A DNA stretch of 64,000 nt from Longimicrobiales bacterium (GTDB lineage Bacteria > Gemmatimonadota > Gemmatimonadetes > Longimicrobiales > Gaopeijiaceae). This document shows, in pieces, positions 1 to 64,000 of the stretch. The notes below the pieces were generated by a model, which saw only the letters and a program-made list of their open reading frames with translations, was not told where the DNA came from and searched no databases. The stretch covers positions 1,342,195-1,406,194 of the forward strand of contig OZ250165.1 in assembly GCA_965238005.1 (NCBI GenBank). The letters run 5' to 3'. Each line of letters begins with the position of its first letter. Within the stretch, counting starts at the first letter, position 1. Position numbers and translations under genes: made by a program.

Positions 1-43
1 CGGTCATCCGTGGGCCGACGGGGATGTTTCGCTTTCAACTGAA

Positions 44-1810
44 GTGATGCGCATGCGCAAGACGGACAGCCGGCGGTCCACCGGATGGGGGAGAGCATAT
101 CGGATTTCGGGGGCACTGGTCCTCGGCCTCGCTCTCCTCGCAGGTCAGGTGCGGGGCCAGGAGATGGACCACGCCGCCCACGCCATGGATATGGGCGACA
201 GCCTGGTGTGGACGATGCCGCCGCACCCCGCGTGGATGAATCCAGCCATGATGGCCCCGTTCATGGGGATCCTACCGAACGTCTCGCCGTTTCTGCCAGG
301 TCCGGACTTGGACATCGGCGTACTGCCGATGGCCCGTGCTCCCGAGGTGGTACAACTGGTCGACGGGGATACGCTGCGGCTCGACGCCGGGGTGCTGCAT
401 GGGATGATCGGCAGCCGGATGGTCAAGGTGTACGGTTTCAACGGCCAGTTCCCGGGCCCGACGCTCAGAGTGCCCCAGGACGCGACCATCGTGGTGGAGT
501 TCACGAACAACATCGATTTCGCGACCACCCTGCGCTGGCATGGGGTGCGGGTCGAGAACCGATACGACGGGGTTCCGGGCCTGACCCAGAGGCCCGTCCG
601 GGTGGGGAGCACCTACACCGCGCAGGTCCGTTTCCCGGATGCTGGAGTGTTCTGGTATCACCCGCATCAGCGTGGGCACATCGCGCAGGATCTGGGACTG
701 TACGGCAGCATCATCGTCGACTCGCCGGATCCCGACTACTACGGCTCCGCCAACTCCGAGGAGTCGCTGATCATCGATGACGCCCTCATGACGGAGACGG
801 GCTGGACACCCTTCGGACTCGAGGCGCCGACTAACGCACTCATGGGGCGGTTCGGCAACGTCATTCTGGTCAACGGGCGACCCGGATTCCGGAAGACCGT
901 CAAGAAAGGCGACGTCGTGCGGCTCTTCCTGACCAACGCGTCGAATACGAGGAACTACAACCTCAGGATCGAGGGCGGGGTCCCGATGAAGCTCTTGGCT
1001 GGGGGGCTCAGTCGGTTCGAACGCGAAGAGATGACGCCCACCGTGATAATCGCTCCCGGCCAGCGCTACGTCGTCGCCGCCAAGTTCGACGAGCCGGGCG
1101 AGTACGCGCTCACCAACCGGATCACCGCCGTCGATCACTGGATGGGAGAGTACTTCTACCAGGTCGATACGCTGGGTGTGTTCGTGGTGTCCGATGAAAG
1201 CACCGATCAGGACTTCAGCGCGGCGTTCGAGACCCTGCGGTCCAACGACGAGGTAATCGCCGAGTTCGAGGCCGTGCGCGCCGAGGCGAACCGGCAAGTG
1301 GACGAGGAGCTCGTCCTGTCCCTCAACATCGGCGAGCTTCCCATCCCGGTCATCCTGATGATGGAGATAGACACGCTCTTTTACCCGCCGGTGGAGTTCA
1401 ACGACGCCATGCCGATGATGAACTGGCTTTCCACCGGCATCAACTTGACGTGGCTCATGCACGAGCCCGACCCCGACGCGTCACGCCGCGACCTCGGGCC
1501 GGCGTTCGGGTGGCGGTTCAAGGAAGGGGACATCGTCAAGATCCGCATCTACAACACACACGAGTCCTGGCATCCCATGAGCCATCCGCTGCACCTCCAC
1601 GGTCAACGGTTCGCGGTGATCGAGCAGGACGGAGTGCAGACAACGAATCTCGTGTGGAGGGACACCGTCCTGATCCCGGTCGGCACCACCATGGATCTTC
1701 TGGTGGAGATGTCGAACCCCGGGACCTGGATGTTCAATTGCCAGATCCCGGAGCACGTGGGGTCCGGCATGTCCATGAACTTCACCGTGGAGCCGGCCCC
1801 CCCAGGATAG
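44..1810 (+). CDS. multicopper oxidase family protein, secreted, Met/His-rich N-terminus
   Basis: 588-aa ORF with MCO/cupredoxin motifs: WYHPH, HPMSHPLHLHG and a C-terminal NCQIPEHVGSGM. A hydrophobic signal-like segment is followed by MDHAAHAMDMGDS...MNPAMMAPFM. Confidence 0.8.
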   Translation: MMRMRKTDSRRSTGWGRAYRISGALVLGLALLAGQVRGQEMDHAAHAMDMGDSLVWTMPPHPAWMNPAMMAPFMGILPNVSPFLPGPDLDIGVLPMARAPEVVQLVDGDTLRLDAGVLHGMIGSRMVKVYGFNGQFPGPTLRVPQDATIVVEFTNNIDFATTLRWHGVRVENRYDGVPGLTQRPVRVGSTYTAQVRFPDAGVFWYHPHQRGHIAQDLGLYGSIIVDSPDPDYYGSANSEESLIIDDALMTETGWTPFGLEAPTNALMGRFGNVILVNGRPGFRKTVKKGDVVRLFLTNASNTRNYNLRIEGGVPMKLLAGGLSRFEREEMTPTVIIAPGQRYVVAAKFDEPGEYALTNRITAVDHWMGEYFYQVDTLGVFVVSDESTDQDFSAAFETLRSNDEVIAEFEAVRAEANRQVDEELVLSLNIGELPIPVILMMEIDTLFYPPVEFNDAMPMMNWLSTGINLTWLMHEPDPDASRRDLGPAFGWRFKEGDIVKIRIYNTHESWHPMSHPLHLHGQRFAVIEQDGVQTTNLVWRDTVLIPVGTTMDLLVEMSNPGTWMFNCQIPEHVGSGMSMNFTVEPAPPG

Positions 1811-1886
1811 CCCTGTTCGGGCACTCCGCAGCGAGAGGGGGCGAGCCCACCTGACCCACCCCCTCCAATTCGGCTGCGGACAGCCG

Positions 1887-4316
1887 CTAGAACACCGGCT
1901 GCCTCCGCTTCCGCACCACGAAGAGCCCTTCACGCATGCTGGTGAAGACGATCACTCCGCTCTCGAAGAACGGGTAGTTGCTCCAGGAGCCCGCGAACCC
2001 GGGAGAGTTCTCGCCCACCGGAACACTGTCGAAGAATCCTACTTCCTTCGGGTTGGCGGGATCGGAGATGTCCAGGATTCGGAGACCGCTCACGTAGTTG
2101 GACTGATACATGAACTGGCCCTGGATGTAGAGGTTGTGGTCGGATGACGACGTCTCGCCCATGTGCTCCTTGACCAGAACGGGGTCATCCAGGTCCTCGA
2201 TGTCCCACACCAGCGTCCGAGTCCGCTCCACTCCGGAGAGCTCGTCCAGCTCGTCGTTGACGTAGAAGTAGCGGTGGTCGTCCGAGATCCAGCCCTGGTG
2301 GACGTAGCCTGGGTTGGGGTAGGTCGCCGTGGCGATCGGAACGGGGTTCGATTTGTCCGAGACGTCGGAGATGCTGATCGCCGTCTCGTTGGCACCGAAG
2401 CACACTTCCTTCCCCTGATGCTGCGTGTCTGGACCCTTGTACACGATGCACTGGGCGTCGTGGCTGTATCCGGTTCCGGTATTCCCCGTGGCCGGGTCCG
2501 AAAAGCACCCGGCGAAGGTGGGGTTGGTGGGATCGCGGACGTCGATCATGTGGAGACCGCCACCGCACGTCTCGCCACCCATGCTCGCGCCGACGACATA
2601 AGCGAAGCCCGAGCCCTCGTTCATCACGATGTTGTGGGCACTGAAGATACCGTCGTAGTGGGCCGTCTCTCCGAACGTCACGGGCGGATTCTCCACGTCG
2701 CGGAGCTGACGGAGATCGAAGATCTGGACTCCGTGCGGCCCGGCGCCGTCTGCTACGATAAAGGCATGGTCGGCGTACACCTTCACGTCGCGCCACATGT
2801 TCGCCGTGGCACCTTCGGTAAGGGGAAGCTCGCCCAGGTAGAGTGGGTTGGCCGGATCCTGGAGGCTGACGAAGGTCATGGCGTCCATGCGCCCCACCAG
2901 GGCGTACTCGATTCCAGTGTCGGGATCGGTCCAACCCCAGATGTCGTTCACCATGATTCCCCGGGCTCCGCCCAGGTCCTTTACCGGCAGGAAAGAGACC
3001 AGGTCGACCTCGGAACAGTCGAAGCCACCGACGGTCCCGACGTCACTGCAGTCCTCGGGTGACCCGAGGATCCCCTCCATGCCACCGCCCTCGTCGATGA
3101 GCGATTCGATCACCCCCCACTCCCCGACGGCGCTCTCGCGTCCATACAGGTTGCCCACTCCCTCGAAGAAGTCGGCTCCCGGGGCTCCCACGACGGCGAG
3201 GTCCTCGCCGCCGGCGATGGCCATTCCCATGAAGGACCTCGGAGACGTCATAGTCAGTGTCTGCAGCTCCTGCCAATCACCCCCACTGGAAGCCCGGAAG
3301 ACAAAGGCCATTCCGGCAAGGGGTGCACCCACGAAGAGATCCTCGCCGGCCCTGGCCACGGCCATGCCGAACCCGGACTGGCGAACGGCCGTCGAGGCCG
3401 TGATGCGCCCGGCCTCCGACCACTCCCCCGCGGCGCTCGGAGCGAAGCGGTGCACCACCCCGTTGATCTCGTTCCCTAGGGGCGCCCCGATGAGCGCCTC
3501 GTCACCGTCGAGAACGACCGAATGGCCGAACAGGCCGGGCCCCTCTCTACCGGACGTGACCCGGGCGACTTCCACGAAGTCGCCAGCCTCGAGCTCGAAG
3601 ATGTAGGCGGATCCGGCCGCCGGCGGTGGGCCTCCGGGAAGCATGCCGGGGAAAGGTCCCGGTGCCCCGACGAGGAGCCGCTCCCCGTCGAAGGCCAGGG
3701 CGGCGCCGAACCTCTCACCCGCCCGGACGTCCGAGCCTCCGATCGTGGCGATCTCGGTCCAGGCTCCGCCGAGCATCCGGAAGACGACGACCGCGCCGCC
3801 TTGCTCCGCATGACCCGGCGCCCCCACCAGCGCGAAATCGCCGCTCAGCACTACGGAGCCCCCGAGCTCGTCTCCAGCCGTCCGCGTCGCCGTCCGCAAT
3901 ACGGCAGTCTGCTGCCACTGTGCCTCCGGCTCGGAACGCCGGAACATGTAGGCTGCGCCCCGCCCTTCCTGCGTCTTGGGGGCCCCCACGAGCATGGTGT
4001 TGCCGTCCACGGCCAGCGCCTGTCCGAAGCCGTCACCCACCTCGACGGAGTCCGAGGTCACCACGGCCTTCTCCTCCCACCTGTTGTCGGTGTTCCCGAA
4101 GACGTGGACGCTGCCCGTATGGTTCGGGGGGATGGGGAAGAAGGAGATTTCCCCCGGACGACCAACGAATACCTCACCGCCCTGGACGACGACGGCCGCT
4201 CCGAAGCCTGCGGAGCCCATGGAGCGTCCGCCGGTCACGGAGGTCTGTGCCGCAACCGGCGTGCTCGAAAGGAAAAGGCCGAAGCCTAGAGCGATCAAAC
4301 GAAAGGTGCTCTGCAT
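1887..4316 (-). CDS. secreted protein with an FG-GAP-like repeat N-terminal half and an LVIVD-repeat (choice-of-anchor B-like) C-terminal half
   Basis: 809-aa ORF with signal peptide MQSTFRLIALGFGLFLSSTPVAAQ. It has repeated G(D/E)xFGxA(L/V)A..G..(L/A)(V/L)GAP units. The C-terminal part has repeats of the type YVSGLRILDISDPANPKEV and HGVQIFDLRQL. Confidence 0.7.
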   Translation of the reverse strand: MQSTFRLIALGFGLFLSSTPVAAQTSVTGGRSMGSAGFGAAVVVQGGEVFVGRPGEISFFPIPPNHTGSVHVFGNTDNRWEEKAVVTSDSVEVGDGFGQALAVDGNTMLVGAPKTQEGRGAAYMFRRSEPEAQWQQTAVLRTATRTAGDELGGSVVLSGDFALVGAPGHAEQGGAVVVFRMLGGAWTEIATIGGSDVRAGERFGAALAFDGERLLVGAPGPFPGMLPGGPPPAAGSAYIFELEAGDFVEVARVTSGREGPGLFGHSVVLDGDEALIGAPLGNEINGVVHRFAPSAAGEWSEAGRITASTAVRQSGFGMAVARAGEDLFVGAPLAGMAFVFRASSGGDWQELQTLTMTSPRSFMGMAIAGGEDLAVVGAPGADFFEGVGNLYGRESAVGEWGVIESLIDEGGGMEGILGSPEDCSDVGTVGGFDCSEVDLVSFLPVKDLGGARGIMVNDIWGWTDPDTGIEYALVGRMDAMTFVSLQDPANPLYLGELPLTEGATANMWRDVKVYADHAFIVADGAGPHGVQIFDLRQLRDVENPPVTFGETAHYDGIFSAHNIVMNEGSGFAYVVGASMGGETCGGGLHMIDVRDPTNPTFAGCFSDPATGNTGTGYSHDAQCIVYKGPDTQHQGKEVCFGANETAISISDVSDKSNPVPIATATYPNPGYVHQGWISDDHRYFYVNDELDELSGVERTRTLVWDIEDLDDPVLVKEHMGETSSSDHNLYIQGQFMYQSNYVSGLRILDISDPANPKEVGFFDSVPVGENSPGFAGSWSNYPFFESGVIVFTSMREGLFVVRKRRQPVF

Positions 4317-4495
4317 CTGTCGTGCTCCTAGCGAATGCGGCCCTCAATCTCGAAAAGGAGGCCCGCTTGCGCCAGAGTCCATACGAGCGGCGAAGGCTCG
4401 GAGGTTCGACCGTACGACGGAGGATTGAAGCCGCACTGCGGTCGATACATGTTCCCGAAGGGCCGTTCACGCCCTCCTCTAACAGGGGTCGGGAC

Positions 4496-5497
4496 ATGCG
4501 CGCAGCCGTCCTGGAGACAACCGCCGACATCGATAGTGATCCACTCCACGTCCGTGAGGTGGACGATCCGAGCCCGGGACCCGACGAGGTCCGAGTCCGG
4601 GTCCGTGCTTGTGCGGTCTGCCGGACCGACCTCCACGTCATCGAGGGCGACCTTCCGGAGCAGAGGAGACCGGTCATACTCGGGCACCAGGTGGTGGGTA
4701 TCGTGGACCAGGTAGGGCAGGGCTGCACCCGATTGGAGCACGGGATGCGCGTGGGGATCGCCTGGCTTCGTGAGACCGACGGGACGTGTCGATTCTGCCT
4801 GAGCGGGCGGGAGAACCTCTGCGCAGATTCTCGATACACGGGATATCATGCGGACGGCGGATACGCGGACTTCGCAACGGTGCCGGAGGCGTTCGCCTAC
4901 GACCTTCCAGAGGGCTTCGACGACGTATCCGGTGCGCCCCTCCTTTGCGCAGGCCTAGTGGGATACAGGGCTCTCGAGCGGGCGGAGGTGCCAGAGGGAG
5001 GAAGGCTCCTGCTCGTCGGCTTCGGATCGTCCGCCCACATCGTGCTTCAGCTCGCTCTTGGTCGTGGTCATGAAGTCTTCGTTGTCACTCGGAGTGACAA
5101 CCACGTGCGACATGCTCTCGAGATGGGGGCGGGATGGGCCGGAAACGATCTCCGGGATCTGCCCGTGAAGGTGGATAGCGCTGTGCTCTTCGCTCCGGTG
5201 GGGCATCTGGTACCGCCCATCATGGCCGCACTCGAGCGGGGAGGCACGCTGTCCATTGCCGGGATCTATCTGAGCGACGTGCCCCCGATGGAGTACGAGG
5301 CGCACCTCTTCCACGAGAAGCAGATCCGATCGGTCGAGGCCAATACGCGGGACGATGGCCGTCGACTGCTCGAAGAGGCGGGGTCGGCGGGCGTCCGTCC
5401 CCACGTGACGACGTACGATCTGGGAGACGCCAACCGGGCGCTTCAAGACATGAAGCACTCGCGGCTCCGCGGAACGGGAGTTCTGGTGCTGGAGTAG
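4496..5497 (+). CDS. zinc-dependent alcohol dehydrogenase family oxidoreductase
   Basis: In-frame ATG at 4496 inside ORF 3626..5497 starts MRAAVLE. Motifs include CAVCRTDLHV, GHQVVG and a structural-Zn Cys cluster CRFCLSGRENLC. The upstream part of the ORF is Arg/Pro-rich frame noise. Confidence 0.85.
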   Translation: MRAAVLETTADIDSDPLHVREVDDPSPGPDEVRVRVRACAVCRTDLHVIEGDLPEQRRPVILGHQVVGIVDQVGQGCTRLEHGMRVGIAWLRETDGTCRFCLSGRENLCADSRYTGYHADGGYADFATVPEAFAYDLPEGFDDVSGAPLLCAGLVGYRALERAEVPEGGRLLLVGFGSSAHIVLQLALGRGHEVFVVTRSDNHVRHALEMGAGWAGNDLRDLPVKVDSAVLFAPVGHLVPPIMAALERGGTLSIAGIYLSDVPPMEYEAHLFHEKQIRSVEANTRDDGRRLLEEAGSAGVRPHVTTYDLGDANRALQDMKHSRLRGTGVLVLE

Positions 5498-5588
5498 AGG
5501 GCGAGGTCGCATGCTCGCTCCCTTTGCTTCGGCCGGCACGTTACGTGCCCACCGTTTCTTGTGTGAGGAAGAGAGGTACGCGAACTCC

Positions 5589-5807
5589 ATGCTCCGCTGT
5601 GGAACGGCCTTGCCGAGAAGCGTGGTGAGTCGCCGACGGGCCGCTGCGCCGCTGGCGATCGCCGTCGCCGTTGCGTTCGCACTGACCCCAGCGGGCGCGG
5701 CGGCTCAAGGAAGCTCGCGGAAGGTGTCCTGCCCGTCCCCGGCAAGACGCGATCTCAGCACCCGCTATTTCTTTTTCGACCAGGTCGCTCGTATACTGGG
5801 CGCCTGA
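5589..5807 (+). CDS. small hypothetical secreted protein
   Basis: Internal ATG of ORF 5511..5807 gives MLRCGTALPRSVVSRRRAAAPLAIAVAVAFALTPAGAAAQ, which looks like a signal peptide. I recognise no family. Confidence 0.25.
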   Translation: MLRCGTALPRSVVSRRRAAAPLAIAVAVAFALTPAGAAAQGSSRKVSCPSPARRDLSTRYFFFDQVARILGA

Positions 5808-5832
5808 CGTCACAAACGAGAGGGGAGCCGAC

Positions 5833-6477
5833 ATGAGCAAGATGCGATTTCTTCTAGCCGCCGTTCCGCTGGTCTTGCTGGGCTCGAGCCCGAGGTCCGT
5901 TCAAGAGCCCGCCATGAGTTTTTTCCTTACGAGCACGGGTCCCGGAAACGGAGCCGACCTGGGTGGTCTCGAGGGCGCAGACCGGTACTGCCAAATGCTG
6001 GCCCGGGCCGTGGGCGGCGATGACGAACGCACGTGGCGGGCCTACCTGAGCACCACCGGAGGGGGTGGGGTCGACGCACGAGACCGTATCGGTGACGGCC
6101 CGTGGTACAACTCCCGTGGCGTCCGGATCGCCGACAACGGGGCGAACCTGCACAGCGACTCGAACAACCTCACCAAGGAGACCCAGCTCTCCGAGATGGG
6201 TTTGACGATCAACGGCCGGGGCGATAGCCCCAACCGCCACGACATCATCACGGGCTCTCAAATGGATGGCACAGCGGCTTCAGCCGGAGACGACACGACC
6301 TGCTCCAATTGGACCAGTCACGGAGAGGGTAGTGCACTGGTGGGCCATCACGACCGTCAAGGCGGCGGGACGAACCCCACGTCCTGGAACTTCGCGCACG
6401 CCTCCAGGGGCTGCAGCCAGGAGAAACTCCAGGGCACGGGCGGCGACGGCCTCTTCTACTGCTTCGCCATCAACTGA
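5833..6477 (+). CDS. secreted protein with endostatin-like (C-type-lectin-fold, DUF1554-like) domain
   Basis: 214-aa ORF with a signal peptide. FFLTS...GGLEGADRYCQMLARAVG...WRAYLST resembles the collagen XVIII endostatin N-terminal motif [21 protein letters not shown]. Four Cys are spaced similarly (C..., TTCSNWT, GCS, YCFAIN). Confidence 0.55.
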   Translation: MSKMRFLLAAVPLVLLGSSPRSVQEPAMSFFLTSTGPGNGADLGGLEGADRYCQMLARAVGGDDERTWRAYLSTTGGGGVDARDRIGDGPWYNSRGVRIADNGANLHSDSNNLTKETQLSEMGLTINGRGDSPNRHDIITGSQMDGTAASAGDDTTCSNWTSHGEGSALVGHHDRQGGGTNPTSWNFAHASRGCSQEKLQGTGGDGLFYCFAIN

Positions 6478-6671
6478 CGCGGTGGGCTCCTCCGGAGCTG
6501 GGGGAGTCCAAGTCCTCGATGAAGTCCGTCGCCTCTTCGGCGCTCGGGCGGATGACGGAGAGGACGCCCAAGGTGGCCAGGATGAGAGCGAGAATAATGC
6601 GCGTCATGCTGTGTGTGCGTATACTAAAGTCTCACGTAGGTTCCTGGCACCGACGAGAAGGAGGGCTCCCC

Positions 6672-7331
6672 ATGCGACTACGCTGTACTGCGTTCATCTT
6701 CATCATTTCCTTGGGACTCGCTTTCGCCCAACCCGCGGCCGCGCAGGACGAAGGATCCACCCTCATCGCCGTGGGTGAGATGGCGCCGGACTTCTCCCTG
6801 CCCGGTGCAACCCGGTACGGAATCCTACAGGATCCGGTCCGCTTGTCGGATTTGAGGGGAGAGGCGGTGGTACTGGCGTTCTTCTTCAGAGCGCGAACGC
6901 GTGGCTGAACGATCCAAATGGAAGCGTACCGTGATCAGTACGCAAGCGTATTCCGGGGCGGCCGAGGAGTAACGGTCATCGGCATCAGCGACGACTCGCC
7001 CGAAGAGCTGGCCTCTTGGGCTGCCGACGCCGACTTTCCCGTCCTGTTCGCCCACGACAAGGGTCACGCAGTGGCCCAGGCCTATGGTCTCGGGCTCCGC
7101 TCCAGCGGGAACATCGCGTCCCGGTCGGTGATCGTGGTCGGTCCGGATGGCAGGGTCGCGTGGACCGCCCTCCAGTTCCGGGGGATCGACCCCTCGGCCT
7201 ACGAGGAGCTCGGAGCCGAAGTCGCCCGTGTGGCGCCGGCACTGGACGAAGGCATGGAGGATCTCCCGCAGGCCATGGACGACGGGTTCGATGGAGAGCG
7301 GCTCGAGGGAATCGGACTCCCCGACTGCTAG
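6672..7331 (+). CDS. secreted peroxiredoxin (AhpC/TSA/BCP family), candidate selenoprotein with Sec encoded by UGA 6906-6908
   Basis: ORFs 6519..6908 and 6918..7331 share a frame and are split only by TGA. AAGGAGG precedes ATG 6672, and the signal peptide is MRLRCTAFIFIISLGLAFAQPAAAQ. Read through the TGA, the sequence is LAFFFRARTRG-U-TIQMEAYRDQY...VIGISDDSPEEL...ASRSVIVVGPDGRV, which matches the Prx T-x-x-C active site and the conserved Arg. Confidence 0.6.
6920..6954 (+). promoter_or_regulatory. candidate bacterial SECIS hairpin
   Basis: Upper stem is GCGUAC (6924-6929) / GUACGC (6938-6943) with an 8-nt loop CGUGAUCA. Lower helix is GGAA (6920-6923) / UUCC (6951-6954). The upper stem begins 16 nt after the UGA. 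Confidence 0.45.
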
Positions 7332-7337
7332 CCTAGC

Positions 7338-7901
7338 CTAGTCGGTCCCCTCCAGGGCGGTCATGACCGCCGCCTCGATGTCCTGGTCCGGTCCGACTCC
7401 CGTATAGGTCACGACGCCCTCGGTGTCCAGGACCACGATGTAGGACGTGGCAGGGGCCAGGAAGGCCCGCACCGCACGGCCACCTTCGTCCCAGACCGTA
7501 GCATAGTCGACGGGATGCTCCTCGAGTGCTCGCTTGACCGATCGGGGCGACTGCGACACGGCAACGCTGATTGCCAGGAACTCGATCCGGTCCCGGTACC
7601 GGTCGTACACGTCGATCATCTGCGGGAGGAGCGCCTCGCAGATCTCGCACCATCGGGCGTAGAACTCGATCAGGAGGGGCTTTTCCCCGACGTGGTCCGC
7701 CAGCTTGAACGGATTCCCATCCAGGTCCTCGATCTCCACCAGCTCCGGTCGCTCGCCCAGGGCGATGCCCACTTCTCCCCGCTTTTGTGCGGAGGCATCG
7801 GCGGGCAGGATCGCGACCATCGCGAGTGCCATGGTAGCGGCCAAAGAGGGAAGGGCATCCGTAAACGGACGCCACGGGCTACGGCGATCGATCGTGTTCA
7901 C
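7338..7901 (-). CDS. TlpA/ResA-like periplasmic thioredoxin-fold thiol:disulfide oxidoreductase
   Basis: This is the C-terminal part of ORF 7338..8852, with the motif FYARWCEICEALLP (CxxC). An in-frame GTG at 7901 overlaps the ccdA stop (GTGA) and gives a signal-like N-terminus ...LAATMALAMVAILPADASAQ. Confidence 0.8.
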   Translation of the reverse strand: MNTIDRRSPWRPFTDALPSLAATMALAMVAILPADASAQKRGEVGIALGERPELVEIEDLDGNPFKLADHVGEKPLLIEFYARWCEICEALLPQMIDVYDRYRDRIEFLAISVAVSQSPRSVKRALEEHPVDYATVWDEGGRAVRAFLAPATSYIVVLDTEGVVTYTGVGPDQDIEAAVMTALEGTD

Positions 7902-8617
7902 AGTACCATGCCCACCTGTACGAAGTAGTACTCGGCCATCACCAGCATAATCACCGCAGCGGCCCTTTTGATCCAGACCATCCAGGCACCGGACGATGGG
8001 AGGGCCACTCCGAAGCCGGAGAACAGGCCCACGCCCACCAGCAGAGCCGTCATTCCAAGAGAGAAGACGAAGAGGTAGAGGAAGCCCATCGCTCCCCCCT
8101 GGGTCGCTGCCACCCAGGTGAGGACCACGGCGAACGCCGGAGCCCCACAGGGTGCCGCCACGATCCCCGATGTGGCTCCCAGGAGAAACACCGCGGGGTA
8201 GGAGCCGCCTCCCAAGCCACCGGCCCATTCGAGCCAGCGCTTCGGCGCGGAAACCGGGATGATGTCGAACATGGCCAGGCCGAAGACCAGGAGCAGGTTG
8301 CCGATGGCGAAACGAGCCCACGGGCTGGCGCTGACCGTCCCGAACAGGGTACCCGTCAGGCCGGCGATGAGCCCTACCGTGGCGTAGAGCAGGGCCAGGC
8401 CCAGGACGTACGTGAGCGTGAGACCCACGACCCTGGACTTCGGAGCGTCCTGTTCCGCCGTACCTGCCAGTATCGACGCCGTGATGGGGATCATCGGATA
8501 GATGCAGGGTGTCAGGCTGGTCAGGACGCCGGCGCCGAACAGCGTCGCCAGCGACAGGAGCGGGCTCTGGGAGAGGCTCTCCGACAGGCCGGCACTCTGA
8601 AGCATCAGGTAGGGCAT
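7898..8617 (-). CDS. ccdA: cytochrome c biogenesis / thiol-disulfide electron transporter CcdA (DsbD family)
   Basis: 239-aa polytopic membrane ORF. It has the LTSLTPCIYPMIPIT motif and a second Cys in VAAPCGAP. Confidence 0.85.
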   Translation of the reverse strand: MPYLMLQSAGLSESLSQSPLLSLATLFGAGVLTSLTPCIYPMIPITASILAGTAEQDAPKSRVVGLTLTYVLGLALLYATVGLIAGLTGTLFGTVSASPWARFAIGNLLLVFGLAMFDIIPVSAPKRWLEWAGGLGGGSYPAVFLLGATSGIVAAPCGAPAFAVVLTWVAATQGGAMGFLYLFVFSLGMTALLVGVGLFSGFGVALPSSGAWMVWIKRAAAVIMLVMAEYYFVQVGMVL

Positions 8618-8800
8618 GGTGGCATTCTAGTCGCAGTCGTAACTGTGGGACAGCCATTCTTGCAGGCGGGGCGGCTACCGAAAGCGCGTGGCTCGCGAAT
8701 TGACTCGAAGCGAGCGTCAGCTTTAACTGGTAGTCGTTTCCAGCCCTGCCCTGGCGCCGAGGGCTTTCACACTGTCCTTCGCACTCTAAGGATCCCCGAC

Positions 8801-11296
8801 TTGCGAAACTCCGCTTTCCGGAGGCTTGTTCCCTGGTCCGTAGCTCTTTCACCGAGCCTCACGAGCTGCGGTGGGGGAGACGGGACGGCCCCGGAGCCCC
8901 CCAGGGCCACATCCATGTCGGTTACCCCGAGCTCCCTGGCGCTGACGTTCTTTGGCGAGACCCGGAGCGTGACGGCCTCGGTGCGCGATCAAAACGGCCA
9001 GCCCTTCAATACGAGCGTCTCCTGGACCAGCGACGACCCGGCGGTGGCTACCGTGAGCACAACCGGAGTCGTGACGGCCACGGGCAACGGAGCCACCACG
9101 GTGCGGGGGACGGCAGGGTCAATCTCGGCCACGGTGTCGGTGTCGGTCCAACAGGTGGCCAGCCAGGTCACGATCGTATCGGGGGATGGACAGACCGCCG
9201 TCGTCGGGACGGCACTGGTAGACGAGCTGGTGGCCCAAAGCAGCGACGCCGGGGGATCTCCTGTGCCCCTCATCGACATCTCCTTCAGCGTATCGACGGG
9301 TGGTGGCTTCCTCACCGTGACGTCCGTGACCACCGACACCCCGGGGAGAGCGTCGTCGGCGTGGACGCTGGGCACCACCGCCGGCGTTCAGCAGGTCAAG
9401 GAATCGATCGTGGGAGTGACAGGCGGCGACGCGACCTTCTCGGCCACGGCGAACCCTGGACCGGCGACCGAGCTGCTCATGGTGTCAGGTGACGAGCAGG
9501 TCGCCAGCAAGGGGACTGCCCTCGCGAGCCCGGTGGTCGTTCGCTTGGTGGACGAGTTCACCAACGGAGTGCCCGGCAGAACGGTCGCCTTCGCGGTAAC
9601 CGGCGGCTTCGGCTTCGTCGACGCGACGACGGTCCAGACCGGCTCGGATGGCTCCGCCCAAGCCGTCTGGACCGTCGGGCTGATACTGGGGGACAACACG
9701 CTCACCGCCACGGTCGATGGATTGGATCCGGTGACGTTCACCGCCACCTCCTTGGGGACTCCCGATCTGGCCGTAAGCGCCCTCACTGCCAACCCCACGA
9801 GCCCGACCTTGGAACAGACGGTCAATCTCCAGGCTAGCGTGGCCAACTTGGGCGACGGGCCCACCGGAACGGGCTTCAACGCGCGCCTCGAGCTGGACGG
9901 GACCGTCGTCGGTAACGCCGCCGTCGGGCCCCTCGATCCCGGCGGCCTCGCCGTCCTGTCGTTCTCCGACGTGGGGCCTCTGACCGAAGGTGGTCACACC
10001 TTCCGACTGGTGGCGGACGCGGGCGGAGCCATCCTGGAGTCCGACGAATCCAACAACAGCTCGGAGCTCCAGATCACGGCGGTCCAGGCCACAGCGCTCG
10101 AGGCAGGGACCCCGGTGCCCAACCTCGCCGGCGCCGCCGGCAGCATGACCTTCTTCACCGTGGAAGGGCCCGCGGCTACCGAGGCGCCCCAGAAGGCGCC
10201 GACCCTGGCCCCCGTCGCCTCGCTCGACGTGACCTTGTCCGGCGGCACCGGAAACGCGGACCTTTACGTGCACTTCGGCGAGCGCCCGAGCCTGCTCGCC
10301 GACTACGACTGTGCGTCGGCCGGTTCGACGACTGCGGAGTCGTGTGCCATCGCGAGCCCGACTCCCGGAACGTATCACATCGCCGTGCACGGCCTTGCCG
10401 ACTACTCGGGCGTGTCGCTCCTCGCGTCGACCACGGAGAGCACGGTGGGTGCCTTCGACATCGAGCTGGTGTTCATCAACAGCGGAACCGCCACCCAGAA
10501 TGCGGCGTTTACGGCGGCCGAGGTCCGCTGGGAGAGCTTCATCCAGAGCGACCTGCCCGATGTCAATTTTGCCACGAGCCCCAGGGCGGCGGATGAATGT
10601 ATCGAGGGCCAGCCCCTCATCGACGACCTCGTCGACGACTTGCGGATCTACGTCGACATAGTCACCATCGACGGTCCGTTGGGCGTCCTTGCCGAGGCTG
10701 GTCCGTGCCTGATTCGACTCGGCAGCTCCCTGCCCGTCGTCGGATCCATGCGGATCGACGTGGCGGACCTGGCGTTCCTCGAGGTGAACAACGAGATGGT
10801 GACGGTGGTCCTCCACGAGATGGGGCACGTGCTCGGGATCGGGACCCTCTGGGGCGAGCTGGGGCTCGTCCAGAACCCTTCGCTTCCGTCGAGTCCCGGC
10901 GTGGATACCCACTTCACCGGACCAAGGGCGATCGCCGCGTTCGACGTCGCCGGAGGAACGGGTTACACCGGAGGAGAAAAAGTGCCCGTCGAGAACGAGC
11001 TCGGCGAAGGCTCCGGCGATGCCCACTGGAGGGAATCCGTCCTGGGCGAGGAGCTCATGACGCCGAGTCTCAACAGTGGACAGGCGATCCCGTTGAGCGC
11101 CATATCGACGGAGTCGCTGGCCGATTTGGGATACACGGTGGACAGCTCGGGAGCAGACCCCTACAGCAAGGCCTTTACGGGCCCGGCCCGTGCTCCACTG
11201 GGCGGCCGGGTCATCGTCTTGGAAAACGATATCTACAAGGGGCCGTTGATCGTGGTGGACCCGAGTGGGCGGGCGCTTAGGGTGATCCGACGATGA
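8801..11296 (+). CDS. lipoprotein zinc metalloprotease, leishmanolysin-like (M8-like), with Big_2/Ig-like, CARDB and pre-peptidase C-terminal domains
   Basis: TTG 8801 (AAGGA 8 nt upstream) gives MRNSAFRRLVPWSVALSPSLTSC with an LTSC lipobox. There are Ig-like repeats (VSGDGQ.., VSGDEQ..) and a CARDB-like segment PDLAVSAL...ESDESNN. GNADLYVHFG...GTYHIAVHG resembles a PPC domain. The catalytic motifs are VVLHEMGHVLGIG plus GDAHWRE. The start is uncertain; the ORF track begins at GTG 8645. Confidence 0.75.
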   Translation: MRNSAFRRLVPWSVALSPSLTSCGGGDGTAPEPPRATSMSVTPSSLALTFFGETRSVTASVRDQNGQPFNTSVSWTSDDPAVATVSTTGVVTATGNGATTVRGTAGSISATVSVSVQQVASQVTIVSGDGQTAVVGTALVDELVAQSSDAGGSPVPLIDISFSVSTGGGFLTVTSVTTDTPGRASSAWTLGTTAGVQQVKESIVGVTGGDATFSATANPGPATELLMVSGDEQVASKGTALASPVVVRLVDEFTNGVPGRTVAFAVTGGFGFVDATTVQTGSDGSAQAVWTVGLILGDNTLTATVDGLDPVTFTATSLGTPDLAVSALTANPTSPTLEQTVNLQASVANLGDGPTGTGFNARLELDGTVVGNAAVGPLDPGGLAVLSFSDVGPLTEGGHTFRLVADAGGAILESDESNNSSELQITAVQATALEAGTPVPNLAGAAGSMTFFTVEGPAATEAPQKAPTLAPVASLDVTLSGGTGNADLYVHFGERPSLLADYDCASAGSTTAESCAIASPTPGTYHIAVHGLADYSGVSLLASTTESTVGAFDIELVFINSGTATQNAAFTAAEVRWESFIQSDLPDVNFATSPRAADECIEGQPLIDDLVDDLRIYVDIVTIDGPLGVLAEAGPCLIRLGSSLPVVGSMRIDVADLAFLEVNNEMVTVVLHEMGHVLGIGTLWGELGLVQNPSLPSSPGVDTHFTGPRAIAAFDVAGGTGYTGGEKVPVENELGEGSGDAHWRESVLGEELMTPSLNSGQAIPLSAISTESLADLGYTVDSSGADPYSKAFTGPARAPLGGRVIVLENDIYKGPLIVVDPSGRALRVIRR

Positions 11297-11991
11297 GCCG
11301 GCGGACGAACGCGGGTTCGACGATGCGCCGGAGGACGTGCCTGGCCGCGTGGCGGGCCGGACGCCCGTTCATGGCTCTCCTACCCGCCGGGGTCCTCGCC
11401 GCCGCTTGCACCTCGTCGGGGGGCGACGCCGAGTCGGCTGGCGCCGGTGAGGTCGGAGCGCCCGCCGGGGATCGGCCTCTGCCGACGTGCGTGCCACCCT
11501 CGGGCGAGCTGGCCGCCGACGCCACCCTCGACGGCCGGGCCGGCGAGTACACGTTGAGGATGGTGGGGGGCGCGGAGGGGGACGACGCCGCATCCATTCA
11601 GGGGACCCTCATCCTACACCAGCAGTCGGCTGACCTCCGGCAGTTCTCGGGCAGCGATGGAAGCGCGATCCCGGGGGTTGTCGCTCCGCTCTTCGGCACC
11701 ACCGACGTGGGCGTCGAGGCCGTGGGTGCGCTCCGCGTCGGCGATCTCTCGAGCGCCGATCCCGCCGCCCCCGGCGTTCTCGTGATCGAGAGTGAGACCG
11801 CTCAGGGACCCAGCATCCTCCTGCGCTTTGGATCGGACGCCAACCGCCGGGACATGGTGCGCTTCGACGGTGGGTTCACGGTCCTGGAGCTCCGGGAGAT
11901 CGGAGGCGACGGGTTCAGCGGGACCTGGACCAGCGGGGCCTGGGGGCGGGCGACGGGCGGGTATTTCTGTGCCGAGCGGGTGGCGGGCTAG
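11293..11991 (+). CDS. hypothetical lipoprotein
   Basis: 232-aa ORF. Its ATG overlaps the upstream stop (ATGA). LPAGVLAAACTSSGG is lipobox-like. I recognise no family. Confidence 0.5.
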   Translation: MSRRTNAGSTMRRRTCLAAWRAGRPFMALLPAGVLAAACTSSGGDAESAGAGEVGAPAGDRPLPTCVPPSGELAADATLDGRAGEYTLRMVGGAEGDDAASIQGTLILHQQSADLRQFSGSDGSAIPGVVAPLFGTTDVGVEAVGALRVGDLSSADPAAPGVLVIESETAQGPSILLRFGSDANRRDMVRFDGGFTVLELREIGGDGFSGTWTSGAWGRATGGYFCAERVAG

Positions 11992-12023
11992 GACTGCCCC
12001 CACCCGCTACCGACACGGCGGCC

Positions 12024-13748
12024 CTAGAAGTAGTACCGCAGCCCGAGCTGGACCTGGAACTGCAGCACGAGGTTGTTCCCCAACAGGCCCTCGGTTCCGA
12101 AGGTGTCGTTCACGCCGTAGACGATGCGCTGGCCCGCCGCATCGAACCGGGCCGGCACCAGCAGGTCCGAGTCCGCCCCAAAAACGCCCGTCCAGCGGCC
12201 CAGGCCACACACGCCCGACGTGAAGTCGGCGTCGTCCGCCGATGCGTCGCAGAATAGCTGGCCGATGCCGTTCAGCACGTTGAACAGGTCCACCTGCACC
12301 TCGAGCCTCTGGGAGCTCTGGAATTCGAACCCCTTGGAGAGTCTCATGTCCAGCTGGTGCGTCCAGGGGAAGCGGCACGTGTTCCGCTCCAGGATCCTGC
12401 CCTGGAAGTCGCCGATGCAGCTGTACTCCTCCAAGATCGATCGGTACACGTCCCGGTCCTCGTCGTCGTCGGTCGGGAGATTCGCGGCGCTGAAGACAAA
12501 TAGCCGGTCGTTGAACCGGACTCCGTCACCATTCAGGTCGTCGTCGCCCACGGGCGACCACGGGCGGCCGCTCTGGCTCCGGAGGATCGCACTGGCCTGG
12601 ATCCCCCAGGGGAAATTCACGAAGCTGGAAAAGACCAAAGTGTGCTCGCGGGAGAAGCTGCTACGGCCCCATCCCCTGTCGAAGTCGCCGATCCCGCCGA
12701 TGTCGTTGGGGCCGAAGATGCCGATGCTGGTGCGTGAGTAGCCCCTGCCTGCGGTGCAGCATGTGTACGGCGAGTTGTCCCAGGCCCGGGTCCAGGTGTA
12801 GGAGCCCTGGAGCTGGAAGTTGTCGTTGACCTGTTGCCTGGCGTTGGCGGTGAGGGTCCAGGTCCGTGCTCGACCGTCGTTGAAGTTCACCAGGACGTCG
12901 CCGAACTCGAGGTTTCGGCGAGAGGCTGTGCTGTTTGCTTGAGTGGGGTCGAACTCGGTTGCGGGGCTGAAGATCCGGCGGCCGGCCTCGCCGTCCAGCG
13001 TGAACTGGGGCTCGCGGAGGTTGAGGTTGCGAACCGTGTAGAGGCTGTTGCTCTGGCTGTAGATGAGGTCCACCGAGAGCTGGGTCCGGTCCCCGATCAG
13101 GGTCTCGAATCCCACGTTGGCCTTGAGGTGCTCGGGGAGCTCGAAGCTTTCGCTCCAGAGCGTGTACACCGGAACCCCGCCGGCACCCGCGTCTGCACAG
13201 GTGATGGGATTGTCGAAGCCGTCTATGCCCCAGCCGCTGAAGCCCTGCGGGGACGGTGGAGCGTCGGGGTCGCCATCCAGGATGGAGCCGTTACAGATCA
13301 CCTCGAGGATGGGGCGCTCGGTCTGGAGGACGTCCCCCCCCACGACCCCCGGCACGGTTCCGTAGAAGAGGCCCGCTCCCGCGCGGATCACACGTCGGCC
13401 ATCACCGTCGACGTCATACGCGATGGAAACCCTGGGGGAGATGTTGTTGTCGTCGGTGGGCGCGAATCCGGTCTGGAACCCGAAGGCGCGCTCCACGTCG
13501 ACCACGGGCGTCGGGCTGTCGCGGAACGACTGGAGGTCGTACCGGAGGCCCAGGATGGCCGTCAGCCTCGGCGAAACCTGCCACTCGTCCTGCACGTAGG
13601 CCGACCACTCCATGACGTCGAACGCCGCCCGCGCGATCCCGCCTCCTTCCTGGAAGGGACGGAAGTACGCCGACGGCCGGAAGCTGCGGAAGTCGTCCAG
13701 GTTGGCGAAACGGAATTCGCCGGCGCCCTCGTTCTGTGAGCCCGGGTT
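12024..13748 (-). pseudogene. TonB-dependent receptor, 5'-truncated (C-terminal beta-barrel only)
   Basis: The ORF ends ...QLGLRYYF, the typical TBDR terminal Phe. My hand translation upstream of Met 13613 continues TBDR-like (NLDDFRSFRPSAYFRPF...AAFDV) up to stop 13749-13751. No plug or N-terminal domain is present, and unrelated DNA follows. Confidence 0.7.
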
Positions 13749-13787
13749 CTAAAGAAACGCCCAACCCGCAAGAGCACGGAGTCGAGA

Positions 13788-14171
13788 ATGAGACACACTC
13801 GAAGAAAGTTTCTCGCGACCATCTTGACCGTTCTCGCCACCAGCGCGTTGTCGTGTGGCGGCGGCGGCGACGAGGGCTCCGACGGCCTCACCCCACCGAC
13901 CGATGTGGACTGCCTTTCCAACGGAGCTACGGCGGACATTGGGGGATTTGGACCAACGAGCCACGCGCTGTCGGTCTCCCCAGAAGACGTGCGGGCAGGC
14001 GTGGCCAAGACCTACGAAGTCTTTAGCCCGAGCAACCACCCACACAACGTGACGCTCACGGCCGACCACTTCGCCTCGCTCCAGGCCAATCAGTCCGTAA
14101 CGGTCCCCGTCAGCATCTTCCAGGGCCGATTTAGTGACCACACTCACAACGCAGTGGTCAGCTGCCTCTGA
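13788..14171 (+). CDS. hypothetical lipoprotein with repeated His motifs
   Basis: 127-aa ORF starting MRHTRRKFLATILTVLATSALSCGGGG (lipobox). Motifs are SHALSV, NHPHNVTLT and DHTHNAVVSC. Confidence 0.55.
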   Translation: MRHTRRKFLATILTVLATSALSCGGGGDEGSDGLTPPTDVDCLSNGATADIGGFGPTSHALSVSPEDVRAGVAKTYEVFSPSNHPHNVTLTADHFASLQANQSVTVPVSIFQGRFSDHTHNAVVSCL

Positions 14172-14731
14172 CGAGTGGAGCTAATCACCTTGCTGCGCGT
14201 GCCAGCGCCTGGTCCATGCCCGACGCCAGCGTCTCGGAGTCTCGTCGAAGAGCTGTGAAGCGTTCCGCAGGTTTGTTCTCGACGAATGCCCGGCCATGGA
14301 GACGATGCAATGCATCTGTGAGGGCTCGAAACACTTCGGAGGAACGACGGGCGAGAGTGTTACCATGACGCGGGAACACGGTGGAGCCTCGAAGGTTCCT
14401 CTCTGTCCTCAAATCCAACCGATGCCCCCCATTGAGGCTCCATTCGCACCCTTTAGATATGAATAAAGCCGTTTCGCAGCATGGGCTTCGTCTCGGTGAT
14501 CATCGCGTCGGGGATCTTCGCGCTGGGGCTGCCGTTGGTGTTGCTGTAGGCGCGTACGGATCAGCAAGCCGATAACGGTCCTCTAAGCCACGAGGACGCT
14601 CCAGCCTAACCTGGATACCGAATAAACCCCGAAGACGCATAGACGGCGATTCTGGGCGTGTGACGGGCGTCTGCTTGCGCCTCCCGGCCCGCTCTCGGAT
14701 GTTGACCTCGGTCTGATCCCGGAGTGTCCCT

Positions 14732-17446
14732 GTGTCCGATCCAGTTATCCGCCTGAACGTCGCTCTTCAGGGCCGCTACCGCGTAGAGCGTGAGCTGGGC
14801 GAAGGCGGCATGGCGACGGTGTTTCTGGCCGACGATCTCAAGCACGAGCGCAAGGTCGCGCTGAAGGTGCTGAAGCCGGAGTTGGCAGCCGTCGTCGGAG
14901 CCGAGCGTTTCCTGGCCGAGATCAAGACGACGGCGAACCTCCAGCATCCGCACATCCTGCCGCTCTTCGATTCGGGAGAAGCGAACGGGTTCCTCTTTTA
15001 CGTGATGCCCTACGTGGAAGGCGAGTCGCTTCGAGATCGGATCGACCGCGAGAAGCAGCTTCCGGTGGATGAGGCCGTGCGGATCGCCACGGCGGTGGCT
15101 AACGCACTGGACCACGCCCATCGTCACAACGTCATCCACCGCGACATCAAGCCTGCCAACATCCTGCTCCAAGACGGCGAGCCGGTGGTGGCCGACTTCG
15201 GGATCGCGTTGGCTGTCGGAGCGGGAGGAGGCGACCGACTCACCGAGACGGGACTGAGCCTAGGCACCCCGTTCTACATGAGCCCGGAACAGGCGACGGG
15301 TGATCAGCCAGTGGGATCGTCCACCGATACCTACGCACTTGGCTCAGTCCTATATGAGATGCTCACTGGTGATCCACCGTACATGGGGAGCACGGCGCAG
15401 GCTGTGCTGGGCCAGATCATCTCGGCCAAACCGATCTCGGCCACGGATAAGCGTCCGTCGATCCCAGCCAATGTGGACGCTACGGTGCGGAAGGCACTGG
15501 AGAAGCTACCGGCGGATCGGTTTAAGTCGGCCCAGGACTTCGCGAGGGCCTTAGGTGATGGGCACTTCCGGTATGGGGAGGCCGAGGTGGGAGTTGGTGC
15601 GGCCGCAAGTCCGTGGAATCGGCTGACGATCGCCACGACGACGCTCACAGCGTTGCTCGCGCTCACCCTCGGATGGTCGCTCCTGCGTCCCGAGCCTCCA
15701 CAACCTCCCGAGCCGGTCACCCGGGTCTCCGTGCTGATGGGAGAAGATGAGTCCTTTCATCCCAACTTCGGAGAACTCGACCTTTCGACCGATGGATCGC
15801 TCATGGTCTACAGAGGTCGAGGTGATGAAGGGCAATCTCAGCTGTGGGTGAGGCGGTGGGATGCCTTGGAAGCCACTCCGATCCGGAATACGGACAGGGG
15901 CGGGGCTTGGGACCCGGCGATCTCTCCTGACGGTCGCGAGGTGGCTTTTAGAGCGGGTTACTCGATTCGGGTCGTGCCGCTTGAAGGCGGGGCATCGCGG
16001 ACCCTCCTCACCGACTCAGCCAGATGCTGCCTAAGCTGGAGTCCGGAGGGTGATTGGGTCTATTACACCAGACTGTCGCAAGGACTGAGCCGCGTGCCAG
16101 CGAGCGGTGGACCGTCCGAGGTTGTCACCCAGGTGGATACCGCAGCCGGAGACTTGTTCCATGGGTCCGCGGATGCGGTGCCGGGTGGCAGGGTCGTCTT
16201 GTTCACGACGGGAGATGGTTCCATCCCAAGAATCCAAGCCCTGGACCTGGAAACCGGCGAACTCAGGGACCTCACACCAGGCAGAACCCCACGCTACAGC
16301 CCCACCGGCCATCTGCTCTTCATGGACGCGAACGAGGGCACCCTTTCGGCTGCTCCCTTCGATGTGAAGAACCTGGAGCTTACGGGCGCAGCGGTGCCGA
16401 TGGCGGAGGGAGTGCTGCAAAACCCGCAGGGATCGCGTTTCTTCGACATATCCGCGTCGGGCAGGCTTGTGTACCGGACAGGTGCCACGGCTGGCATTTA
16501 CACCCCTGTGTGGGTGGAGCGTAACGGGACCTTCCGAGAAATCGATACCGAGTGGACGTTCGATCCCGGGTCCGATCCCGGAGGCCCCATTGATTACCGA
16601 GGGCTATCTCTGTCGCCCGACGGCACACGCTTGGCTGTGACGATCCTCGACGACGCGAACTACGATATCTGGATCAAAGAGCTGCCGAGAGGCCCCCTCA
16701 CTCGATTGACGTTCGATGAGGGCGCGGATTTCCGTCCCCGGTGGACCCCGGACGGGAACGCAGTCACGTTTCTGTCCGATCGGAGGGAAGCTCTCAGCAC
16801 GGATATTTTCTTGAAGCGAACGTCCTTCACCGGCGACGCGCAGTTGATCATGGACCACGAGTTGCCGTTTAGGGAGGGAGCCTATTCTCCGGACGGCGCT
16901 TGGCTAATCGCACGGACGGATAGGGGTACTCTAAATGCTGGTGGAGATATCTGGAGCTTCCGTCCAGATCGCGACACCGTGCCCGCGCCACTCGTCGTCA
17001 CCGACTACGACGTGAAGGCGATCTCCATTTCGCCCAACGGCCGCTGGCTGATGTACGAATCGAACGAAACCGGACGCAACGAAGTGTACGTCCGCCCCTT
17101 GCCCGATGTGGACGAAGGAAAGTGGACCGTCTCGACCGCGGGAGGCGTTATGCCCCGGTGGGCGCACAGCGGACGCGAGGTCTTCTACGTCAATGCAGAC
17201 AACGAGATGGTGGCCGCTCAGGTACTGCCTGGAGCGGTCTTCCAGGTCGGTGACCGCTCGGTCCTGTTCCCTCTAGACGACGACTTTCTCTTCCTACAGT
17301 ATGAGCGGTACGCCCTTTACGATGTCGCACCGGGTGACGATCGGTTCATCTGGCTGGGGGCGAGAACCAACGAAACCGTCGCTACCCACGAACTGATTCT
17401 CGTCGAGAACTTCTTCGAGGAGTTGAAGGAGCGGGTGCCCAACTAA
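14732..17446 (+). CDS. serine/threonine protein kinase fused to a TolB-like beta-propeller C-terminal region
   Basis: 904-aa ORF. Kinase motifs are GEGGMATVF, VALK, HRDIKPANILL, DFGIA and SPEQ. A TM-like segment LTIATTTLTALLALTLGW follows, then repeated SPDG...(V/A)(F/Y) propeller-like units. Confidence 0.9.
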   Translation: MSDPVIRLNVALQGRYRVERELGEGGMATVFLADDLKHERKVALKVLKPELAAVVGAERFLAEIKTTANLQHPHILPLFDSGEANGFLFYVMPYVEGESLRDRIDREKQLPVDEAVRIATAVANALDHAHRHNVIHRDIKPANILLQDGEPVVADFGIALAVGAGGGDRLTETGLSLGTPFYMSPEQATGDQPVGSSTDTYALGSVLYEMLTGDPPYMGSTAQAVLGQIISAKPISATDKRPSIPANVDATVRKALEKLPADRFKSAQDFARALGDGHFRYGEAEVGVGAAASPWNRLTIATTTLTALLALTLGWSLLRPEPPQPPEPVTRVSVLMGEDESFHPNFGELDLSTDGSLMVYRGRGDEGQSQLWVRRWDALEATPIRNTDRGGAWDPAISPDGREVAFRAGYSIRVVPLEGGASRTLLTDSARCCLSWSPEGDWVYYTRLSQGLSRVPASGGPSEVVTQVDTAAGDLFHGSADAVPGGRVVLFTTGDGSIPRIQALDLETGELRDLTPGRTPRYSPTGHLLFMDANEGTLSAAPFDVKNLELTGAAVPMAEGVLQNPQGSRFFDISASGRLVYRTGATAGIYTPVWVERNGTFREIDTEWTFDPGSDPGGPIDYRGLSLSPDGTRLAVTILDDANYDIWIKELPRGPLTRLTFDEGADFRPRWTPDGNAVTFLSDRREALSTDIFLKRTSFTGDAQLIMDHELPFREGAYSPDGAWLIARTDRGTLNAGGDIWSFRPDRDTVPAPLVVTDYDVKAISISPNGRWLMYESNETGRNEVYVRPLPDVDEGKWTVSTAGGVMPRWAHSGREVFYVNADNEMVAAQVLPGAVFQVGDRSVLFPLDDDFLFLQYERYALYDVAPGDDRFIWLGARTNETVATHELILVENFFEELKERVPN

Positions 17447-17508
17447 CGGCCTCGCATCAGTCCCATCCAGCAATCGCCCAACCTCAGCATCACCCATAGC
17501 TTGAGCGC

Positions 17509-17793
17509 ATGGGCAGGTACTCCTGGGGCGACTTCGGGTTTGGCTCAGTTCAGCCGCAGACTCGCACTCCTCGGCTGACGGTTCGCTGCGAGTATCAAGG
17601 CAGCAGCATGGAGCCGATTCAGGTGACGTTCAGAATCTCACCTCGCTACGGCATCTACGCTGCTCACGAAGCCCACAACTGGTTCCTCGCGATGATGCAG
17701 GAGCTTGAAGAGTTCGAGGTAGTGACGGATGAGCCTGGGCAGTTGCCGATGCCGTTTTGTAGTGACACGGTCAGGAGAATCACGAGTCTGTAA
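17509..17793 (+). CDS. hypothetical protein
   Basis: 94-aa ORF at the start of the low-G+C patch. I see no recognisable motif. Confidence 0.3.
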   Translation: MGRYSWGDFGFGSVQPQTRTPRLTVRCEYQGSSMEPIQVTFRISPRYGIYAAHEAHNWFLAMMQELEEFEVVTDEPGQLPMPFCSDTVRRITSL

Positions 17794-18234
17794 TCATGCA
17801 AGATTCTCGGTCAGGGAGGGCGTCTACTTTACATAATACTTCTTATACGCACGTCAGGAATCTAGGAAATCCACCATTTGACCGGAGAATTCCGGCTCTG
17901 TGGCCCAGACCGTATAGTTATCCACGTCTGATACGGGCTAGGGGCCGAATATTCATACGCTGCGCCGGTGCCATTTCAAGGGGGGTAGAGCGCGTAGAGC
18001 GGCGACCGTGAATGAGGCCCGGATCATTCGACGAAGGCAACCAACGACCTATGAGAATCCCACCAATCGAGCACTTCGTTGATTCGTCCTTCTTTCGCCG
18101 CTATGTCGGGGAGGTGGTGAATCGTGATCCAGCGATGCTTACGCAAGGTGGCCCCCGGTGCCCAAGGGTGATTCCTCAAGCTCGGACGCCAACGCGGCGT
18201 TGACCAGGTGGGGTGAGGCGATGTATCTCCGATT

Positions 18235-18675
18235 TTGGAGGTTTTCTGCGTGAAAGCAATCGGCAGCTTTATCGCCATCCCAGCCATCCTGTTCCTGGCA
18301 GGATGTTCTGGACCGACTGGCCCAGAGTCTGTTGCTGGCCACTACGACCTAGTGTCGGTGGATGGGGAACCACTGCCGATCATGGGTCCCAACTTTCTGC
18401 TTTGTGCTTTCGGGGGTCCATGCGATCAACTCATTGAATATGTGAGTTCGGGCTTCATCCTACTCCGCGCCGATGGTACGTATTCGTACAACGAAGATGT
18501 GTGGCCCACCGTGGACAAAGAAGGCGAAGGAGCTTTCAGAATTGATGGAGGCTCGTTGACGTTCACGTGGTCTGTCGGGGATACGCCAACCAACCAGCCC
18601 GTCTGGAGAGCTACCATCACCGACAATAGGGTCACGGTTCCCGACGACAACAACCGGGTGTACATCAAACGCTAG
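18235..18675 (+). CDS. hypothetical lipoprotein
   Basis: 146-aa ORF with AIPAILFLAGCSGP lipobox. I recognise no family. Confidence 0.5.
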   Translation: MEVFCVKAIGSFIAIPAILFLAGCSGPTGPESVAGHYDLVSVDGEPLPIMGPNFLLCAFGGPCDQLIEYVSSGFILLRADGTYSYNEDVWPTVDKEGEGAFRIDGGSLTFTWSVGDTPTNQPVWRATITDNRVTVPDDNNRVYIKR

Positions 18676-18744
18676 GCAGCCTTCGGTCGATAGCCCGTTG
18701 GCACCCCCCGCGGGGGTCGCTCAAGCTGCTTCCGGTCGTCCGCC

Positions 18745-20430
18745 TCAAAACGGGTACCTCCGCCGAAGGCGTTTTTGACGTTCCCGACGCTCGCACATCC
18801 GCTCCCACCCGTAGTCCGTATTCCGATCCCGCTTCGGCAACTTCTCGGGCTTCGTGAACTTCGGGCGTGGGCGCACCCAGTTCCACATCACTACCGCGTC
18901 AGCCCGATCGGGACTGCGACCCAGCCGCTTGCGGATTTCCTCCTTCGGCTCGACGAAGATTTTGCCGCCGCGAGTAAACCACGTGGGAGTCGTGAGGTCG
19001 TCGAACAGCTCGTGGTCGTCGCACAAGGCGATGTGGCCACGTTCGAGATCCCGCCGAAATCTCCACCACATCGCCGCCCTCAAGTTCGCGAACTCTTCGG
19101 CGCCCCAAGCGCCCTTTCCCGTTCGCGCCCTCGCCTCCCGGTCCGCGGAGCCCACTGCCCGCGAGCCGGCGTTCAAGGCCCTGATGGGGTATCCCATTTC
19201 ACGTAGTCTTCCAACCGTTCCGGCGCCGACGCCGATGCTGTCGATCGCCACGCGTCTCGGGTCGATGCCATCCACCTTGATCTCGGTCCCAACGTCTACG
19301 CCCAATTGGACCGAGTCAGGACAGGGGAACGATCTGACCTCGAGCAGGCACGCACCTTGGCCACGCGCAATGGCGGCCCGGTCCCCCGCCTCCGAGTTCG
19401 CGACATCGACACCAAGCGCGAGCGGGCCTTCACGAAACGCGGGGTCCGAATATCTGCCAACCGCCTCCTCGCACCATTTCAACTGGATCAGTGCGTCCTG
19501 CGCTTCTGGCGGCGAGATGCCACGGACCCGCGACAGGTAAATCCGCGAGCCTTCGCCATATTTCTCTCGTCGCCTCGCGATCGACTTCCGCGACACCGCG
19601 CCCGGCACCACCGCGACGTCGTTATCCAGATCCTCCCACTTCGGATCGCGGACGTTGTTCGTAACGATGTTTGGGTGATCCAACGCGCTGATTCGGATGT
19701 GGCGAACGCCGGGGCTCGTGCAGAATTCGTGGAGCGTATCGTGCTGATGATCAGGATTCCCAATGTACGCCCGGAGATTGTGGACGTCCGTGACTGTATT
19801 CTCGATCGCAGCCGACACGGGCAGCGGCACGCCGGACGCCTCTTCGACGAGGATGAGCATGTGCTCCGCGTGCATACCCGCAGCTTTCGTACTCACCTGT
19901 TCGTGTGCACCGACTCCGATCGAGCGCCCAACCGCGCCCCATCCCGCCCCCTCACCCTCTTCTCGTGCCCCATCCATCCTGATCCGTAGCCGGGTAAGAT
20001 CGGCGGTCGGAAAGAGACGCTTGAAGGCCGGCCAGAGCTTCTTGATTTCGGTCCATGCGTAGAGATCGAGCTGCTCCTCCTTGGCGGCGAACGAGAAAGT
20101 TCTGCTTGCCGGCCAGGTCGCGGCAAACCAAAGCGTCAACCAGCCAAGGCTGTGGCTTTTCCCCGTACCCGTCGCGCTCTCGACGCCCACGTCCTTCCAG
20201 TCCACAAGGGCCTCGGCGATGGCCACGATCGGCTCAGGTGTGCCGTCCCAAAAGTGGTTGTCGTATCCAGGGTTGAGCCCCCACCTGAGCGTCTCCTCAC
20301 GGATGCCCAGGTGGTCTACCGCGAAAGCGATCGGATCCCGTTGGTACTCGACGAGAGCCTTAACCTTCTCGGAGTCACGCCTGGCCAACTCGGCGATCGC
20401 CAGCAACCGGATGTGGTCGGGGCTAAGCAT
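18745..20430 (-). CDS. terL: phage terminase large subunit
   Basis: 561-aa ORF. It has a Walker A-like ESATGTGKSH, and the layout fits an ATPase N-domain followed by a nuclease-type C-domain. It sits immediately downstream of terS, overlapping it by 8 nt. Confidence 0.85.
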   Translation of the reverse strand: MLSPDHIRLLAIAELARRDSEKVKALVEYQRDPIAFAVDHLGIREETLRWGLNPGYDNHFWDGTPEPIVAIAEALVDWKDVGVESATGTGKSHSLGWLTLWFAATWPASRTFSFAAKEEQLDLYAWTEIKKLWPAFKRLFPTADLTRLRIRMDGAREEGEGAGWGAVGRSIGVGAHEQVSTKAAGMHAEHMLILVEEASGVPLPVSAAIENTVTDVHNLRAYIGNPDHQHDTLHEFCTSPGVRHIRISALDHPNIVTNNVRDPKWEDLDNDVAVVPGAVSRKSIARRREKYGEGSRIYLSRVRGISPPEAQDALIQLKWCEEAVGRYSDPAFREGPLALGVDVANSEAGDRAAIARGQGACLLEVRSFPCPDSVQLGVDVGTEIKVDGIDPRRVAIDSIGVGAGTVGRLREMGYPIRALNAGSRAVGSADREARARTGKGAWGAEEFANLRAAMWWRFRRDLERGHIALCDDHELFDDLTTPTWFTRGGKIFVEPKEEIRKRLGRSPDRADAVVMWNWVRPRPKFTKPEKLPKRDRNTDYGWERMCERRERQKRLRRRYPF

Positions 20431-20869
20431 GACCCACCTGCCCTAGGCGAGCCACGATCTCTTCGTCGCTACCGAGCTCGAGGAGTTCGCGAACTTCAGC
20501 CTCGCCCATCGCGGCGATCCGATCAGCGAGTCCCTTCACCTCGACCTGGCTCTTGTCCACGAACATCGCCTTGTGGCGCCCGAGCCAACTGAGTGCTTGG
20601 ACACGAGCTGAATGGGAGCTGCCCTCGCCCGTGAAATTGGCTTCTCGCCTCAACCCCTCGATCACCTCGTTCGCCGTCAACTCAACGTGTTCGGCCCGTT
20701 CCGTGAGAGCACTTTCGATCGCCTCTTGGATTTCAGGTTTGTTCAGGTTCTCATGACCAATGGAGCCGGCGGTCTTCTGGGAGTCACCAGCACGGATAGC
20801 CGCCTGTGTGGCGTTAAGGTCAATGAGGTATTCTCGGACGAACGCCTGTTGTTTCGCTGTCATGCTCAT
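20423..20869 (-). CDS. terS: phage terminase small subunit (Terminase_2/P27-like)
   Basis: 148-aa ORF. KQQAFVREYLIDLNATQAAIRAGDS..TA..IGHENLNKPEIQEAI is the characteristic N-terminal HTH motif of this family. Confidence 0.8.
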   Translation of the reverse strand: MSMTAKQQAFVREYLIDLNATQAAIRAGDSQKTAGSIGHENLNKPEIQEAIESALTERAEHVELTANEVIEGLRREANFTGEGSSHSARVQALSWLGRHKAMFVDKSQVEVKGLADRIAAMGEAEVRELLELGSDEEIVARLGQVGHA

Positions 20870-21138
20870 CTGGGGATTGTTCGAAATTTGCGCAGGTGGT
20901 CCAGCGTGAGGTGATCGAGGGTGGCGGTCATGTGAGCGACACCTTCGGGTACTCGCTCGCAGCCTTGGGCCAAGCGTTCATCTCCTACAGGTCGTGACCT
21001 GCCACGGTGCAGCCAGATCGGCTGGCGGCGTATTCACACACGACTTACCGGCCCCCGAAAGTCGCCACCGCAGCAGGTCCCATTCAATGTTCGAGCGTTT
21101 GGGCGAGCGCCCGTTTTTTTTGCACTTCTTTACTGATT

Positions 21139-21756
21139 TCACTGGTCCGTCCGACCTTGTTTCTTGCTGCCCCGTCTCTGTCTAGGTCGTATGGGCTTCG
21201 TCCGTTTCCGCAAGCGGCTGCCACCCTCCCCTACCGCCCCCCTCCCATACTGTCTAGATCCTGGGCCTGGCTCGGTAAGAAGATCGACTTTGATTCTCTC
21301 GCCGAGCTCATGAGCAAACGAAGCGTGCCGGGCGAGCTGTTCCGTAGCGTCAAGGAGCCAATCTCCCCCAAGGCCATATTGCTCTGCGATCTCGGGCAGC
21401 CGTTTTCGTGAGATGAGGAGATACCAGACATCGTGGGCGAATGGATCAGTGGCCCAGCGGAACACAGTCGGAATCCGCATGGCCGAGCCTCTAGGTCGTT
21501 TGACCTCGAAGAGCAATCCGGGAACCGAGCGGAGCCCAGCCATGCGACTCCGAACTGTCTCCCGAGAGCGACCGATCGTCTTGGCGAGAGTAGTCTCAGA
21601 TGCAAAGCAGGGCCGGTACGGGGTCCCGTTGATCGACCAGATGGTCGCCCACAAGAACATTGACTCTCCAAGATGGCTGAGTGCATCAATTGAGCCCGGT
21701 CGGACGACCCAACAGGGGATCGTCAAATCACCACCGGGTGAGCCAAGGGCCTCCAT
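21139..21756 (-). CDS. hypothetical phage-like DNA-binding protein (HTH/winged helix)
   Basis: 205-aa ORF. ASETTLAKTIGRSRETVRSRMAGL is HTH-like, and the C-terminal tail is basic. The family is not recognised. Confidence 0.4.
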   Translation of the reverse strand: MEALGSPGGDLTIPCWVVRPGSIDALSHLGESMFLWATIWSINGTPYRPCFASETTLAKTIGRSRETVRSRMAGLRSVPGLLFEVKRPRGSAMRIPTVFRWATDPFAHDVWYLLISRKRLPEIAEQYGLGGDWLLDATEQLARHASFAHELGERIKVDLLTEPGPGSRQYGRGAVGEGGSRLRKRTKPIRPRQRRGSKKQGRTDQ

Positions 21757-21954
21757 CTACCGACCTAGCAGACCAAGGGGTGCCGAAAGAGGAAGCGAGG
21801 CGCAACCAGTGCCAGTCCTCTCAGCGATCAACGACTGAGGACTCAGAACCCAGATAGATCGTCGCCCACTCATCTTCGCAGTAGGCGTCACATCTCACCT
21901 CTATGTAACGACTGCGGGTCTAGGAGCTCGGGGAAAGCGGTGAGGGCGAATCCG

Positions 21955-21982
21955 TTCACGTGTCGATTCACGTGTCGATTCG
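21955..21982. repeat. tandem 12-nt direct repeat TTCACGTGTCGA x2 (+4 nt), each with a CACGTG palindrome
   Basis: Read directly: 21955-21966 and 21967-21978 are identical, followed by a partial TTCG. Confidence 0.85.
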
Positions 21983-22104
21983 TTGCTGTATGGGGCGATA
22001 AAGGGGGGCGCGGGTTATCGCCCAGACCTATATATATAGAGCGGCTAGTGGGCCTTACCGGGAAAGGTGCCACCGCCTGTGTTTTGGTCTTTGGCACCGG
22101 CGGT

Positions 22105-22129
22105 GATGGTTCGAATCCATCCGGGCCAA
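22105..22129 (+). other. tRNA-like T-arm plus acceptor 3' strand fragment (possible att-site remnant)
   Basis: GATGG-TTCGAAT-CCATC is a perfect T stem-loop. It is followed by CGGGCCA-A. No complementary 5' acceptor strand or anticodon arm could be found upstream. Confidence 0.3.
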
Positions 22130-22295
22130 CTCTACAGAACCCCCGTGATCGTTCGGCTTTCCCGGGGTTGTTCTTGCCCATCCAGGGGGCCGGGGCAACC
22201 TTTCCTCCGATGTCGCGCCCTAGGAGGTCGACCCGTCATCGCTAAACAGATGCCACTGGATTTCGATCGCCTCGCATGATACACGGACACGGATC

Positions 22296-24146
22296 ATGAT
22301 CCGGATCCTGATCGGGCCTGCACTCTTCGTGGCCGTGGGATTGGGTTTCGGACCCGGGGAGAGCAGAGCCCTCGCCACCGCCGCGCGGGATTCGACTCCG
22401 GGGGTTCTACAGGAGCCTCCCCGGCCCATGGGCCCCGACTCCTCCGACGTGCTCGGAAAGGCCCGAGACGCCCAGGCTCGTTTCGAGCGCCGACGCCATC
22501 GCCTCCTGCCGTGGGCTTTTGCCGAGAGCGGCCGCCCCTGCGAGAACCGAGTAGGGCGGTTCTGCATGTGGCACTCCGGGGACGACAGCTGGAAACCCAT
22601 TCCGGATCCACCGGAGCTGGTGGACTTGCGGGAAGCACTGCTGACCGAGCTCTCCGAGTTCTCCGCGCAGATTCCGGGTGACAGGTGGATACTCGGGCAG
22701 CGGGTCTTCTACCTGGCCGAGGCGGGCCGCTGGAGCGAGGCTGCGCATTTGGCCGGAGCGTCCCACGTCGAGCCGAGCTGGTGGTGTGACGTCCTCGCGG
22801 GGTTCGCTCTTCACGGTGCGGGGGATTACGGGCCGGCCATGGCGGCCTTCCGGCACGGACTCGCCGACATGGATCCGGAAGAGGCGCGTAAGTGGCGGGA
22901 TCCCGAGATCCTCCTGGACGGGAAGGCCCAGGACCTGATGAACGACGCCTCCGAAGAGGAGTGGGAGGCGCTGAGGGCCACGTTCTGGCATCTCGCCGAT
23001 CCACTCTACCTGATGCCGGGAAACGATCGAGAGACAGAGCACTATGCTCGGTGGACGTTCTCCCGGATGAGCGATCGCGCCCGCAACCCGCATGGACTTC
23101 GCTGGGGAAGCGATCTCGAGGAGCTGACGGTTCGCTACGGATGGGAGAAGGGTTGGGAGAGACGCCGACCGAACGTGGGTTTCGTCCGTCCCGACGGGAG
23201 CACCATCGGACACTCCCACCCGGATGCGCGGGAGTTCGTGCCACCCGGGTTCGTGCTGGGGCGGCCGTCGCAGACCGAGCCCGGTGCGTGGATTCCGGCC
23301 GAGCACCCCCGGAGCGCCCACGTCGCGGCGTACTCTCCCGATCTCGAGCCGGGGGTCGGGCAGGTAGCCGTTTTTCACCGGGGGGACTCCATCCTGGTGG
23401 CAGCCGCCACGAGGATGCCTGAGCCATCAGACTCTTCGGCCGCGCAGTCGTTTCCCAGCGAGGTCCCCTCCGACGAGCCGGATGGCCCGTTTGCGTGGGC
23501 GCAGCCGGGGCTCCTGGACGAGCCCGACCAGGTAGGCCTCTTCCTGATCGATTCCGAGAGGCGATTCAGGGAAGCGCGGCATCGAGGCGACCGCGAGGGC
23601 GTGCTCGCACTCTCCGTGCCGGCGGGTCAGTACCTTGCGAGCGTCGAGGCCTGGGTGCCAACGACAGGTCGGGGTGGACGCCTGCGGCACGGGATCGTGA
23701 CGGATACGATCCCCGAGGATCTGGCCACCCTCTCCGACCTGATCATTCTCTACTCCGCCGATTCACTGCCGCAGCAGCTCGACCTGGCCCTGCCGCTCAT
23801 GCGACCGTCACTCGAGTTGTCCTCGGGGCAAGAGATAGCGGTCGGTTGGGAGATCTTCGGGTTAGGCTGGCGGCAGGAGAATGTGGACTTCGAGTTGAGC
23901 CTCTACAAAGAAGGGGAAGGGTTCTTCGGCAAGGTGGGGCGCTGGCTGGGCTTCGGCGGAGGACGTGACGAGCCTCTCCAGATCGGTTGGAGAGAGCCCG
24001 GTCCCGTCGAGACGGGACCCTGGTTCCGCTCTGTGAAGGTGGACATGCCCGACCTGGAGCCCGGGGAGTATCTCTTTCGACTCCAGGTGTCCATTCGAGG
24101 CCGCGAACCGCTGGTTCGAACCAGGGCCGTCGGCGTCTCTCCTTGA
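22296..24146 (+). CDS. hypothetical secreted protein (weak GWxTD-domain-like segment)
   Basis: 616-aa ORF with N-terminal signal MIRILIGPALFVAVGLGFG. FWHLADPLYLMPGNDRETEHYARW...LRWGSDLEELTVRYG loosely resembles GWxTD family motifs. Confidence 0.6.
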   Translation: MIRILIGPALFVAVGLGFGPGESRALATAARDSTPGVLQEPPRPMGPDSSDVLGKARDAQARFERRRHRLLPWAFAESGRPCENRVGRFCMWHSGDDSWKPIPDPPELVDLREALLTELSEFSAQIPGDRWILGQRVFYLAEAGRWSEAAHLAGASHVEPSWWCDVLAGFALHGAGDYGPAMAAFRHGLADMDPEEARKWRDPEILLDGKAQDLMNDASEEEWEALRATFWHLADPLYLMPGNDRETEHYARWTFSRMSDRARNPHGLRWGSDLEELTVRYGWEKGWERRRPNVGFVRPDGSTIGHSHPDAREFVPPGFVLGRPSQTEPGAWIPAEHPRSAHVAAYSPDLEPGVGQVAVFHRGDSILVAAATRMPEPSDSSAAQSFPSEVPSDEPDGPFAWAQPGLLDEPDQVGLFLIDSERRFREARHRGDREGVLALSVPAGQYLASVEAWVPTTGRGGRLRHGIVTDTIPEDLATLSDLIILYSADSLPQQLDLALPLMRPSLELSSGQEIAVGWEIFGLGWRQENVDFELSLYKEGEGFFGKVGRWLGFGGGRDEPLQIGWREPGPVETGPWFRSVKVDMPDLEPGEYLFRLQVSIRGREPLVRTRAVGVSP

Positions 24147-24253
24147 AGGCCCGAACGTCAGCCAGCCACAAGGGGTTTGGCGTTGACGCCCCCCCTCCTA
24201 AGATCTAGCTTTTCAGGCTGTTGCGGTCTGGCGCCACATTCGGGCTGAGGTCA

Positions 24254-25219
24254 ATGGACGACACGTTTCGCAGAGGACCGCTCCTCCTGCTTACAGGACG
24301 GGCCAACCGCCCGCTCGGAGTAGAGATCGGACAGATTCTCGGGGAGGACGCCGAGTCGGCCACTATCCGTGATTTCGCCGACGGGGAGATCTTCGTTCGT
24401 ATCGATCGGAATGCCCGTGGACGCGACGTTTACATCATTCAGCCGACCGTGGCTCCGGCCGACAGTATCATGGAGCTGCTCTTGTTGATCGATGCCGCGA
24501 AACGCGCGTCGGCGGCTCAGGTCACGGCAGTCGTCCCGTACTTCGGGTACGGCCGGCAGGACCGCAAGGACCAACCTCGTGTGGCCATCGGGGCGAAACT
24601 GGTGGCGAATCTCATGGTGGCGGCCGGTGCGGACCGACTCATCGGGATGGACTTCCATCAGCATCAGATCCAGGGGTTCTTCGACATCCCGGTGGACCAT
24701 CTGTACGCCGCGCCGGTCCTGACCCACTACTTCCGGGAGAAGAGACTGCCGGATCTGGTAGTGGTGGCGCCCGATGTGGGTTCGGCGAAGATGGCCAGGG
24801 GATTCGCGAAGCGGCTCGACGGGACCTTCGCCATCATCGACAAGAGGCGACCCGCCGCGAACGAAGCCGAGGTTCTGAATGTGGTCGGTGAGGTCGACGG
24901 CCGGACATGCCTTCTCGTGGACGACATGGTCGATACGAGTGGGACGCTGGCAAACGCCGTGCAGGCGCTGTCCGACCGAGGGGCGAGGAGTGTCTACGCA
25001 GGCGCCACCCACGCCCTCCTCTCCGGGAACGCGGTGGAGAAGCTGGCCGCGGCCCCCCTCGAAGAGTTCGTGGTGACCAACACGATCCACGTTCCGGAGG
25101 AGCGGCGCTTCGAGGGCCTGAAGATACTTTCGGTGGCCAGTCTTTTCGCGAAGGCCATCGAGTGCGTTCACAAGAACGAATCGGTGACCAAGCTGTTCGA
25201 GCTGGCCGTCGAGGCGTAG
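24254..25219 (+). CDS. prs: ribose-phosphate pyrophosphokinase
   Basis: Motifs YFGYGRQDRK and the PRPP loop LLVDDMVDTSGTL. I prefer ATG 24254 over TTG 24221. Confidence 0.9.
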   Translation: MDDTFRRGPLLLLTGRANRPLGVEIGQILGEDAESATIRDFADGEIFVRIDRNARGRDVYIIQPTVAPADSIMELLLLIDAAKRASAAQVTAVVPYFGYGRQDRKDQPRVAIGAKLVANLMVAAGADRLIGMDFHQHQIQGFFDIPVDHLYAAPVLTHYFREKRLPDLVVVAPDVGSAKMARGFAKRLDGTFAIIDKRRPAANEAEVLNVVGEVDGRTCLLVDDMVDTSGTLANAVQALSDRGARSVYAGATHALLSGNAVEKLAAAPLEEFVVTNTIHVPEERRFEGLKILSVASLFAKAIECVHKNESVTKLFELAVEA

Positions 25220-25269
25220 CCGAGAGGCCCCATCTCTCGGCGGAACTACAAGAGACCAGGAACGAGAAA

Positions 25270-25965
25270 ATGAGTGTTAAGTCGGGACTTACGGCGAAGC
25301 GGCGCAGCGAGACCGGTAAGGGTGCGGCGCGGAGGATTCGGGCGGCGGGTCAGATCCCGGCTGTGCTCTACGGCAAGGATCAGGATTCCATCGCGCTTAC
25401 GGTCGATGCTCAGGAAACCGGTCACCTTTTCCACTCCATCTCCGTGGAGAACACGATCGTCAACGTGAAGATCGAGGACGAGGCCGAGGAGTTGGAAACG
25501 CTGGTGCGCGAGATCCAGATGCACCCGTTCCGGCCGGACATCGTCCACGTCGATTTCTACCGCATCCAGAGAGGTGTGGCTATCGAAGTCGACGTTCCCG
25601 TCAACTACATGGGGACTCCAGAGGGCGTGAAGCATGGCGGCGTTCTGGAAGTGATCCTCCATGAGCTCCGGGTCAAGTGCGTCCCGTCCAAGATCCCCGA
25701 GATCATTGAGGTCGACGTCTCCGGGCTGGCGATCGGTGACTCGATCCACGCCAGTGAGATCGAGGTCGAGGAGGATGTGGAGTTCCTGACCGATCCCATC
25801 CGGACACTGTGCCTCGTGGCTGTGCCCAAGGTCGAGGTCGTCGAAGAGGAAGAGGAGGAGGAGCTGGAAGAGGGCGTCGAGGTCGAAGGGGAAGAGGGTG
25901 CAGAGGGAGCCCCCGCCGCCGATGCCGATGCTTCGGCGGGTGGAGACGAGGACTCCGAGGGCTGA
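25270..25965 (+). CDS. rplY: 50S ribosomal protein L25/general stress protein Ctc, acidic C-terminal tail
   Basis: Internal ATG of ORF 24907..25965. The sequence is RRIRAAGQIPAVLYGK...HPFRPDIVHVDFYR, followed by a Glu-rich tail. Confidence 0.9.
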   Translation: MSVKSGLTAKRRSETGKGAARRIRAAGQIPAVLYGKDQDSIALTVDAQETGHLFHSISVENTIVNVKIEDEAEELETLVREIQMHPFRPDIVHVDFYRIQRGVAIEVDVPVNYMGTPEGVKHGGVLEVILHELRVKCVPSKIPEIIEVDVSGLAIGDSIHASEIEVEEDVEFLTDPIRTLCLVAVPKVEVVEEEEEEELEEGVEVEGEEGAEGAPAADADASAGGDEDSEG

Positions 25966-25988
25966 TCGCACTCGTCGGATCTGGTGTC

Positions 25989-26552
25989 GTGAAGGTGATC
26001 GTCGGGCTCGGCAATCCCGGGCCTGAATACGACGCCACCCGGCACAACGTGGGCTGGTGGGTCGTGGACCGACTCGCCTACGACTGGGGCTTCGGGGCCT
26101 TCGAGAAGAAAGGCCGAAGCCTGCAGGTAGACGGTATGGTGGGCGACGTTCCAGCCTGCCTCATGAAGCCAACCACATTCATGAACAATAGCGGGGCGGC
26201 CCTCGTCACCCTCGCTACGATTTCGGAATTCGACATCGGCCAAGACCTGTTGGTCGTGTCGGATGACGCGGCGCTGGACCTGGGCCGTGTACGCTTCCGA
26301 GCCGGAGGTGGGTCCGGTGGCCACAAGGGTCTGAAGTCGGTATCCGGTGCTCTCGGCACCGAGGAGTACGGGCGGTTGCGCGTGGGAGTCGGGCAGGCGC
26401 AGGATGGCGAGGACCTCTCCGACTGGGTGCTGTCACCCATGGGGAGTGCGGACGAGGACGTGGTGGTAGCGCTTCTTCCAGAGCTCAGCAAGGCCGTGGA
26501 GGTCTGGATGACGGATGGTATCGAGGAGGCGATGAACCAGTGCAACCGGTGA
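25989..26552 (+). CDS. pth: peptidyl-tRNA hydrolase
   Basis: GTG 25989 gives [24 protein letters not shown]. It belongs to the conserved prs-ctc-pth cluster. Confidence 0.9.
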
Positions 26553-26619
26553 TGCGCGCGGAGGCCGTGCGGCTCACGCTGATGCTGTCAAAGACGCTGT
26601 CAACAGCACGAGGAACCTG

Positions 26620-28737
26620 ATGAGCCAATTCGTGACGATTACCAGCTGGTCCTGGGCGCTGGGCCTCGTGGGCCTGGTGGTGGCCGGGATCATCTATCGC
26701 TACGTGAAGGGTCAGTCGGTGGGAAGCGAGGTGATGGATGAGCTGGCCGACCAGATCTATCAGGGGGCCATGGCCTTCCTGCGCCGAGAGTACTCCATGC
26801 TGGGCGTTTTCGTCGTGATGGTGGCCGCCCTGTTGGCATGGGCGGTCTCGGGCCTGACGGCCCTCGCCTACCTGGTGGGGGCCCTCTGCTCGGTCATGGC
26901 CGGCTTCTTCGGCATGACCGCGGCCACGCGGGCGAACGTACGCACCTCGGCCGCGGCCAACCAGGAAGGGCAGGGCAAGGCGCTCCGGGTCGCGTTCTTC
27001 GGTGGAGCGGTGATGGGACTCTGCGTGGCGGCCCTCGGTCTGGTGGGCATAGGGGTGCTCTACTGGTTCTTCGGCGCCACGGCCATCGGTGCCGCCGAGC
27101 ACGCCGGGTTTGCGGAGATCATCTCCGGATTTGCCATGGGCGCCAGTTCCATCGCCCTCTTCGCCCGCGTCGGAGGTGGGATCTACACCAAGGCCGCAGA
27201 CGTCGGAGCGGATCTCGTGGGGAAGGTCGAGGAGGGGATTCCGGAGGACGACCCCCGGAACCCGGCCACCATCGCCGACAACGTCGGCGACAACGTCGGC
27301 GATGTGGCGGGCATGGGGGCGGACATCTTCGAGTCTTATGTCGGCTCGGTCATCGCCACCATCGCCATCGCGGCGACTTCGGCGTCTCTGGCCGGCAACG
27401 TCGGCAATGCCATAGCGCTCCCAATCGTGACGGTCATGGTGGGTCTCATCGCCTCGCTGGTCGGAGTCGGCATGATGAAGGCCCTCGAGCGCACGGACCC
27501 GGCCGCGGCTCTTCGGAACGTCACCTTCATCGCCGCTGGCCTCTTCCTCGTGGCCATGTTCTTCATCGTCCGCGCGCTGGACCTCCAGATGGTGGAGGGT
27601 GGCCGGATCTATCCTGCCCTGGGGCCCTGGTTCGCCATCGTCGCGGGCACCCTGGTGGGCGCAGCCATCGGGCTTGTGACCGAGTACTACACGTCCTCGA
27701 GGCCCGTCAGGAAGATCGCCGAGGCCAGCAAGACCGGCGCGGCCACGAACCTCATAACCGGGTTGGCCGTGGGCATGGAGTCGACGGCCGTCCCCATGCT
27801 GCTCATCTGTATCGCCATCTACGCATCGTTCACGTCCGCCGGCCTCTACGGCATCGGCATCGCCGCTGTCGGCATGCTGGCCACGGTGGGTGTCACCATG
27901 TCCGTGGACGCCTACGGGCCCATTGCCGACAACGCGGGTGGTATCAGCGAGATGAGCGGCCTGGGACCGGAGACTCGCGCGATCACCGACTCGCTGGACG
28001 CCATCGGCAACACGACCGCCGCCCAGGGTAAGGGCTTCGCCATCGGCTCCGCCGCGCTCACGGCGCTGGCTCTGTTCTCGGCGTACAGCTCGAAGGTCGG
28101 GCTGGCGGAGACGGGGATCGATCTCGTGAAGCCCATCGTCGTCATCGGCCTGTTCCTCGGTGGCGTGCTCCCGTTCTTCATCGCTGCGCTCACCATGACC
28201 GCTGTGGGGCGCGCCGCTCAGGGCATGGTCGAGGAGGTCCGTCGGCAGTTCCGGGAGAGGCCGGGCATCATGGAGGGAACCGAGAGGCCGGATTCGGCAC
28301 GGTGTGTAGAGATTTCCACCGATGCCGCGCTTCGCGAGATGATCCTCCCCGGCGTGATCGCCATCGTCTCTCCGGTGCTGGTGGGCCGCTTCCTGGGCGT
28401 CGAGGCCTTGGGTGGGCTCCTGGCCGGTGCCACGGTCACCGGCGTCCTCATGGCGCTCTTCATGGCCAATGCCGGGGGCGCATGGGACAACGCCAAGAAG
28501 CTCATCGAGGGTGGCGCCCATGGAGGGAAGGGATCCGAGCCCCACAAGGCCGCGATCGTCGGTGACACGGTGGGAGACCCGTTCAAGGACACCTCGGGGC
28601 CGTCTCTCAACATTCTCATCAAGCTGATGAGCGTCGTGTCACTGGTGCTCGCGCCGTGGTTCGTGCGAGTGCACGAGATCGACGCGGGCGGCCAGATCTC
28701 CAGTCTCATTGGCTGGGTTGCCCGCCTGTTCGGGTAG
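26620..28737 (+). CDS. hppA: membrane-bound proton/sodium-translocating pyrophosphatase
   Basis: 705-aa polytopic ORF with [38 protein letters not shown] and [16 protein letters not shown]. Confidence 0.95.
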
Positions 28738-28797
28738 AGCCGCCCAGCTTTCTTCCACTGAGGGGGTTCGGTCGCGGGGCGGCCGGACCCACGAGCC

Positions 28798-29994
28798 ATG
28801 GCAAAAGATCCCAGCTTCGAGAACGCCCTGGCGTTCGCCCAGGACCTGATCCGTATCCCCTCGCCCTCGGGGCAGGAAGGTGAAGTAGCCGATCGGATTC
28901 GCGGCGAGATGGAGGCCCTGGGCCTACAAGACATTCATATCGACGAGGTGGGGAACGTCATGGGCCGTGTGACGGGCCGGGGGGCCGCCCCGCCCGTGCT
29001 CCTCAACTGCCACACCGATGTGGTGGCCGAGGGCGATCATGCCGAGTGGGAGCACCCGCCTTTCGGGGGAGACATCTCGGCGGGTTTCCTTCATGGTCGC
29101 GGGTCCATGGATATCAAGGGTCCACTGGCCCTGCAGACGTACGCTGCCGCCGCCTTGACCGGGCGTGCCGCGGGAGACGTGATCGTGGCGCACACGGTCT
29201 TCGAGGAGCGGGGTGGTCTGGGCATGAAGCACCTCCTCGAGTCCGGGAGTGTGGAGCCGGGCGCCGTGGTGATCGGGGAATCGACGCAAGGAGACGTCTG
29301 CATCGGCCACCGGGGGCGGGGAGAGGTCGAGGTGGTGGTGCACGGCCTCGCTGGTCACGCCTCCGCCCCGGACCGGGCCCACAACGCCCTGGACCCCGTC
29401 CCTGAAGTGCTCGCCGCCGTCCACGAGCTAGCACGTGACCAGCCGGAGGATCCGGTTCTAGGTGCGTCTAGCCTGGTGGCGACCGGTGTGGACGTCCTGC
29501 CGGAGAGCCGGAACGTGATTCCCGACCGCGTCACCATCGTCCTGGACTGGAGGGTTCTGCCTGGCACGGACGACGAGGCCATGACCTCGCGCGTGCGGGA
29601 GGCCGTGAATCGTCGGCTCGGGGAGCTTCCGGACGGGTTCAGCCTAACCATATCCATGGCCAGGGAACGGCAGGCGACCTACACGGGAGTAACGTACGAG
29701 CGGAGCCTGTTCACTCCCGGCTTCCTCATGGAGCCCCTCGATCCCCTGGTCCTAGCCGCGGCTTCTGCGGTGGGGCGCCGCGACGGCGAGGGGCCAGCCA
29801 GGGTGCGTCCGTGGACGTTCGCCACCGACGGTGGATGGAGTCGAGGCGTTTTCGGCATCCCCACTGTGGGGTTCGCTCCGGGTGAGGAGCGTTTCGCTCA
29901 CACCAATCGCGAGCGGCTCGACGTAGAGGAAGCCCGTTGGGCCTACGCCCGTTACCCGGACCTGATCCTCGCGCTACAGGAGGAGCTCTCTTAG
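28798..29994 (+). CDS. M20 family metallopeptidase (ArgE/DapE/YgeY-like deacylase)
   Basis: 398-aa ORF with LNCHTDVV, GRGSMDIKG and FEERGGLG motifs. Confidence 0.85.
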   Translation: MAKDPSFENALAFAQDLIRIPSPSGQEGEVADRIRGEMEALGLQDIHIDEVGNVMGRVTGRGAAPPVLLNCHTDVVAEGDHAEWEHPPFGGDISAGFLHGRGSMDIKGPLALQTYAAAALTGRAAGDVIVAHTVFEERGGLGMKHLLESGSVEPGAVVIGESTQGDVCIGHRGRGEVEVVVHGLAGHASAPDRAHNALDPVPEVLAAVHELARDQPEDPVLGASSLVATGVDVLPESRNVIPDRVTIVLDWRVLPGTDDEAMTSRVREAVNRRLGELPDGFSLTISMARERQATYTGVTYERSLFTPGFLMEPLDPLVLAAASAVGRRDGEGPARVRPWTFATDGGWSRGVFGIPTVGFAPGEERFAHTNRERLDVEEARWAYARYPDLILALQEELS

Positions 29995-30164
29995 GAGCGG
30001 TCCCGCGGGCGCTCTTGGAACTTTATCCCCGGTAGCTCGCCACCCTCATGCCGGTGGCTGTGCGGGGGTACAAAACGCACGGGCATGGCATATATTAAGC
30101 GGCTCATCCCGCTCCGCCCGCGTGGCGGGGCCCGTGTGTACATACGGACCGTGGGAGAAAAACC

Positions 30165-30827
30165 ATGCGGCTATACGAGATCGTCTACATCTTCGACGCT
30201 ACCCTCGACGAAGATGCGGTCAATAAGAAGCTGGAGAAGTTCCATCCCCTCGTGATCGGAAGCGACGGCGAAGTCATGGCTGTCGATCACTGGGGGGTGC
30301 GTCAGATGGCCTACCCCGTGAAGAAGCAGAAGACAGGCAATTACGTGGTGGCGCAGGTTCGCGCCGGCTCCGACGGACTTCCGGAGTTCGAGCGGGTGCT
30401 CAGACTCGATACCGACCTCATGCGGTACCTGGTCGTCGTGAACGAGGGGGAGCCTACGTCGGGGAGGTCGATCCTCGGAGAGCCCCCCCCCCGCGCCCAA
30501 GAAGACGCTGATGACGACGATGACGATGACGACCATGCGGATCCTGATGACGAAGCGTCCGAGATCGATGATAACGCCGCCGTGCGGCACAGCCCTCCTG
30601 AGTTCAGCGGTGGCCGGGGACGCCGGCGTCGTATGGAGGGGCCGGTCATCGAGCTCCTCAACTACAAGGACGTTTCGACGCTGTCTCAGTTCATGACCGA
30701 GCAGGGAAAGATCTTGCCGAAGCGTACGACGAAGGTCACGGCCCGCTTCCAGCGACAGCTCGGACGCGCCATCAAGCGGGCCCGGTATCTGGCGCTGATC
30801 CCATACGTCCGGGACCACGAGGTCTAG
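30165..30827 (+). CDS. rpsF/rpsR: ribosomal protein S6 - S18 fusion protein
   Basis: Single 220-aa ORF. The N-terminal ~97 aa are S6 (MRLYEIVYIFD...GVRQMAYPVKK...YLVV). An acidic linker DADDDDDDDDHADPDDEASEIDD follows. The C-terminus is S18 (GRGRRRR...LNYKDVSTLSQFMTEQGKILPKRTTKVTARFQRQLGRAIKRARYLALIPY). Confidence 0.75.
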   Translation: MRLYEIVYIFDATLDEDAVNKKLEKFHPLVIGSDGEVMAVDHWGVRQMAYPVKKQKTGNYVVAQVRAGSDGLPEFERVLRLDTDLMRYLVVVNEGEPTSGRSILGEPPPRAQEDADDDDDDDDHADPDDEASEIDDNAAVRHSPPEFSGGRGRRRRMEGPVIELLNYKDVSTLSQFMTEQGKILPKRTTKVTARFQRQLGRAIKRARYLALIPYVRDHEV

Positions 30828-30848
30828 GCCTCCTCGGAGCGAGATCTC

Positions 30849-31790
30849 TTGGATTCCACGGCGCGGCCGGAGCGAACATGGCTACGGGCCGCCGCACTCC
30901 TGCTCGTCACTCTCGCGCTGGCAGTTGTCAGTGCAGGGGTGTTGGTGGCGGTACCGTTCCTGGTCCTCGCGCTGGTCTTGGGCGCCCGCAGGTTTCCGAC
31001 GGTGATGGCCGCCATTCTGGCCGTGATGGTCACATTGGGGGTTACAGCACGTGGCGGTATCTGGTATCTGGAGCGCGGGTGGGCGGTCGTCTTGGCGGGA
31101 TGGTTCGTGGTCCTGACGATGCGCTGGCCCGGCAGCCGGTTCTTCCCGCGAGCCTTGGGGGCCGTCCTGGGCACCTTCGCCCTCGTAGCGGCACTTCTGG
31201 CGCTCCAACCGGGCTCCTGGGCCATGGTGGACTGGCTCGTTACCGAGGGAATCATGAAGAGTGTCAGTCTGGCCATGAGCCTGCTGACGGTCCTGAACCC
31301 CGAACGGGACATCCCGACTGCCATGGTCAACAAAGTGTTCGCGACCGCGGCGCAGCAGGGAAGGCTCTTCCCGGCGCTTCTCGGTCTGTCGTCACTAGCG
31401 GGACTCGGAGTGGCCTGGTGGGGCTACGTTAGACTCTCTGCGGGGAATGACCAGGGATTGGGGCCGCTCAAGGATTTCCGGTTCAACGACCACTTTCTGT
31501 GGCTGTTACTGGTGGGGCTGACCTTGATCGTGCTCGGATTGGGTGAGGCATGGACGTTGGCGGGGACCAACGCCGTCGTGTTCATGGGCGGGCTCTATGC
31601 CATCCGAGGGGCCGCCGTGGTTCTGTTCTTCAACGGTGGTATCTCGCTGTTCGGTTTCTTGGCGGTGGCGCTCGGCATGTTGTTCCTTGCGCCTGTATTG
31701 ATCATAGGGGCGCTGGTCATCGGCGTCGGCGATACTTGGCTCGACCTACGCGCCAAGGCCGAGGCGTTGGCCAGCGGCACTGACTCGTAG
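30849..31790 (+). CDS. polytopic membrane protein (possibly YybS/DUF2232-like)
   Basis: 313-aa ORF with many hydrophobic helices. Its position between rpsR and rplI mirrors yybS in Firmicutes. The family call is inferred from synteny only. Confidence 0.55.
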   Translation: MDSTARPERTWLRAAALLLVTLALAVVSAGVLVAVPFLVLALVLGARRFPTVMAAILAVMVTLGVTARGGIWYLERGWAVVLAGWFVVLTMRWPGSRFFPRALGAVLGTFALVAALLALQPGSWAMVDWLVTEGIMKSVSLAMSLLTVLNPERDIPTAMVNKVFATAAQQGRLFPALLGLSSLAGLGVAWWGYVRLSAGNDQGLGPLKDFRFNDHFLWLLLVGLTLIVLGLGEAWTLAGTNAVVFMGGLYAIRGAAVVLFFNGGISLFGFLAVALGMLFLAPVLIIGALVIGVGDTWLDLRAKAEALASGTDS

Positions 31791-31803
31791 ACGGAGACGG
31801 TCC

Positions 31804-32259
31804 ATGAAGCTCATTATGAGGAAGACGGTGGAGACGCTCGGAGGTGAGGGCGACATCATCGACGTAAGGCCGGGTTACGCGCGCAACTATCTGATTCCCC
31901 AAGGACTCGCGTACGTGGCGAGTGACGCCAACCTGAAGAGGTTGGAGGAGGAGCATGCGCGGGCCGAGGAGAGCGCCAGGCACGACTACCTGGAGGCGCG
32001 TCGTCGGGCGTCCCAGCTCGAAGGCACGTCGCTCGTATTTCACGTCAGAGCGGGGGATGACGGCAAGATGTTCGGCTCCGTAACGAACGCCGACGTCGCC
32101 GATCAGTTGAACCATGGAGAGCTGGACTTCGAGGTGGACCGACGCACCGTCATACTCGAAGAGCCGTTGAAACTCCTGGGGACCTTCAAGGTGCCGGTTC
32201 GCCTCCACAGTCAGGTCGAGGTCGACGTGGAGGTTCGTATGGAGCGAGGCGAGGAGTAA
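31804..32259 (+). CDS. rplI: 50S ribosomal protein L9
   Basis: MKLIMRKTVETLGGEGDIIDVRPGYARNYLIPQGLA. Confidence 0.9.
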   Translation: MKLIMRKTVETLGGEGDIIDVRPGYARNYLIPQGLAYVASDANLKRLEEEHARAEESARHDYLEARRRASQLEGTSLVFHVRAGDDGKMFGSVTNADVADQLNHGELDFEVDRRTVILEEPLKLLGTFKVPVRLHSQVEVDVEVRMERGEE

Positions 32260-32299
32260 GCCTCTAGAGGTCGGGATGTGAGATCAGTCGAGCACCGAC

Positions 32300-32644
32300 G
32301 TGTCCGAGATTGGCCAAGACGTGCAGCGAGCAGCGGAGTTCGCCCTCGAACGCAAGGCAGCCGACGTGGTTGCACTCGACCTGAGGGGCATCTCGAGCGC
32401 CACGGACTACTTCCTGCTCGCCACCGGGCAGTCCGACGTCCAGGTGAAAGCCATCGCCGACCACGTCATCGGGGAACTGAAGAAGGAGGGTATCCGACCG
32501 GCCCATGTCGAGGGGCTGCAGGGGGGCCGCTGGGTCCTCGTCGATTACATCGAGTTCGTGGTGCACGTCTTCCACCCGGGGGCACGGGAATTCTACCAGC
32601 TCGAGGTTCTTTGGGGGGACGCTACGATGCATGAGTTCAAGTGA
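32300..32644 (+). CDS. rsfS: ribosome silencing factor RsfS (iojap)
   Basis: VALDLRGISSATDYFLLATGQSDVQVKAIADHV...WVLVDYIEFVVHVF...FYQLEVLWGDA. Confidence 0.9.
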   Translation: MSEIGQDVQRAAEFALERKAADVVALDLRGISSATDYFLLATGQSDVQVKAIADHVIGELKKEGIRPAHVEGLQGGRWVLVDYIEFVVHVFHPGAREFYQLEVLWGDATMHEFK

Positions 32645-32792
32645 CGAGGACTGCCGTACCGCACCCCTTGTCAAGCCCTTGTTTACAAGCGTCCGGGTGG
32701 ACATGTAGCTTGAGGTGGCAGCCGAAACGAGCTGCCCAACGGACGCATCGACGGAGGCTGCAATCCAACCCTCGCTAGGAGCGTAGGGCCCG

Positions 32793-34325
32793 TTGGATCG
32801 GGGCCACTCGCGACTGTACCCGTTCGACCCCGACTCCGGTCGTCTACCGGAGGTCGCGGCACCCGGCGCACTCCTCTCCGGCGCCGGGAGGGGCGTCGTC
32901 ACCCTCATCGTCGCCCCGGACGTCATCCGGTCATCCTGGAGTCCCGCTGCTGCCGTGGCCCTCGCCCGAGCTTGGTTCGGTCAGGGCCACCGTGTCCTCC
33001 TCTGCGATCTGTCACTCACCCGGCCCGTGCTTCACGAGAAGTTGGGGCTACCGAATGCCGTTGGCATCATCGACGTCGTCCTCCGGGAGGCACCGATCCC
33101 TTCAGTGGCACAACAGGCGGGGACGCCGGGCTTCCAGTTCGTTTCCGTCGGGACGCCGATCGAGGATCCCACAGAAGTCACTCTGAGCGATGAATGGGCC
33201 GCCTTCGTGGAGGAGGTGGTGGACGCTCAGGCCACGGTCCTGTTCTATGTGCCCTCAGACCTACCGGGTGTGGATGCTCTGGTAGCCCGCAGCGCTGCGA
33301 CGCTGCTCTTGGCCGGCGACCCCGCCGAGGCGGAATGGGTGGCCCAGTCCTTCGCTCTCGACGATGTGGCAGGCCTCGTGGAGGACCGGGGTGAGGAGGG
33401 GGCGCAGGCGGCGGAGCCGCCGGAGCAGGCGGCAGAGCCGCTGGAGCAGGCGGCAGAGCCGCTGGAGCAGGCGGCAGAGCCGCTGGAGCAGGCGGCAGAG
33501 CCGCTGGAGCAGGCGGCAGAGCCGCTGGAGCAGGCGGCAGAGCCGCTGGAGGCACCCCGGCAGGCCGCTGCGGACGACTTCGGCTCCACTGCTGATTCGG
33601 GCGCCCTTGCAGAAGTGCAGGAGGGGACCGAGAACATGAGTGAGGAGCCCGATCCTGAGCCGAGGGTCATCCCGTGGCGGCCGGCGCTGGCCGGGACCCT
33701 AGTGGGGCTGGGGGCCCTGGCCTTGTGGCAGATCATGTTCACAACGCCGGAACCCGTACCGCCGTTGGTAGAGCCTGCTGCTCCCCAGCCACCCGTTTCC
33801 TCGGCGCCATCGACGTCGCCGGCCGGGCCGCACCAGGCGTATTCGCTGGCACTGGCTGCCTACCAGGCGGGCGAGACCGCCGGACGGCAGGCCGAGCGGA
33901 TGGCCCAGCGGCGTCCGGACCTGCTCTTCATCGTCGCTCCGGTGCGAGTGTCGGGCCGCGTCTATCATCGGGTCCTCGCCGGCCCCGCTGAGGACTCTCT
34001 GGCGGCCGAGCGCCTGCGGGCCTCTCTGGCGGAGACGCTTTCCGACGAGGATGCGGCTCGTTGGATCGTGCGTCCGACCCCCTTGGCATATGGTTTCGGG
34101 GAGTTCGAGTCGTCGGAGGCGGCGCAGGTCCGGGTGGCGGAGGTTCGCAGCGCGGGTATTGGCGCATATGTCCTCGAGATCGAGGGCATGCAGAGGCCCC
34201 TGTTCCGGGTGTATGCCGGAGCCTATCAGAGCCCTGGGGAAGCCGAGGTCATGGGGGCAGCGTTGAATGCGTCGCCGGGGGGCGCACCGGAGCTCGAGCG
34301 ACGGATAGGTCGATATGTGCGTTGA
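32793..34325 (+). CDS. paralog A: degenerate BY-kinase/MinD-like domain, acidic repeat linker, TM helix and two SPOR domains
   Basis: 510-aa ORF. The N-domain VVTLIVAPDVIRSSWSPAAAVALARAWFGQGHRVLLCDLSLTRPVLHEKLGLPNAVGIIDVV parallels BY-kinase ..GEGKS...VLLIDADLRRP.LH..FGL.N..GL..VL but has no GK[ST]. The TM helix is LAGTLVGLGALALWQIMF. The C-terminal SPOR-like units are YSLALAAYQAGETA...RVYHRVLAGP and YGFGEFESSEAA...FRVYAGAY. The start (TTG 32793) is uncertain. Confidence 0.7.
   Translation: MDRGHSRLYPFDPDSGRLPEVAAPGALLSGAGRGVVTLIVAPDVIRSSWSPAAAVALARAWFGQGHRVLLCDLSLTRPVLHEKLGLPNAVGIIDVVLREAPIPSVAQQAGTPGFQFVSVGTPIEDPTEVTLSDEWAAFVEEVVDAQATVLFYVPSDLPGVDALVARSAATLLLAGDPAEAEWVAQSFALDDVAGLVEDRGEEGAQAAEPPEQAAEPLEQAAEPLEQAAEPLEQAAEPLEQAAEPLEQAAEPLEAPRQAAADDFGSTADSGALAEVQEGTENMSEEPDPEPRVIPWRPALAGTLVGLGALALWQIMFTTPEPVPPLVEPAAPQPPVSSAPSTSPAGPHQAYSLALAAYQAGETAGRQAERMAQRRPDLLFIVAPVRVSGRVYHRVLAGPAEDSLAAERLRASLAETLSDEDAARWIVRPTPLAYGFGEFESSEAAQVRVAEVRSAGIGAYVLEIEGMQRPLFRVYAGAYQSPGEAEVMGAALNASPGGAPELERRIGRYVR
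33408..33554 (+). repeat. in-frame 21-nt tandem repeat, 5 identical copies flanked by 2 degenerate ones (AAEPLEQ heptad)
   Basis: GCGGCAGAGCCGCTGGAGCAG occurs identically at 33429, 33450, 33471, 33492 and 33513. Degenerate copies lie at 33408 and 33534. Confidence 0.9.
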
Positions 34326-34472
34326 GGGCCGATACTCCTACGATTCCTGTGGACCTCCCCTAGAGGGTGGGTTACCTTTGCCGCCATCACGACGGGGATC
34401 GCGAGGTCTCTGTTCCTCTGGTGCATCGTGCCCGTCGCGGCGCGGAATCTTCACCATGCGAAGGGTGCACGG

Positions 34473-36701
34473 ATGAGCCCAGATATTCCAACCTGGCAGC
34501 CCATAGATCCGGCCAACGAGGGCCTGCCCGAGCACGTCGACGCCGTGCTGGATTCCTTCGATTCCACCACGGGCTGCGTCGTTCTCCTGGTGGCGCCTGA
34601 GATCGATCGACGCTGGGGGGCGGACGTGAGCCTGCTCGTCGCCCGGGGCTGGGCCGCCAAGGGGCGAAGCGTCCTGCTCGCGGACGCGTCCCTCGAGGAC
34701 CCGGTTCTCCACGAGTCGGTAGACGGCACGAATGATGAGGGCGTGTCCGACGTCATGCTCTACGGAGCGTCGGTGAAGCGTGTGGCCCGATCCGTCGGGG
34801 GCGGAATCTTCTTTGCTCCGGCCGGGACCCCTGTGGGCGACGCCGAGGAAGTTCTGACGCACCCAAAGTGGGATACCGTGATCAGCGGCTTCCGGGAGGT
34901 GGGGGCGGTGCTCCTGCTGCATTTGTCAGCGGCCACGACCGGAGCTCGGGCCCTCCTGGACCAGGCGGCGGGAGTCATCGTCGTCGCGGAGGGGGTTGGG
35001 GATGTGTCGTCAATCCTGGGCTCCGCGTCGGATCGGATCCTGGCCGTGCTCGGTCCGGAGGCTGCTGGTGAGATCGCCACGCCGGTCGTGGAGCCTGAAG
35101 TCGACCTGACGTCCGAGCCGGAGCCTGAGCTCGTAGCGCCGTCTGAGGCAGAGTCAGAACCAGAGCCGGAGGTCGAGACTCCCCTCGAGGCCGAAGTCGT
35201 TCCGGCCGGCGTCACGGAAGAGCCGGCTGGTGACGCGGGACTCTTCTCGATGGAGGGACTCCCCGACTCAACCGGCAGTGCGGCGGACGAAGTCGACGAT
35301 TCGGAGGGGCTCAGTCTCGAAGCCGTGGCAGGATCGCAGTACGACGCGTCCGACGAAGCCCAAGCGGAGGCTCCTCTCGCCGGAGCCCTTGATGAGATGG
35401 AGCCCTTGGAGGTTGAGCCAGTAGAGGTGACCCCCCCAGAGGCGGAGGAGGCGGAGGAGGTGGAGGCCGCGGAGGTCGCGGAGGTGGAGGGACCGGCGAC
35501 AGCCGATGAGGCGGCCGTCGAAGAGCCGGGCCTGCCAGCCGTCGAGGGTGTGACGGGATCCAAGGTCGAGATGGACGAGGCGGCGGCGGCCGAGGATGCC
35601 CATCTGGACAGGGACTTCGAGACGGGGGCCGGATTCGATTTGGAGGACGCTCCGGACGACCTCAGCTTCGGAGACGGCGACCTCGAGGTGGAAGCCAGCC
35701 CCCTCGCGGAAGAGGTCCTTCCGGAATGGAGGCTGGCGGCAGCGGCAGCGAGAGATCTCAGCGCCGCCGCGGGAGACTCGGCCTTCGACGATCCCGATCT
35801 GGGTTCGCCCGAGCCTGTGGCACCCCTGGCCACCAGTGATGCTGCTCCCGGGGATCCTTCGGTGGGCGCCGGCGAGTCCATCGCCGTGGATGCGGCCGTC
35901 GAGGCAATGGGAGCCGGCACTGATGCGCTCCCCGAAGACACGGTTGGCGAGACTGCCGTCGACCTGGAGGAAGGCCCGCCTCACAAGATGACGGGGTTGG
36001 AGGAGTTGGATCGGCGGCGAAAGCGGGGAGCCAGGGTCCGGCAACTGCTGGTGGGCATGGCCACAGCGCTGATCGTGGGGGGCGGAGGCATCACGGCCGC
36101 GTACTTCGGCTTCATCAACATCCCCGGGGTCACACCGCCTGAGCGCGTGCGCTCTGCAGTGCCACCCCCGATTGAGCTACCCGGCCCGACCCCCGAGACG
36201 CCAGTGATAAGCCACGTGCTCACGGTCGATGCCTGGCGCAGCATGGAAACGGCCTCGAGTACGGTGGACGCGCTCCGGGGGCGGCTTCCCGAGCTTCTGT
36301 TCTTCGTGACCGTTATCGAGGTGGCTGGGGCCGACCAATACGCGCTGCTCGCAGGCCCCGCCTTCAGCGCAGTGGAGGCAGACGCCCTGAAGGAGCCTCT
36401 GGCTGAGGTCCTGGACCGCCTCAATCCGGCTATGTGGACCGTTCAGGAGGCGAGATACTCGTTCTTCTTCGGCGAGTACGCCGAGGCGGCGGACGCTGCC
36501 GGCAGGGTCCAGTCGCTGGCCGTTCTCTCCATACCGGCTCACGTCCTGGAGGTGAGCTATGCCGATGGAACCACGGGGCTGCGCGTCTATGGCGGAGCTT
36601 TTGTGGACGAGTTCCAGGCCGTTGCGATGGGGCGACTCCTTCGTGCGAACGACCTGGGTGATGTACGTCTGACTCTACGGAGGGGCCGACTGCCCCAATG
36701 A
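34473..36701 (+). CDS. paralog B: degenerate BY-kinase/MinD-like domain, long acidic linker, TM helix and two SPOR domains
   Basis: ATG 34473 in ORF 34428..36701. The N-domain is VVLLVAPEIDRRWGADVSLLVARGWAAKGRSVLLADASLEDPVLHESV (no Walker A Lys). A ~330-aa Glu/Asp/Ala/Pro-rich region follows. The TM helix is LLVGMATALIVGGGGITAAYFGFI, followed by two SPOR-like units. The stop overlaps an smc-like ATG (ATGA). Confidence 0.75.
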   Translation: MSPDIPTWQPIDPANEGLPEHVDAVLDSFDSTTGCVVLLVAPEIDRRWGADVSLLVARGWAAKGRSVLLADASLEDPVLHESVDGTNDEGVSDVMLYGASVKRVARSVGGGIFFAPAGTPVGDAEEVLTHPKWDTVISGFREVGAVLLLHLSAATTGARALLDQAAGVIVVAEGVGDVSSILGSASDRILAVLGPEAAGEIATPVVEPEVDLTSEPEPELVAPSEAESEPEPEVETPLEAEVVPAGVTEEPAGDAGLFSMEGLPDSTGSAADEVDDSEGLSLEAVAGSQYDASDEAQAEAPLAGALDEMEPLEVEPVEVTPPEAEEAEEVEAAEVAEVEGPATADEAAVEEPGLPAVEGVTGSKVEMDEAAAAEDAHLDRDFETGAGFDLEDAPDDLSFGDGDLEVEASPLAEEVLPEWRLAAAAARDLSAAAGDSAFDDPDLGSPEPVAPLATSDAAPGDPSVGAGESIAVDAAVEAMGAGTDALPEDTVGETAVDLEEGPPHKMTGLEELDRRRKRGARVRQLLVGMATALIVGGGGITAAYFGFINIPGVTPPERVRSAVPPPIELPGPTPETPVISHVLTVDAWRSMETASSTVDALRGRLPELLFFVTVIEVAGADQYALLAGPAFSAVEADALKEPLAEVLDRLNPAMWTVQEARYSFFFGEYAEAADAAGRVQSLAVLSIPAHVLEVSYADGTTGLRVYGGAFVDEFQAVAMGRLLRANDLGDVRLTLRRGRLPQ

Positions 36702-36802
36702 AACTCCGATCGCTTCGCGTTCATGGGTTCAAGTCCTTTGCTGACGCCACGGTCATCGACTTCCGGCGCCGACGAGATCGTCCCGCCGGCCATGGAGCCT
36801 GA
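36698..36802 (+). pseudogene. duplicated 5' stub of smc (22 smc codons, then out-of-context sequence and a stop)
   Basis: Encodes MKLRSLRVHGFKSFADATVIDF, identical to SMC residues 1-22 at 38688. It then reads RRRRDRPAGHGA and stops at 36800-36802. Confidence 0.8.
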
Positions 36803-36882
36803 AGTCGACATGACGCCCGAGCCGGAGCCTGAGTTCGTAAGCGCCGCTCGAGGCAGAGTCAGAACTGGAGCCGGAGGTAGAG

Positions 36883-38691
36883 ATGATCTCTGAGCGGGAT
36901 GACGAACGGGAGCCCGAGCTCGAGGTGGAGCCGACGATGGAGTCGGAGGCCGAGCCGGAGCCGGAGGTCGAGACTCCCCTCGAGGCTGAAGTCGCCCCGG
37001 CTGGCGTCACGGAAGAGCCGGCTGGTGACGCGGCATTGTTCTCCATGGAGGCACTCACCGATTCAACCGGCAACGCGGCGGACGACGTTGACGATTCGGA
37101 CGCGTTCAGTCTAGGCGGAATGACGGGATCACAGTACGACACGCCCGACGAACCCGGTCCTCAGGTGCCTGCAGGCGGAGCCCCTGACGAGCCGCCGGCA
37201 CCCCCGGCGCAGGAGCCTCCCCTCGCCGAGACGGAGCCCGAGGAGGAAGCCGGGCTGGATCTGGAAGCGGCGTCCCTCGAGATGGAGCCCTTGGAGGTCG
37301 AGCCGTTAGAGGTGGGCCCCCCAGAGGCCGAGGCCCCAGAGGTCGAGGTCGCGGAGGCGGAAGCCACGGAGGTGGAGGCCCCGGCAACTGCCGATGAGGC
37401 CGCAGTCGAAGAGCCGGGCATGCCAGCCGTCGAGGGTGTGACGGGATCCAGGATCGAGATGGACGAGGCGGCTGTGGCGGCGGCGGCCGAGGATGCCCAT
37501 CTGGACATGGAGGGCTTCGAGACGGGGGCCGGATTCGAACTGGAGGACGCTCCGGACGACTTGGAGAGTGGCTTTGTTGACGAGGATGCCGCGGCCGGCT
37601 TCGAGGCCGGTCCGGGTGCGGAGCAGGTAGGGGAGGCCGAGGGCTCAGACGACCTCGGCTTCGGAGACGGCGACCTCGAGGTGGAAGCCAGCCCCCTCGT
37701 GGAGGACGACCTGCCCGACGACGAGGAGCTGGTGGCAGCGGAAGATCTCAGCGTGGCGGCCGGAGACTTGGCATTCGACGATCCCGATCCGGGTTCGCCC
37801 GAGCCCGTGGAACCCCTGGTCACCGGTGACGAGCCGCCCGGGGATCCCTCGGTGGGCGCAGGCGAGACCATCGCGGTGGACGCGGCCGTAGAGGCAATGG
37901 GAGCCGGCACTGATGCGCTCCCCGAAGACACGGTTGGCGAGACTGCCGTCGACCTGGAGGAAGGCCCGCCTCGCAAGATGTCGGGGTTGGAGGAGTTGGA
38001 GCGACGGCGAAGGCGGGGAACCAGGGTCCGGCAGCTGCTGGTGGGTATGTCAACAGCGCTGATCGTGGGGGGCGGAGGCTTGACGGCCGCGTACTTCGGC
38101 TTCATCAACATCCCCTGGCTCACACCGCCTGAACGCGTGCGCTCTGCTGTGCCACCCCCGATTGAGCTACCCGGCCCGACCCCCGAGACGCCAGTGATAA
38201 GCCATGTGCTCACCCTCGATGCCTGGCGCAGCATGGAAACGGCCTCGAGTACGGTGGACGCGCTCCGGGGGCGGCTTCCCGAGCTTCTGTTCTTCGTGAC
38301 CTTTATCGAGGTGGCCGGGGCCGACCAATACGCGCTGCTCGCAGGCCCTGCCTTCAGCGCAGTGGAGGCAGACGCCCTGAAGGAGCCTCTGGCTGAGGTC
38401 CTGGACCGCCTCAATCCGGCTATGTGGACCGTTCAGGAGGCGAGATACTCGTTCTTCTTCGGCGAGTACGCCGAGGCGGCGGACGCGGCCCGTAGGGTCC
38501 AGTCGCTGGCCGTTCTCTCCATACCGGCTCACGTCCTGGAGGTGAGCTATCCTGATGGAACCACGGGGCTGCGCGTCTATGGCGGAGCTTTTGTGGACGA
38601 GTTCCAGGCCGCTGCGATGGGGCGGCTCCTTCGTGCGAACGACCTGGGTGATGTACGTCTGACTCTACGGAGGGGCCGACTGCCCCAATGA
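36883..38691 (+). CDS. paralog C: N-terminally truncated copy (acidic linker, TM helix and two SPOR domains; no P-loop-like domain)
   Basis: 602-aa ORF. From EPEPEVETPLEAEV onward it is colinear with paralog B. Sequence homologous to B upstream of 36883 is frame-shifted by a 1-nt insertion relative to B. The TM helix is LLVGMSTALIVGGGGLTAAYFGFI. The stop overlaps the smc start (ATGA). Confidence 0.65.
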   Translation: MISERDDEREPELEVEPTMESEAEPEPEVETPLEAEVAPAGVTEEPAGDAALFSMEALTDSTGNAADDVDDSDAFSLGGMTGSQYDTPDEPGPQVPAGGAPDEPPAPPAQEPPLAETEPEEEAGLDLEAASLEMEPLEVEPLEVGPPEAEAPEVEVAEAEATEVEAPATADEAAVEEPGMPAVEGVTGSRIEMDEAAVAAAAEDAHLDMEGFETGAGFELEDAPDDLESGFVDEDAAAGFEAGPGAEQVGEAEGSDDLGFGDGDLEVEASPLVEDDLPDDEELVAAEDLSVAAGDLAFDDPDPGSPEPVEPLVTGDEPPGDPSVGAGETIAVDAAVEAMGAGTDALPEDTVGETAVDLEEGPPRKMSGLEELERRRRRGTRVRQLLVGMSTALIVGGGGLTAAYFGFINIPWLTPPERVRSAVPPPIELPGPTPETPVISHVLTLDAWRSMETASSTVDALRGRLPELLFFVTFIEVAGADQYALLAGPAFSAVEADALKEPLAEVLDRLNPAMWTVQEARYSFFFGEYAEAADAARRVQSLAVLSIPAHVLEVSYPDGTTGLRVYGGAFVDEFQAAAMGRLLRANDLGDVRLTLRRGRLPQ

Positions 38692-41600
38692 AACTCCGAT
38701 CACTTCGCGTTCATGGGTTCAAGTCCTTTGCTGACGCCACCGTCATCGACTTCCACGAGGGCATCACGGCCATCGTCGGGCCCAACGGCTGCGGAAAATC
38801 GAATATCAGCGACGCCGTTCGCTGGGTACTGGGAGAGCAACGCCCCTCCGCCATCCGGGGAGGGAAGATGGAGGAGGCCATCTTCCAGGGCTCTCTGAAT
38901 CGCCGCCCCGTGAACCGGGGGGCGGTTACCATGGTGGTGAGCAACGAGGACGGGGTTCTCCCGGTTGCGTACGAGGAGGTCGAGATCGGCCGCACCGTGT
39001 ACCGAGACGGGGGGAGCGATTACTCGCTCAACCGCTCGACCTGTCGTCTGCGAGACGTGGTCGATCTCTTCCGCGACACCGGGCTCGGCGCCAACGCCTA
39101 TTCGGTGATCGAGAACCGGATGATCGACGCCATTCTCTCCGATCGGGCGGAGGAGAGGCGGCAGCTCTTCGAGGAGGCTTCCGGCATCGGTAAGTACAAG
39201 GACAGGCGAAAGGCCGCCCTCCGTCGCCTGGAGCACGCCGAGAACGATCTCACCCGTTTGGAAGACGTCATCGCCGAGGTCGAGACCAAAGTGCGCTCGC
39301 TGGCTCGGCAGAAGGGGAAGGCAGAACGGTACGGGGCTCTCCGGAAGCGGCGGCTGTCAGTAGAGGTCGCCGTCGTGCGCAACAACCTGGCCGATCGCGA
39401 GGCGCGCCTGAAGGAGCTCGATACGGCCCTGGAGGCCGATCGAAAGACGGGTCAGGGGATGGTGGCCGAGCTCCGTGCTGCGGAAGCGACCTACGAAAGG
39501 CTGCGGCTCGAGGAGGTGACGGCGGAGCGCTCCAGGGCAGAGGCTGCCGCGGCCCTCGACCAGGTGAAGGCTCAGCTCGTCGAGTGGGAGCGGGATCTCG
39601 CGGTGGCTGAGGAGCGCGGAGGCTACGCCGAGCGACGGTTGAGTCAGATCGGAGGTGACCGCGAGGCCTGGTCCAAGCGCCTGGATGATGTCAGGGGCGA
39701 ATCGGCCGAGCTTCAGGGACGTCGTGAGGGGCAGGAACGGGAGCTGGAGCGGGTCAGGGCGGAGGTGAGTCGTCAAGCGGACGCGTCCGCGGTCGTGAAG
39801 GCGCGTCTCCAGGAAGCCCGCGATGGTGTAGAGGAGAAGGAGCATCGAGAGCGGGATCTGGTCCGGAAGGGCGCGCAGCTCGAGGGCGATGCCGAGGCTG
39901 CCCAGGGCCAGGCCGCCGAGCTCGAGCGCCGCATCGAGCGCATTACCGCGGAACTGAGTGACGCCTCCAACGTTCTGACCGACCTGGAGTCGCAGGGCGA
40001 TCTTTTCACGACCCGCCTCGACGGACTGGAGGCGGCGGTGCAGGACGCCCGGAAGCGCTTCGATGCGGCTCAGGAGGCTCTCGGCGGCCAGCGCAAGGCC
40101 TTCGACGAAGCGAGGCGTAGGGAGCTCGATGCGGTTCGGACGGTCCAGGGCATGGAGGTGGAAGTCGCGGCTCTGGAGGCCCTCGGCCTCAGACAAGAGG
40201 GAATCGGTCCCGCCACCAAGGCGGCTCTCGCCCTCGAGGACGCCGGCGTCGTGGGATCCCTCCCGGACTTCATCGAAGCCCCGGGCGAGGTGGCATCGGT
40301 GGTGGAGACATACCTGGGCCCCCTCGCACAGGCTCTCGTGGTGCGCGATGGCGCCTCCGCCGACCGGATCGTTCGTTGGTTCGCCGACGATTGGACCGAG
40401 GGAGGCGGCCTGGTCTTGCTTCCGCTCGATCGAGTTCCCGATCCGGCGGGGGGCTCTCTGCTGAAAGCCGTCAAGGCCAAGGGAGAAGGAGCCCCCTGGG
40501 TCGAAGCGCTACTAGGCGAGGCTGATCTGGTCGAGACCCAGGAGTCCGTCGGCCCCGCTCCCGAGCGCGCACAGCTCTCGATCGCGGGGATGGTCATCGA
40601 TCCACGTGGCTTCATCAAGGTCGGTAGACCCTCGGGCACGTCCGGTGTGCTCGAGCGAAGGGCTCGCGTCGAGTCAATCCGCCAGGCACTGGACGAGGCG
40701 ATAGGCGAAGCGGCCGGTGCGAGGCAGGACGTCGAGAACGCAGAGGCTGCCGAGGAAAAGGCCCAGGAAGCCCTCGCAGTCGCCCGGATCTCGTTCCTCG
40801 AGGCCGAGGATGAGCTGAGGCAAACCAGCGCCGAGATGGCGGCCCAGGTGGACCGCCGCGCCAGGGTCGACACCCATCGGGACGAGCTTGCCAGACAGCT
40901 GGAGGGAGGCAAGGCGGCCAGGGCCAGAGCTCTGGAGCGAGCCCAGACCGCCCGGGAGGATCGTGAGAATCTTCTGGCCCAGGAGGGTGGTATCCGGGCC
41001 GAGCGCGAGAAAGCGCGGGAGGTCCTCGCTGGCGTTCAGGACGAATGGGAAGAGGCCCATGGAGAAGAGTCGCGGCTGTCAGTGACGCTGGCCCGTATGG
41101 AGGCCGAGGCGGAGAGAATGGCGGAGCGACTCCAGGATTTGGCTCGTGAGGCTTCCGTCGGTGAGGATCGGCTGGGCGAGCTGGATGCCGAGGAGCAGGT
41201 CCTCACCGACGAGCTGAACACGGTCCAGCGACTCCAGGAGGAAGGCCGGGTCGCGACGGAGCGACTCTTCGGCGAGCGTGACGAAGCCGAGAGCGTGCTC
41301 GAGGAGAGAACCAAGCTGCTATCCGACGTGGCCGAGACGTTGGCCGATGCGGACCAGGCGGCTCGGCTGGCGCGCAGCATCGAGCGCGAGGCGGTGGACC
41401 GGCGTCATCAGCTCGAGCTGGAGCGACAGGAGGTCTCGGGCCGCATCGGGCTCATCCAGGAGCGCTTGGAGGGAGAGTGGGGTCGTCCGTTGGAGCGTCT
41501 CCTCGACGAGGCCGAGCCGGTGGAGGGCGAGCCCGAGGCCCTGAGGGAGGAGCTCGAGGAGATCGTGGTCAAGCTCGATCGCATCGGGCTGGTCAACATG

Positions 41601-42206
41601 CTCGCGGTCGAGGAGCATGCCGAGGAGAGTGCCAGGCTGGCCTTTCTCAACGAGCAGCGCGAGGATCTGGTAGCCGCGCACAACGACTTGAAATCGGCCA
41701 TCCAGCAGATCAATGAGACCGCCATTGACCTCTTCGAGAGCACGTTCGAGAAGATCCGGGGGAACTTCCAGTCCACCTTCCATCGGCTGTTCGAGGGAGG
41801 CGAGGCTGACATCTGGTTGGCCGATCCCGAAGACCCGTTGGAATCGCCCATCGAAGTCCACGCCTCGCCGAGGGGGAAGAAGACCCAGAGAATCGACCTG
41901 CTGTCGGGTGGAGAGCGGGCGCTGACAGCCCTCTCGCTGCTCTTCGGCATCTACCTGGTCAAGCCAAGTCCGTTCTGCATTCTCGACGAAGTCGATGCCC
42001 CGCTCGACGAGAACAACATCGGTCGCTTCATTCGCCTGCTGCAGGAGTTCAAGGAGCAGACGCAGTTCGTGATCATCACCCACAATCCGCGGTCCATCGA
42101 GGCCGCCGATTGGATCTACGGTGTCACCATGGAGGAGCCCGGGGTGAGCACGGTCGTCGGGGTGCAGCTCGAAGAGGCTCTGCACGTGGGCGGCTCGGCG
42201 GCCTAG
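38688..42206 (+). CDS. smc: chromosome segregation protein SMC
   Basis: 1172-aa ORF with an N-terminal Walker A GPNGCGKSNISDA, long coiled coils and a hinge. The C-terminus has LSGGERALTALSLLFG and the Walker B FCILDEVDAPLD. Confidence 0.95.
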   Translation: MKLRSLRVHGFKSFADATVIDFHEGITAIVGPNGCGKSNISDAVRWVLGEQRPSAIRGGKMEEAIFQGSLNRRPVNRGAVTMVVSNEDGVLPVAYEEVEIGRTVYRDGGSDYSLNRSTCRLRDVVDLFRDTGLGANAYSVIENRMIDAILSDRAEERRQLFEEASGIGKYKDRRKAALRRLEHAENDLTRLEDVIAEVETKVRSLARQKGKAERYGALRKRRLSVEVAVVRNNLADREARLKELDTALEADRKTGQGMVAELRAAEATYERLRLEEVTAERSRAEAAAALDQVKAQLVEWERDLAVAEERGGYAERRLSQIGGDREAWSKRLDDVRGESAELQGRREGQERELERVRAEVSRQADASAVVKARLQEARDGVEEKEHRERDLVRKGAQLEGDAEAAQGQAAELERRIERITAELSDASNVLTDLESQGDLFTTRLDGLEAAVQDARKRFDAAQEALGGQRKAFDEARRRELDAVRTVQGMEVEVAALEALGLRQEGIGPATKAALALEDAGVVGSLPDFIEAPGEVASVVETYLGPLAQALVVRDGASADRIVRWFADDWTEGGGLVLLPLDRVPDPAGGSLLKAVKAKGEGAPWVEALLGEADLVETQESVGPAPERAQLSIAGMVIDPRGFIKVGRPSGTSGVLERRARVESIRQALDEAIGEAAGARQDVENAEAAEEKAQEALAVARISFLEAEDELRQTSAEMAAQVDRRARVDTHRDELARQLEGGKAARARALERAQTAREDRENLLAQEGGIRAEREKAREVLAGVQDEWEEAHGEESRLSVTLARMEAEAERMAERLQDLAREASVGEDRLGELDAEEQVLTDELNTVQRLQEEGRVATERLFGERDEAESVLEERTKLLSDVAETLADADQAARLARSIEREAVDRRHQLELERQEVSGRIGLIQERLEGEWGRPLERLLDEAEPVEGEPEALREELEEIVVKLDRIGLVNMLAVEEHAEESARLAFLNEQREDLVAAHNDLKSAIQQINETAIDLFESTFEKIRGNFQSTFHRLFEGGEADIWLADPEDPLESPIEVHASPRGKKTQRIDLLSGGERALTALSLLFGIYLVKPSPFCILDEVDAPLDENNIGRFIRLLQEFKEQTQFVIITHNPRSIEAADWIYGVTMEEPGVSTVVGVQLEEALHVGGSAA

Positions 42207-42269
42207 CCGGACCTCGGAGCCGATACGGTAGTGCGGTTCCCGGGGGGGCGCGGGGTAGGCTAGATCACT

Positions 42270-43060
42270 ATGACCGCCAGCGTGACGGTCCTCGGCTCCG
42301 GCACCCTGTTGCCGGACCATCTTCGCCACCCGGCTGCGTTCCTCGTCGCGGAAGGTGACGCGGTCCTCCTCCTCGACTGCGGCTCCGGCGTCCTGGACGG
42401 CATGAGCCGGTTCCGGGTTCCGTGGGCCGACCTGACTCACATCGCCCTCAGCCATTTTCATACTGACCACATCGGTGGGCTGGCTCCTCTGATGTTCGCT
42501 CTGTCGCATGGGGTGTCGCCGCCCCGCACCACCCCACTCACTCTTGTCGGCCCACCCGGCCTCCGCAGCCTTCTGAGCGTCCTCGCCGAGGCATATGGTG
42601 GCTACGTTCTCGAGCCCGGCTTCGAGCTCTCCGTGGTGGAGCTGGCCCGGAACGACCGATGGAGCGACGGCACGGTCGACTTGAGGACGTGCGAGACCGT
42701 CCACACGGAGCACTCGGTCGCGTATCGTTGGGCCGGAGGGGCTGGGACTGTCGGGTATACGGGCGACACGGGGGACAGCACGCTCCTCGGGGGTTTTCTA
42801 GCGGGGTCGGACCTTCTGATCGCCGAGTGTGCGCACCCGGATCCTCCATCCGGGATACTCATTTGACGCCCGGCGGGGTGGCGGCACTCGCCCGGGAGGT
42901 CGCCCCGGCATTGGTGGTGACGACGCATGCCTATCCCACACTCTCGCCCGATGAGGTTCCGGAGCTGGTCCGCCAATCAGGGTACACCGGGCGCGTGCTG
43001 GCGGGGTACGACGGAATGTGCGTCGTCCTCGAACAAGGGGCGCCCCCGTCCATCAGGTAG
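42270..43060 (+). pseudogene. MBL-fold metallo-hydrolase (RNase Z/BN-like), apparent 1-nt frameshift near 42850-42860
   Basis: ORF 42270..42866 carries HFHTDHIGG and ...LLIAECAHPDPPSG. The continuation THLTPGGVAALAREVAPALVVTTHAYP lies in another frame (ORF 42659..43060). This may be a sequencing indel. Confidence 0.7.
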
Positions 43061-43141
43061 ACTACATCTGTTCCCGCGGGTACACTTCTGTGCGGTGCTA
43101 CACACCGGATACGTCCTGAAGACCCGGAATTCGAGAATCAC

Positions 43142-44170
43142 ATGCTGGTAGTCATGAAGCACAACGCCTCCGAAGCCGAGGTTCGAGGCGTGGTCGAGGC
43201 AATAGAGGACTTGGGGTACCTGGCACGGTCCATGCCCGGCAAGCAGCGGACGACCGTCGGCCTCATGGGCAACGACGGGCGAGTGGATTCGGCTCGGATT
43301 CAGGGGCTCCCCGGCGTCCTCGAGATCATTTCCGTAACCAAGCCGTACAAGCAGGTCTCCAGGGAATGGCGCGACGTGGACACGATTGTCGAGTTGGGAG
43401 GCGGCATCCGGTTCGGTACAGCGGAAGTCCCCATCATCGCCGGACCGTGTGCCGTCGAGGGTGAGGATCAGATCCTCGATACCGCTCATCAGCTGAAGGC
43501 CATGGGTGCCAGCCTCCTACGTGGGGGGGCGTTCAAGCCGAGAACCTCGCCCTACTCCTGGCAGGGACTGGGCGAAGAAGGTCTCAAGATGCTGGCCCGG
43601 GCCAAGGAGGCCACGGGACTGGCGATCGTCACCGAGGCCCTTGAACCGGACAGCGTAGATCTGGTGGCGGAGTATGCCGACGTCATTCAGATCGGAGCCC
43701 GGAACATGCAGAACTACCCGCTGCTGAGGCGGGCGGGGCAGTGCGGCAAGCCGGTCCTCCTAAAGCGGGGCATGTCGGCAACCCTCACGGAGTTGCTCCT
43801 GGCCGCCGAGTACCTTCTGGCGGAGGGGAACGACGATGTCATCCTCTGCGAGCGAGGTGTGCGGAGCTTCGACAGTCACACTCGGAATCTCCTTGATCTC
43901 ACCGCTATCCCGGTGGTGAAGTCCCTCTCCCATCTGCCCATCATCGCTGATCCGAGCCACGGAACGGGGATCCGGGACAAGGTGATCCCCATGGCCCGGG
44001 CTGCCGTGGCGGCGGGGGCCGACGGCCTGATGGTGGAGGTTCATCCGAACCCGCCCCAGGCGCTGTCCGACGGAGCCCAGTCGCTGTACCCGAATCAGTT
44101 CGGTGAGCTCATGGACCAGATCCGCGTCATCGCGAAGGCCATCGGCCGGTCGGTGCGAGAACCCTCCTAG
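43142..44170 (+). CDS. 3-deoxy-7-phosphoheptulonate (DAHP) synthase, type I-beta with N-terminal regulatory domain
   Basis: 342-aa ORF with IAGPCAVE, RGGAFKPRTSPYSWQGLG and KRG motifs. It has an N-terminal ~70-aa ferredoxin-like extension, as in Thermotoga-type enzymes. Confidence 0.9.
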   Translation: MLVVMKHNASEAEVRGVVEAIEDLGYLARSMPGKQRTTVGLMGNDGRVDSARIQGLPGVLEIISVTKPYKQVSREWRDVDTIVELGGGIRFGTAEVPIIAGPCAVEGEDQILDTAHQLKAMGASLLRGGAFKPRTSPYSWQGLGEEGLKMLARAKEATGLAIVTEALEPDSVDLVAEYADVIQIGARNMQNYPLLRRAGQCGKPVLLKRGMSATLTELLLAAEYLLAEGNDDVILCERGVRSFDSHTRNLLDLTAIPVVKSLSHLPIIADPSHGTGIRDKVIPMARAAVAAGADGLMVEVHPNPPQALSDGAQSLYPNQFGELMDQIRVIAKAIGRSVREPS

Positions 44171-44265
44171 ACGGCTGGTCCGGAGCTAGATCCGGAGCCA
44201 CAGGCTGGCGACAAAGGAGGTGATCCCGACCCCTGTGGCCATGTCCAGGCCCGGTTCCTGCCGCG

Positions 44266-44673
44266 ATGGTAGGCCCTTTAGGCATTCATCCTTCGACCTG
44301 GGGTCTCAGCGCCGTGAGCACCGTGGATCGCGGACGACATTTCGAAGATCTCGCCGAGGCCCTTCTTCGGAATCGAGGGTGGAGGGTAGTGGATCGGAAC
44401 GTCCGGTTCCTGCGGAAGGAGATCGATCTCGTCGTAGAGAAGGACGGGCTCGTGGCGTTCGTGGAGGTAAAGGGACGCAGCGGCCCGGCCTTCGGCCATC
44501 CCCTGGAGGCCATCACGTGGCGCAAGCGCCAGGCCATCTCCATGGCGGCTCGCCTTTGGATTGCCCGGAGCCGGGTCGAGGCTCGATCCTATCGATTCGA
44601 TGCCGTCTCGGTGTTGTCGGACGGAGCCGGGACCGTCGAAGTGGAGCACATCGAGGGAGCATGGACGGAGTGA
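44266..44673 (+). CDS. yraN: YraN family endonuclease (UPF0102)
   Basis: AEALLRNRGWRVVDRNVRFLRKEIDLVVEKDGLVAFVEVKGRSG. Confidence 0.8.
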   Translation: MVGPLGIHPSTWGLSAVSTVDRGRHFEDLAEALLRNRGWRVVDRNVRFLRKEIDLVVEKDGLVAFVEVKGRSGPAFGHPLEAITWRKRQAISMAARLWIARSRVEARSYRFDAVSVLSDGAGTVEVEHIEGAWTE

Positions 44674-44724
44674 GCCGATAGGGCGAAAACCCGCATAATT
44701 CCTACTTTTTCGCACTGCCAGCCG

Positions 44725-44753
44725 TTGACGCTCCGTGTGAGGCACTCTAACTT
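44725..44753 (+). promoter_or_regulatory. candidate sigma-70-type promoter for the SRP RNA
   Basis: TTGACG (44725-44730), a 17-nt spacer, then TAACTT (44748-44753). The predicted start lies about 7 nt downstream, at the first base of the RNA helix. Confidence 0.4.
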
Positions 44754-44759
44754 TCCGGT

Positions 44760-44858
44760 ACCCCAGGTCCGTAGGGCGAAAGCTCACGAACTCCGTCAGG
44801 ACCTTGCCGGTAGCAGCGGTAAGTGCAGTGATCGTTGCTGCGGGTCGCCTGGGGCATT
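44760..44858 (+). ncRNA. ffs: signal recognition particle RNA (small/4.5S type)
   Basis: Domain IV-like core CCGUCAGGACC-UUGCC-GGUAGCAGCGG; compare E. coli CAGGUCAGGUCCGGAAGGAAGCAGCC. The terminal helix is CCCCAGG (44761-44767) / CCUGGGG (44848-44854), followed by a U-run. Its position directly upstream of dnaX-ybaB-recR matches Bacillus. Confidence 0.65.
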
Positions 44859-44911
44859 TTTCTTCTAGTGTGGCTCTCCGCCACACCAGCCGGCTCTCGA
44901 AGCGTACGTCC

Positions 44912-46594
44912 GTGTCCCACACAGCCCTGGCCCGAAAGTATCGCCCGCGGCGATTCGCCGATGTGGCGACTCAAGAGCACGTCTCCGAGACGCTGTGTCG
45001 CGCTGTGGCAGGCGGTCGAGTCGGACACGCCTACCTCTTCTGTGGTCCTCGTGGGGTGGGTAAGACCACCCTCGCTCGCGTCCTCGCTATGGCCCTCAAC
45101 TGTGCCCGGCGGGACGACTCGGGTGAGCCCTGTGGCGAGTGTGAGAGCTGCTCCAGAATCTGGAGTGGGCAGACGGCCCTCGATGTGGTCGAGATCGATG
45201 CCGCATCCAACCGGGGTGTGGACGACGCGCGTCAGCTGCGTGAAAGGGCCATGTACGCCCCGTCACAGGAGGGACGGCACAAAGTCTACATCGTGGACGA
45301 GGCGCACATGCTCACGCGGGAGGCGTGGAACGCGCTCCTGAAGATCCTCGAGGAGCCGCCGCCCCGGGTGATCTTCGTCTTCGCCACGACCGAGCCGCAT
45401 AAGATCCAGCAGACCGCCGCACCCATCCTCTCGCGTTGTCAGCGCTTCGACTTCCGGCGTATTGGCGTTGCTGAAATCATGTCACGCCTCGCGGTTGTGC
45501 TCGAAGGTGAAGGATCCGCGGCGCCCGACGACGCGCTTCGGACCATAGCCCATAAGGCCGACGGGGGGATGCGAGACGCCCTCTCGCTCTTGGACCAGGT
45601 CATCGCATTGACCGGTGGGGAGATCACCCAAGAGTCCGTGAGGCGGGTGCTCGGCCTGGTGGAGAGCGAGCGTTATCTGGAGTTCATTGACATCCTGGCC
45701 AGCCGGCAGCACGGCGAGGTCTTCGCCTTCGTGGAGCGACTCCTCGACGAAGGCTACGATCTCGTGGAGTTCTACCATGGTCTCGTGGATGTGCTGAGGT
45801 CGCTTCTCCGACTCTCCCTCGGTGGAGACCCACCAGAGCTGGACGGGGAAATCCGGAAGGCATTTGTGGCCCGCCTCAAGCCGTTCCAACCCGCGGACAT
45901 CATGCGAATGCTCTCATTGGCTTCGGAGCTAGAGAGCTCCGGAAGCCTCAGGCGCAGCGCGAACCCGCAGATTCTCCTCGAGATGCTCCTTCTCCGGCTC
46001 AGCTACGTAGATCGCACCGTGACGCTCGAGGAGCTGCTGACGAGTCTCGGTGGGGCGTCACCACCCGCCGATCCGCCTTCAGGAGCTCCGGATGGCGGGG
46101 ACGCGCGTTCGTCGGGAAGCTCGGAGGCCGACTTGGCCGAAAGCGCTTTCGATCTCGAGGCCTCGCCCGAGACCGACGAGGGTTCGGAGACGGGGGAAGG
46201 CGGTGGGTCGGCTTCGGTCGTAGCGAGCGCCACCGAGGCTTGGGCCCGTCTCATGGCCGAAGGGAAGGGGATCCCTCCTGGAATGAGGCCCTTCCTGCGG
46301 GCGGCCATTGTGGGACTCGGTGAGGATGGAGCCCTGGTGGTCGAGCTTCCGGATGGGCCGGGGCTTGAGCGCTTGAGGGAGCAGATGGCGCTGAGGACGA
46401 TTCAGAATGCCCTCGAAGTCCTCATGGGTGAACGACCGGAGATCGTCGTTCGGGCCACGAGTGAGGCGTCGTCGGAGAAGTTGGAGCGAATCACGCCCGA
46501 GACCGTACGTAGCGACCGGCTGCGAGAGCTGATCCAGCGGGAACCGCTTCTCCAGCACGCGGTAGAAGAACTCGACTTGGAGTTACTGGATTGA
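44912..46594 (+). CDS. dnaX: DNA polymerase III subunit gamma/tau
   Basis: GTG 44912 gives VSHTALARKYRPRRFADVATQEHV. Other motifs are GPRGVGKTT, a Zn module CGECESC and IVDEAHML. The ORF-track start at 44804 would overlap the SRP RNA. Confidence 0.9.
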   Translation: MSHTALARKYRPRRFADVATQEHVSETLCRAVAGGRVGHAYLFCGPRGVGKTTLARVLAMALNCARRDDSGEPCGECESCSRIWSGQTALDVVEIDAASNRGVDDARQLRERAMYAPSQEGRHKVYIVDEAHMLTREAWNALLKILEEPPPRVIFVFATTEPHKIQQTAAPILSRCQRFDFRRIGVAEIMSRLAVVLEGEGSAAPDDALRTIAHKADGGMRDALSLLDQVIALTGGEITQESVRRVLGLVESERYLEFIDILASRQHGEVFAFVERLLDEGYDLVEFYHGLVDVLRSLLRLSLGGDPPELDGEIRKAFVARLKPFQPADIMRMLSLASELESSGSLRRSANPQILLEMLLLRLSYVDRTVTLEELLTSLGGASPPADPPSGAPDGGDARSSGSSEADLAESAFDLEASPETDEGSETGEGGGSASVVASATEAWARLMAEGKGIPPGMRPFLRAAIVGLGEDGALVVELPDGPGLERLREQMALRTIQNALEVLMGERPEIVVRATSEASSEKLERITPETVRSDRLRELIQREPLLQHAVEELDLELLD

Positions 46595-46625
46595 TTGCAA
46601 CGTGTTGTAAGGCAAGGACTTGACG

Positions 46626-46943
46626 ATGACGAATCTCCAACAACTCATGCAGATGGGCCAGGAGCTCCAGGCGCGCATGACAAAGCTGCAGGAAGAGTTG
46701 TCCACGCGGGAAATCTCCGCCTCGGCTGGTGGAGGAATGGTCACCGCCACGGTCGACGGGAAGGGTACCGTATCGAGAATCGACATCGACCCCACCGTTG
46801 TCGACCGCGACGACGTCGAGATGCTCGAGGATCTGGTGCTGGCGGCTGTTACCGAGGCGCAAGGCAAGGCTCAGAGCCAGTACGAAGAAGAAATGCGGAA
46901 GGCGGCGGGCGGTATGCCGATCCAGCTTCCGGGCCTGTTCTAA
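46626..46943 (+). CDS. ybaB: YbaB/EbfC family nucleoid-associated protein
   Basis: MTNLQQLMQMGQELQARMTKLQEEL...GGGMVTATVDGKG. Confidence 0.9.
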   Translation: MTNLQQLMQMGQELQARMTKLQEELSTREISASAGGGMVTATVDGKGTVSRIDIDPTVVDRDDVEMLEDLVLAAVTEAQGKAQSQYEEEMRKAAGGMPIQLPGLF

Positions 46944-46995
46944 CGGTGGCGCTCGCGGTTCGGCCACCTCTCCCACACGGACCTGCCAGCTCTTA

Positions 46996-47589
46996 GTGTC
47001 GGTCATTCAGCAGCTTACCTCCGAGTTCTCGCGGCTTCCGGGCGTCGGTCCGAAGACAGCGCAGCGCCTCGTGTACTATCTAATGAAACGGCCCCGCGAA
47101 GAGGCGATCAGGCTCGCCGCGGCGATCCGAGATGTCGCCGAGCGGATTCGGCCCTGCGTAGCCTGTGGAAACTTCAGTGAAACGGAGCGGTGCGAGATCT
47201 GTAGCGATCCGAGGCGCGATGGGACGGTGATCTGTGTGGTGGAAGAGGCCTTCGAGGTTGGGGCCATCGAGCGAGCGGGCGAGTACAGAGGCCTCTATCA
47301 CGTGCTGGGAGGCCGTCTTTCACCCCTGGACGGGATCGGACCGGAGGAACTGTCCGTGGATCCCCTTCTGGTCCGCATTCGGGAGTCCGGAGGCGCGGTC
47401 GAGGAGGTGATCCTAGCCACCAATTCGAGCGTCGAGGGTGAGGCCACGGCCGTGTACCTGGACGGTCTGATCCGCTCCATGGGTCCTCGCGTGACGCGCC
47501 TGGCGAGGGGCATTCCGGTGGGGAGTGACCTCGAATACGTGGACGGTTCGACCATCGTAGAGGCCCTGACCGGTCGACGGGAGATGTAG
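46996..47589 (+). CDS. recR: recombination protein RecR
   Basis: GTG 46996 gives VSVIQQLTSEFSRLPGVGPKTAQRL. It has a Zn finger CVACGNFSETERCEIC and a Toprim segment VEEVILATNSSVEGEATA. Confidence 0.9.
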   Translation: MSVIQQLTSEFSRLPGVGPKTAQRLVYYLMKRPREEAIRLAAAIRDVAERIRPCVACGNFSETERCEICSDPRRDGTVICVVEEAFEVGAIERAGEYRGLYHVLGGRLSPLDGIGPEELSVDPLLVRIRESGGAVEEVILATNSSVEGEATAVYLDGLIRSMGPRVTRLARGIPVGSDLEYVDGSTIVEALTGRREM

Positions 47590-47592
47590 GGG

Positions 47593-47895
47593 ATGGACAA
47601 ACGGCTTCGAAACGCCGGGTTCGCAGTCCTGGCCGCCGCAGTGGCGGGGGCCATAGCCGCCCTGGTGGTCCGAGATCAGATCCGTCGGCACAGTAGGGAC
47701 CTGTTCAGTCGGTCCTTCCTGCGACGCTTGGCCGCCCTCGGCTACATGGCGAAAGCCGAGGCCTCCGTAGACCACGTCAACCTCCTGAAGGACTTCGTAG
47801 CGTGGGAAGCGAGAGGCATGCTTCGCCGTCGTGCGCAGGCGATCATCGGACGCATGGAGGAGGACGCCATGCGCGACGTCCTGCCGGCCCGGTAG
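47593..47895 (+). CDS. hypothetical membrane-anchored protein
   Basis: 100-aa ORF with one N-terminal TM (FAVLAAAVAGAIAALVV). I recognise no family. Confidence 0.4.
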   Translation: MDKRLRNAGFAVLAAAVAGAIAALVVRDQIRRHSRDLFSRSFLRRLAALGYMAKAEASVDHVNLLKDFVAWEARGMLRRRAQAIIGRMEEDAMRDVLPAR

Positions 47896-48082
47896 GTTGG
47901 CCATCTTGTCTGGTTGTCAGACCTTGACGCGGCCCTTTACCGCCAGGGACGAATGCCTCATCTTCGTCGCCGTCGTAGACGACGCTGAATCCCAACTTGC
48001 TCCACCTGTACGGGCTGAGATCGCGGGGGACCGTTTGGCGGGATTGACCCACTCATACTGCCAGAAACGAGTGTAGCCGATC

Positions 48083-48661
<579 letters not shown>

Positions 48662-48668
48662 GGCGACC

Positions 48669-49310
48669 ATGGACGGGAGCCGCAACCTCCCCAACCTGAT
48701 CACCATCGGGCGGATCTTGGCTTGCCCTGCCATCTTTGCCCTGGCACTGACCCCGTCCGTGGGCGCACGTTTCGTCGCCTTTGTGCTCTTCGTGGTGGCT
48801 GGCCTCTCCGATCTCTGGGACGGCTACCTGGCGCGCAAGCACGGGTGGATCACGGATGTCGGCAAGCTCCTCGATCCGTTGGCGGACAAGCTGCTTCTCC
48901 TTTCCACGTTCATCCCCTTCTACATTATATCTCACCGTGGGGGAGAGGAGTGGCTGATCCCCTGGTGGGGCATGCTTCCCACGTGGGTCATGATCGTCAT
49001 CTTCGGTCGCGAGCTGCTGGTGACCATCTTTCGTCAATGGGCGGCGCGCCGGGATGTGGTCATCGCCGCGGGCCAATCGGGCAAGTACAAGGCGTTCATC
49101 CAGAGTCTCTTTTCAGGGGGTCTGCTTCTGTGGTATCCGCTCCGGGAGAGTGCGGATGCCTGGGGATGGGGTGGCCTTCCTTGGGGAGCGTGGCTGCAGC
49201 TTCATTCGGCGTGGATCGGTGTTACCCTCTGGTTGGCGTTGATTCTCACCGTGTACTCCATGTTCGACTACCTGTGGAGCTATCGTGCGCTGATCGGCGT
49301 GCGTGACTGA
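48669..49310 (+). CDS. pgsA: CDP-diacylglycerol--glycerol-3-phosphate 3-phosphatidyltransferase
   Basis: CDP-alcohol phosphatidyltransferase motif DLWDGYLARKHGWITDVGKLLDPLADK. Confidence 0.85.
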   Translation: MDGSRNLPNLITIGRILACPAIFALALTPSVGARFVAFVLFVVAGLSDLWDGYLARKHGWITDVGKLLDPLADKLLLLSTFIPFYIISHRGGEEWLIPWWGMLPTWVMIVIFGRELLVTIFRQWAARRDVVIAAGQSGKYKAFIQSLFSGGLLLWYPLRESADAWGWGGLPWGAWLQLHSAWIGVTLWLALILTVYSMFDYLWSYRALIGVRD

Positions 49311-49316
49311 CTCGGT

Positions 49317-50585
49317 GTGAGTGCGGGTGAAGGCGTACACGCGGTGGTCGTCACTGTCGGCGAAGAGCTGCTCTCCGGCGAGACGGCCGAGACCAACGGT
49401 TCATGGCTCAGCAAGCGGCTGGCCTCTCTGGGCATTCCGGTTACGAAGCGCTGGGTCGTGGGTGACGATCCGGACTCCATCAAGAGCGCGGTATCTGAGG
49501 GAGTCCGGTTGGCGGAGTTGGTTCTGGTCACTGGGGGTCTCGGCCCGACGGCCGACGATCTCACGAGAACGGCCGTAGCCGATCTTTTCGAACTGGACCT
49601 CCAGTTGGATCAGGGTGTGCTCGAGGAGCTGCGGGACCGGTTCCGTGCCCTGGGCTTCGGCGACTTGCCACCGAGCAACGCCGTTCAGGCGCAAGTCCCC
49701 CGCGGTGCCCTGGTAATTCCGAATACGCGCGGCAGCGCGCCAGGCCTCTGGATCGACCGCGAGGGTCGGGTGATCGTGCTTGCCCCAGGCGTCCCTCGCG
49801 AGGTATACGAGATGTACGAGTTGGAGATCGAGGACCGCGTTCGTGACCACTTCGGGCCGCGTTTGACCCCCCTGGTCCATCGGACCTTCCACACGACCGG
49901 AATCTCCGAGTCGGTGCTGGGCGAGCGGGTGGACGCCGTCCTCCCGGTGCTGCCCGACGGGGTGACGCTCGCCTCTCTCCCGTATCTGGGGGGCGTGTCG
50001 ATACGGATCTCCACGGCAGGCGCCCCGGAAGAGGCAGGGGAGCGCCTGGACGAGGCCGAGAGCGTCTTGAGCCCGGTCCTGGCGCCATACCGATTCGATG
50101 CAGAGAGCGGGGACCTCGTGGAGGCGTTGGCGGCGGAGCTCGTCCGGCGTGGGTTGTCCCTTGCGGTGGCCGAGAGTTGCACCGGTGGCCTCTTGGCGAA
50201 GCGGATCACGGACCGCCCGGGATCGTCCGCCTACTTCCGCGGTGGGATCATCGCTTATGCCGACGAGATCAAGGCCGAGATCGTGGGCGTGGGAGGGTCC
50301 GTCCTGGAGGCAGAGGGCGCTGTGTCCGAGGCCGTGGTGGAGGGCATGGCCCGGGGAGTGGCGGAGCGTCTGGCCGCCGACGTCGGCATTGGGATCACCG
50401 GCATCGCGGGGCCCGAGGGAGGCACGGAAGAAAAACCGGTGGGGACGGTATGGTACGGAGTCTCGTACCAGGGGCGGGTGGTGGCCTCCCACAGGGTCTT
50501 TCCTGGCGATCGAGAAGCCATCCGGGAGCTGGCGACACAGGCGGCGCTCAATCTGCTCTTCAAGGAAGTGAGCGGCGAGACTTGA
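49317..50585 (+). CDS. cinA: competence/damage-inducible protein CinA (MoCF-binding domain plus nicotinamide-nucleotide amidase)
   Basis: 422-aa ORF. N-terminus is VVVTVGEELLSGETAETNGSWL and the C-domain has AVAESCTGGLLA. Confidence 0.9.
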   Translation: MSAGEGVHAVVVTVGEELLSGETAETNGSWLSKRLASLGIPVTKRWVVGDDPDSIKSAVSEGVRLAELVLVTGGLGPTADDLTRTAVADLFELDLQLDQGVLEELRDRFRALGFGDLPPSNAVQAQVPRGALVIPNTRGSAPGLWIDREGRVIVLAPGVPREVYEMYELEIEDRVRDHFGPRLTPLVHRTFHTTGISESVLGERVDAVLPVLPDGVTLASLPYLGGVSIRISTAGAPEEAGERLDEAESVLSPVLAPYRFDAESGDLVEALAAELVRRGLSLAVAESCTGGLLAKRITDRPGSSAYFRGGIIAYADEIKAEIVGVGGSVLEAEGAVSEAVVEGMARGVAERLAADVGIGITGIAGPEGGTEEKPVGTVWYGVSYQGRVVASHRVFPGDREAIRELATQAALNLLFKEVSGET

Positions 50586-50602
50586 GGCCTTTGGAGGAAG
50601 GA

Positions 50603-51440
50603 GTGCTCGAGGCGCCCGATGGGGTTCCTCTGCACTGGAGCTGTTGGCAGCCCACGTCGGCCTCCCGAGGCGTCGTGGTGCTGATTCACGGCTATGGAGA
50701 GCACAGTGGGCGCTACGACCTGGTGGCGGAGTTCCTGATCGGAGTCGGCTTCCGTGTGGCGGCCTATGACCAGAGGGGACACGGGCGATCAGGAGGCCGG
50801 CCGGCGTTCGTCTCCCGCTTCGACGAGTTCCTCGCCGACCTGGAGGTCGTACTCGGGAAGGTCGGTATGGAGGCTTCTCCGGGTGCTCGAGTGATCCTCT
50901 GGGGACAATCCATGGGGGGGCTCGTAGTGCTCCGTTACCTGCAGAGACGCTCCGGCTCCGTTTCGGGAGCGGCAGTCTCCGCCCCATGGCTGGCGACGAA
51001 GATGAAGGTTCCTTGGTGGAAGGTCGCCCGAGCAAGGTACTGAACAGGATCGCGCCATCGGTTCGTATGCCCGTGCGACTCTCTCTCCGGAAACGCTGAT
51101 GCGCGACCCCGAGCGCCAGCGGGCCTACCTCGACGATCCTATGGTGCACCAGTTCGTCACGCCCGGTCTTTACTGGGCAGTCGTCGATGCCCAGAAGCGG
51201 GCGTTGGCCGATCCGGAAGGTGTCGGGGGGCCGGTCCTCTTCCTCATCCCCGACGCGGACCAGGTGGTGGATCCGGAGACGGCCCTACGCTTCGTGCAGC
51301 GTGCCTCAGGGTCGGGAATCGAGACCTGCCGGCTCGAGGCGCTTCGACACGAGCCTCACAATGAACCGGAGAGAGAGGACGTCTTCGCCCTGGTGGGCAC
51401 GTGGCTCGACACCAACTTCCCCTTGGCCGGCGAGTCGTGA
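50603..51440 (+). pseudogene. alpha/beta hydrolase (lysophospholipase/monoacylglycerol lipase-like), two apparent frameshifts at ~51030-51085
   Basis: GTG 50603 follows GGAGGAAGGA. Frame 1 has VVLIHGYGEHSGRY...GQSMGG (nucleophile elbow) and stops at 51043. KVLNRIAPSVRMPVRL lies in a second frame, and LSPETLMRDPE...DPMVH...RHEPHNE lies in a third (ORF 51099..51440). Confidence 0.65.
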
Positions 51441-51548
51441 CCGAGCGGCGTGTTCGACCGCCGGGGCCTCCCACTTGGTCTCAGAAGAAGTAAATTCACC
51501 AACACGTAAGAGGAAGCGTGGTTGATCAGACCCACCAGCGAGACGAAA

Positions 51549-52187
51549 ATGAGCGAGAACGTAGCCGAGAATCCTGAAGGGACGGCTGAGCCGGACGCGG
51601 CCGAAGACTCCGTAGATTCCGGCCAGGGCGATGGGGTCGGCGTGAACGCGGGCCCGACGGACGGTTCGACACCCGAGGGCCAGGTCTCGCCTGAGGCCCT
51701 GGAGGAACAGGAGGCCGAAAAGGAGCTGGCCCGGGACCTGGATCACATGCAGGCCGAGCTGACCGCCCTGAACGATCGCCATCTGCGTCTTGCGGCCGAA
51801 TTCACCAACTACCGCCGGAGGGCGGAAACCGAGCTCTCGGAGGCGTGGGCGAGGGGGCAGGCCGACCTCCTTCGCAACTTTCTGGACGGCCTGGACGATC
51901 TTCAGCGCGTGGGGGCGTGGCAGCCGGAATCCGCCACCGTAGAAGCCCTCGTAGAGGGAGTGGACCTGGTCGAGCGGAAGTTCCGGCAGGCTCTGGAGCT
52001 TGCTGGGGTAGAGGTGCTCGAGCCCATCGGTGAGGAGTTCGATCCCAACAGCATGGAGGCCATGGTCACCGTATCAACCGAATCGCCGGGTGACGATCAT
52101 AGGGTCCAGGACGTATTCCAGAAGGGGTACCTCTTCAAGGGCCACTTGGTGCGTCCCGCTCGGGTCAGCGTCTACAAGCACGAGTAG
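51549..52187 (+). CDS. grpE: nucleotide exchange factor GrpE
   Basis: RLAAEFTNYRRRAE...FDPNSMEAM...GYLFKGHLVRPARV. Confidence 0.9.
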   Translation: MSENVAENPEGTAEPDAAEDSVDSGQGDGVGVNAGPTDGSTPEGQVSPEALEEQEAEKELARDLDHMQAELTALNDRHLRLAAEFTNYRRRAETELSEAWARGQADLLRNFLDGLDDLQRVGAWQPESATVEALVEGVDLVERKFRQALELAGVEVLEPIGEEFDPNSMEAMVTVSTESPGDDHRVQDVFQKGYLFKGHLVRPARVSVYKHE

Positions 52188-52208
52188 CCCAAGGACAGCG
52201 GAGAATTC

Positions 52209-53330
52209 GTGTCGACTGCGACCAAGGACTTCTACAAGACCCTCGGGGTCTCGGACAAAGCGAGTCAGGACGAGATCAAGAAGACGTACCGTAGGCTCGC
52301 CAAGAAGTACCATCCCGACGCGAATCCGGGGGATGCCAAGTCAGCCGGGCGCTTCAAGGAGGTCGGAGAGGCCTACGGCGTGCTGTCCGATCCGGATAAG
52401 CGCAAGCAGTATGACAACATGCGGCGACTCTCGAGCTTCGGCTTCGGCAGGGGACGGGAGGCACCCAGGGGAGGTGGTTCCGAGACTCAGCCGGGGGGTG
52501 GCTTTTCCTTCGAGGATCTCCAGGGGTTTGGAGGTCTCGGCGATATCTTCAGCTCGATATTCGATCGCGGGTCGACGGGGCCTGATTCGCCCAAGCCGAA
52601 GGGACCGAGAAAGGGACAGAACGTCGAGTACGTGGTGGAGATCTCCTTCAAAACCGCCGTCCACGGCGGAAAGATCTCCATCGAAGTTCCCATCACGGAG
52701 GAGTGCGCCACCTGTGGTGGGTCGGGAGCTTCACCAGGGACCGGGACCAAGCGCTGCACCGAGTGCTCCGGGAGCGGGTCCATCTCGTTCGGGCAGGGTG
52801 GCTTTGCGGTCAACCGACCTTGTCCGGCCTGTTTCGGGCGGGGCCGCATTCCCGAGAAGCCGTGTAAGTCGTGTGCCGGCAGCGGGTCGGTCCGTCAGGA
52901 CCGCAGGATCCAGATCACTGTGCCGAAGGGTGTGGAGACGGGATCGAAGATCCGGGCGTCGGGCCAGGGAGAGCGAGGCAGTCAGGGTGGAAAGCCTGGG
53001 GATCTCATGATCACCTTCAAGGTCAAGCCCCACGACTTCTTCCAGCGAGAGGGGCTCGACATCCATGTGACGGTGCCGATCAACCTGGCGCAGGCCACCT
53101 TGGGATCGAAGATGGCGGTAAAGACCGTGGATGGGAAAAAGGTTCATTTCCGCATCCCGCCCGGTACCCAGAGCGGGACTAAGTTCCGTATTCGCGGACA
53201 GGGCGTGGAGAAGGGTGGGCGCGTCGGCGATCAGTACCTCGAGGTGATGGTGGATATTCCCGAGGAGCTCACTGAAGAGCAACAGCAGGCCATGGAGGTC
53301 TTCGCGTCCTCATCGGGCCTGAAGCACTAG
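52209..53330 (+). CDS. dnaJ: molecular chaperone DnaJ
   Basis: J-domain DFYKTLGV...YHPDANPGD, a G/F region and four CxxCxGxG repeats ([32 protein letters not shown]). Confidence 0.95.
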
Positions 53331-54501
53331 CGCCCCGCTCCGCCATCGACCGGCGGGCGGCGTCGAGAGAGGTAGCGCCGGCTATCCCGTCGGTGCACAG
53401 ACTTCCAGCTCCACACCCCTCAATCGCCCGCGCGATGCGACCGCCGCCAAGGACCCGCTCCTCGTCGAAAAAGACCGCTGACTGCCCGGGGGTTACGGCG
53501 TGCTGAGGCTCGTCGAAGGCGAGCACAATGCTCTCCCCCACGGAAAGAGCCAGGGCAGAAACGTCCGGAGCACGATACCTGATCTGTACGCGGATGCGTG
53601 AACCCTCGGGAGGAGGCAGGCCCAACCAGTTGACCTCTCTTATCGCGACGCCGGGTGAGAGGCACTCCTCACGGGTGCCCACGACCACCTCCCTGGTGTC
53701 TGCACGGATTTCGATGACGTAGAGCGGCTCGTCGAACCCGCCACCGAGACCCTTGCGCTGCCCTACGGTGAAGTTCGCATAGCCACTGTGCTCGCCCAGG
53801 ACCTCGCCACTCGAGGTCACCAGGAGGCCGGGCTCCAGCGCGGGGTGCGTCGAGCGGAGTCGGGTGCTCAAGAGATCCCTGTAGTCACCCGTGGGAACGA
53901 AGCAGATCTCTTGGGACTCGGGCTTGTCCGCGGTCGTGAGGGCGAGCTCTCGCGCCAGCTCCCGCACCCGGGGCTTGGTGAGCTCCCCGAGGGGGAAGTG
54001 GAGTAGAGGGAGCATCTCCTTCGGAAGTCCCCACAGGAAGTACGACTGATCCTTTCCGCGGTCGATCCCACGGTGAAGGGTGGAGTCGCCCGAGGCCAGG
54101 TGCTCGATCCGGACGTAGTGTCCCGACGCGATGCCGTCGCAACCCAGCGCACGTCCCCGCTCCATCAGGTCCTGGAACTTCGTGTTGGAGTTGCAGCGAA
54201 CGCAGGGGTTGGGCGTGCGACCCCGGGCGTACTCCGAGACGAAGTCGTCGATCACGTCCCGGGTGAAGTCCTCCTCGACGTCGAAAACGTAGTGGGGCAT
54301 ACCCAGAGTGTCGGCGACCCGGCGAGCGTCTGCGATGCCATCCAACCCGCAGCACGTCTTGGACGGGGCATCCCTCTCGGAGTAGCAGAATGTCTTCATG
54401 GTGGCGCCCACAACCTCGTGACCGGCCTGAACCAGCAAGGCCGCCGCCACGGACGAATCGACGCCACCCGACATGGCGACCAGGATGCGCTTGGTCTTCA
54501 T
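53269..54501 (-). CDS. mnmA: tRNA 2-thiouridine(34) synthase MnmA
   Basis: PP-loop [15 protein letters not shown] and NPCVRCN. Its start overlaps the desulfurase stop (ATGA). The 3' tail overlaps the dnaJ end by 62 nt. Confidence 0.9.
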
Positions 54502-55655
54502 GCCGACGCAGCTAGGTTTCGGATGCTCGCCACGACCGAGATGGTCGCCTCGGCAACGCGGACGATATCCTCCTCCGTCGTGGAGCGACCGAGGCTGAAA
54601 CGGAGGGCCGCCACGCCGTCCATGGCGCCATATAGGGCCTCGAGCACGTGACTACCTCCCTTGCCTCCGCTCTCGCACGCCGAGCCGGCTGAGGCCGCGA
54701 TCCCCTCCATGTCCAGACCGGCCAGTAGAAGCTGCGGGTCCACTCCGGGGATCCCCACGTTGAGAATGTGAGGGGCACGGCGCGCTATTTCTCCATGCAC
54801 CTCGACGTCGTCGAGCCCGTCCTGCAGGCGCACTTGGAGGCCGTCGCGCAGGGCTCGGAGCCTGGGCGCTTCGGACTCCCGCTCCCGCACCGCCAGATCC
54901 ACGGCAACGGACATGCCGACGGCGCCGGCCACATCTTCGGTTCCCGGCCGCAGTGCGTGTTCCTGCCCTCCGCCGAAGAGAAGGGGGGCCACCTCCACCC
55001 CCTCTCGTACGAAGAGCACCCCCGTGCCCTTAGCGCCGTAAATCTTGTGTCCGGTGAGGGTGAGGAGATCTGCGGGAACGGCGTCCACGCGGACGGGGAC
55101 CTTACCGATGGCCTGGACCGCATCCGTGTGGAGCGTCACCCCATGCGCTCGGGTGCGCTCGGCGATCTTTTCCACGGGTAGGTGAATGCCCACCTCGTTG
55201 TTTACGGTCATCACGGACACCACGGCGGGCCGGTCCTCCAAGGCTCGCTCGAGGGCGTCGAGATCCACCGTACCGTCGGGTCGGACGGAGAGCACGGTGC
55301 GCCGCCCACCTCGCTCTGGAACCCTGGCCGACGCCTCGAGTATGGCGCGGTGTTCGATGGCGGTGATGACCACATAGGGGGACTCCCCCTTGGCCCGTAC
55401 CGCCTCCGCCCGACCGAGAATCGCCAGGTTGTCCGACTCGGTGCCGCCACGGACGAAGTAGATCTCGCCTCGGCGGGCTCCCAGGGCATCGGCCACTCGC
55501 TCCCGGGCCTCCTCCAACCGAGCGGATGCTCGGCGACCCCAGGTGTGGGCACTGGACGGGTTCCCGAAGTCCTCCTGGAGAATCGGGAGCATCGCGTCAC
55601 GCACTTCATCTCGGAGAGGGGTCGTGGCTGCGTTGTCGAGATAGATCGGTCGCAT
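54498..55655 (-). CDS. cysteine desulfurase (NifS/IscS/YrvO-like)
   Basis: ATG 55655 gives MRPIYLDNAATTP. The PLP Lys lies in LTGHKIYGAKG and the catalytic Cys in SAGSACES. Confidence 0.9.
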   Translation of the reverse strand: MRPIYLDNAATTPLRDEVRDAMLPILQEDFGNPSSAHTWGRRASARLEEARERVADALGARRGEIYFVRGGTESDNLAILGRAEAVRAKGESPYVVITAIEHRAILEASARVPERGGRRTVLSVRPDGTVDLDALERALEDRPAVVSVMTVNNEVGIHLPVEKIAERTRAHGVTLHTDAVQAIGKVPVRVDAVPADLLTLTGHKIYGAKGTGVLFVREGVEVAPLLFGGGQEHALRPGTEDVAGAVGMSVAVDLAVRERESEAPRLRALRDGLQVRLQDGLDDVEVHGEIARRAPHILNVGIPGVDPQLLLAGLDMEGIAASAGSACESGGKGGSHVLEALYGAMDGVAALRFSLGRSTTEEDIVRVAEATISVVASIRNLAASA

Positions 55656-55746
55656 GCGTTTCCGTGAAGCGTGAAGCGAGGGGGGCCGTTTCGGCGAACC
55701 AGGGGCTCGCTGTATATTCGACAAGATACCCAATGACCCCAGGACA

Positions 55747-56115
55747 GTGAACCTTGATCCCAGCCCTCGACCCTCGATGACCAGCACTCCACCGCCGTTT
55801 CCGGAAGGACGGCCCCCACAGTTCAGAGCTACCGTTCACGGCATGGTCTTCGCTGGCCGTGACGAACATCTGCAGAGCCTGGAAACCGGAGAGCCTCTCT
55901 ACCTCATCCCCGATCCCCCGGATCAGGAGGAGCCCGAGGTGTGGGTGCACCGTGAAGGAGGAGACCTCCTCGGGCACCTGCCCTCTGAGATCAGCTCCTG
56001 GCTGGCGCCCTGGCTCGGGAAGGGTGGGGGGGCTAAAGCCCGGGCCGTCAAGATCCACGGCTCGGAGGTGCCGAGTTGGAGAAGGTTGCTCTTGGAGGTC
56101 CGATGCCTGGTCTAG
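55747..56115 (+). CDS. stand-alone HIRAN domain protein
   Basis: VHGMVFAGRDEHLQSLETGEPLYLIPDPPDQEEPEVWVHREGGDLLGHLPSEISSWLAPWL matches the HIRAN pattern (..G...Y.G...L..G..L.L.REP.N..D..A..V....G..(I/L)G(Y/H)LP...A..LAP). The start is uncertain. Confidence 0.55.
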   Translation: MNLDPSPRPSMTSTPPPFPEGRPPQFRATVHGMVFAGRDEHLQSLETGEPLYLIPDPPDQEEPEVWVHREGGDLLGHLPSEISSWLAPWLGKGGGAKARAVKIHGSEVPSWRRLLLEVRCLV

Positions 56116-56141
56116 TCTAGTCTAGCAGACTGACCGAGAAC

Positions 56142-56867
56142 CTAGAAGGTCGACACCCGGTCGCTGCCCAGCGATTCCAGGGCGACCGTTTCACGGGTCC
56201 AGTACGGTTCTCCATATGCGCATCGGATCCGCGACCCGTGGTGAGCGCACTGGACCCTCACCTGATCCAGAAGGGGACGATCGCCTCCCCCGAAAGCCTC
56301 CCCTGCCGTGGTCTTGCCCTCGAACTGGGACTCGAAGCACGCCAGGGCGGCCAGCTTCGTGTCGATGTGATCCGTGATGTCCACCACGAAGGACGGGGTA
56401 GGTGCGTCCTCACGGAACAGCAGGCTGTGGACCACCTTCGTCGGACGATGAGCCTGCCCTGGAGCCGGATAGCTCCTCAGGCCTGCGAGGAAGGACGCGT
56501 CGTATGCGAGCTGGGCGGCGACCCGGTGATCCGGGTGCCGGCCCTCGCGCCAATGGGTGACGATGACGCGGGGCCTCAGCTCGCGGATGAGCCCAACGAC
56601 TCTTTCCCGGGACTCCTGGTCGTTCGCGAGACCGGAGTCACGGAGACCCGCGTTCCTTCGGACGGCCAGGCCGAGCACCTCCGCCGCTCTGGCAGCCTCC
56701 TGCTCCCTGACCTCTGGGGACCCCTGGCTGCCGCCCTCCCCACGGGTGAGGTCCAGGATCCCTACCCGGTCTCCGGCAGCTGCGGCCTTCGCCAAGGCTC
56801 CTCCGCAGTGCAGCTCCGCGTCGTCGGCGTGAGCCATGATAGCCAGGATGTCCAGGACGTCGCTCAC
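56142..56867 (-). CDS. PIG-L family deacetylase (BshB1-like)
   Basis: GTG 56867 gives VSDVLDILAIMAHADDAELHCGGALAK...ILDLTRGEGGS...HPDH. Confidence 0.75.
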   Translation of the reverse strand: MSDVLDILAIMAHADDAELHCGGALAKAAAAGDRVGILDLTRGEGGSQGSPEVREQEAARAAEVLGLAVRRNAGLRDSGLANDQESRERVVGLIRELRPRVIVTHWREGRHPDHRVAAQLAYDASFLAGLRSYPAPGQAHRPTKVVHSLLFREDAPTPSFVVDITDHIDTKLAALACFESQFEGKTTAGEAFGGGDRPLLDQVRVQCAHHGSRIRCAYGEPYWTRETVALESLGSDRVSTF

Positions 56868-56926
56868 GTGCGGGTGTCCTTTTCCGAGACGAAAATCTGA
56901 GTCGGGTCGAGAGGAAGAGTGCGAGC

Positions 56927-58186
56927 CTACTCGAAGCGTAGGGCATGAACCGGGTCGAGGCGCGATGCTCGGTACGCCGGGACGATACCGAAAAGGACCC
57001 CGGTCACGATAGCCATTGCGAGGGCGGCGATCACGGCCCACACGGGTACCACCGCCGGGATCGGCGTCATGGCAGCCACGGCCTTGGCGGCGCCGGCGCC
57101 GAGAGCCATCCCGGTCGCTCCGCCGAGGAGGGTGAGCACCGCCGACTCCACCAGGAACTGCCAGAGGATCTCCCGCCGGGTCGCCCCTACTGCCTTGCGG
57201 ATGCCGATCTCCCGCGTCCGCTCCGTAACGGAGATCATCATGATGCCGATGACGCCGATCCCTCCCACGAGCAGGCCGACGGACGATAGCGCGAGCATGA
57301 CCAGGAAGAATACACCGGTGAACTTGTTGAACGCCTCGATGATCTGGTCCGAGCGAAGGAGTGAGAAGTCGTTCTCCTCCGTGGGCCGGAGCCTTCGCAT
57401 GGAGCGCATGGCGCCGATGACCTGATCCATGACGTCGGCCGGGGCCACCGAGTGACGGGGAACGACCCAGACCCCCGCCTGCCAGTGCGAGGCTTTCAGC
57501 CTCTTCATGGAGGAGCTATACGGGAAGATGGCCCAGTGCTTGATGGCGGCGCTGAAGATGTTCTCCTCGTTCTGGAACACACCGACCACGGTGAAGGCCT
57601 CGTTGACGGCCCGTCTCCCGGCGCTCACGCGGATCTTGCGGCCAATGGGATCCAGGTCACCGAACAACTCCTCTGCCAGCGGCACGGAGAGTACGACCAA
57701 GGGGCGGGACTGCCGGACCTCCTGGGGCGTGAAGTCGCGACCAACGACGAAGTACCCGGGGGTGTAGGCGGGCCATCCCGACGAATACGCGTTGGATTGA
57801 ACCCCGTTCACGCGGCGGGCGTCCACCGACATGGTTGTGCTGAAGTTGAAGTTGTAGAGGGCCACCTCCACACCCGGAAGCCGGGCCAGGCGCTGCGCCT
57901 CTTCCGGCTCGACACGGGGTCGGTTCCACCAGGGGGGTCGCTGGTTGCCCGTCGAGATGCGGACGCCGGTGAAGTCGAAGCGCACCACCGCAAAGTTCTC
58001 CGGACCCGCGGTCTCGAAGCCGTCCATGATGGACTCCCGGATGCCGGTCACCATGGCCGCAATCATCATCACCACACCCACACCAATGGAGACTCCGAGG
58101 ATGGTGAGGCCGGAGCGGATCTTGTTGGCCCGGATGGAGTCGAGAGCGATGGATACGCCCTCGTCCAGCGTGCTCAGACGGCTCAT
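56927..58186 (-). CDS. ABC transporter permease, MacB/FtsX family
   Basis: 419-aa ORF with an N-terminal TM, a large periplasmic domain and a C-terminal FtsX 3-TM bundle (ERTREIGIRKAVGA). Confidence 0.85.
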   Translation of the reverse strand: MSRLSTLDEGVSIALDSIRANKIRSGLTILGVSIGVGVVMMIAAMVTGIRESIMDGFETAGPENFAVVRFDFTGVRISTGNQRPPWWNRPRVEPEEAQRLARLPGVEVALYNFNFSTTMSVDARRVNGVQSNAYSSGWPAYTPGYFVVGRDFTPQEVRQSRPLVVLSVPLAEELFGDLDPIGRKIRVSAGRRAVNEAFTVVGVFQNEENIFSAAIKHWAIFPYSSSMKRLKASHWQAGVWVVPRHSVAPADVMDQVIGAMRSMRRLRPTEENDFSLLRSDQIIEAFNKFTGVFFLVMLALSSVGLLVGGIGVIGIMMISVTERTREIGIRKAVGATRREILWQFLVESAVLTLLGGATGMALGAGAAKAVAAMTPIPAVVPVWAVIAALAMAIVTGVLFGIVPAYRASRLDPVHALRFE

Positions 58187-58187
58187 G

Positions 58188-59426
58188 TCACTCGTGCCTC
58201 AGCGCGTCGATGGGATCCAGCTTGGAGGCTTGCGAAGCGGGGTAAACGCCGGAGGCAATCCCCACGATCAGTCCCAACGACACCCCCAGTGCGATCCACT
58301 TGGCATCCACGGCCGCAGGAAGCGGCGAGAAGGTGGCCACCAGGTACGTAAGGCCGAGCCCGATGGCGACCCCCACCACCGCGCCCACGCCCGACAGGGT
58401 GATGCTCTCGATGAGCACCTGGCTGAGGATGTCACGCCGTCGGGCCCCGATGGCCTTCCGAACGCCGATCTCCCGTGTACGCTCCATGACCGACACCAGC
58501 ATGATGTTCATGATGACGATTCCCCCGACCACCAGAGAGATCCCCACCAGTCCTGGGAGAGCGAGGAAGAGGATCCGCGAGATCCGGTCCCAGAAGCTCA
58601 GCGTCTCGTCGGCCGTCTCCGCTGAGAAGTTGTTCTCCTCTGCGGGTCGGAGGCGCCTTCGAGCCCGCATGATGCCCTCGATCTCGCGCTGGAGCTCTCT
58701 GAGGTCAGCCGGATCCAGAGACTGTGCCACGACATGGTCGACGATGCCCCTTGGATTCGTCACGGCTTGGATGGGTGAGCGTGCGGGGGCGATGACCCGA
58801 TTGTCCAGGGAAAAGCCGAACAGGCTGCCCTGTTCCTCGAGAACACCGACGACGCGATAGGGGAATCCGCGTATGCGTACCCGGCGACCGATGGGGTCCA
58901 GCGACTCGAACAAGAGCTCGGCGGTGTCGACCCCCAGAATCACGACGGCGGTTCCTCGCTCGGCCTCCTGGGGGGAGAAAGGACGGCCCTTTTCGACCGC
59001 CAGGTCTCTGATCCGGAGGATCTCCGGCGAGACGGCCGAGATATTGACGTTCTCCACCTTCCGGCCATTGTCGGCGACGACCTCGCCGCCGGTTTCACTC
59101 TCGGCGCCGACCCTGGCCGGCACCGTGATCTGCTCCTGGACGGCCTGCCAGTCCTCGTACGTGATCCGAGGCCTCCGGAGCCGGGCTCGAGAGCCTCCAC
59201 CATTGAAGGTGGGTCCGTCCGACCACCTGCGAAGGGTCACCGTATTCACGCCGAACACCACGGAGGACAGATCCTCCCGGATATAGCGGTCCATGCCTTC
59301 GACGACGCTTACTACCACGATGAGGAATATGACGCCCACGATGACCCCCAGCAGGCTGAAGAAGCTCTTCAGCTTCTCAGTGCGGATCTGGTAGAGAGCC
59401 AGTCGAACGCCTTCAGCGAACTGCAT
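58188..59426 (-). CDS. ABC transporter permease, MacB/FtsX family
   Basis: 412-aa ORF with the same architecture (ERTREIGVRKAIGA). It abuts the downstream permease. Confidence 0.85.
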   Translation of the reverse strand: MQFAEGVRLALYQIRTEKLKSFFSLLGVIVGVIFLIVVVSVVEGMDRYIREDLSSVVFGVNTVTLRRWSDGPTFNGGGSRARLRRPRITYEDWQAVQEQITVPARVGAESETGGEVVADNGRKVENVNISAVSPEILRIRDLAVEKGRPFSPQEAERGTAVVILGVDTAELLFESLDPIGRRVRIRGFPYRVVGVLEEQGSLFGFSLDNRVIAPARSPIQAVTNPRGIVDHVVAQSLDPADLRELQREIEGIMRARRRLRPAEENNFSAETADETLSFWDRISRILFLALPGLVGISLVVGGIVIMNIMLVSVMERTREIGVRKAIGARRRDILSQVLIESITLSGVGAVVGVAIGLGLTYLVATFSPLPAAVDAKWIALGVSLGLIVGIASGVYPASQASKLDPIDALRHE

Positions 59427-59444
59427 GAATCTCCCTTCTGGTGA

Positions 59445-60743
59445 TCAGGAGGAGCCGTCGCCGCTCCCGTCGTCTTGTGCCCGCACGGCGTCTCCAGTCG
59501 AGAGCTGCCGAATCTGCTGATACGGGCCCGCAACGATGGTGTCCCCTTCGCTGACTCCGCTCAGGATCTCGAAGTGCTCCTGCCCGGTGATTCCGATCTC
59601 CACGGGTGTGAAGGTGACCTCACCGTCCACCACTAGGAACACACCCTCGACGTCGGTGTTCTGGCGGCGTCCTACAGGACCCAGTTCCCGGGCCTCCTGA
59701 TTCTCGTCTTCATCGGAAGCCGTGTCATCGTCGCGGTCGCCTTCGTCCGATGCCCGCACCGTGAGGGCGATGATCGGTACGGAAAGGGCGTTCTTGCTCC
59801 TGGCCGTCACGATGTCCGCCGTCGCCGAGAGGTCGGGCCGAACGCCTCCCGGCGGATCGTCCATGGTGATGACGACCTCGAAGTCGATGGCCGCCGTCTG
59901 TCCGCTACCGGCCGTCGAGGCGGGCGGCCGGATGGCGCTGTTCCCGATCTCGGTCACCACACCGCTGAAGAGCTGATCGGGGAAAGCGTCGAGCTCGAGG
60001 AGTGTGCTGTCACCGACCTCGACGTACGGGATATCGGTCTCGTCCACCTCCACGACCGCCTCGACCCGGGACAGCTCGCTGATGGTCAGGACCAGGCTGC
60101 CGGGGTTGTTCATGGTCCCGACGATGACGGTCTCACCCTCCTCCACATTCAATCGGGTCACCTTGCCCGAGATGGGGGCCGTGAAGATCGTCTTGCTGAG
60201 CCTCTCGCTGGCCTCCTCGAGGGAGGCGCCTGCCTGGGCCACACCGAACTGGAGGGACTCGAGTTGCCGCATGGCCAGCTCCACTTCGGTCTCGGCATCG
60301 TCGAGCTGCTGACGGGCGACCAGAACCGAGTCGGTCTCGAACAAGCTCCTGACCCTCTCGTAGTCTCTCCTCACACGCTCGAGACTGGCCTCTTGCTGTC
60401 GCCCCTGGGCGAGCGCCTGGTTCAAGGCCGCCGTCGCCCGTGAGACGGTCGCCGCGAACTGGGTCGGATCGAGGCGGAGCAGCATTTGCCCGGCCTCCAC
60501 GTCGTCGCCCTCGTCGACCAGAAGCGTGACCACCTTCGCGGACACGTCGGAGCTGATGTCCACCACGCGACCTGCCCGGATGTTGCCGCTCGCCGTCACG
60601 GTCTCAACCAGGTCCATGCGAGTCACCTCCTCGAGGCGGACCGGCACACCGCGGCCACGGCGGCGGGTCACGCTCAGGGCCGCTGCAGTGCCCAGGACCG
60701 CAACGATTGCCAAGCCGATGATTAATTTACGATTACCGGTCAT
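59445..60743 (-). CDS. efflux transporter periplasmic adaptor (HlyD/MacA family)
   Basis: 432-aa ORF with an N-terminal anchor, a lipoyl-like segment, a coiled-coil hairpin and beta-barrel segments (G.V..L.V.EG..V..GQ.L..LD). Confidence 0.85.
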   Translation of the reverse strand: MTGNRKLIIGLAIVAVLGTAAALSVTRRRGRGVPVRLEEVTRMDLVETVTASGNIRAGRVVDISSDVSAKVVTLLVDEGDDVEAGQMLLRLDPTQFAATVSRATAALNQALAQGRQQEASLERVRRDYERVRSLFETDSVLVARQQLDDAETEVELAMRQLESLQFGVAQAGASLEEASERLSKTIFTAPISGKVTRLNVEEGETVIVGTMNNPGSLVLTISELSRVEAVVEVDETDIPYVEVGDSTLLELDAFPDQLFSGVVTEIGNSAIRPPASTAGSGQTAAIDFEVVITMDDPPGGVRPDLSATADIVTARSKNALSVPIIALTVRASDEGDRDDDTASDEDENQEARELGPVGRRQNTDVEGVFLVVDGEVTFTPVEIGITGQEHFEILSGVSEGDTIVAGPYQQIRQLSTGDAVRAQDDGSGDGSS

Positions 60744-60758
60744 GGGCTGTTCGATGCC

Positions 60759-62264
60759 TTACTGTAAGCCAAGGGACCCCCCGACCACCGCCTCCAGGCT
60801 GGCCAGCGAGTCGTGGTACGCAAAGATAGCTGCGATCTGCTCGCGGTCCGCCTCGACCTTCAGAGTCTCGGCCTCCAAAAGCTCCAGGAAAGCGGCGAGG
60901 CCCACGCTGAAGCGCTCCCGGGCCAGCCGGAGCTGCTCGTCGGCGACGATCTGATTCTGGTCCTCGATCAACGCGGCCCGGTAAGCGGCTCGGACCGTAG
61001 CCAGCGTGGCCGCGATATCCGCCCGCAGGGCCAGCTCCTGCTCCCGGAGGTCGTAGTCCAGGTCTTCGAGCTGTACCTGAGCTTCCGCCACCTGGCGCTG
61101 GCGGTTGAAGCCCTGGAACAGCGGCAAGCTGATGGTTAGTGCGGCCGAGGCCGGCTGGGTGGTGAAGTCGAAGGGGAACGACCTGTTCCCGTTCTCGATA
61201 CGCCGCGCGGCTTCGTCGGTGAACGCGAAGGACGAACAATCCTGAGCCGGCAACGGATCGGCCAGCCGCGCAAAGAGATCGTTGGTGAAGAGGCAGTTCT
61301 GCACGGAGCCCTGAGCCTGGGCCTCCGCCTGTTGGATTTCAAAGGCCGTACTCGAGGCCTGACGTGTGAAGCCGCTGATTCCGGCACTGAAGCTCAGGGT
61401 CGGAAGGTAGGCGCTCTTGGCCATCTTCACGCCGTAGCTGCTGGCCGACCGGCTGGCTCGAAGCGACCGAAGATTCGGGTTGCTCTCCAACCCCAGGCTG
61501 TAGAGCTCGTCCCGGCTCCAGAATGGTTCCGAGAGCACGAATGGCGTCGTGGGAACGAAGGGGCTGTCGAGGTCGACTCCCATCTGCTGGAGAAGGCGGA
61601 TGCGGGCCGTCTCCAGGGCGTTCGTCGTCTTGAGCACGGTGACTTCGGCTCGCCCCGACGCCACCTCGGCCTGGGCGACGTCCACCGCGGTGGCGGCCCC
61701 CACCCCAAGCTGGGCCCGCGCGAGCCGGAGGTTGAAGCGCGCCCGCTCCCGCTGTTGCTCCGAGACGCGCACCTCCTCGCTTTGGCGGAGTACCTCGATG
61801 TAACCCTGCGTCACCTGGAAGACGAGCTCGGCTTCGGCTCCCGCCACCTGCGCCCGCGTGGCGACCCGATTCGCCTTCGCCTGGCCGGGCGCGAGAAGCG
61901 TTGTGCCGTCGATGTTGTAGCTCAGGCCCAGCTGGTAGTTCGAGAAGACGAACGATGGCTGGTCCGCGAAGCCGAGCTGCCCCGCGGTCAGGCTTCCGAA
62001 CACCTGCTCACCGGCGCCTTGCCACGAGACCCTAAAGTTCGTCGAGGCCGATGGGAAGAGCGAGCCGTATGCGGATCTCACGTTCCCGTCCGCTACGGCC
62101 TCATCGTTTCGCGTCGCTTGGAAGCGGGGATTGTTCGAGCGTGCGATCTCGATGGCCTCTTCCAAGCTCAGGGTTACGGGCACGATTTCCTGCGCGGTCG
62201 CCCGACCCGGGAAGACGAGCACCAGAGCCAGGGCGGCCCGGCCCAGGAACGATCCAGTCAACAC
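60759..62264 (-). CDS. TolC family outer membrane efflux protein
   Basis: GTG 62264 lies 6 nt after GGAGG and gives the signal VLTGSFLGRAALALVLVFPGRATAQ. The TolC start motif LSLEEAIEIARSNNP is present, and the protein has two repeat halves. Confidence 0.85.
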   Translation of the reverse strand: MLTGSFLGRAALALVLVFPGRATAQEIVPVTLSLEEAIEIARSNNPRFQATRNDEAVADGNVRSAYGSLFPSASTNFRVSWQGAGEQVFGSLTAGQLGFADQPSFVFSNYQLGLSYNIDGTTLLAPGQAKANRVATRAQVAGAEAELVFQVTQGYIEVLRQSEEVRVSEQQRERARFNLRLARAQLGVGAATAVDVAQAEVASGRAEVTVLKTTNALETARIRLLQQMGVDLDSPFVPTTPFVLSEPFWSRDELYSLGLESNPNLRSLRASRSASSYGVKMAKSAYLPTLSFSAGISGFTRQASSTAFEIQQAEAQAQGSVQNCLFTNDLFARLADPLPAQDCSSFAFTDEAARRIENGNRSFPFDFTTQPASAALTISLPLFQGFNRQRQVAEAQVQLEDLDYDLREQELALRADIAATLATVRAAYRAALIEDQNQIVADEQLRLARERFSVGLAAFLELLEAETLKVEADREQIAAIFAYHDSLASLEAVVGGSLGLQ

Positions 62265-62517
62265 GTGAAGCCTCCGTATGATTTGGAGGGCGTATACCTT
62301 GATCAAGCGTCTCTCGGGGATCGCGGACGGCCCGCCGAGAATGCACACACGGGTCGCACCAGACCTACGCCTACCCGGGTGTGCCGGTTTCATAGGGTTC
62401 GTGATGGGCGAAACGTCCGTACCAACACTATGGCGTACGGGTCGACCGGAGAGGATCTTCACGAGCCTACCCCGCTCGCTTTTTCGGCGGTTCTGGCGAA
62501 CACCCCGAAGGGGGGGC

Positions 62518-63234
62518 TCACGTCGGCGGGTCCCGCCGGACGGCTACATAGTCCTCTCCGGGAATCTCCACCCGGAGCACCCGGTTTTGACTGTCCAGCC
62601 ATATCTCGTGGACGGCTCCTGCCAGGGCCAGCTGCAGGCGCTGGGCCTGGACGGTGCGGTCTCCCAGCGAGATGGGCTCCACGGAGGCCATGCGCAGCAC
62701 GCCCTCCGCCTGTCCGCCCGGCCGCGGATGGATGATGGAGACGCGGGTCTCTCCGGGCCTCTGGTATGGGGCGAGGAAGAAGTAGTGGTGCGCGAGGAAG
62801 CGATCGAGGAGCACCGTGGGCGTTCGCGATGAGGGACGCCTGTACTCACGCTCCTCCACGCCTGCCTCAGAGGTCGTCTCGGCGACGAGCCTATCGCCGC
62901 GGCGCTGGAGCCGGACCTGAAGCTCTCTGGAGCCCGACACCTTCACCTGGTACGCGTCCAGGGACATCCCGACCCCCATGGTACCGAGGGCGGACTCGAC
63001 GGTCTGTTTCGCGCCCTCGCGCGTGAGCTCGAGGCTCCCCTGCGCGATGACCTGCGCGTTCTCGCCGAAGCCGGAGCGGCGGATCCGGAAGCTTTCGGTC
63101 CCGACGGCACGGCCGCCGATCTCCACTAGGAATGACCCCTCGTCGAGGACGACCGCTTGAGCGGAGAGCGCGGTGGATACGGGGAGAGAGCCCACGACCA
63201 GTAGTAACGCCGACACGAAACGCATGACTCGCAC
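62518..63234 (-). CDS. hypothetical secreted protein
   Basis: 238-aa ORF with signal peptide MRVMRFVSALLLVVGSLPVSTALSAQA. I recognise no family. Confidence 0.55.
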   Translation of the reverse strand: MRVMRFVSALLLVVGSLPVSTALSAQAVVLDEGSFLVEIGGRAVGTESFRIRRSGFGENAQVIAQGSLELTREGAKQTVESALGTMGVGMSLDAYQVKVSGSRELQVRLQRRGDRLVAETTSEAGVEEREYRRPSSRTPTVLLDRFLAHHYFFLAPYQRPGETRVSIIHPRPGGQAEGVLRMASVEPISLGDRTVQAQRLQLALAGAVHEIWLDSQNRVLRVEIPGEDYVAVRRDPPT

Positions 63235-63271
63235 TACACCGGATCCCAGCGTGCGGTTCGGATGTATGGCC

Positions 63272-64000
63272 TCATGGGTCCACTGTCGATTCGTGCGAAA
63301 GCGCGTCTTCGAGAACCGTGATGTAGCGCTCGAAGACGGCTTCCCCCTTCTCTACGGTGGCCAGCGTCGGCCGCCCCACCACGCCCTGGAAGTTGGGGTG
63401 GGGTGATGTGACCCGACCTTGAACGTACTTTCCAGAGGAGCCCGAGTGGTCTGTATAGTCTACGGCTTGGTCCATGCGGACGAGCTCGGGAGCCAGATAA
63501 AGGAGCAAGGACGTCTCCAGCTCTCCGCCGCGCTCGTGTTCGGGCCGACCCTCGACGAGGTCTCCGACCGCGATGGTCATGAGGTCCACGACTTCGGTCG
63601 TCGATGTGCTGGTGAGGGCCGTGAGGAGCGACTCCAGGTGCGGCTCGTGACGCTGAGCCGTGATCACGACCACCTCGGTGATTCCGTGGTCGTCCCAGCT
63701 CGCGAGGAGCTCGTTGATAGCACGATGGAAGGTCTTTCGGCGAAGGGTGCTTGTGCCCGGATACGGCGTCCAGTCCGGCTTTGTGAGGCCATAATGGAAA
63801 GTTGGCGCGACGACAATGCGCAGACGGCCAGAGAGGGTGAGGGCCACGCGCTCCGCGATGAGCGTGTTGGCGCCGAGTGGCAAGTGGGGTCCGTGGTGAT
63901 CGAGGGCGCCTACCGGGAGAATGAGCCGCGGATCGCACTCGAGGAAAACCTCGGGCCAAGACAGGTGGTTCAGTTGATATGACCGCTCCGGATCAGCCGT
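63272..64000 (-). CDS. creatininase (creatinine amidohydrolase) family protein, 5' end outside the window
   Basis: My hand translation upstream of TTG 63883 stays open to the window edge and reads LILPVGALDHHGPHLPLGANTLIAERV. The downstream motif GGELETSLLLYLAPELV is present. Confidence 0.75.
   Translation of the reverse strand, partial: TADPERSYQLNHLSWPEVFLECDPRLILPVGALDHHGPHLPLGANTLIAERVALTLSGRLRIVVAPTFHYGLTKPDWTPYPGTSTLRRKTFHRAINELLASWDDHGITEVVVITAQRHEPHLESLLTALTSTSTTEVVDLMTIAVGDLVEGRPEHERGGELETSLLLYLAPELVRMDQAVDYTDHSGSSGKYVQGRVTSPHPNFQGVVGRPTLATVEKGEAVFERYITVLEDALSHESTVDP

Follow-up and report, generated by a model that had tools for sequence, protein, structure and literature searches.

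Peroxiredoxins that carry selenocysteine (Sec) in a TxxU motif are an established selenoprotein family (PMC1088965, PMC5029168, PMC13188914), with 43 Sargasso genes (PMC1088965) and 91 proteins in 78 organisms (PMC5029168) on record. The family falls within PF00578 and COG1225 (Bcp), and PrxU of Eubacterium acidaminophilum is its verified example. Gemmatimonadota are not mentioned in the selenoproteome surveys that we consulted, and the literature searched for Sec use in Gemmatimonadota, Longimicrobia or Gemmatimonas yielded nothing relevant. The gene described here lies in the window, by which we mean the whole analysed stretch of 64,000 nucleotides from a Longimicrobiales bacterium. Like the members of this family, it is predicted to combine the common AhpC/TSA fold and Sec in T-x-x-U with a SECIS hairpin that follows closely within the coding sequence, and its Cys homologues are likewise widespread. 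It differs from the PrxU family in its putative signal peptide, in the Phe that replaces the motif Pro in its clade, and in that a second Cys is mostly absent.

BCP/PrxQ proteins (E. coli Bcp; the archaeal structures 2ywn, 2cx3 and 3hjp; M. tuberculosis BcpB, 5epf) are the nearest relatives both in sequence and by the structural model of a close Cys homologue, P0002. In comparison, the window protein would have Sec in place of Cys, lacks a resolving Cys at +5, is predicted to be exported, and carries an acidic tail at its C-terminus, the last residue of which is Cys in its subclade.

In Caulobacter crescentus, an envelope PrxQ-type peroxiredoxin was shown by experiment to be reduced by TlpA, which is itself reduced by a DsbD-family protein (PMC3322552). 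This relay, from ScsB through TlpA to PprX, resembles the trio found here, in which genes for a putatively exported PrxQ-type peroxiredoxin, a TlpA-like protein and a DsbD-family transporter are neighbours. By contrast, the transporter here is of the minimal CcdA type (239 aa, confined to the transmembrane domain) rather than ScsB, the peroxiredoxin would use Sec, and electron transfer is deduced from synteny, with a soil clade that does not have the linkage. As for the RNA signal, SECIS elements of the E. coli fdhF/fdnG type are likewise intra-ORF stem-loops that follow the UGA immediately and present a small loop with G at a fixed distance, whereas the conserved stem here is only 6 bp long, and no conserved lower stem, lower helix or bulged U was detected among 117 distinct related sequences with TGA. 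Since the hairpin sequence is almost invariant across the family, little can be inferred on what SelB reads.

Taken together, we consider it very probable that positions 6672-7331 are a single gene for an exported BCP/PrxQ-type peroxiredoxin with selenocysteine as its peroxidatic residue. The gene is a further member of the long-known TxxU peroxiredoxin selenoproteins, real and well supported, and its clade is conserved in well over a hundred Gemmatimonadota genomes, in which it is routinely mis-annotated as two fragments.

A reading frame across an in-frame TGA

The following features were assigned to the gene and its flank, all on the + strand.

6658-6664: Shine-Dalgarno-like AAGGAGG, read from the sequence, 7 nt 5' of the start codon.
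6672-7331: predicted selenoprotein gene, complete, 219 codons and TAG, with U as residue 79 (from translation, Pfam AhpC-TSA and homologues).
6672-6743: predicted Sec-type signal peptide, MRLRCTAFIFIISLGLAFAQPAAA before QDEG, judged by inspection.
6906-6908: in-frame UGA, probably read as selenocysteine, at the peroxidatic position of T-R-G-U (from alignment with Cys homologues).
6924-6943: putative SECIS-type hairpin with a 6-bp stem (GCGUAC/GUACGC) and the 8-nt loop CGUGAUCA (from RNAalifold and covariation).
7326-7328: Cys219, last residue of the protein (...PDC) and a candidate resolving Cys, found only within the window's subclade (from alignment).

As an earlier note on this DNA had claimed, ORFs 6519..6908 and 6918..7331 lie in the same frame, and in the window translation TGA 6906-6908 and the codons ACG ATC CAA stand between them. 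The read-through translation contains VVLAFFFRARTRG, followed by the TGA residue and TIQMEAYRDQYASVF, further on SRSVIVVGPDGRV, and finally GLPDC before the stop codon. Because of the Shine-Dalgarno-like motif, ATG 6672 is favoured over ATG 6519 as the start codon, and in relatives gene callers begin a 78-aa N-terminal piece at the equivalent MRLRW, that is, at the same Met. By eye, the N-terminus shows a basic n-region, then a hydrophobic core of 15 residues, and A-x-A in front of Q25; the N-termini of homologues are equivalent and vary in sequence.

With C in place of U for the Pfam run, AhpC-TSA (PF00578, gathering cut-off 26 bits) matches residues 34-164 over profile positions 1-123 of 124 (E = 2.4e-25, 89.3 bits), and the match crosses the TGA uninterrupted, as expected from the proposal that the read-through product is one AhpC/TSA (BCP/PrxQ-like) domain. 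The N-terminal half alone scores 23.9 bits, which is below the cut-off, and covers only profile positions 1-38, while the C-terminal half alone covers only 47-123. Neither half-ORF therefore contains the whole domain, in line with the earlier remark that neither is plausible as a separate protein. The closest PDB sequence matches are BCP/PrxQ proteins (E = 7.6e-11 and 1.3e-10), in which Thr, Cys and Arg align. The fold was assessed on P0002, for which the AF2 model has a pLDDT of 91.1 and Foldseek returned BCP/Prx structures as top matches (probability 1.00, TM up to 0.83), and by way of this close Cys homologue the window protein is predicted to have a thioredoxin-like peroxiredoxin fold. The bit scores were 56.2 for the NCBIfam Bcp equivalog (NF006960/PRK09437, cut-off 140) and 36.9 for the PrxU equivalog (NF040737, cut-off 270). 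Judged by these sequence comparisons, the protein is related to Bcp and is not a Bcp equivalog, nor is it an orthologue of the characterised Sec-peroxiredoxin PrxU.

The TGA codon falls in the peroxidatic Cys column of full-length homologues and of the PDB Bcp proteins, giving T76-R-G-U79 in the window, and at the aligned site Cys homologues read FFPRARTRG-C-TIQM[RH]AYRDQY. The pairing of Sec with Cys, which had been suggested as a check, was thus found in many full-length homologues. Both of the further catalytic residues that had been named, a Thr and a downstream Arg, are found in the homologue and PDB alignments as Thr76 and Arg151; the latter (in SRSVIVV) is invariant in alignment A1 and pairs with the Arg of 2ywn and 2cx3.

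The canonical Pro of PxxxTxxC is Phe72 in the window (FFF-RAR-T-RG-U) and in the whole marine clade marked by FFF, and it is retained in the Cys forms and in the soil Sec clade. This is a departure at one of four canonical active-site residues. Since the active-site Pro is Phe in the window's clade, catalytic competence is assumed only.

Cys219 is present in the window and in eight related loci (L001, L003, L007, L008, L011, L014, L025 and L050), and most other Sec forms lack it, as do all the Cys forms seen. A role for it as a family-wide resolving residue was therefore rejected, as it is restricted to the window's subclade.

As previously pointed out, TGA is a normal stop in neighbouring genes, at 7898-7900 on the - strand and at 36699-36701, and it terminates 14 of the 31 long ORFs in the window. 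Because TGA keeps this function within the window, the reading of the UGA in the peroxiredoxin gene involves no reassignment of the code.

Conservation of the TGA and the hairpin

Among 172 related sequences, the codon at the peroxidatic site is TGA in 148 and TGC or TGT in 24. TGA was found in all 80 of the best GTDB species representatives (the best 80 of at least 508 matches), which belong to Longimicrobiales, Gemmatimonadales and Ca. Palauibacter within the Gemmatimonadota, in 11 of 11 contigs of close relatives, assembled from long and short reads of different samples, and in 56 of 79 parsed metagenome loci, which had been retrieved by a profile of the Cys form. Of the sequences retrieved from Gemmatimonadota, the majority are Sec forms. 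In the 148 sequences, both halves, the common frame and the TGA are kept down to about 50% protein identity, and on these alignments the TGA and both gene halves are conserved over more than 100 species. Carriers of the gene include the Longimicrobiales and Palauibacter chromosomes OZ242324.1, OY762557.1, OZ220479.1, OX639991.1, OZ220702.1, NZ_OZ244149.1 and NZ_OZ253465.1, and the 5.47-Mb ENA contig ERZ26694896:ctg118081.

The earlier note had also drawn attention to a hairpin formed by 6924-6929 and 6938-6943. Its location stood, and its significance in a single sequence did not, as the fold z-score of 6900-6965 in the window sequence alone is -0.17, and 9.5% of the window's TGA triplets are followed by a perfect hairpin of 6 bp or more in the interval +9 to +53. 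The extension of the stem by GGAA/UUCC failed as well, with 62.8% of cells paired and the outermost pair present in 19 of 117 sequences, so it is not conserved. The loop (6930-6937) has G at its second position and begins 21 nt past the UGA, with 15 nt between the UGA and the stem, and this small G-containing apical loop at the consensus distance agrees with the SECIS-like position that had been ascribed to it. A search of Rfam gave no family at gathering scores for the window and nothing meaningful on 6850-7000.

The hairpin is significant through the comparison with relatives only, the window sequence by itself being unconvincing. In this comparison, the stem is paired at 6 of 6 positions in all 117 distinct TGA sequences, as opposed to 5 of 21 Cys forms (Fisher p = 6e-17), and RNAalifold independently predicts the same stem. 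Compensatory double changes occur at both outer pairs (5 cells; G:C to A:U or U:A, and C:G to A:U or G:C), with no broken pairs or one-sided changes, and these double changes lead to paired amino-acid replacements, from A/A to E/S, T/V or W/H. Third-codon-position entropy in the TGA forms is 0-0.16 bit at codons +6 to +11, whereas most other codons for conserved residues reach 1.0-1.8 bit, apart from a few for Phe, Arg and Gly beside the UGA that are low as well. The hairpin uses CGT and GAT, codons that are otherwise rare, and the Cys forms drift at these positions, with TAT in 11, CGC in 14 and GAC in 11 of 21. One Cys form, L092 (identical with P0002), is nested within the Sec clade and retains the exact hairpin, as expected of a recent change from Sec to Cys. 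On the evidence of these alignments, selection acts on the nucleotides and on the pairing of the hairpin only in forms with TGA at this codon. The proposal of a selenoprotein is accordingly supported, by the Sec/Cys pairing, the conservation of the TGA, the TGA-linked selection on the hairpin and the absence of reassignment.

The gene offers a clean natural case in which the same 20 nt are under selection at the protein and at the RNA level: amino acids are replaced in pairs that leave the base pairing intact, and a Cys revertant still carries a 'fossil' SECIS. Current concepts are unchanged by it, since both TxxU peroxiredoxins and SECIS remnants have been described before (PMC1088965, PMC1794560).

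Decoding of the UGA

Genes for Sec decoding were sought around the locus. With ARAGORN, the window yielded no tRNA and a set of 60 loci no tRNA-Sec, and tblastn with E. coli SelA, SelB and SelD gave no match in the window or in the 172 loci, which with flanks of 6-10 kb amount to about 1.5 Mb, a span uninformative on the genomes as a whole. A search for other TGA-split ORFs with coding-like composition returned only adjacent genes and antisense frames, by a filter that also misses the peroxiredoxin gene itself. Hairpins with the same loop elsewhere in the 1.5 Mb gave one TGA-associated match (L052:5495), which is non-coding. A TonB-like ORF at 12024-13613, which matches the NCBIfam 'FCYXU motif-type' model weakly, was considered as a further selenoprotein and rejected, as neither the window nor one relative (L002) has an in-frame coding region upstream of it.

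The comparative data show hairpin-aided decoding of the UGA and are silent on which amino acid enters, which leaves an improbable reading in which SECIS/SelB-type recoding inserts a residue other than Sec, either Cys via a SelB-compatible tRNA or Sec and Cys in alternation with selenium supply. Insertion of Cys at Sec sites has reportedly been described for some bacteria and is said to be rare. It also seems unlikely that a costly UGA/SECIS decoding would be kept in more than 100 species merely for Cys, since a single change from TGA to TGC suffices, as in L092. Sec at the TxxU of peroxiredoxins, on the other hand, is common and experimentally verified, according to a passage in PMC13188914 that cites Sohling 2001.

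A second alternative is that the gene is split or dead, with a stop at the TGA that yields a 78-aa exported peptide and a remainder that is unexpressed or re-initiated at ATG 6918 (137 aa). Gene callers do annotate two pieces (78 aa and 120-137 aa) in every public assembly examined, the JGI label for a 127-aa piece is 'peroxiredoxin Q/BCP', and ATG 6918 lies only 9 nt past the TGA. However, this 'start' is the conserved Met of TIQM, which also occurs in the Cys forms and is Leu (CTG) in one sequence (L065), and the C-terminal piece would have neither a signal peptide nor the catalytic residue. Halves, frame and TGA would not be expected to stay together at about 50% identity in 148 sequences, neither half has the full domain, and a covarying hairpin is not expected to persist in a pseudogene. 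We therefore regard a split or dead gene as highly improbable.

It is just as hard to maintain that the hairpin has a function unrelated to Sec, such as export pausing or mRNA stability, with the UGA passed by near-cognate read-through. The stem is short, at 6 bp, and matches no Rfam family, as such a reading would allow. Strict pairing and frozen synonymous sites are, however, limited to TGA forms, and both decay in Cys forms that encode the identical peptide AYRDQYA, while in its position and its G-containing loop the hairpin conforms to a bacterial SECIS; near-cognate read-through would moreover, in our judgement, be too inefficient for an enzyme conserved across the phylum. Finally, the TGA might be an error of sequencing or assembly, or a nonsense mutation private to one strain, for which a single base between TGA and TGC/TGT would suffice and Cys forms do exist. 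This is refuted to near certainty, since the 148 sequences that share the TGA come from assemblies in ENA, JGI, Logan and NCBI that differ in technology.

Neighbouring genes and a putative envelope pathway

Next to the peroxiredoxin gene, taken here as a selenoprotein gene, lie two genes for thiol-redox proteins.

7338-7901, - strand: TlpA/ResA-like thioredoxin, predicted to be exported, with the motif WCEIC (NCBIfam ResA subfamily, E = 8e-14, below cut-off).
7898-8617, - strand: CcdA/DsbD-type membrane electron transporter (NCBIfam DsbD subfamily, E = 2.3e-37, transmembrane part).

In relatives, the TlpA-like proteins match Pfam Redoxin, AhpC-TSA or Thioredoxin_8, and the CcdA-type proteins match DsbD_TM. 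The ccdA gene is upstream and translationally coupled to the TlpA-like gene, whose start codon GTG 7901 overlaps the ccdA stop (GTGA). The TlpA-like gene is convergent with that of the peroxiredoxin, and the peroxiredoxin and TlpA/CcdA units are not co-transcribed. TlpA-like and CcdA genes lie directly downstream in 12 of 12 close loci (the window and relatives) and in 63 of the 74 GTDB loci with enough flank, and the TlpA-like motif is CxxC in all 76 copies, never Sec. The synteny is conserved in the marine clade, and the synteny comparison found the linkage missing from the soil Sec clade. The components of an envelope pathway (PrxQ-type peroxiredoxin, TlpA-like CxxC protein and DsbD-family transporter, with signal peptides judged by inspection) are thus all adjacent, and by analogy with PprX-TlpA-ScsB of Caulobacter the adjacent operon suggests recycling of the peroxiredoxin in the envelope.

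The pathway that we infer extends from decoding by SelB and tRNA-Sec, through export and peroxidase chemistry, to the electron donor and a role for Cys219. Following established bacterial Sec biology, the hairpin at 6924-6943, with its 6-bp stem and 8-nt loop, would act as a bacterial SECIS and recruit SelB-GTP-Sec-tRNA(Sec), so that UGA 6906-6908 would be read as Sec instead of as a stop and a 219-residue precursor would be made, which the N-terminal signal peptide would direct to the cell envelope. There, as in peroxiredoxin chemistry generally, a selenolate activated by Thr76 and Arg151 could reduce H2O2 or organic hydroperoxides and would be converted to selenenic acid. As most family members have no other Cys in the mature protein, the neighbouring TlpA-like CxxC thioredoxin, which on the Caulobacter analogy is the likely direct reductant of the peroxiredoxin, probably acts on the oxidised Sec without an intermediate. 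In the window's subclade, a selenenylsulfide with the C-terminal Cys219 might form as a first step. The neighbourhood and the Caulobacter precedent would further imply that the TlpA-like thioredoxin is kept reduced by CcdA, with electrons from cytoplasmic thioredoxin.

Such a gene suggests that a widespread phylum of soil, marine and sponge-associated bacteria depends on selenium, and that a selenoenzyme works in the oxidising cell envelope, where the resistance of Sec to irreversible over-oxidation would be useful. A wider hypothesis is that Gemmatimonadota are an overlooked Sec-using phylum whose default envelope peroxidase is a 1-Sec peroxiredoxin served by a dedicated TlpA-like/CcdA relay, with a SECIS frozen since the origin of the clade and FxxxTxxU tolerated at the active site. 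We hold this hypothesis tentatively, as slightly more likely to fail than to hold. If true, the 1-Sec peroxiredoxin and its TlpA-like/CcdA relay would be the first extracytoplasmic selenoperoxidase pathway in bacteria.

In the NCBIfam search, no model reached its own cut-off on the peroxiredoxin. Owing to this and to the split gene calls, at least 148 sequences, the 80 GTDB representatives included, are mis-annotated and their Sec-using status is hidden, which a family-specific model with a selenocysteine rule would repair.

Reading frame and homologues of the interrupted gene

The peroxiredoxin gene forms a single frame from ATG 6672 to TAG 7329-7331, with the TGA at 6906-6908 as its sole interruption, and thus reads as described in the earlier note, which had joined two ORFs across this codon. 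We place the start at 6672 and not at the ATG at 6519 listed by an ORF finder, because AAGGAGG lies 7 nt 5' of the former and because gene callers begin the N-terminal piece of the relatives at the equivalent MRLRW. The predicted product has 219 residues, MRLRCTAFIFIISLGLAFAQPAAA/QDEG...VVLAFFFRARTRG-U-TIQMEAYRDQYASVF...SRSVIVVGPDGRV...GIGLPDC. With U (selenocysteine, Sec) written as C, residues 34-164 match positions 1-123 of the 124 in the Pfam AhpC-TSA profile (E = 2.4e-25), unbroken across the TGA. By itself the N-terminal half reaches 23.9 bits (profile 1-38) against a 26-bit cut-off, and the C-terminal half covers profile 47-123 only. TGA also closes 14 of the window's 31 long ORFs, two of which the earlier note had named as examples of an ordinary stop, and therefore the code is not reassigned, as had been argued. 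Stop usage in these ORFs is TAG 15, TGA 14 and TAA 2; for a genome of 65% G+C this is a high proportion of TAG, in a small sample of hand-picked ORFs.

Full-length homologues from the protein search (190-200 aa, 50-62% identity) read ...FFPRARTRG-C-TIQM[RH]AYRDQY...; in the alignment with Cys orthologues, which the earlier note had proposed as a check, their Cys falls precisely on the TGA codon. The nearer matches (69-95% identity) are all C-terminal pieces of 120-137 aa that start at MEAYRDQY, except that one of them, P0001, starts further downstream, and the window shows the same split. For five of the pieces we retrieved the underlying DNA, 11 contigs in all from ENA, JGI and Logan, with long- and short-read data represented; in each of the 11, a 78-79-aa piece lies upstream in the same frame, followed by TGA and the C-terminal piece, and the flanking genes are those of the window.

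A GTDB scan with one genome per species yielded at least 508 confirmed relatives, and all of the best 80 have TGA at this codon. Nearly all of the 80 carry a Gemmatimonadota label (Longimicrobiales, Gemmatimonadales and Ca. Palauibacter), and a Longimicrobiales MAG, 83% identical, is the closest. Metagenomes were scanned with a Cys-form profile as a deliberate seed, and the 79 parsed loci still held mostly TGA (TGA 56, TGC 21, TGT 2), and the overall tally across relatives is 148 TGA to 24 Cys codons. In a neighbour-joining tree the Sec forms make up two large clades, one marine/sponge (FFF-R[AV]RT[RP]G-U), which includes the window, and one from soil (FFP-KARTKG-U), with Cys forms mostly basal.

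Two observations concern individual contigs. The 1.23-Mb Longimicrobiales contig CBDBJW010000006.1 carries the gene twice, at ~4.7 kb and ~216 kb (L023 and L024), with identical sequence around the TGA, which points either to a genuine duplication or to a repeat from assembly at the end of the contig. Four loci (L026, L027, L028 and L054) have a Gemmatimonadota-type Sec gene and identical hairpin on contigs labelled 'Gammaproteobacteria bacterium' (sponge MAGs) or 'Methanobacteriota archaeon', likely reflecting mis-binned contigs or horizontal transfer.

The hairpin downstream of the UGA

The earlier note had proposed a SECIS-like hairpin, 6924-6929 pairing with 6938-6943, extendable by GGAA/UUCC. 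Folding of 6900-6965 recovers the stem with a z-score of -0.17, and 9.5% of the window's TGA triplets have a perfectly paired hairpin of 6 bp or more in the same interval; in the window sequence alone, the hairpin is not beyond chance. The case for a putative RNA element is instead one of comparison with relatives. RNAalifold, applied to 117 distinct sequences, independently arrived at this same 6-bp stem with its 8-nt loop, with pairing in 702 of 702 cells, whereas slid-register controls lowered pairing to 0.3-50%. Among these sequences we found no one-sided changes or broken pairs in the stem, and in five of them the two outer pairs have changed on both sides (GAGUAC/GUACUC, ACGUAC/GUACGU and UGGUAC/GUACCA). 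The double changes swap the paired residues Ala85 and Ala91 for E/S, T/V and W/H, and since they force such paired replacements, RNA constraint overrides protein sequence. The GGAA/UUCC extension did not hold as a conserved lower stem and was dropped, as 62.8% of its cells are paired and its outer pair forms in only 19 of the 117 sequences.

Codon usage was examined in 85 distinct Sec-form DNAs. The hairpin codons GCG TAC CGT GAT CAG TAC have a third-position entropy of 0-0.16 bit, compared with 1.0-1.8 bit for most other invariant-residue codons of the gene; low values are also seen at a few codons for Phe, Arg and Gly beside the UGA. CGT and GAT are fixed in the hairpin although both are minority codons otherwise. 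The AYRDQY peptide is also encoded in Cys forms, but by drifted codons (TAT 11/21, CGC 14/21, GAC 11/21), and all six pairs survive in only 5 of these 21 vs. all 117 Sec forms (Fisher p = 6e-17). These comparisons indicate that selection maintains the hairpin as an RNA structure, and does so in connection with the UGA. Its loop, CGUGAUCA, has G at the second position and starts 21 nt past the UGA, a distance that fits the 16-37-nt spacing reportedly given by Zhang and Gladyshev in 2005.

One Cys form, L092 (encoding protein P0002), adjoins the Sec form L039 inside a Sec clade and has TGC, yet retains the exact 20-nt hairpin GCGTACCGTGATCAGTACGC (L092:1459-1521). This suggests a recent reversion from Sec to Cys that has left a fossil SECIS, and remnants of this kind have been described (Zhang et al., 2006; PMC1794560).

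No tRNA-Sec, selA, selB or selD was found in the window or in ~1.5 Mb of relatives' flanks, a search that covered the surroundings of the gene. Without Sec-type decoding it is hard to explain why more than 100 species conserve the UGA together with a hairpin that covaries. We consider the finding real, and the selenoprotein interpretation first made from the sequence is supported.

Enzyme type, proposed redox partners and known relatives

TxxU peroxiredoxins (PF00578 / COG1225 Bcp) are a long-established selenoprotein family, of which the present gene is a further member; the Sargasso Sea set held 43 such genes (PMC1088965), Peng et al. (2016) listed 91 proteins in 78 organisms (PMC5029168), and biochemical verification in E. 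acidaminophilum is cited in PMC13188914. The selenoproteome surveys consulted make no mention of Gemmatimonadota. The gene is set apart from known members by its Gemmatimonadota lineage, predicted export, Phe in place of Pro, the absence of another Cys in most Sec forms, TlpA/CcdA linkage and systematic mis-annotation.

Among solved structures, those closest in sequence are the archaeal Bcp/PrxQ proteins 2ywn and 2cx3 (E ~1e-10), with Thr, Cys and Arg aligned. A model of the Cys homologue P0002, made in place of the window protein, has a pLDDT of 91.1 and best matches BCPs in the PDB (target-normalised TM-score <=0.83). No NCBIfam model claims the protein at its cut-off: it scores 56 against 140 bits for the Bcp equivalog and 37 against 270 for the PrxU selenoprotein equivalog. 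In the window and throughout its clade, Phe replaces the canonical Pro of PxxxTxxC/U, which PMC3322552 calls absolutely conserved and PMC13188914 includes in the Sec motif PxxxTxxU. The mature protein of most Sec forms lacks any further Cys; such proteins are therefore predicted to be '1-Sec' enzymes, dependent on an external thiol for their reduction. In the window's subclade, which ends in ...PDC, the C-terminal Cys might, speculatively, act as a resolving residue.

Two genes follow directly downstream:

7338-7901, minus strand: TlpA/ResA-like thioredoxin, predicted exported (motif WCEIC; GTG start)
7898-8617, minus strand: CcdA/DsbD-type membrane protein (TGA stop overlapped by the GTG of the TlpA-like gene)

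All 12 close loci, the window among them, have this pair, as do 63 of the 74 GTDB loci with enough flank, and soil-clade loci lack it next to the gene; the TlpA-like CxxC motif occurs in 76 of 76 copies. The TlpA-like gene ends 6 nt past the peroxiredoxin stop on the opposite strand (TAG 7329-7331, CTA 7338-7340), and since this convergent gap leaves no space for an intergenic terminator, the two transcripts probably overlap.

In Caulobacter, the DsbD-family protein ScsB reduces TlpA, which in turn reduces PprX, an exported peroxiredoxin of the PrxQ type (PMC3322552); the window likewise has genes for a PrxQ-type peroxiredoxin with predicted export and for TlpA-like and DsbD-type proteins. Building on the conservation patterns observed, we propose that Sec would be inserted at the UGA in a SelB/SECIS-dependent manner, the product exported via its predicted signal peptide, and peroxide reduced by the selenolate; because of the TlpA/CcdA neighbourhood and the Caulobacter precedent, the TlpA-like protein may then recycle the enzyme with electrons passed through CcdA.

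Surrounding genes

The cluster lies in what looks like a copper-homeostasis neighbourhood (window 44-5800; flanks of L001-L010), which recalls the link of copper stress to Scs/TlpA-type envelope reductases. Its members in the window are a multicopper oxidase (44-1810), a choice-of-anchor B / LVIVD protein (1887-4316, minus strand) and, inside ORF 3626-5497, a member of the Zn-dependent alcohol dehydrogenase family, and the relatives' flanks have small cytochrome c, HMA, DUF411 and YjbQ genes.

Just upstream of the peroxiredoxin gene, ~600 bp present in the 95%-identical L001 are missing from the window (6478-6671). They comprise most of a minus-strand CAP-domain (PF00188) gene, of which the first ~24 and last ~21 codons are left (tblastn, 6536-6607 and 6482-6544); the 45-aa ORF 6470..6607 (minus strand) is a remnant of it.

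Further away, a TonB-dependent-receptor-like beta-barrel gene (12024-13745, minus strand), 91% identical to a 667-aa ORF in L002, carries an in-frame stop close to the 5' end in the window and weakly matches the NCBIfam model 'TonB-dependent receptor, FCYXU motif-type' (E = 7e-5). Neither a plug/signal region upstream in frame, in the window or L002, nor a Sec-like feature at this gene was found, and it may be frameshifted or truncated. The other window genes are ordinary chromosomal ones, e.g., SMC, DnaX, RecR, DnaJ, MnmA, PRPP synthase and H+-pyrophosphatase.
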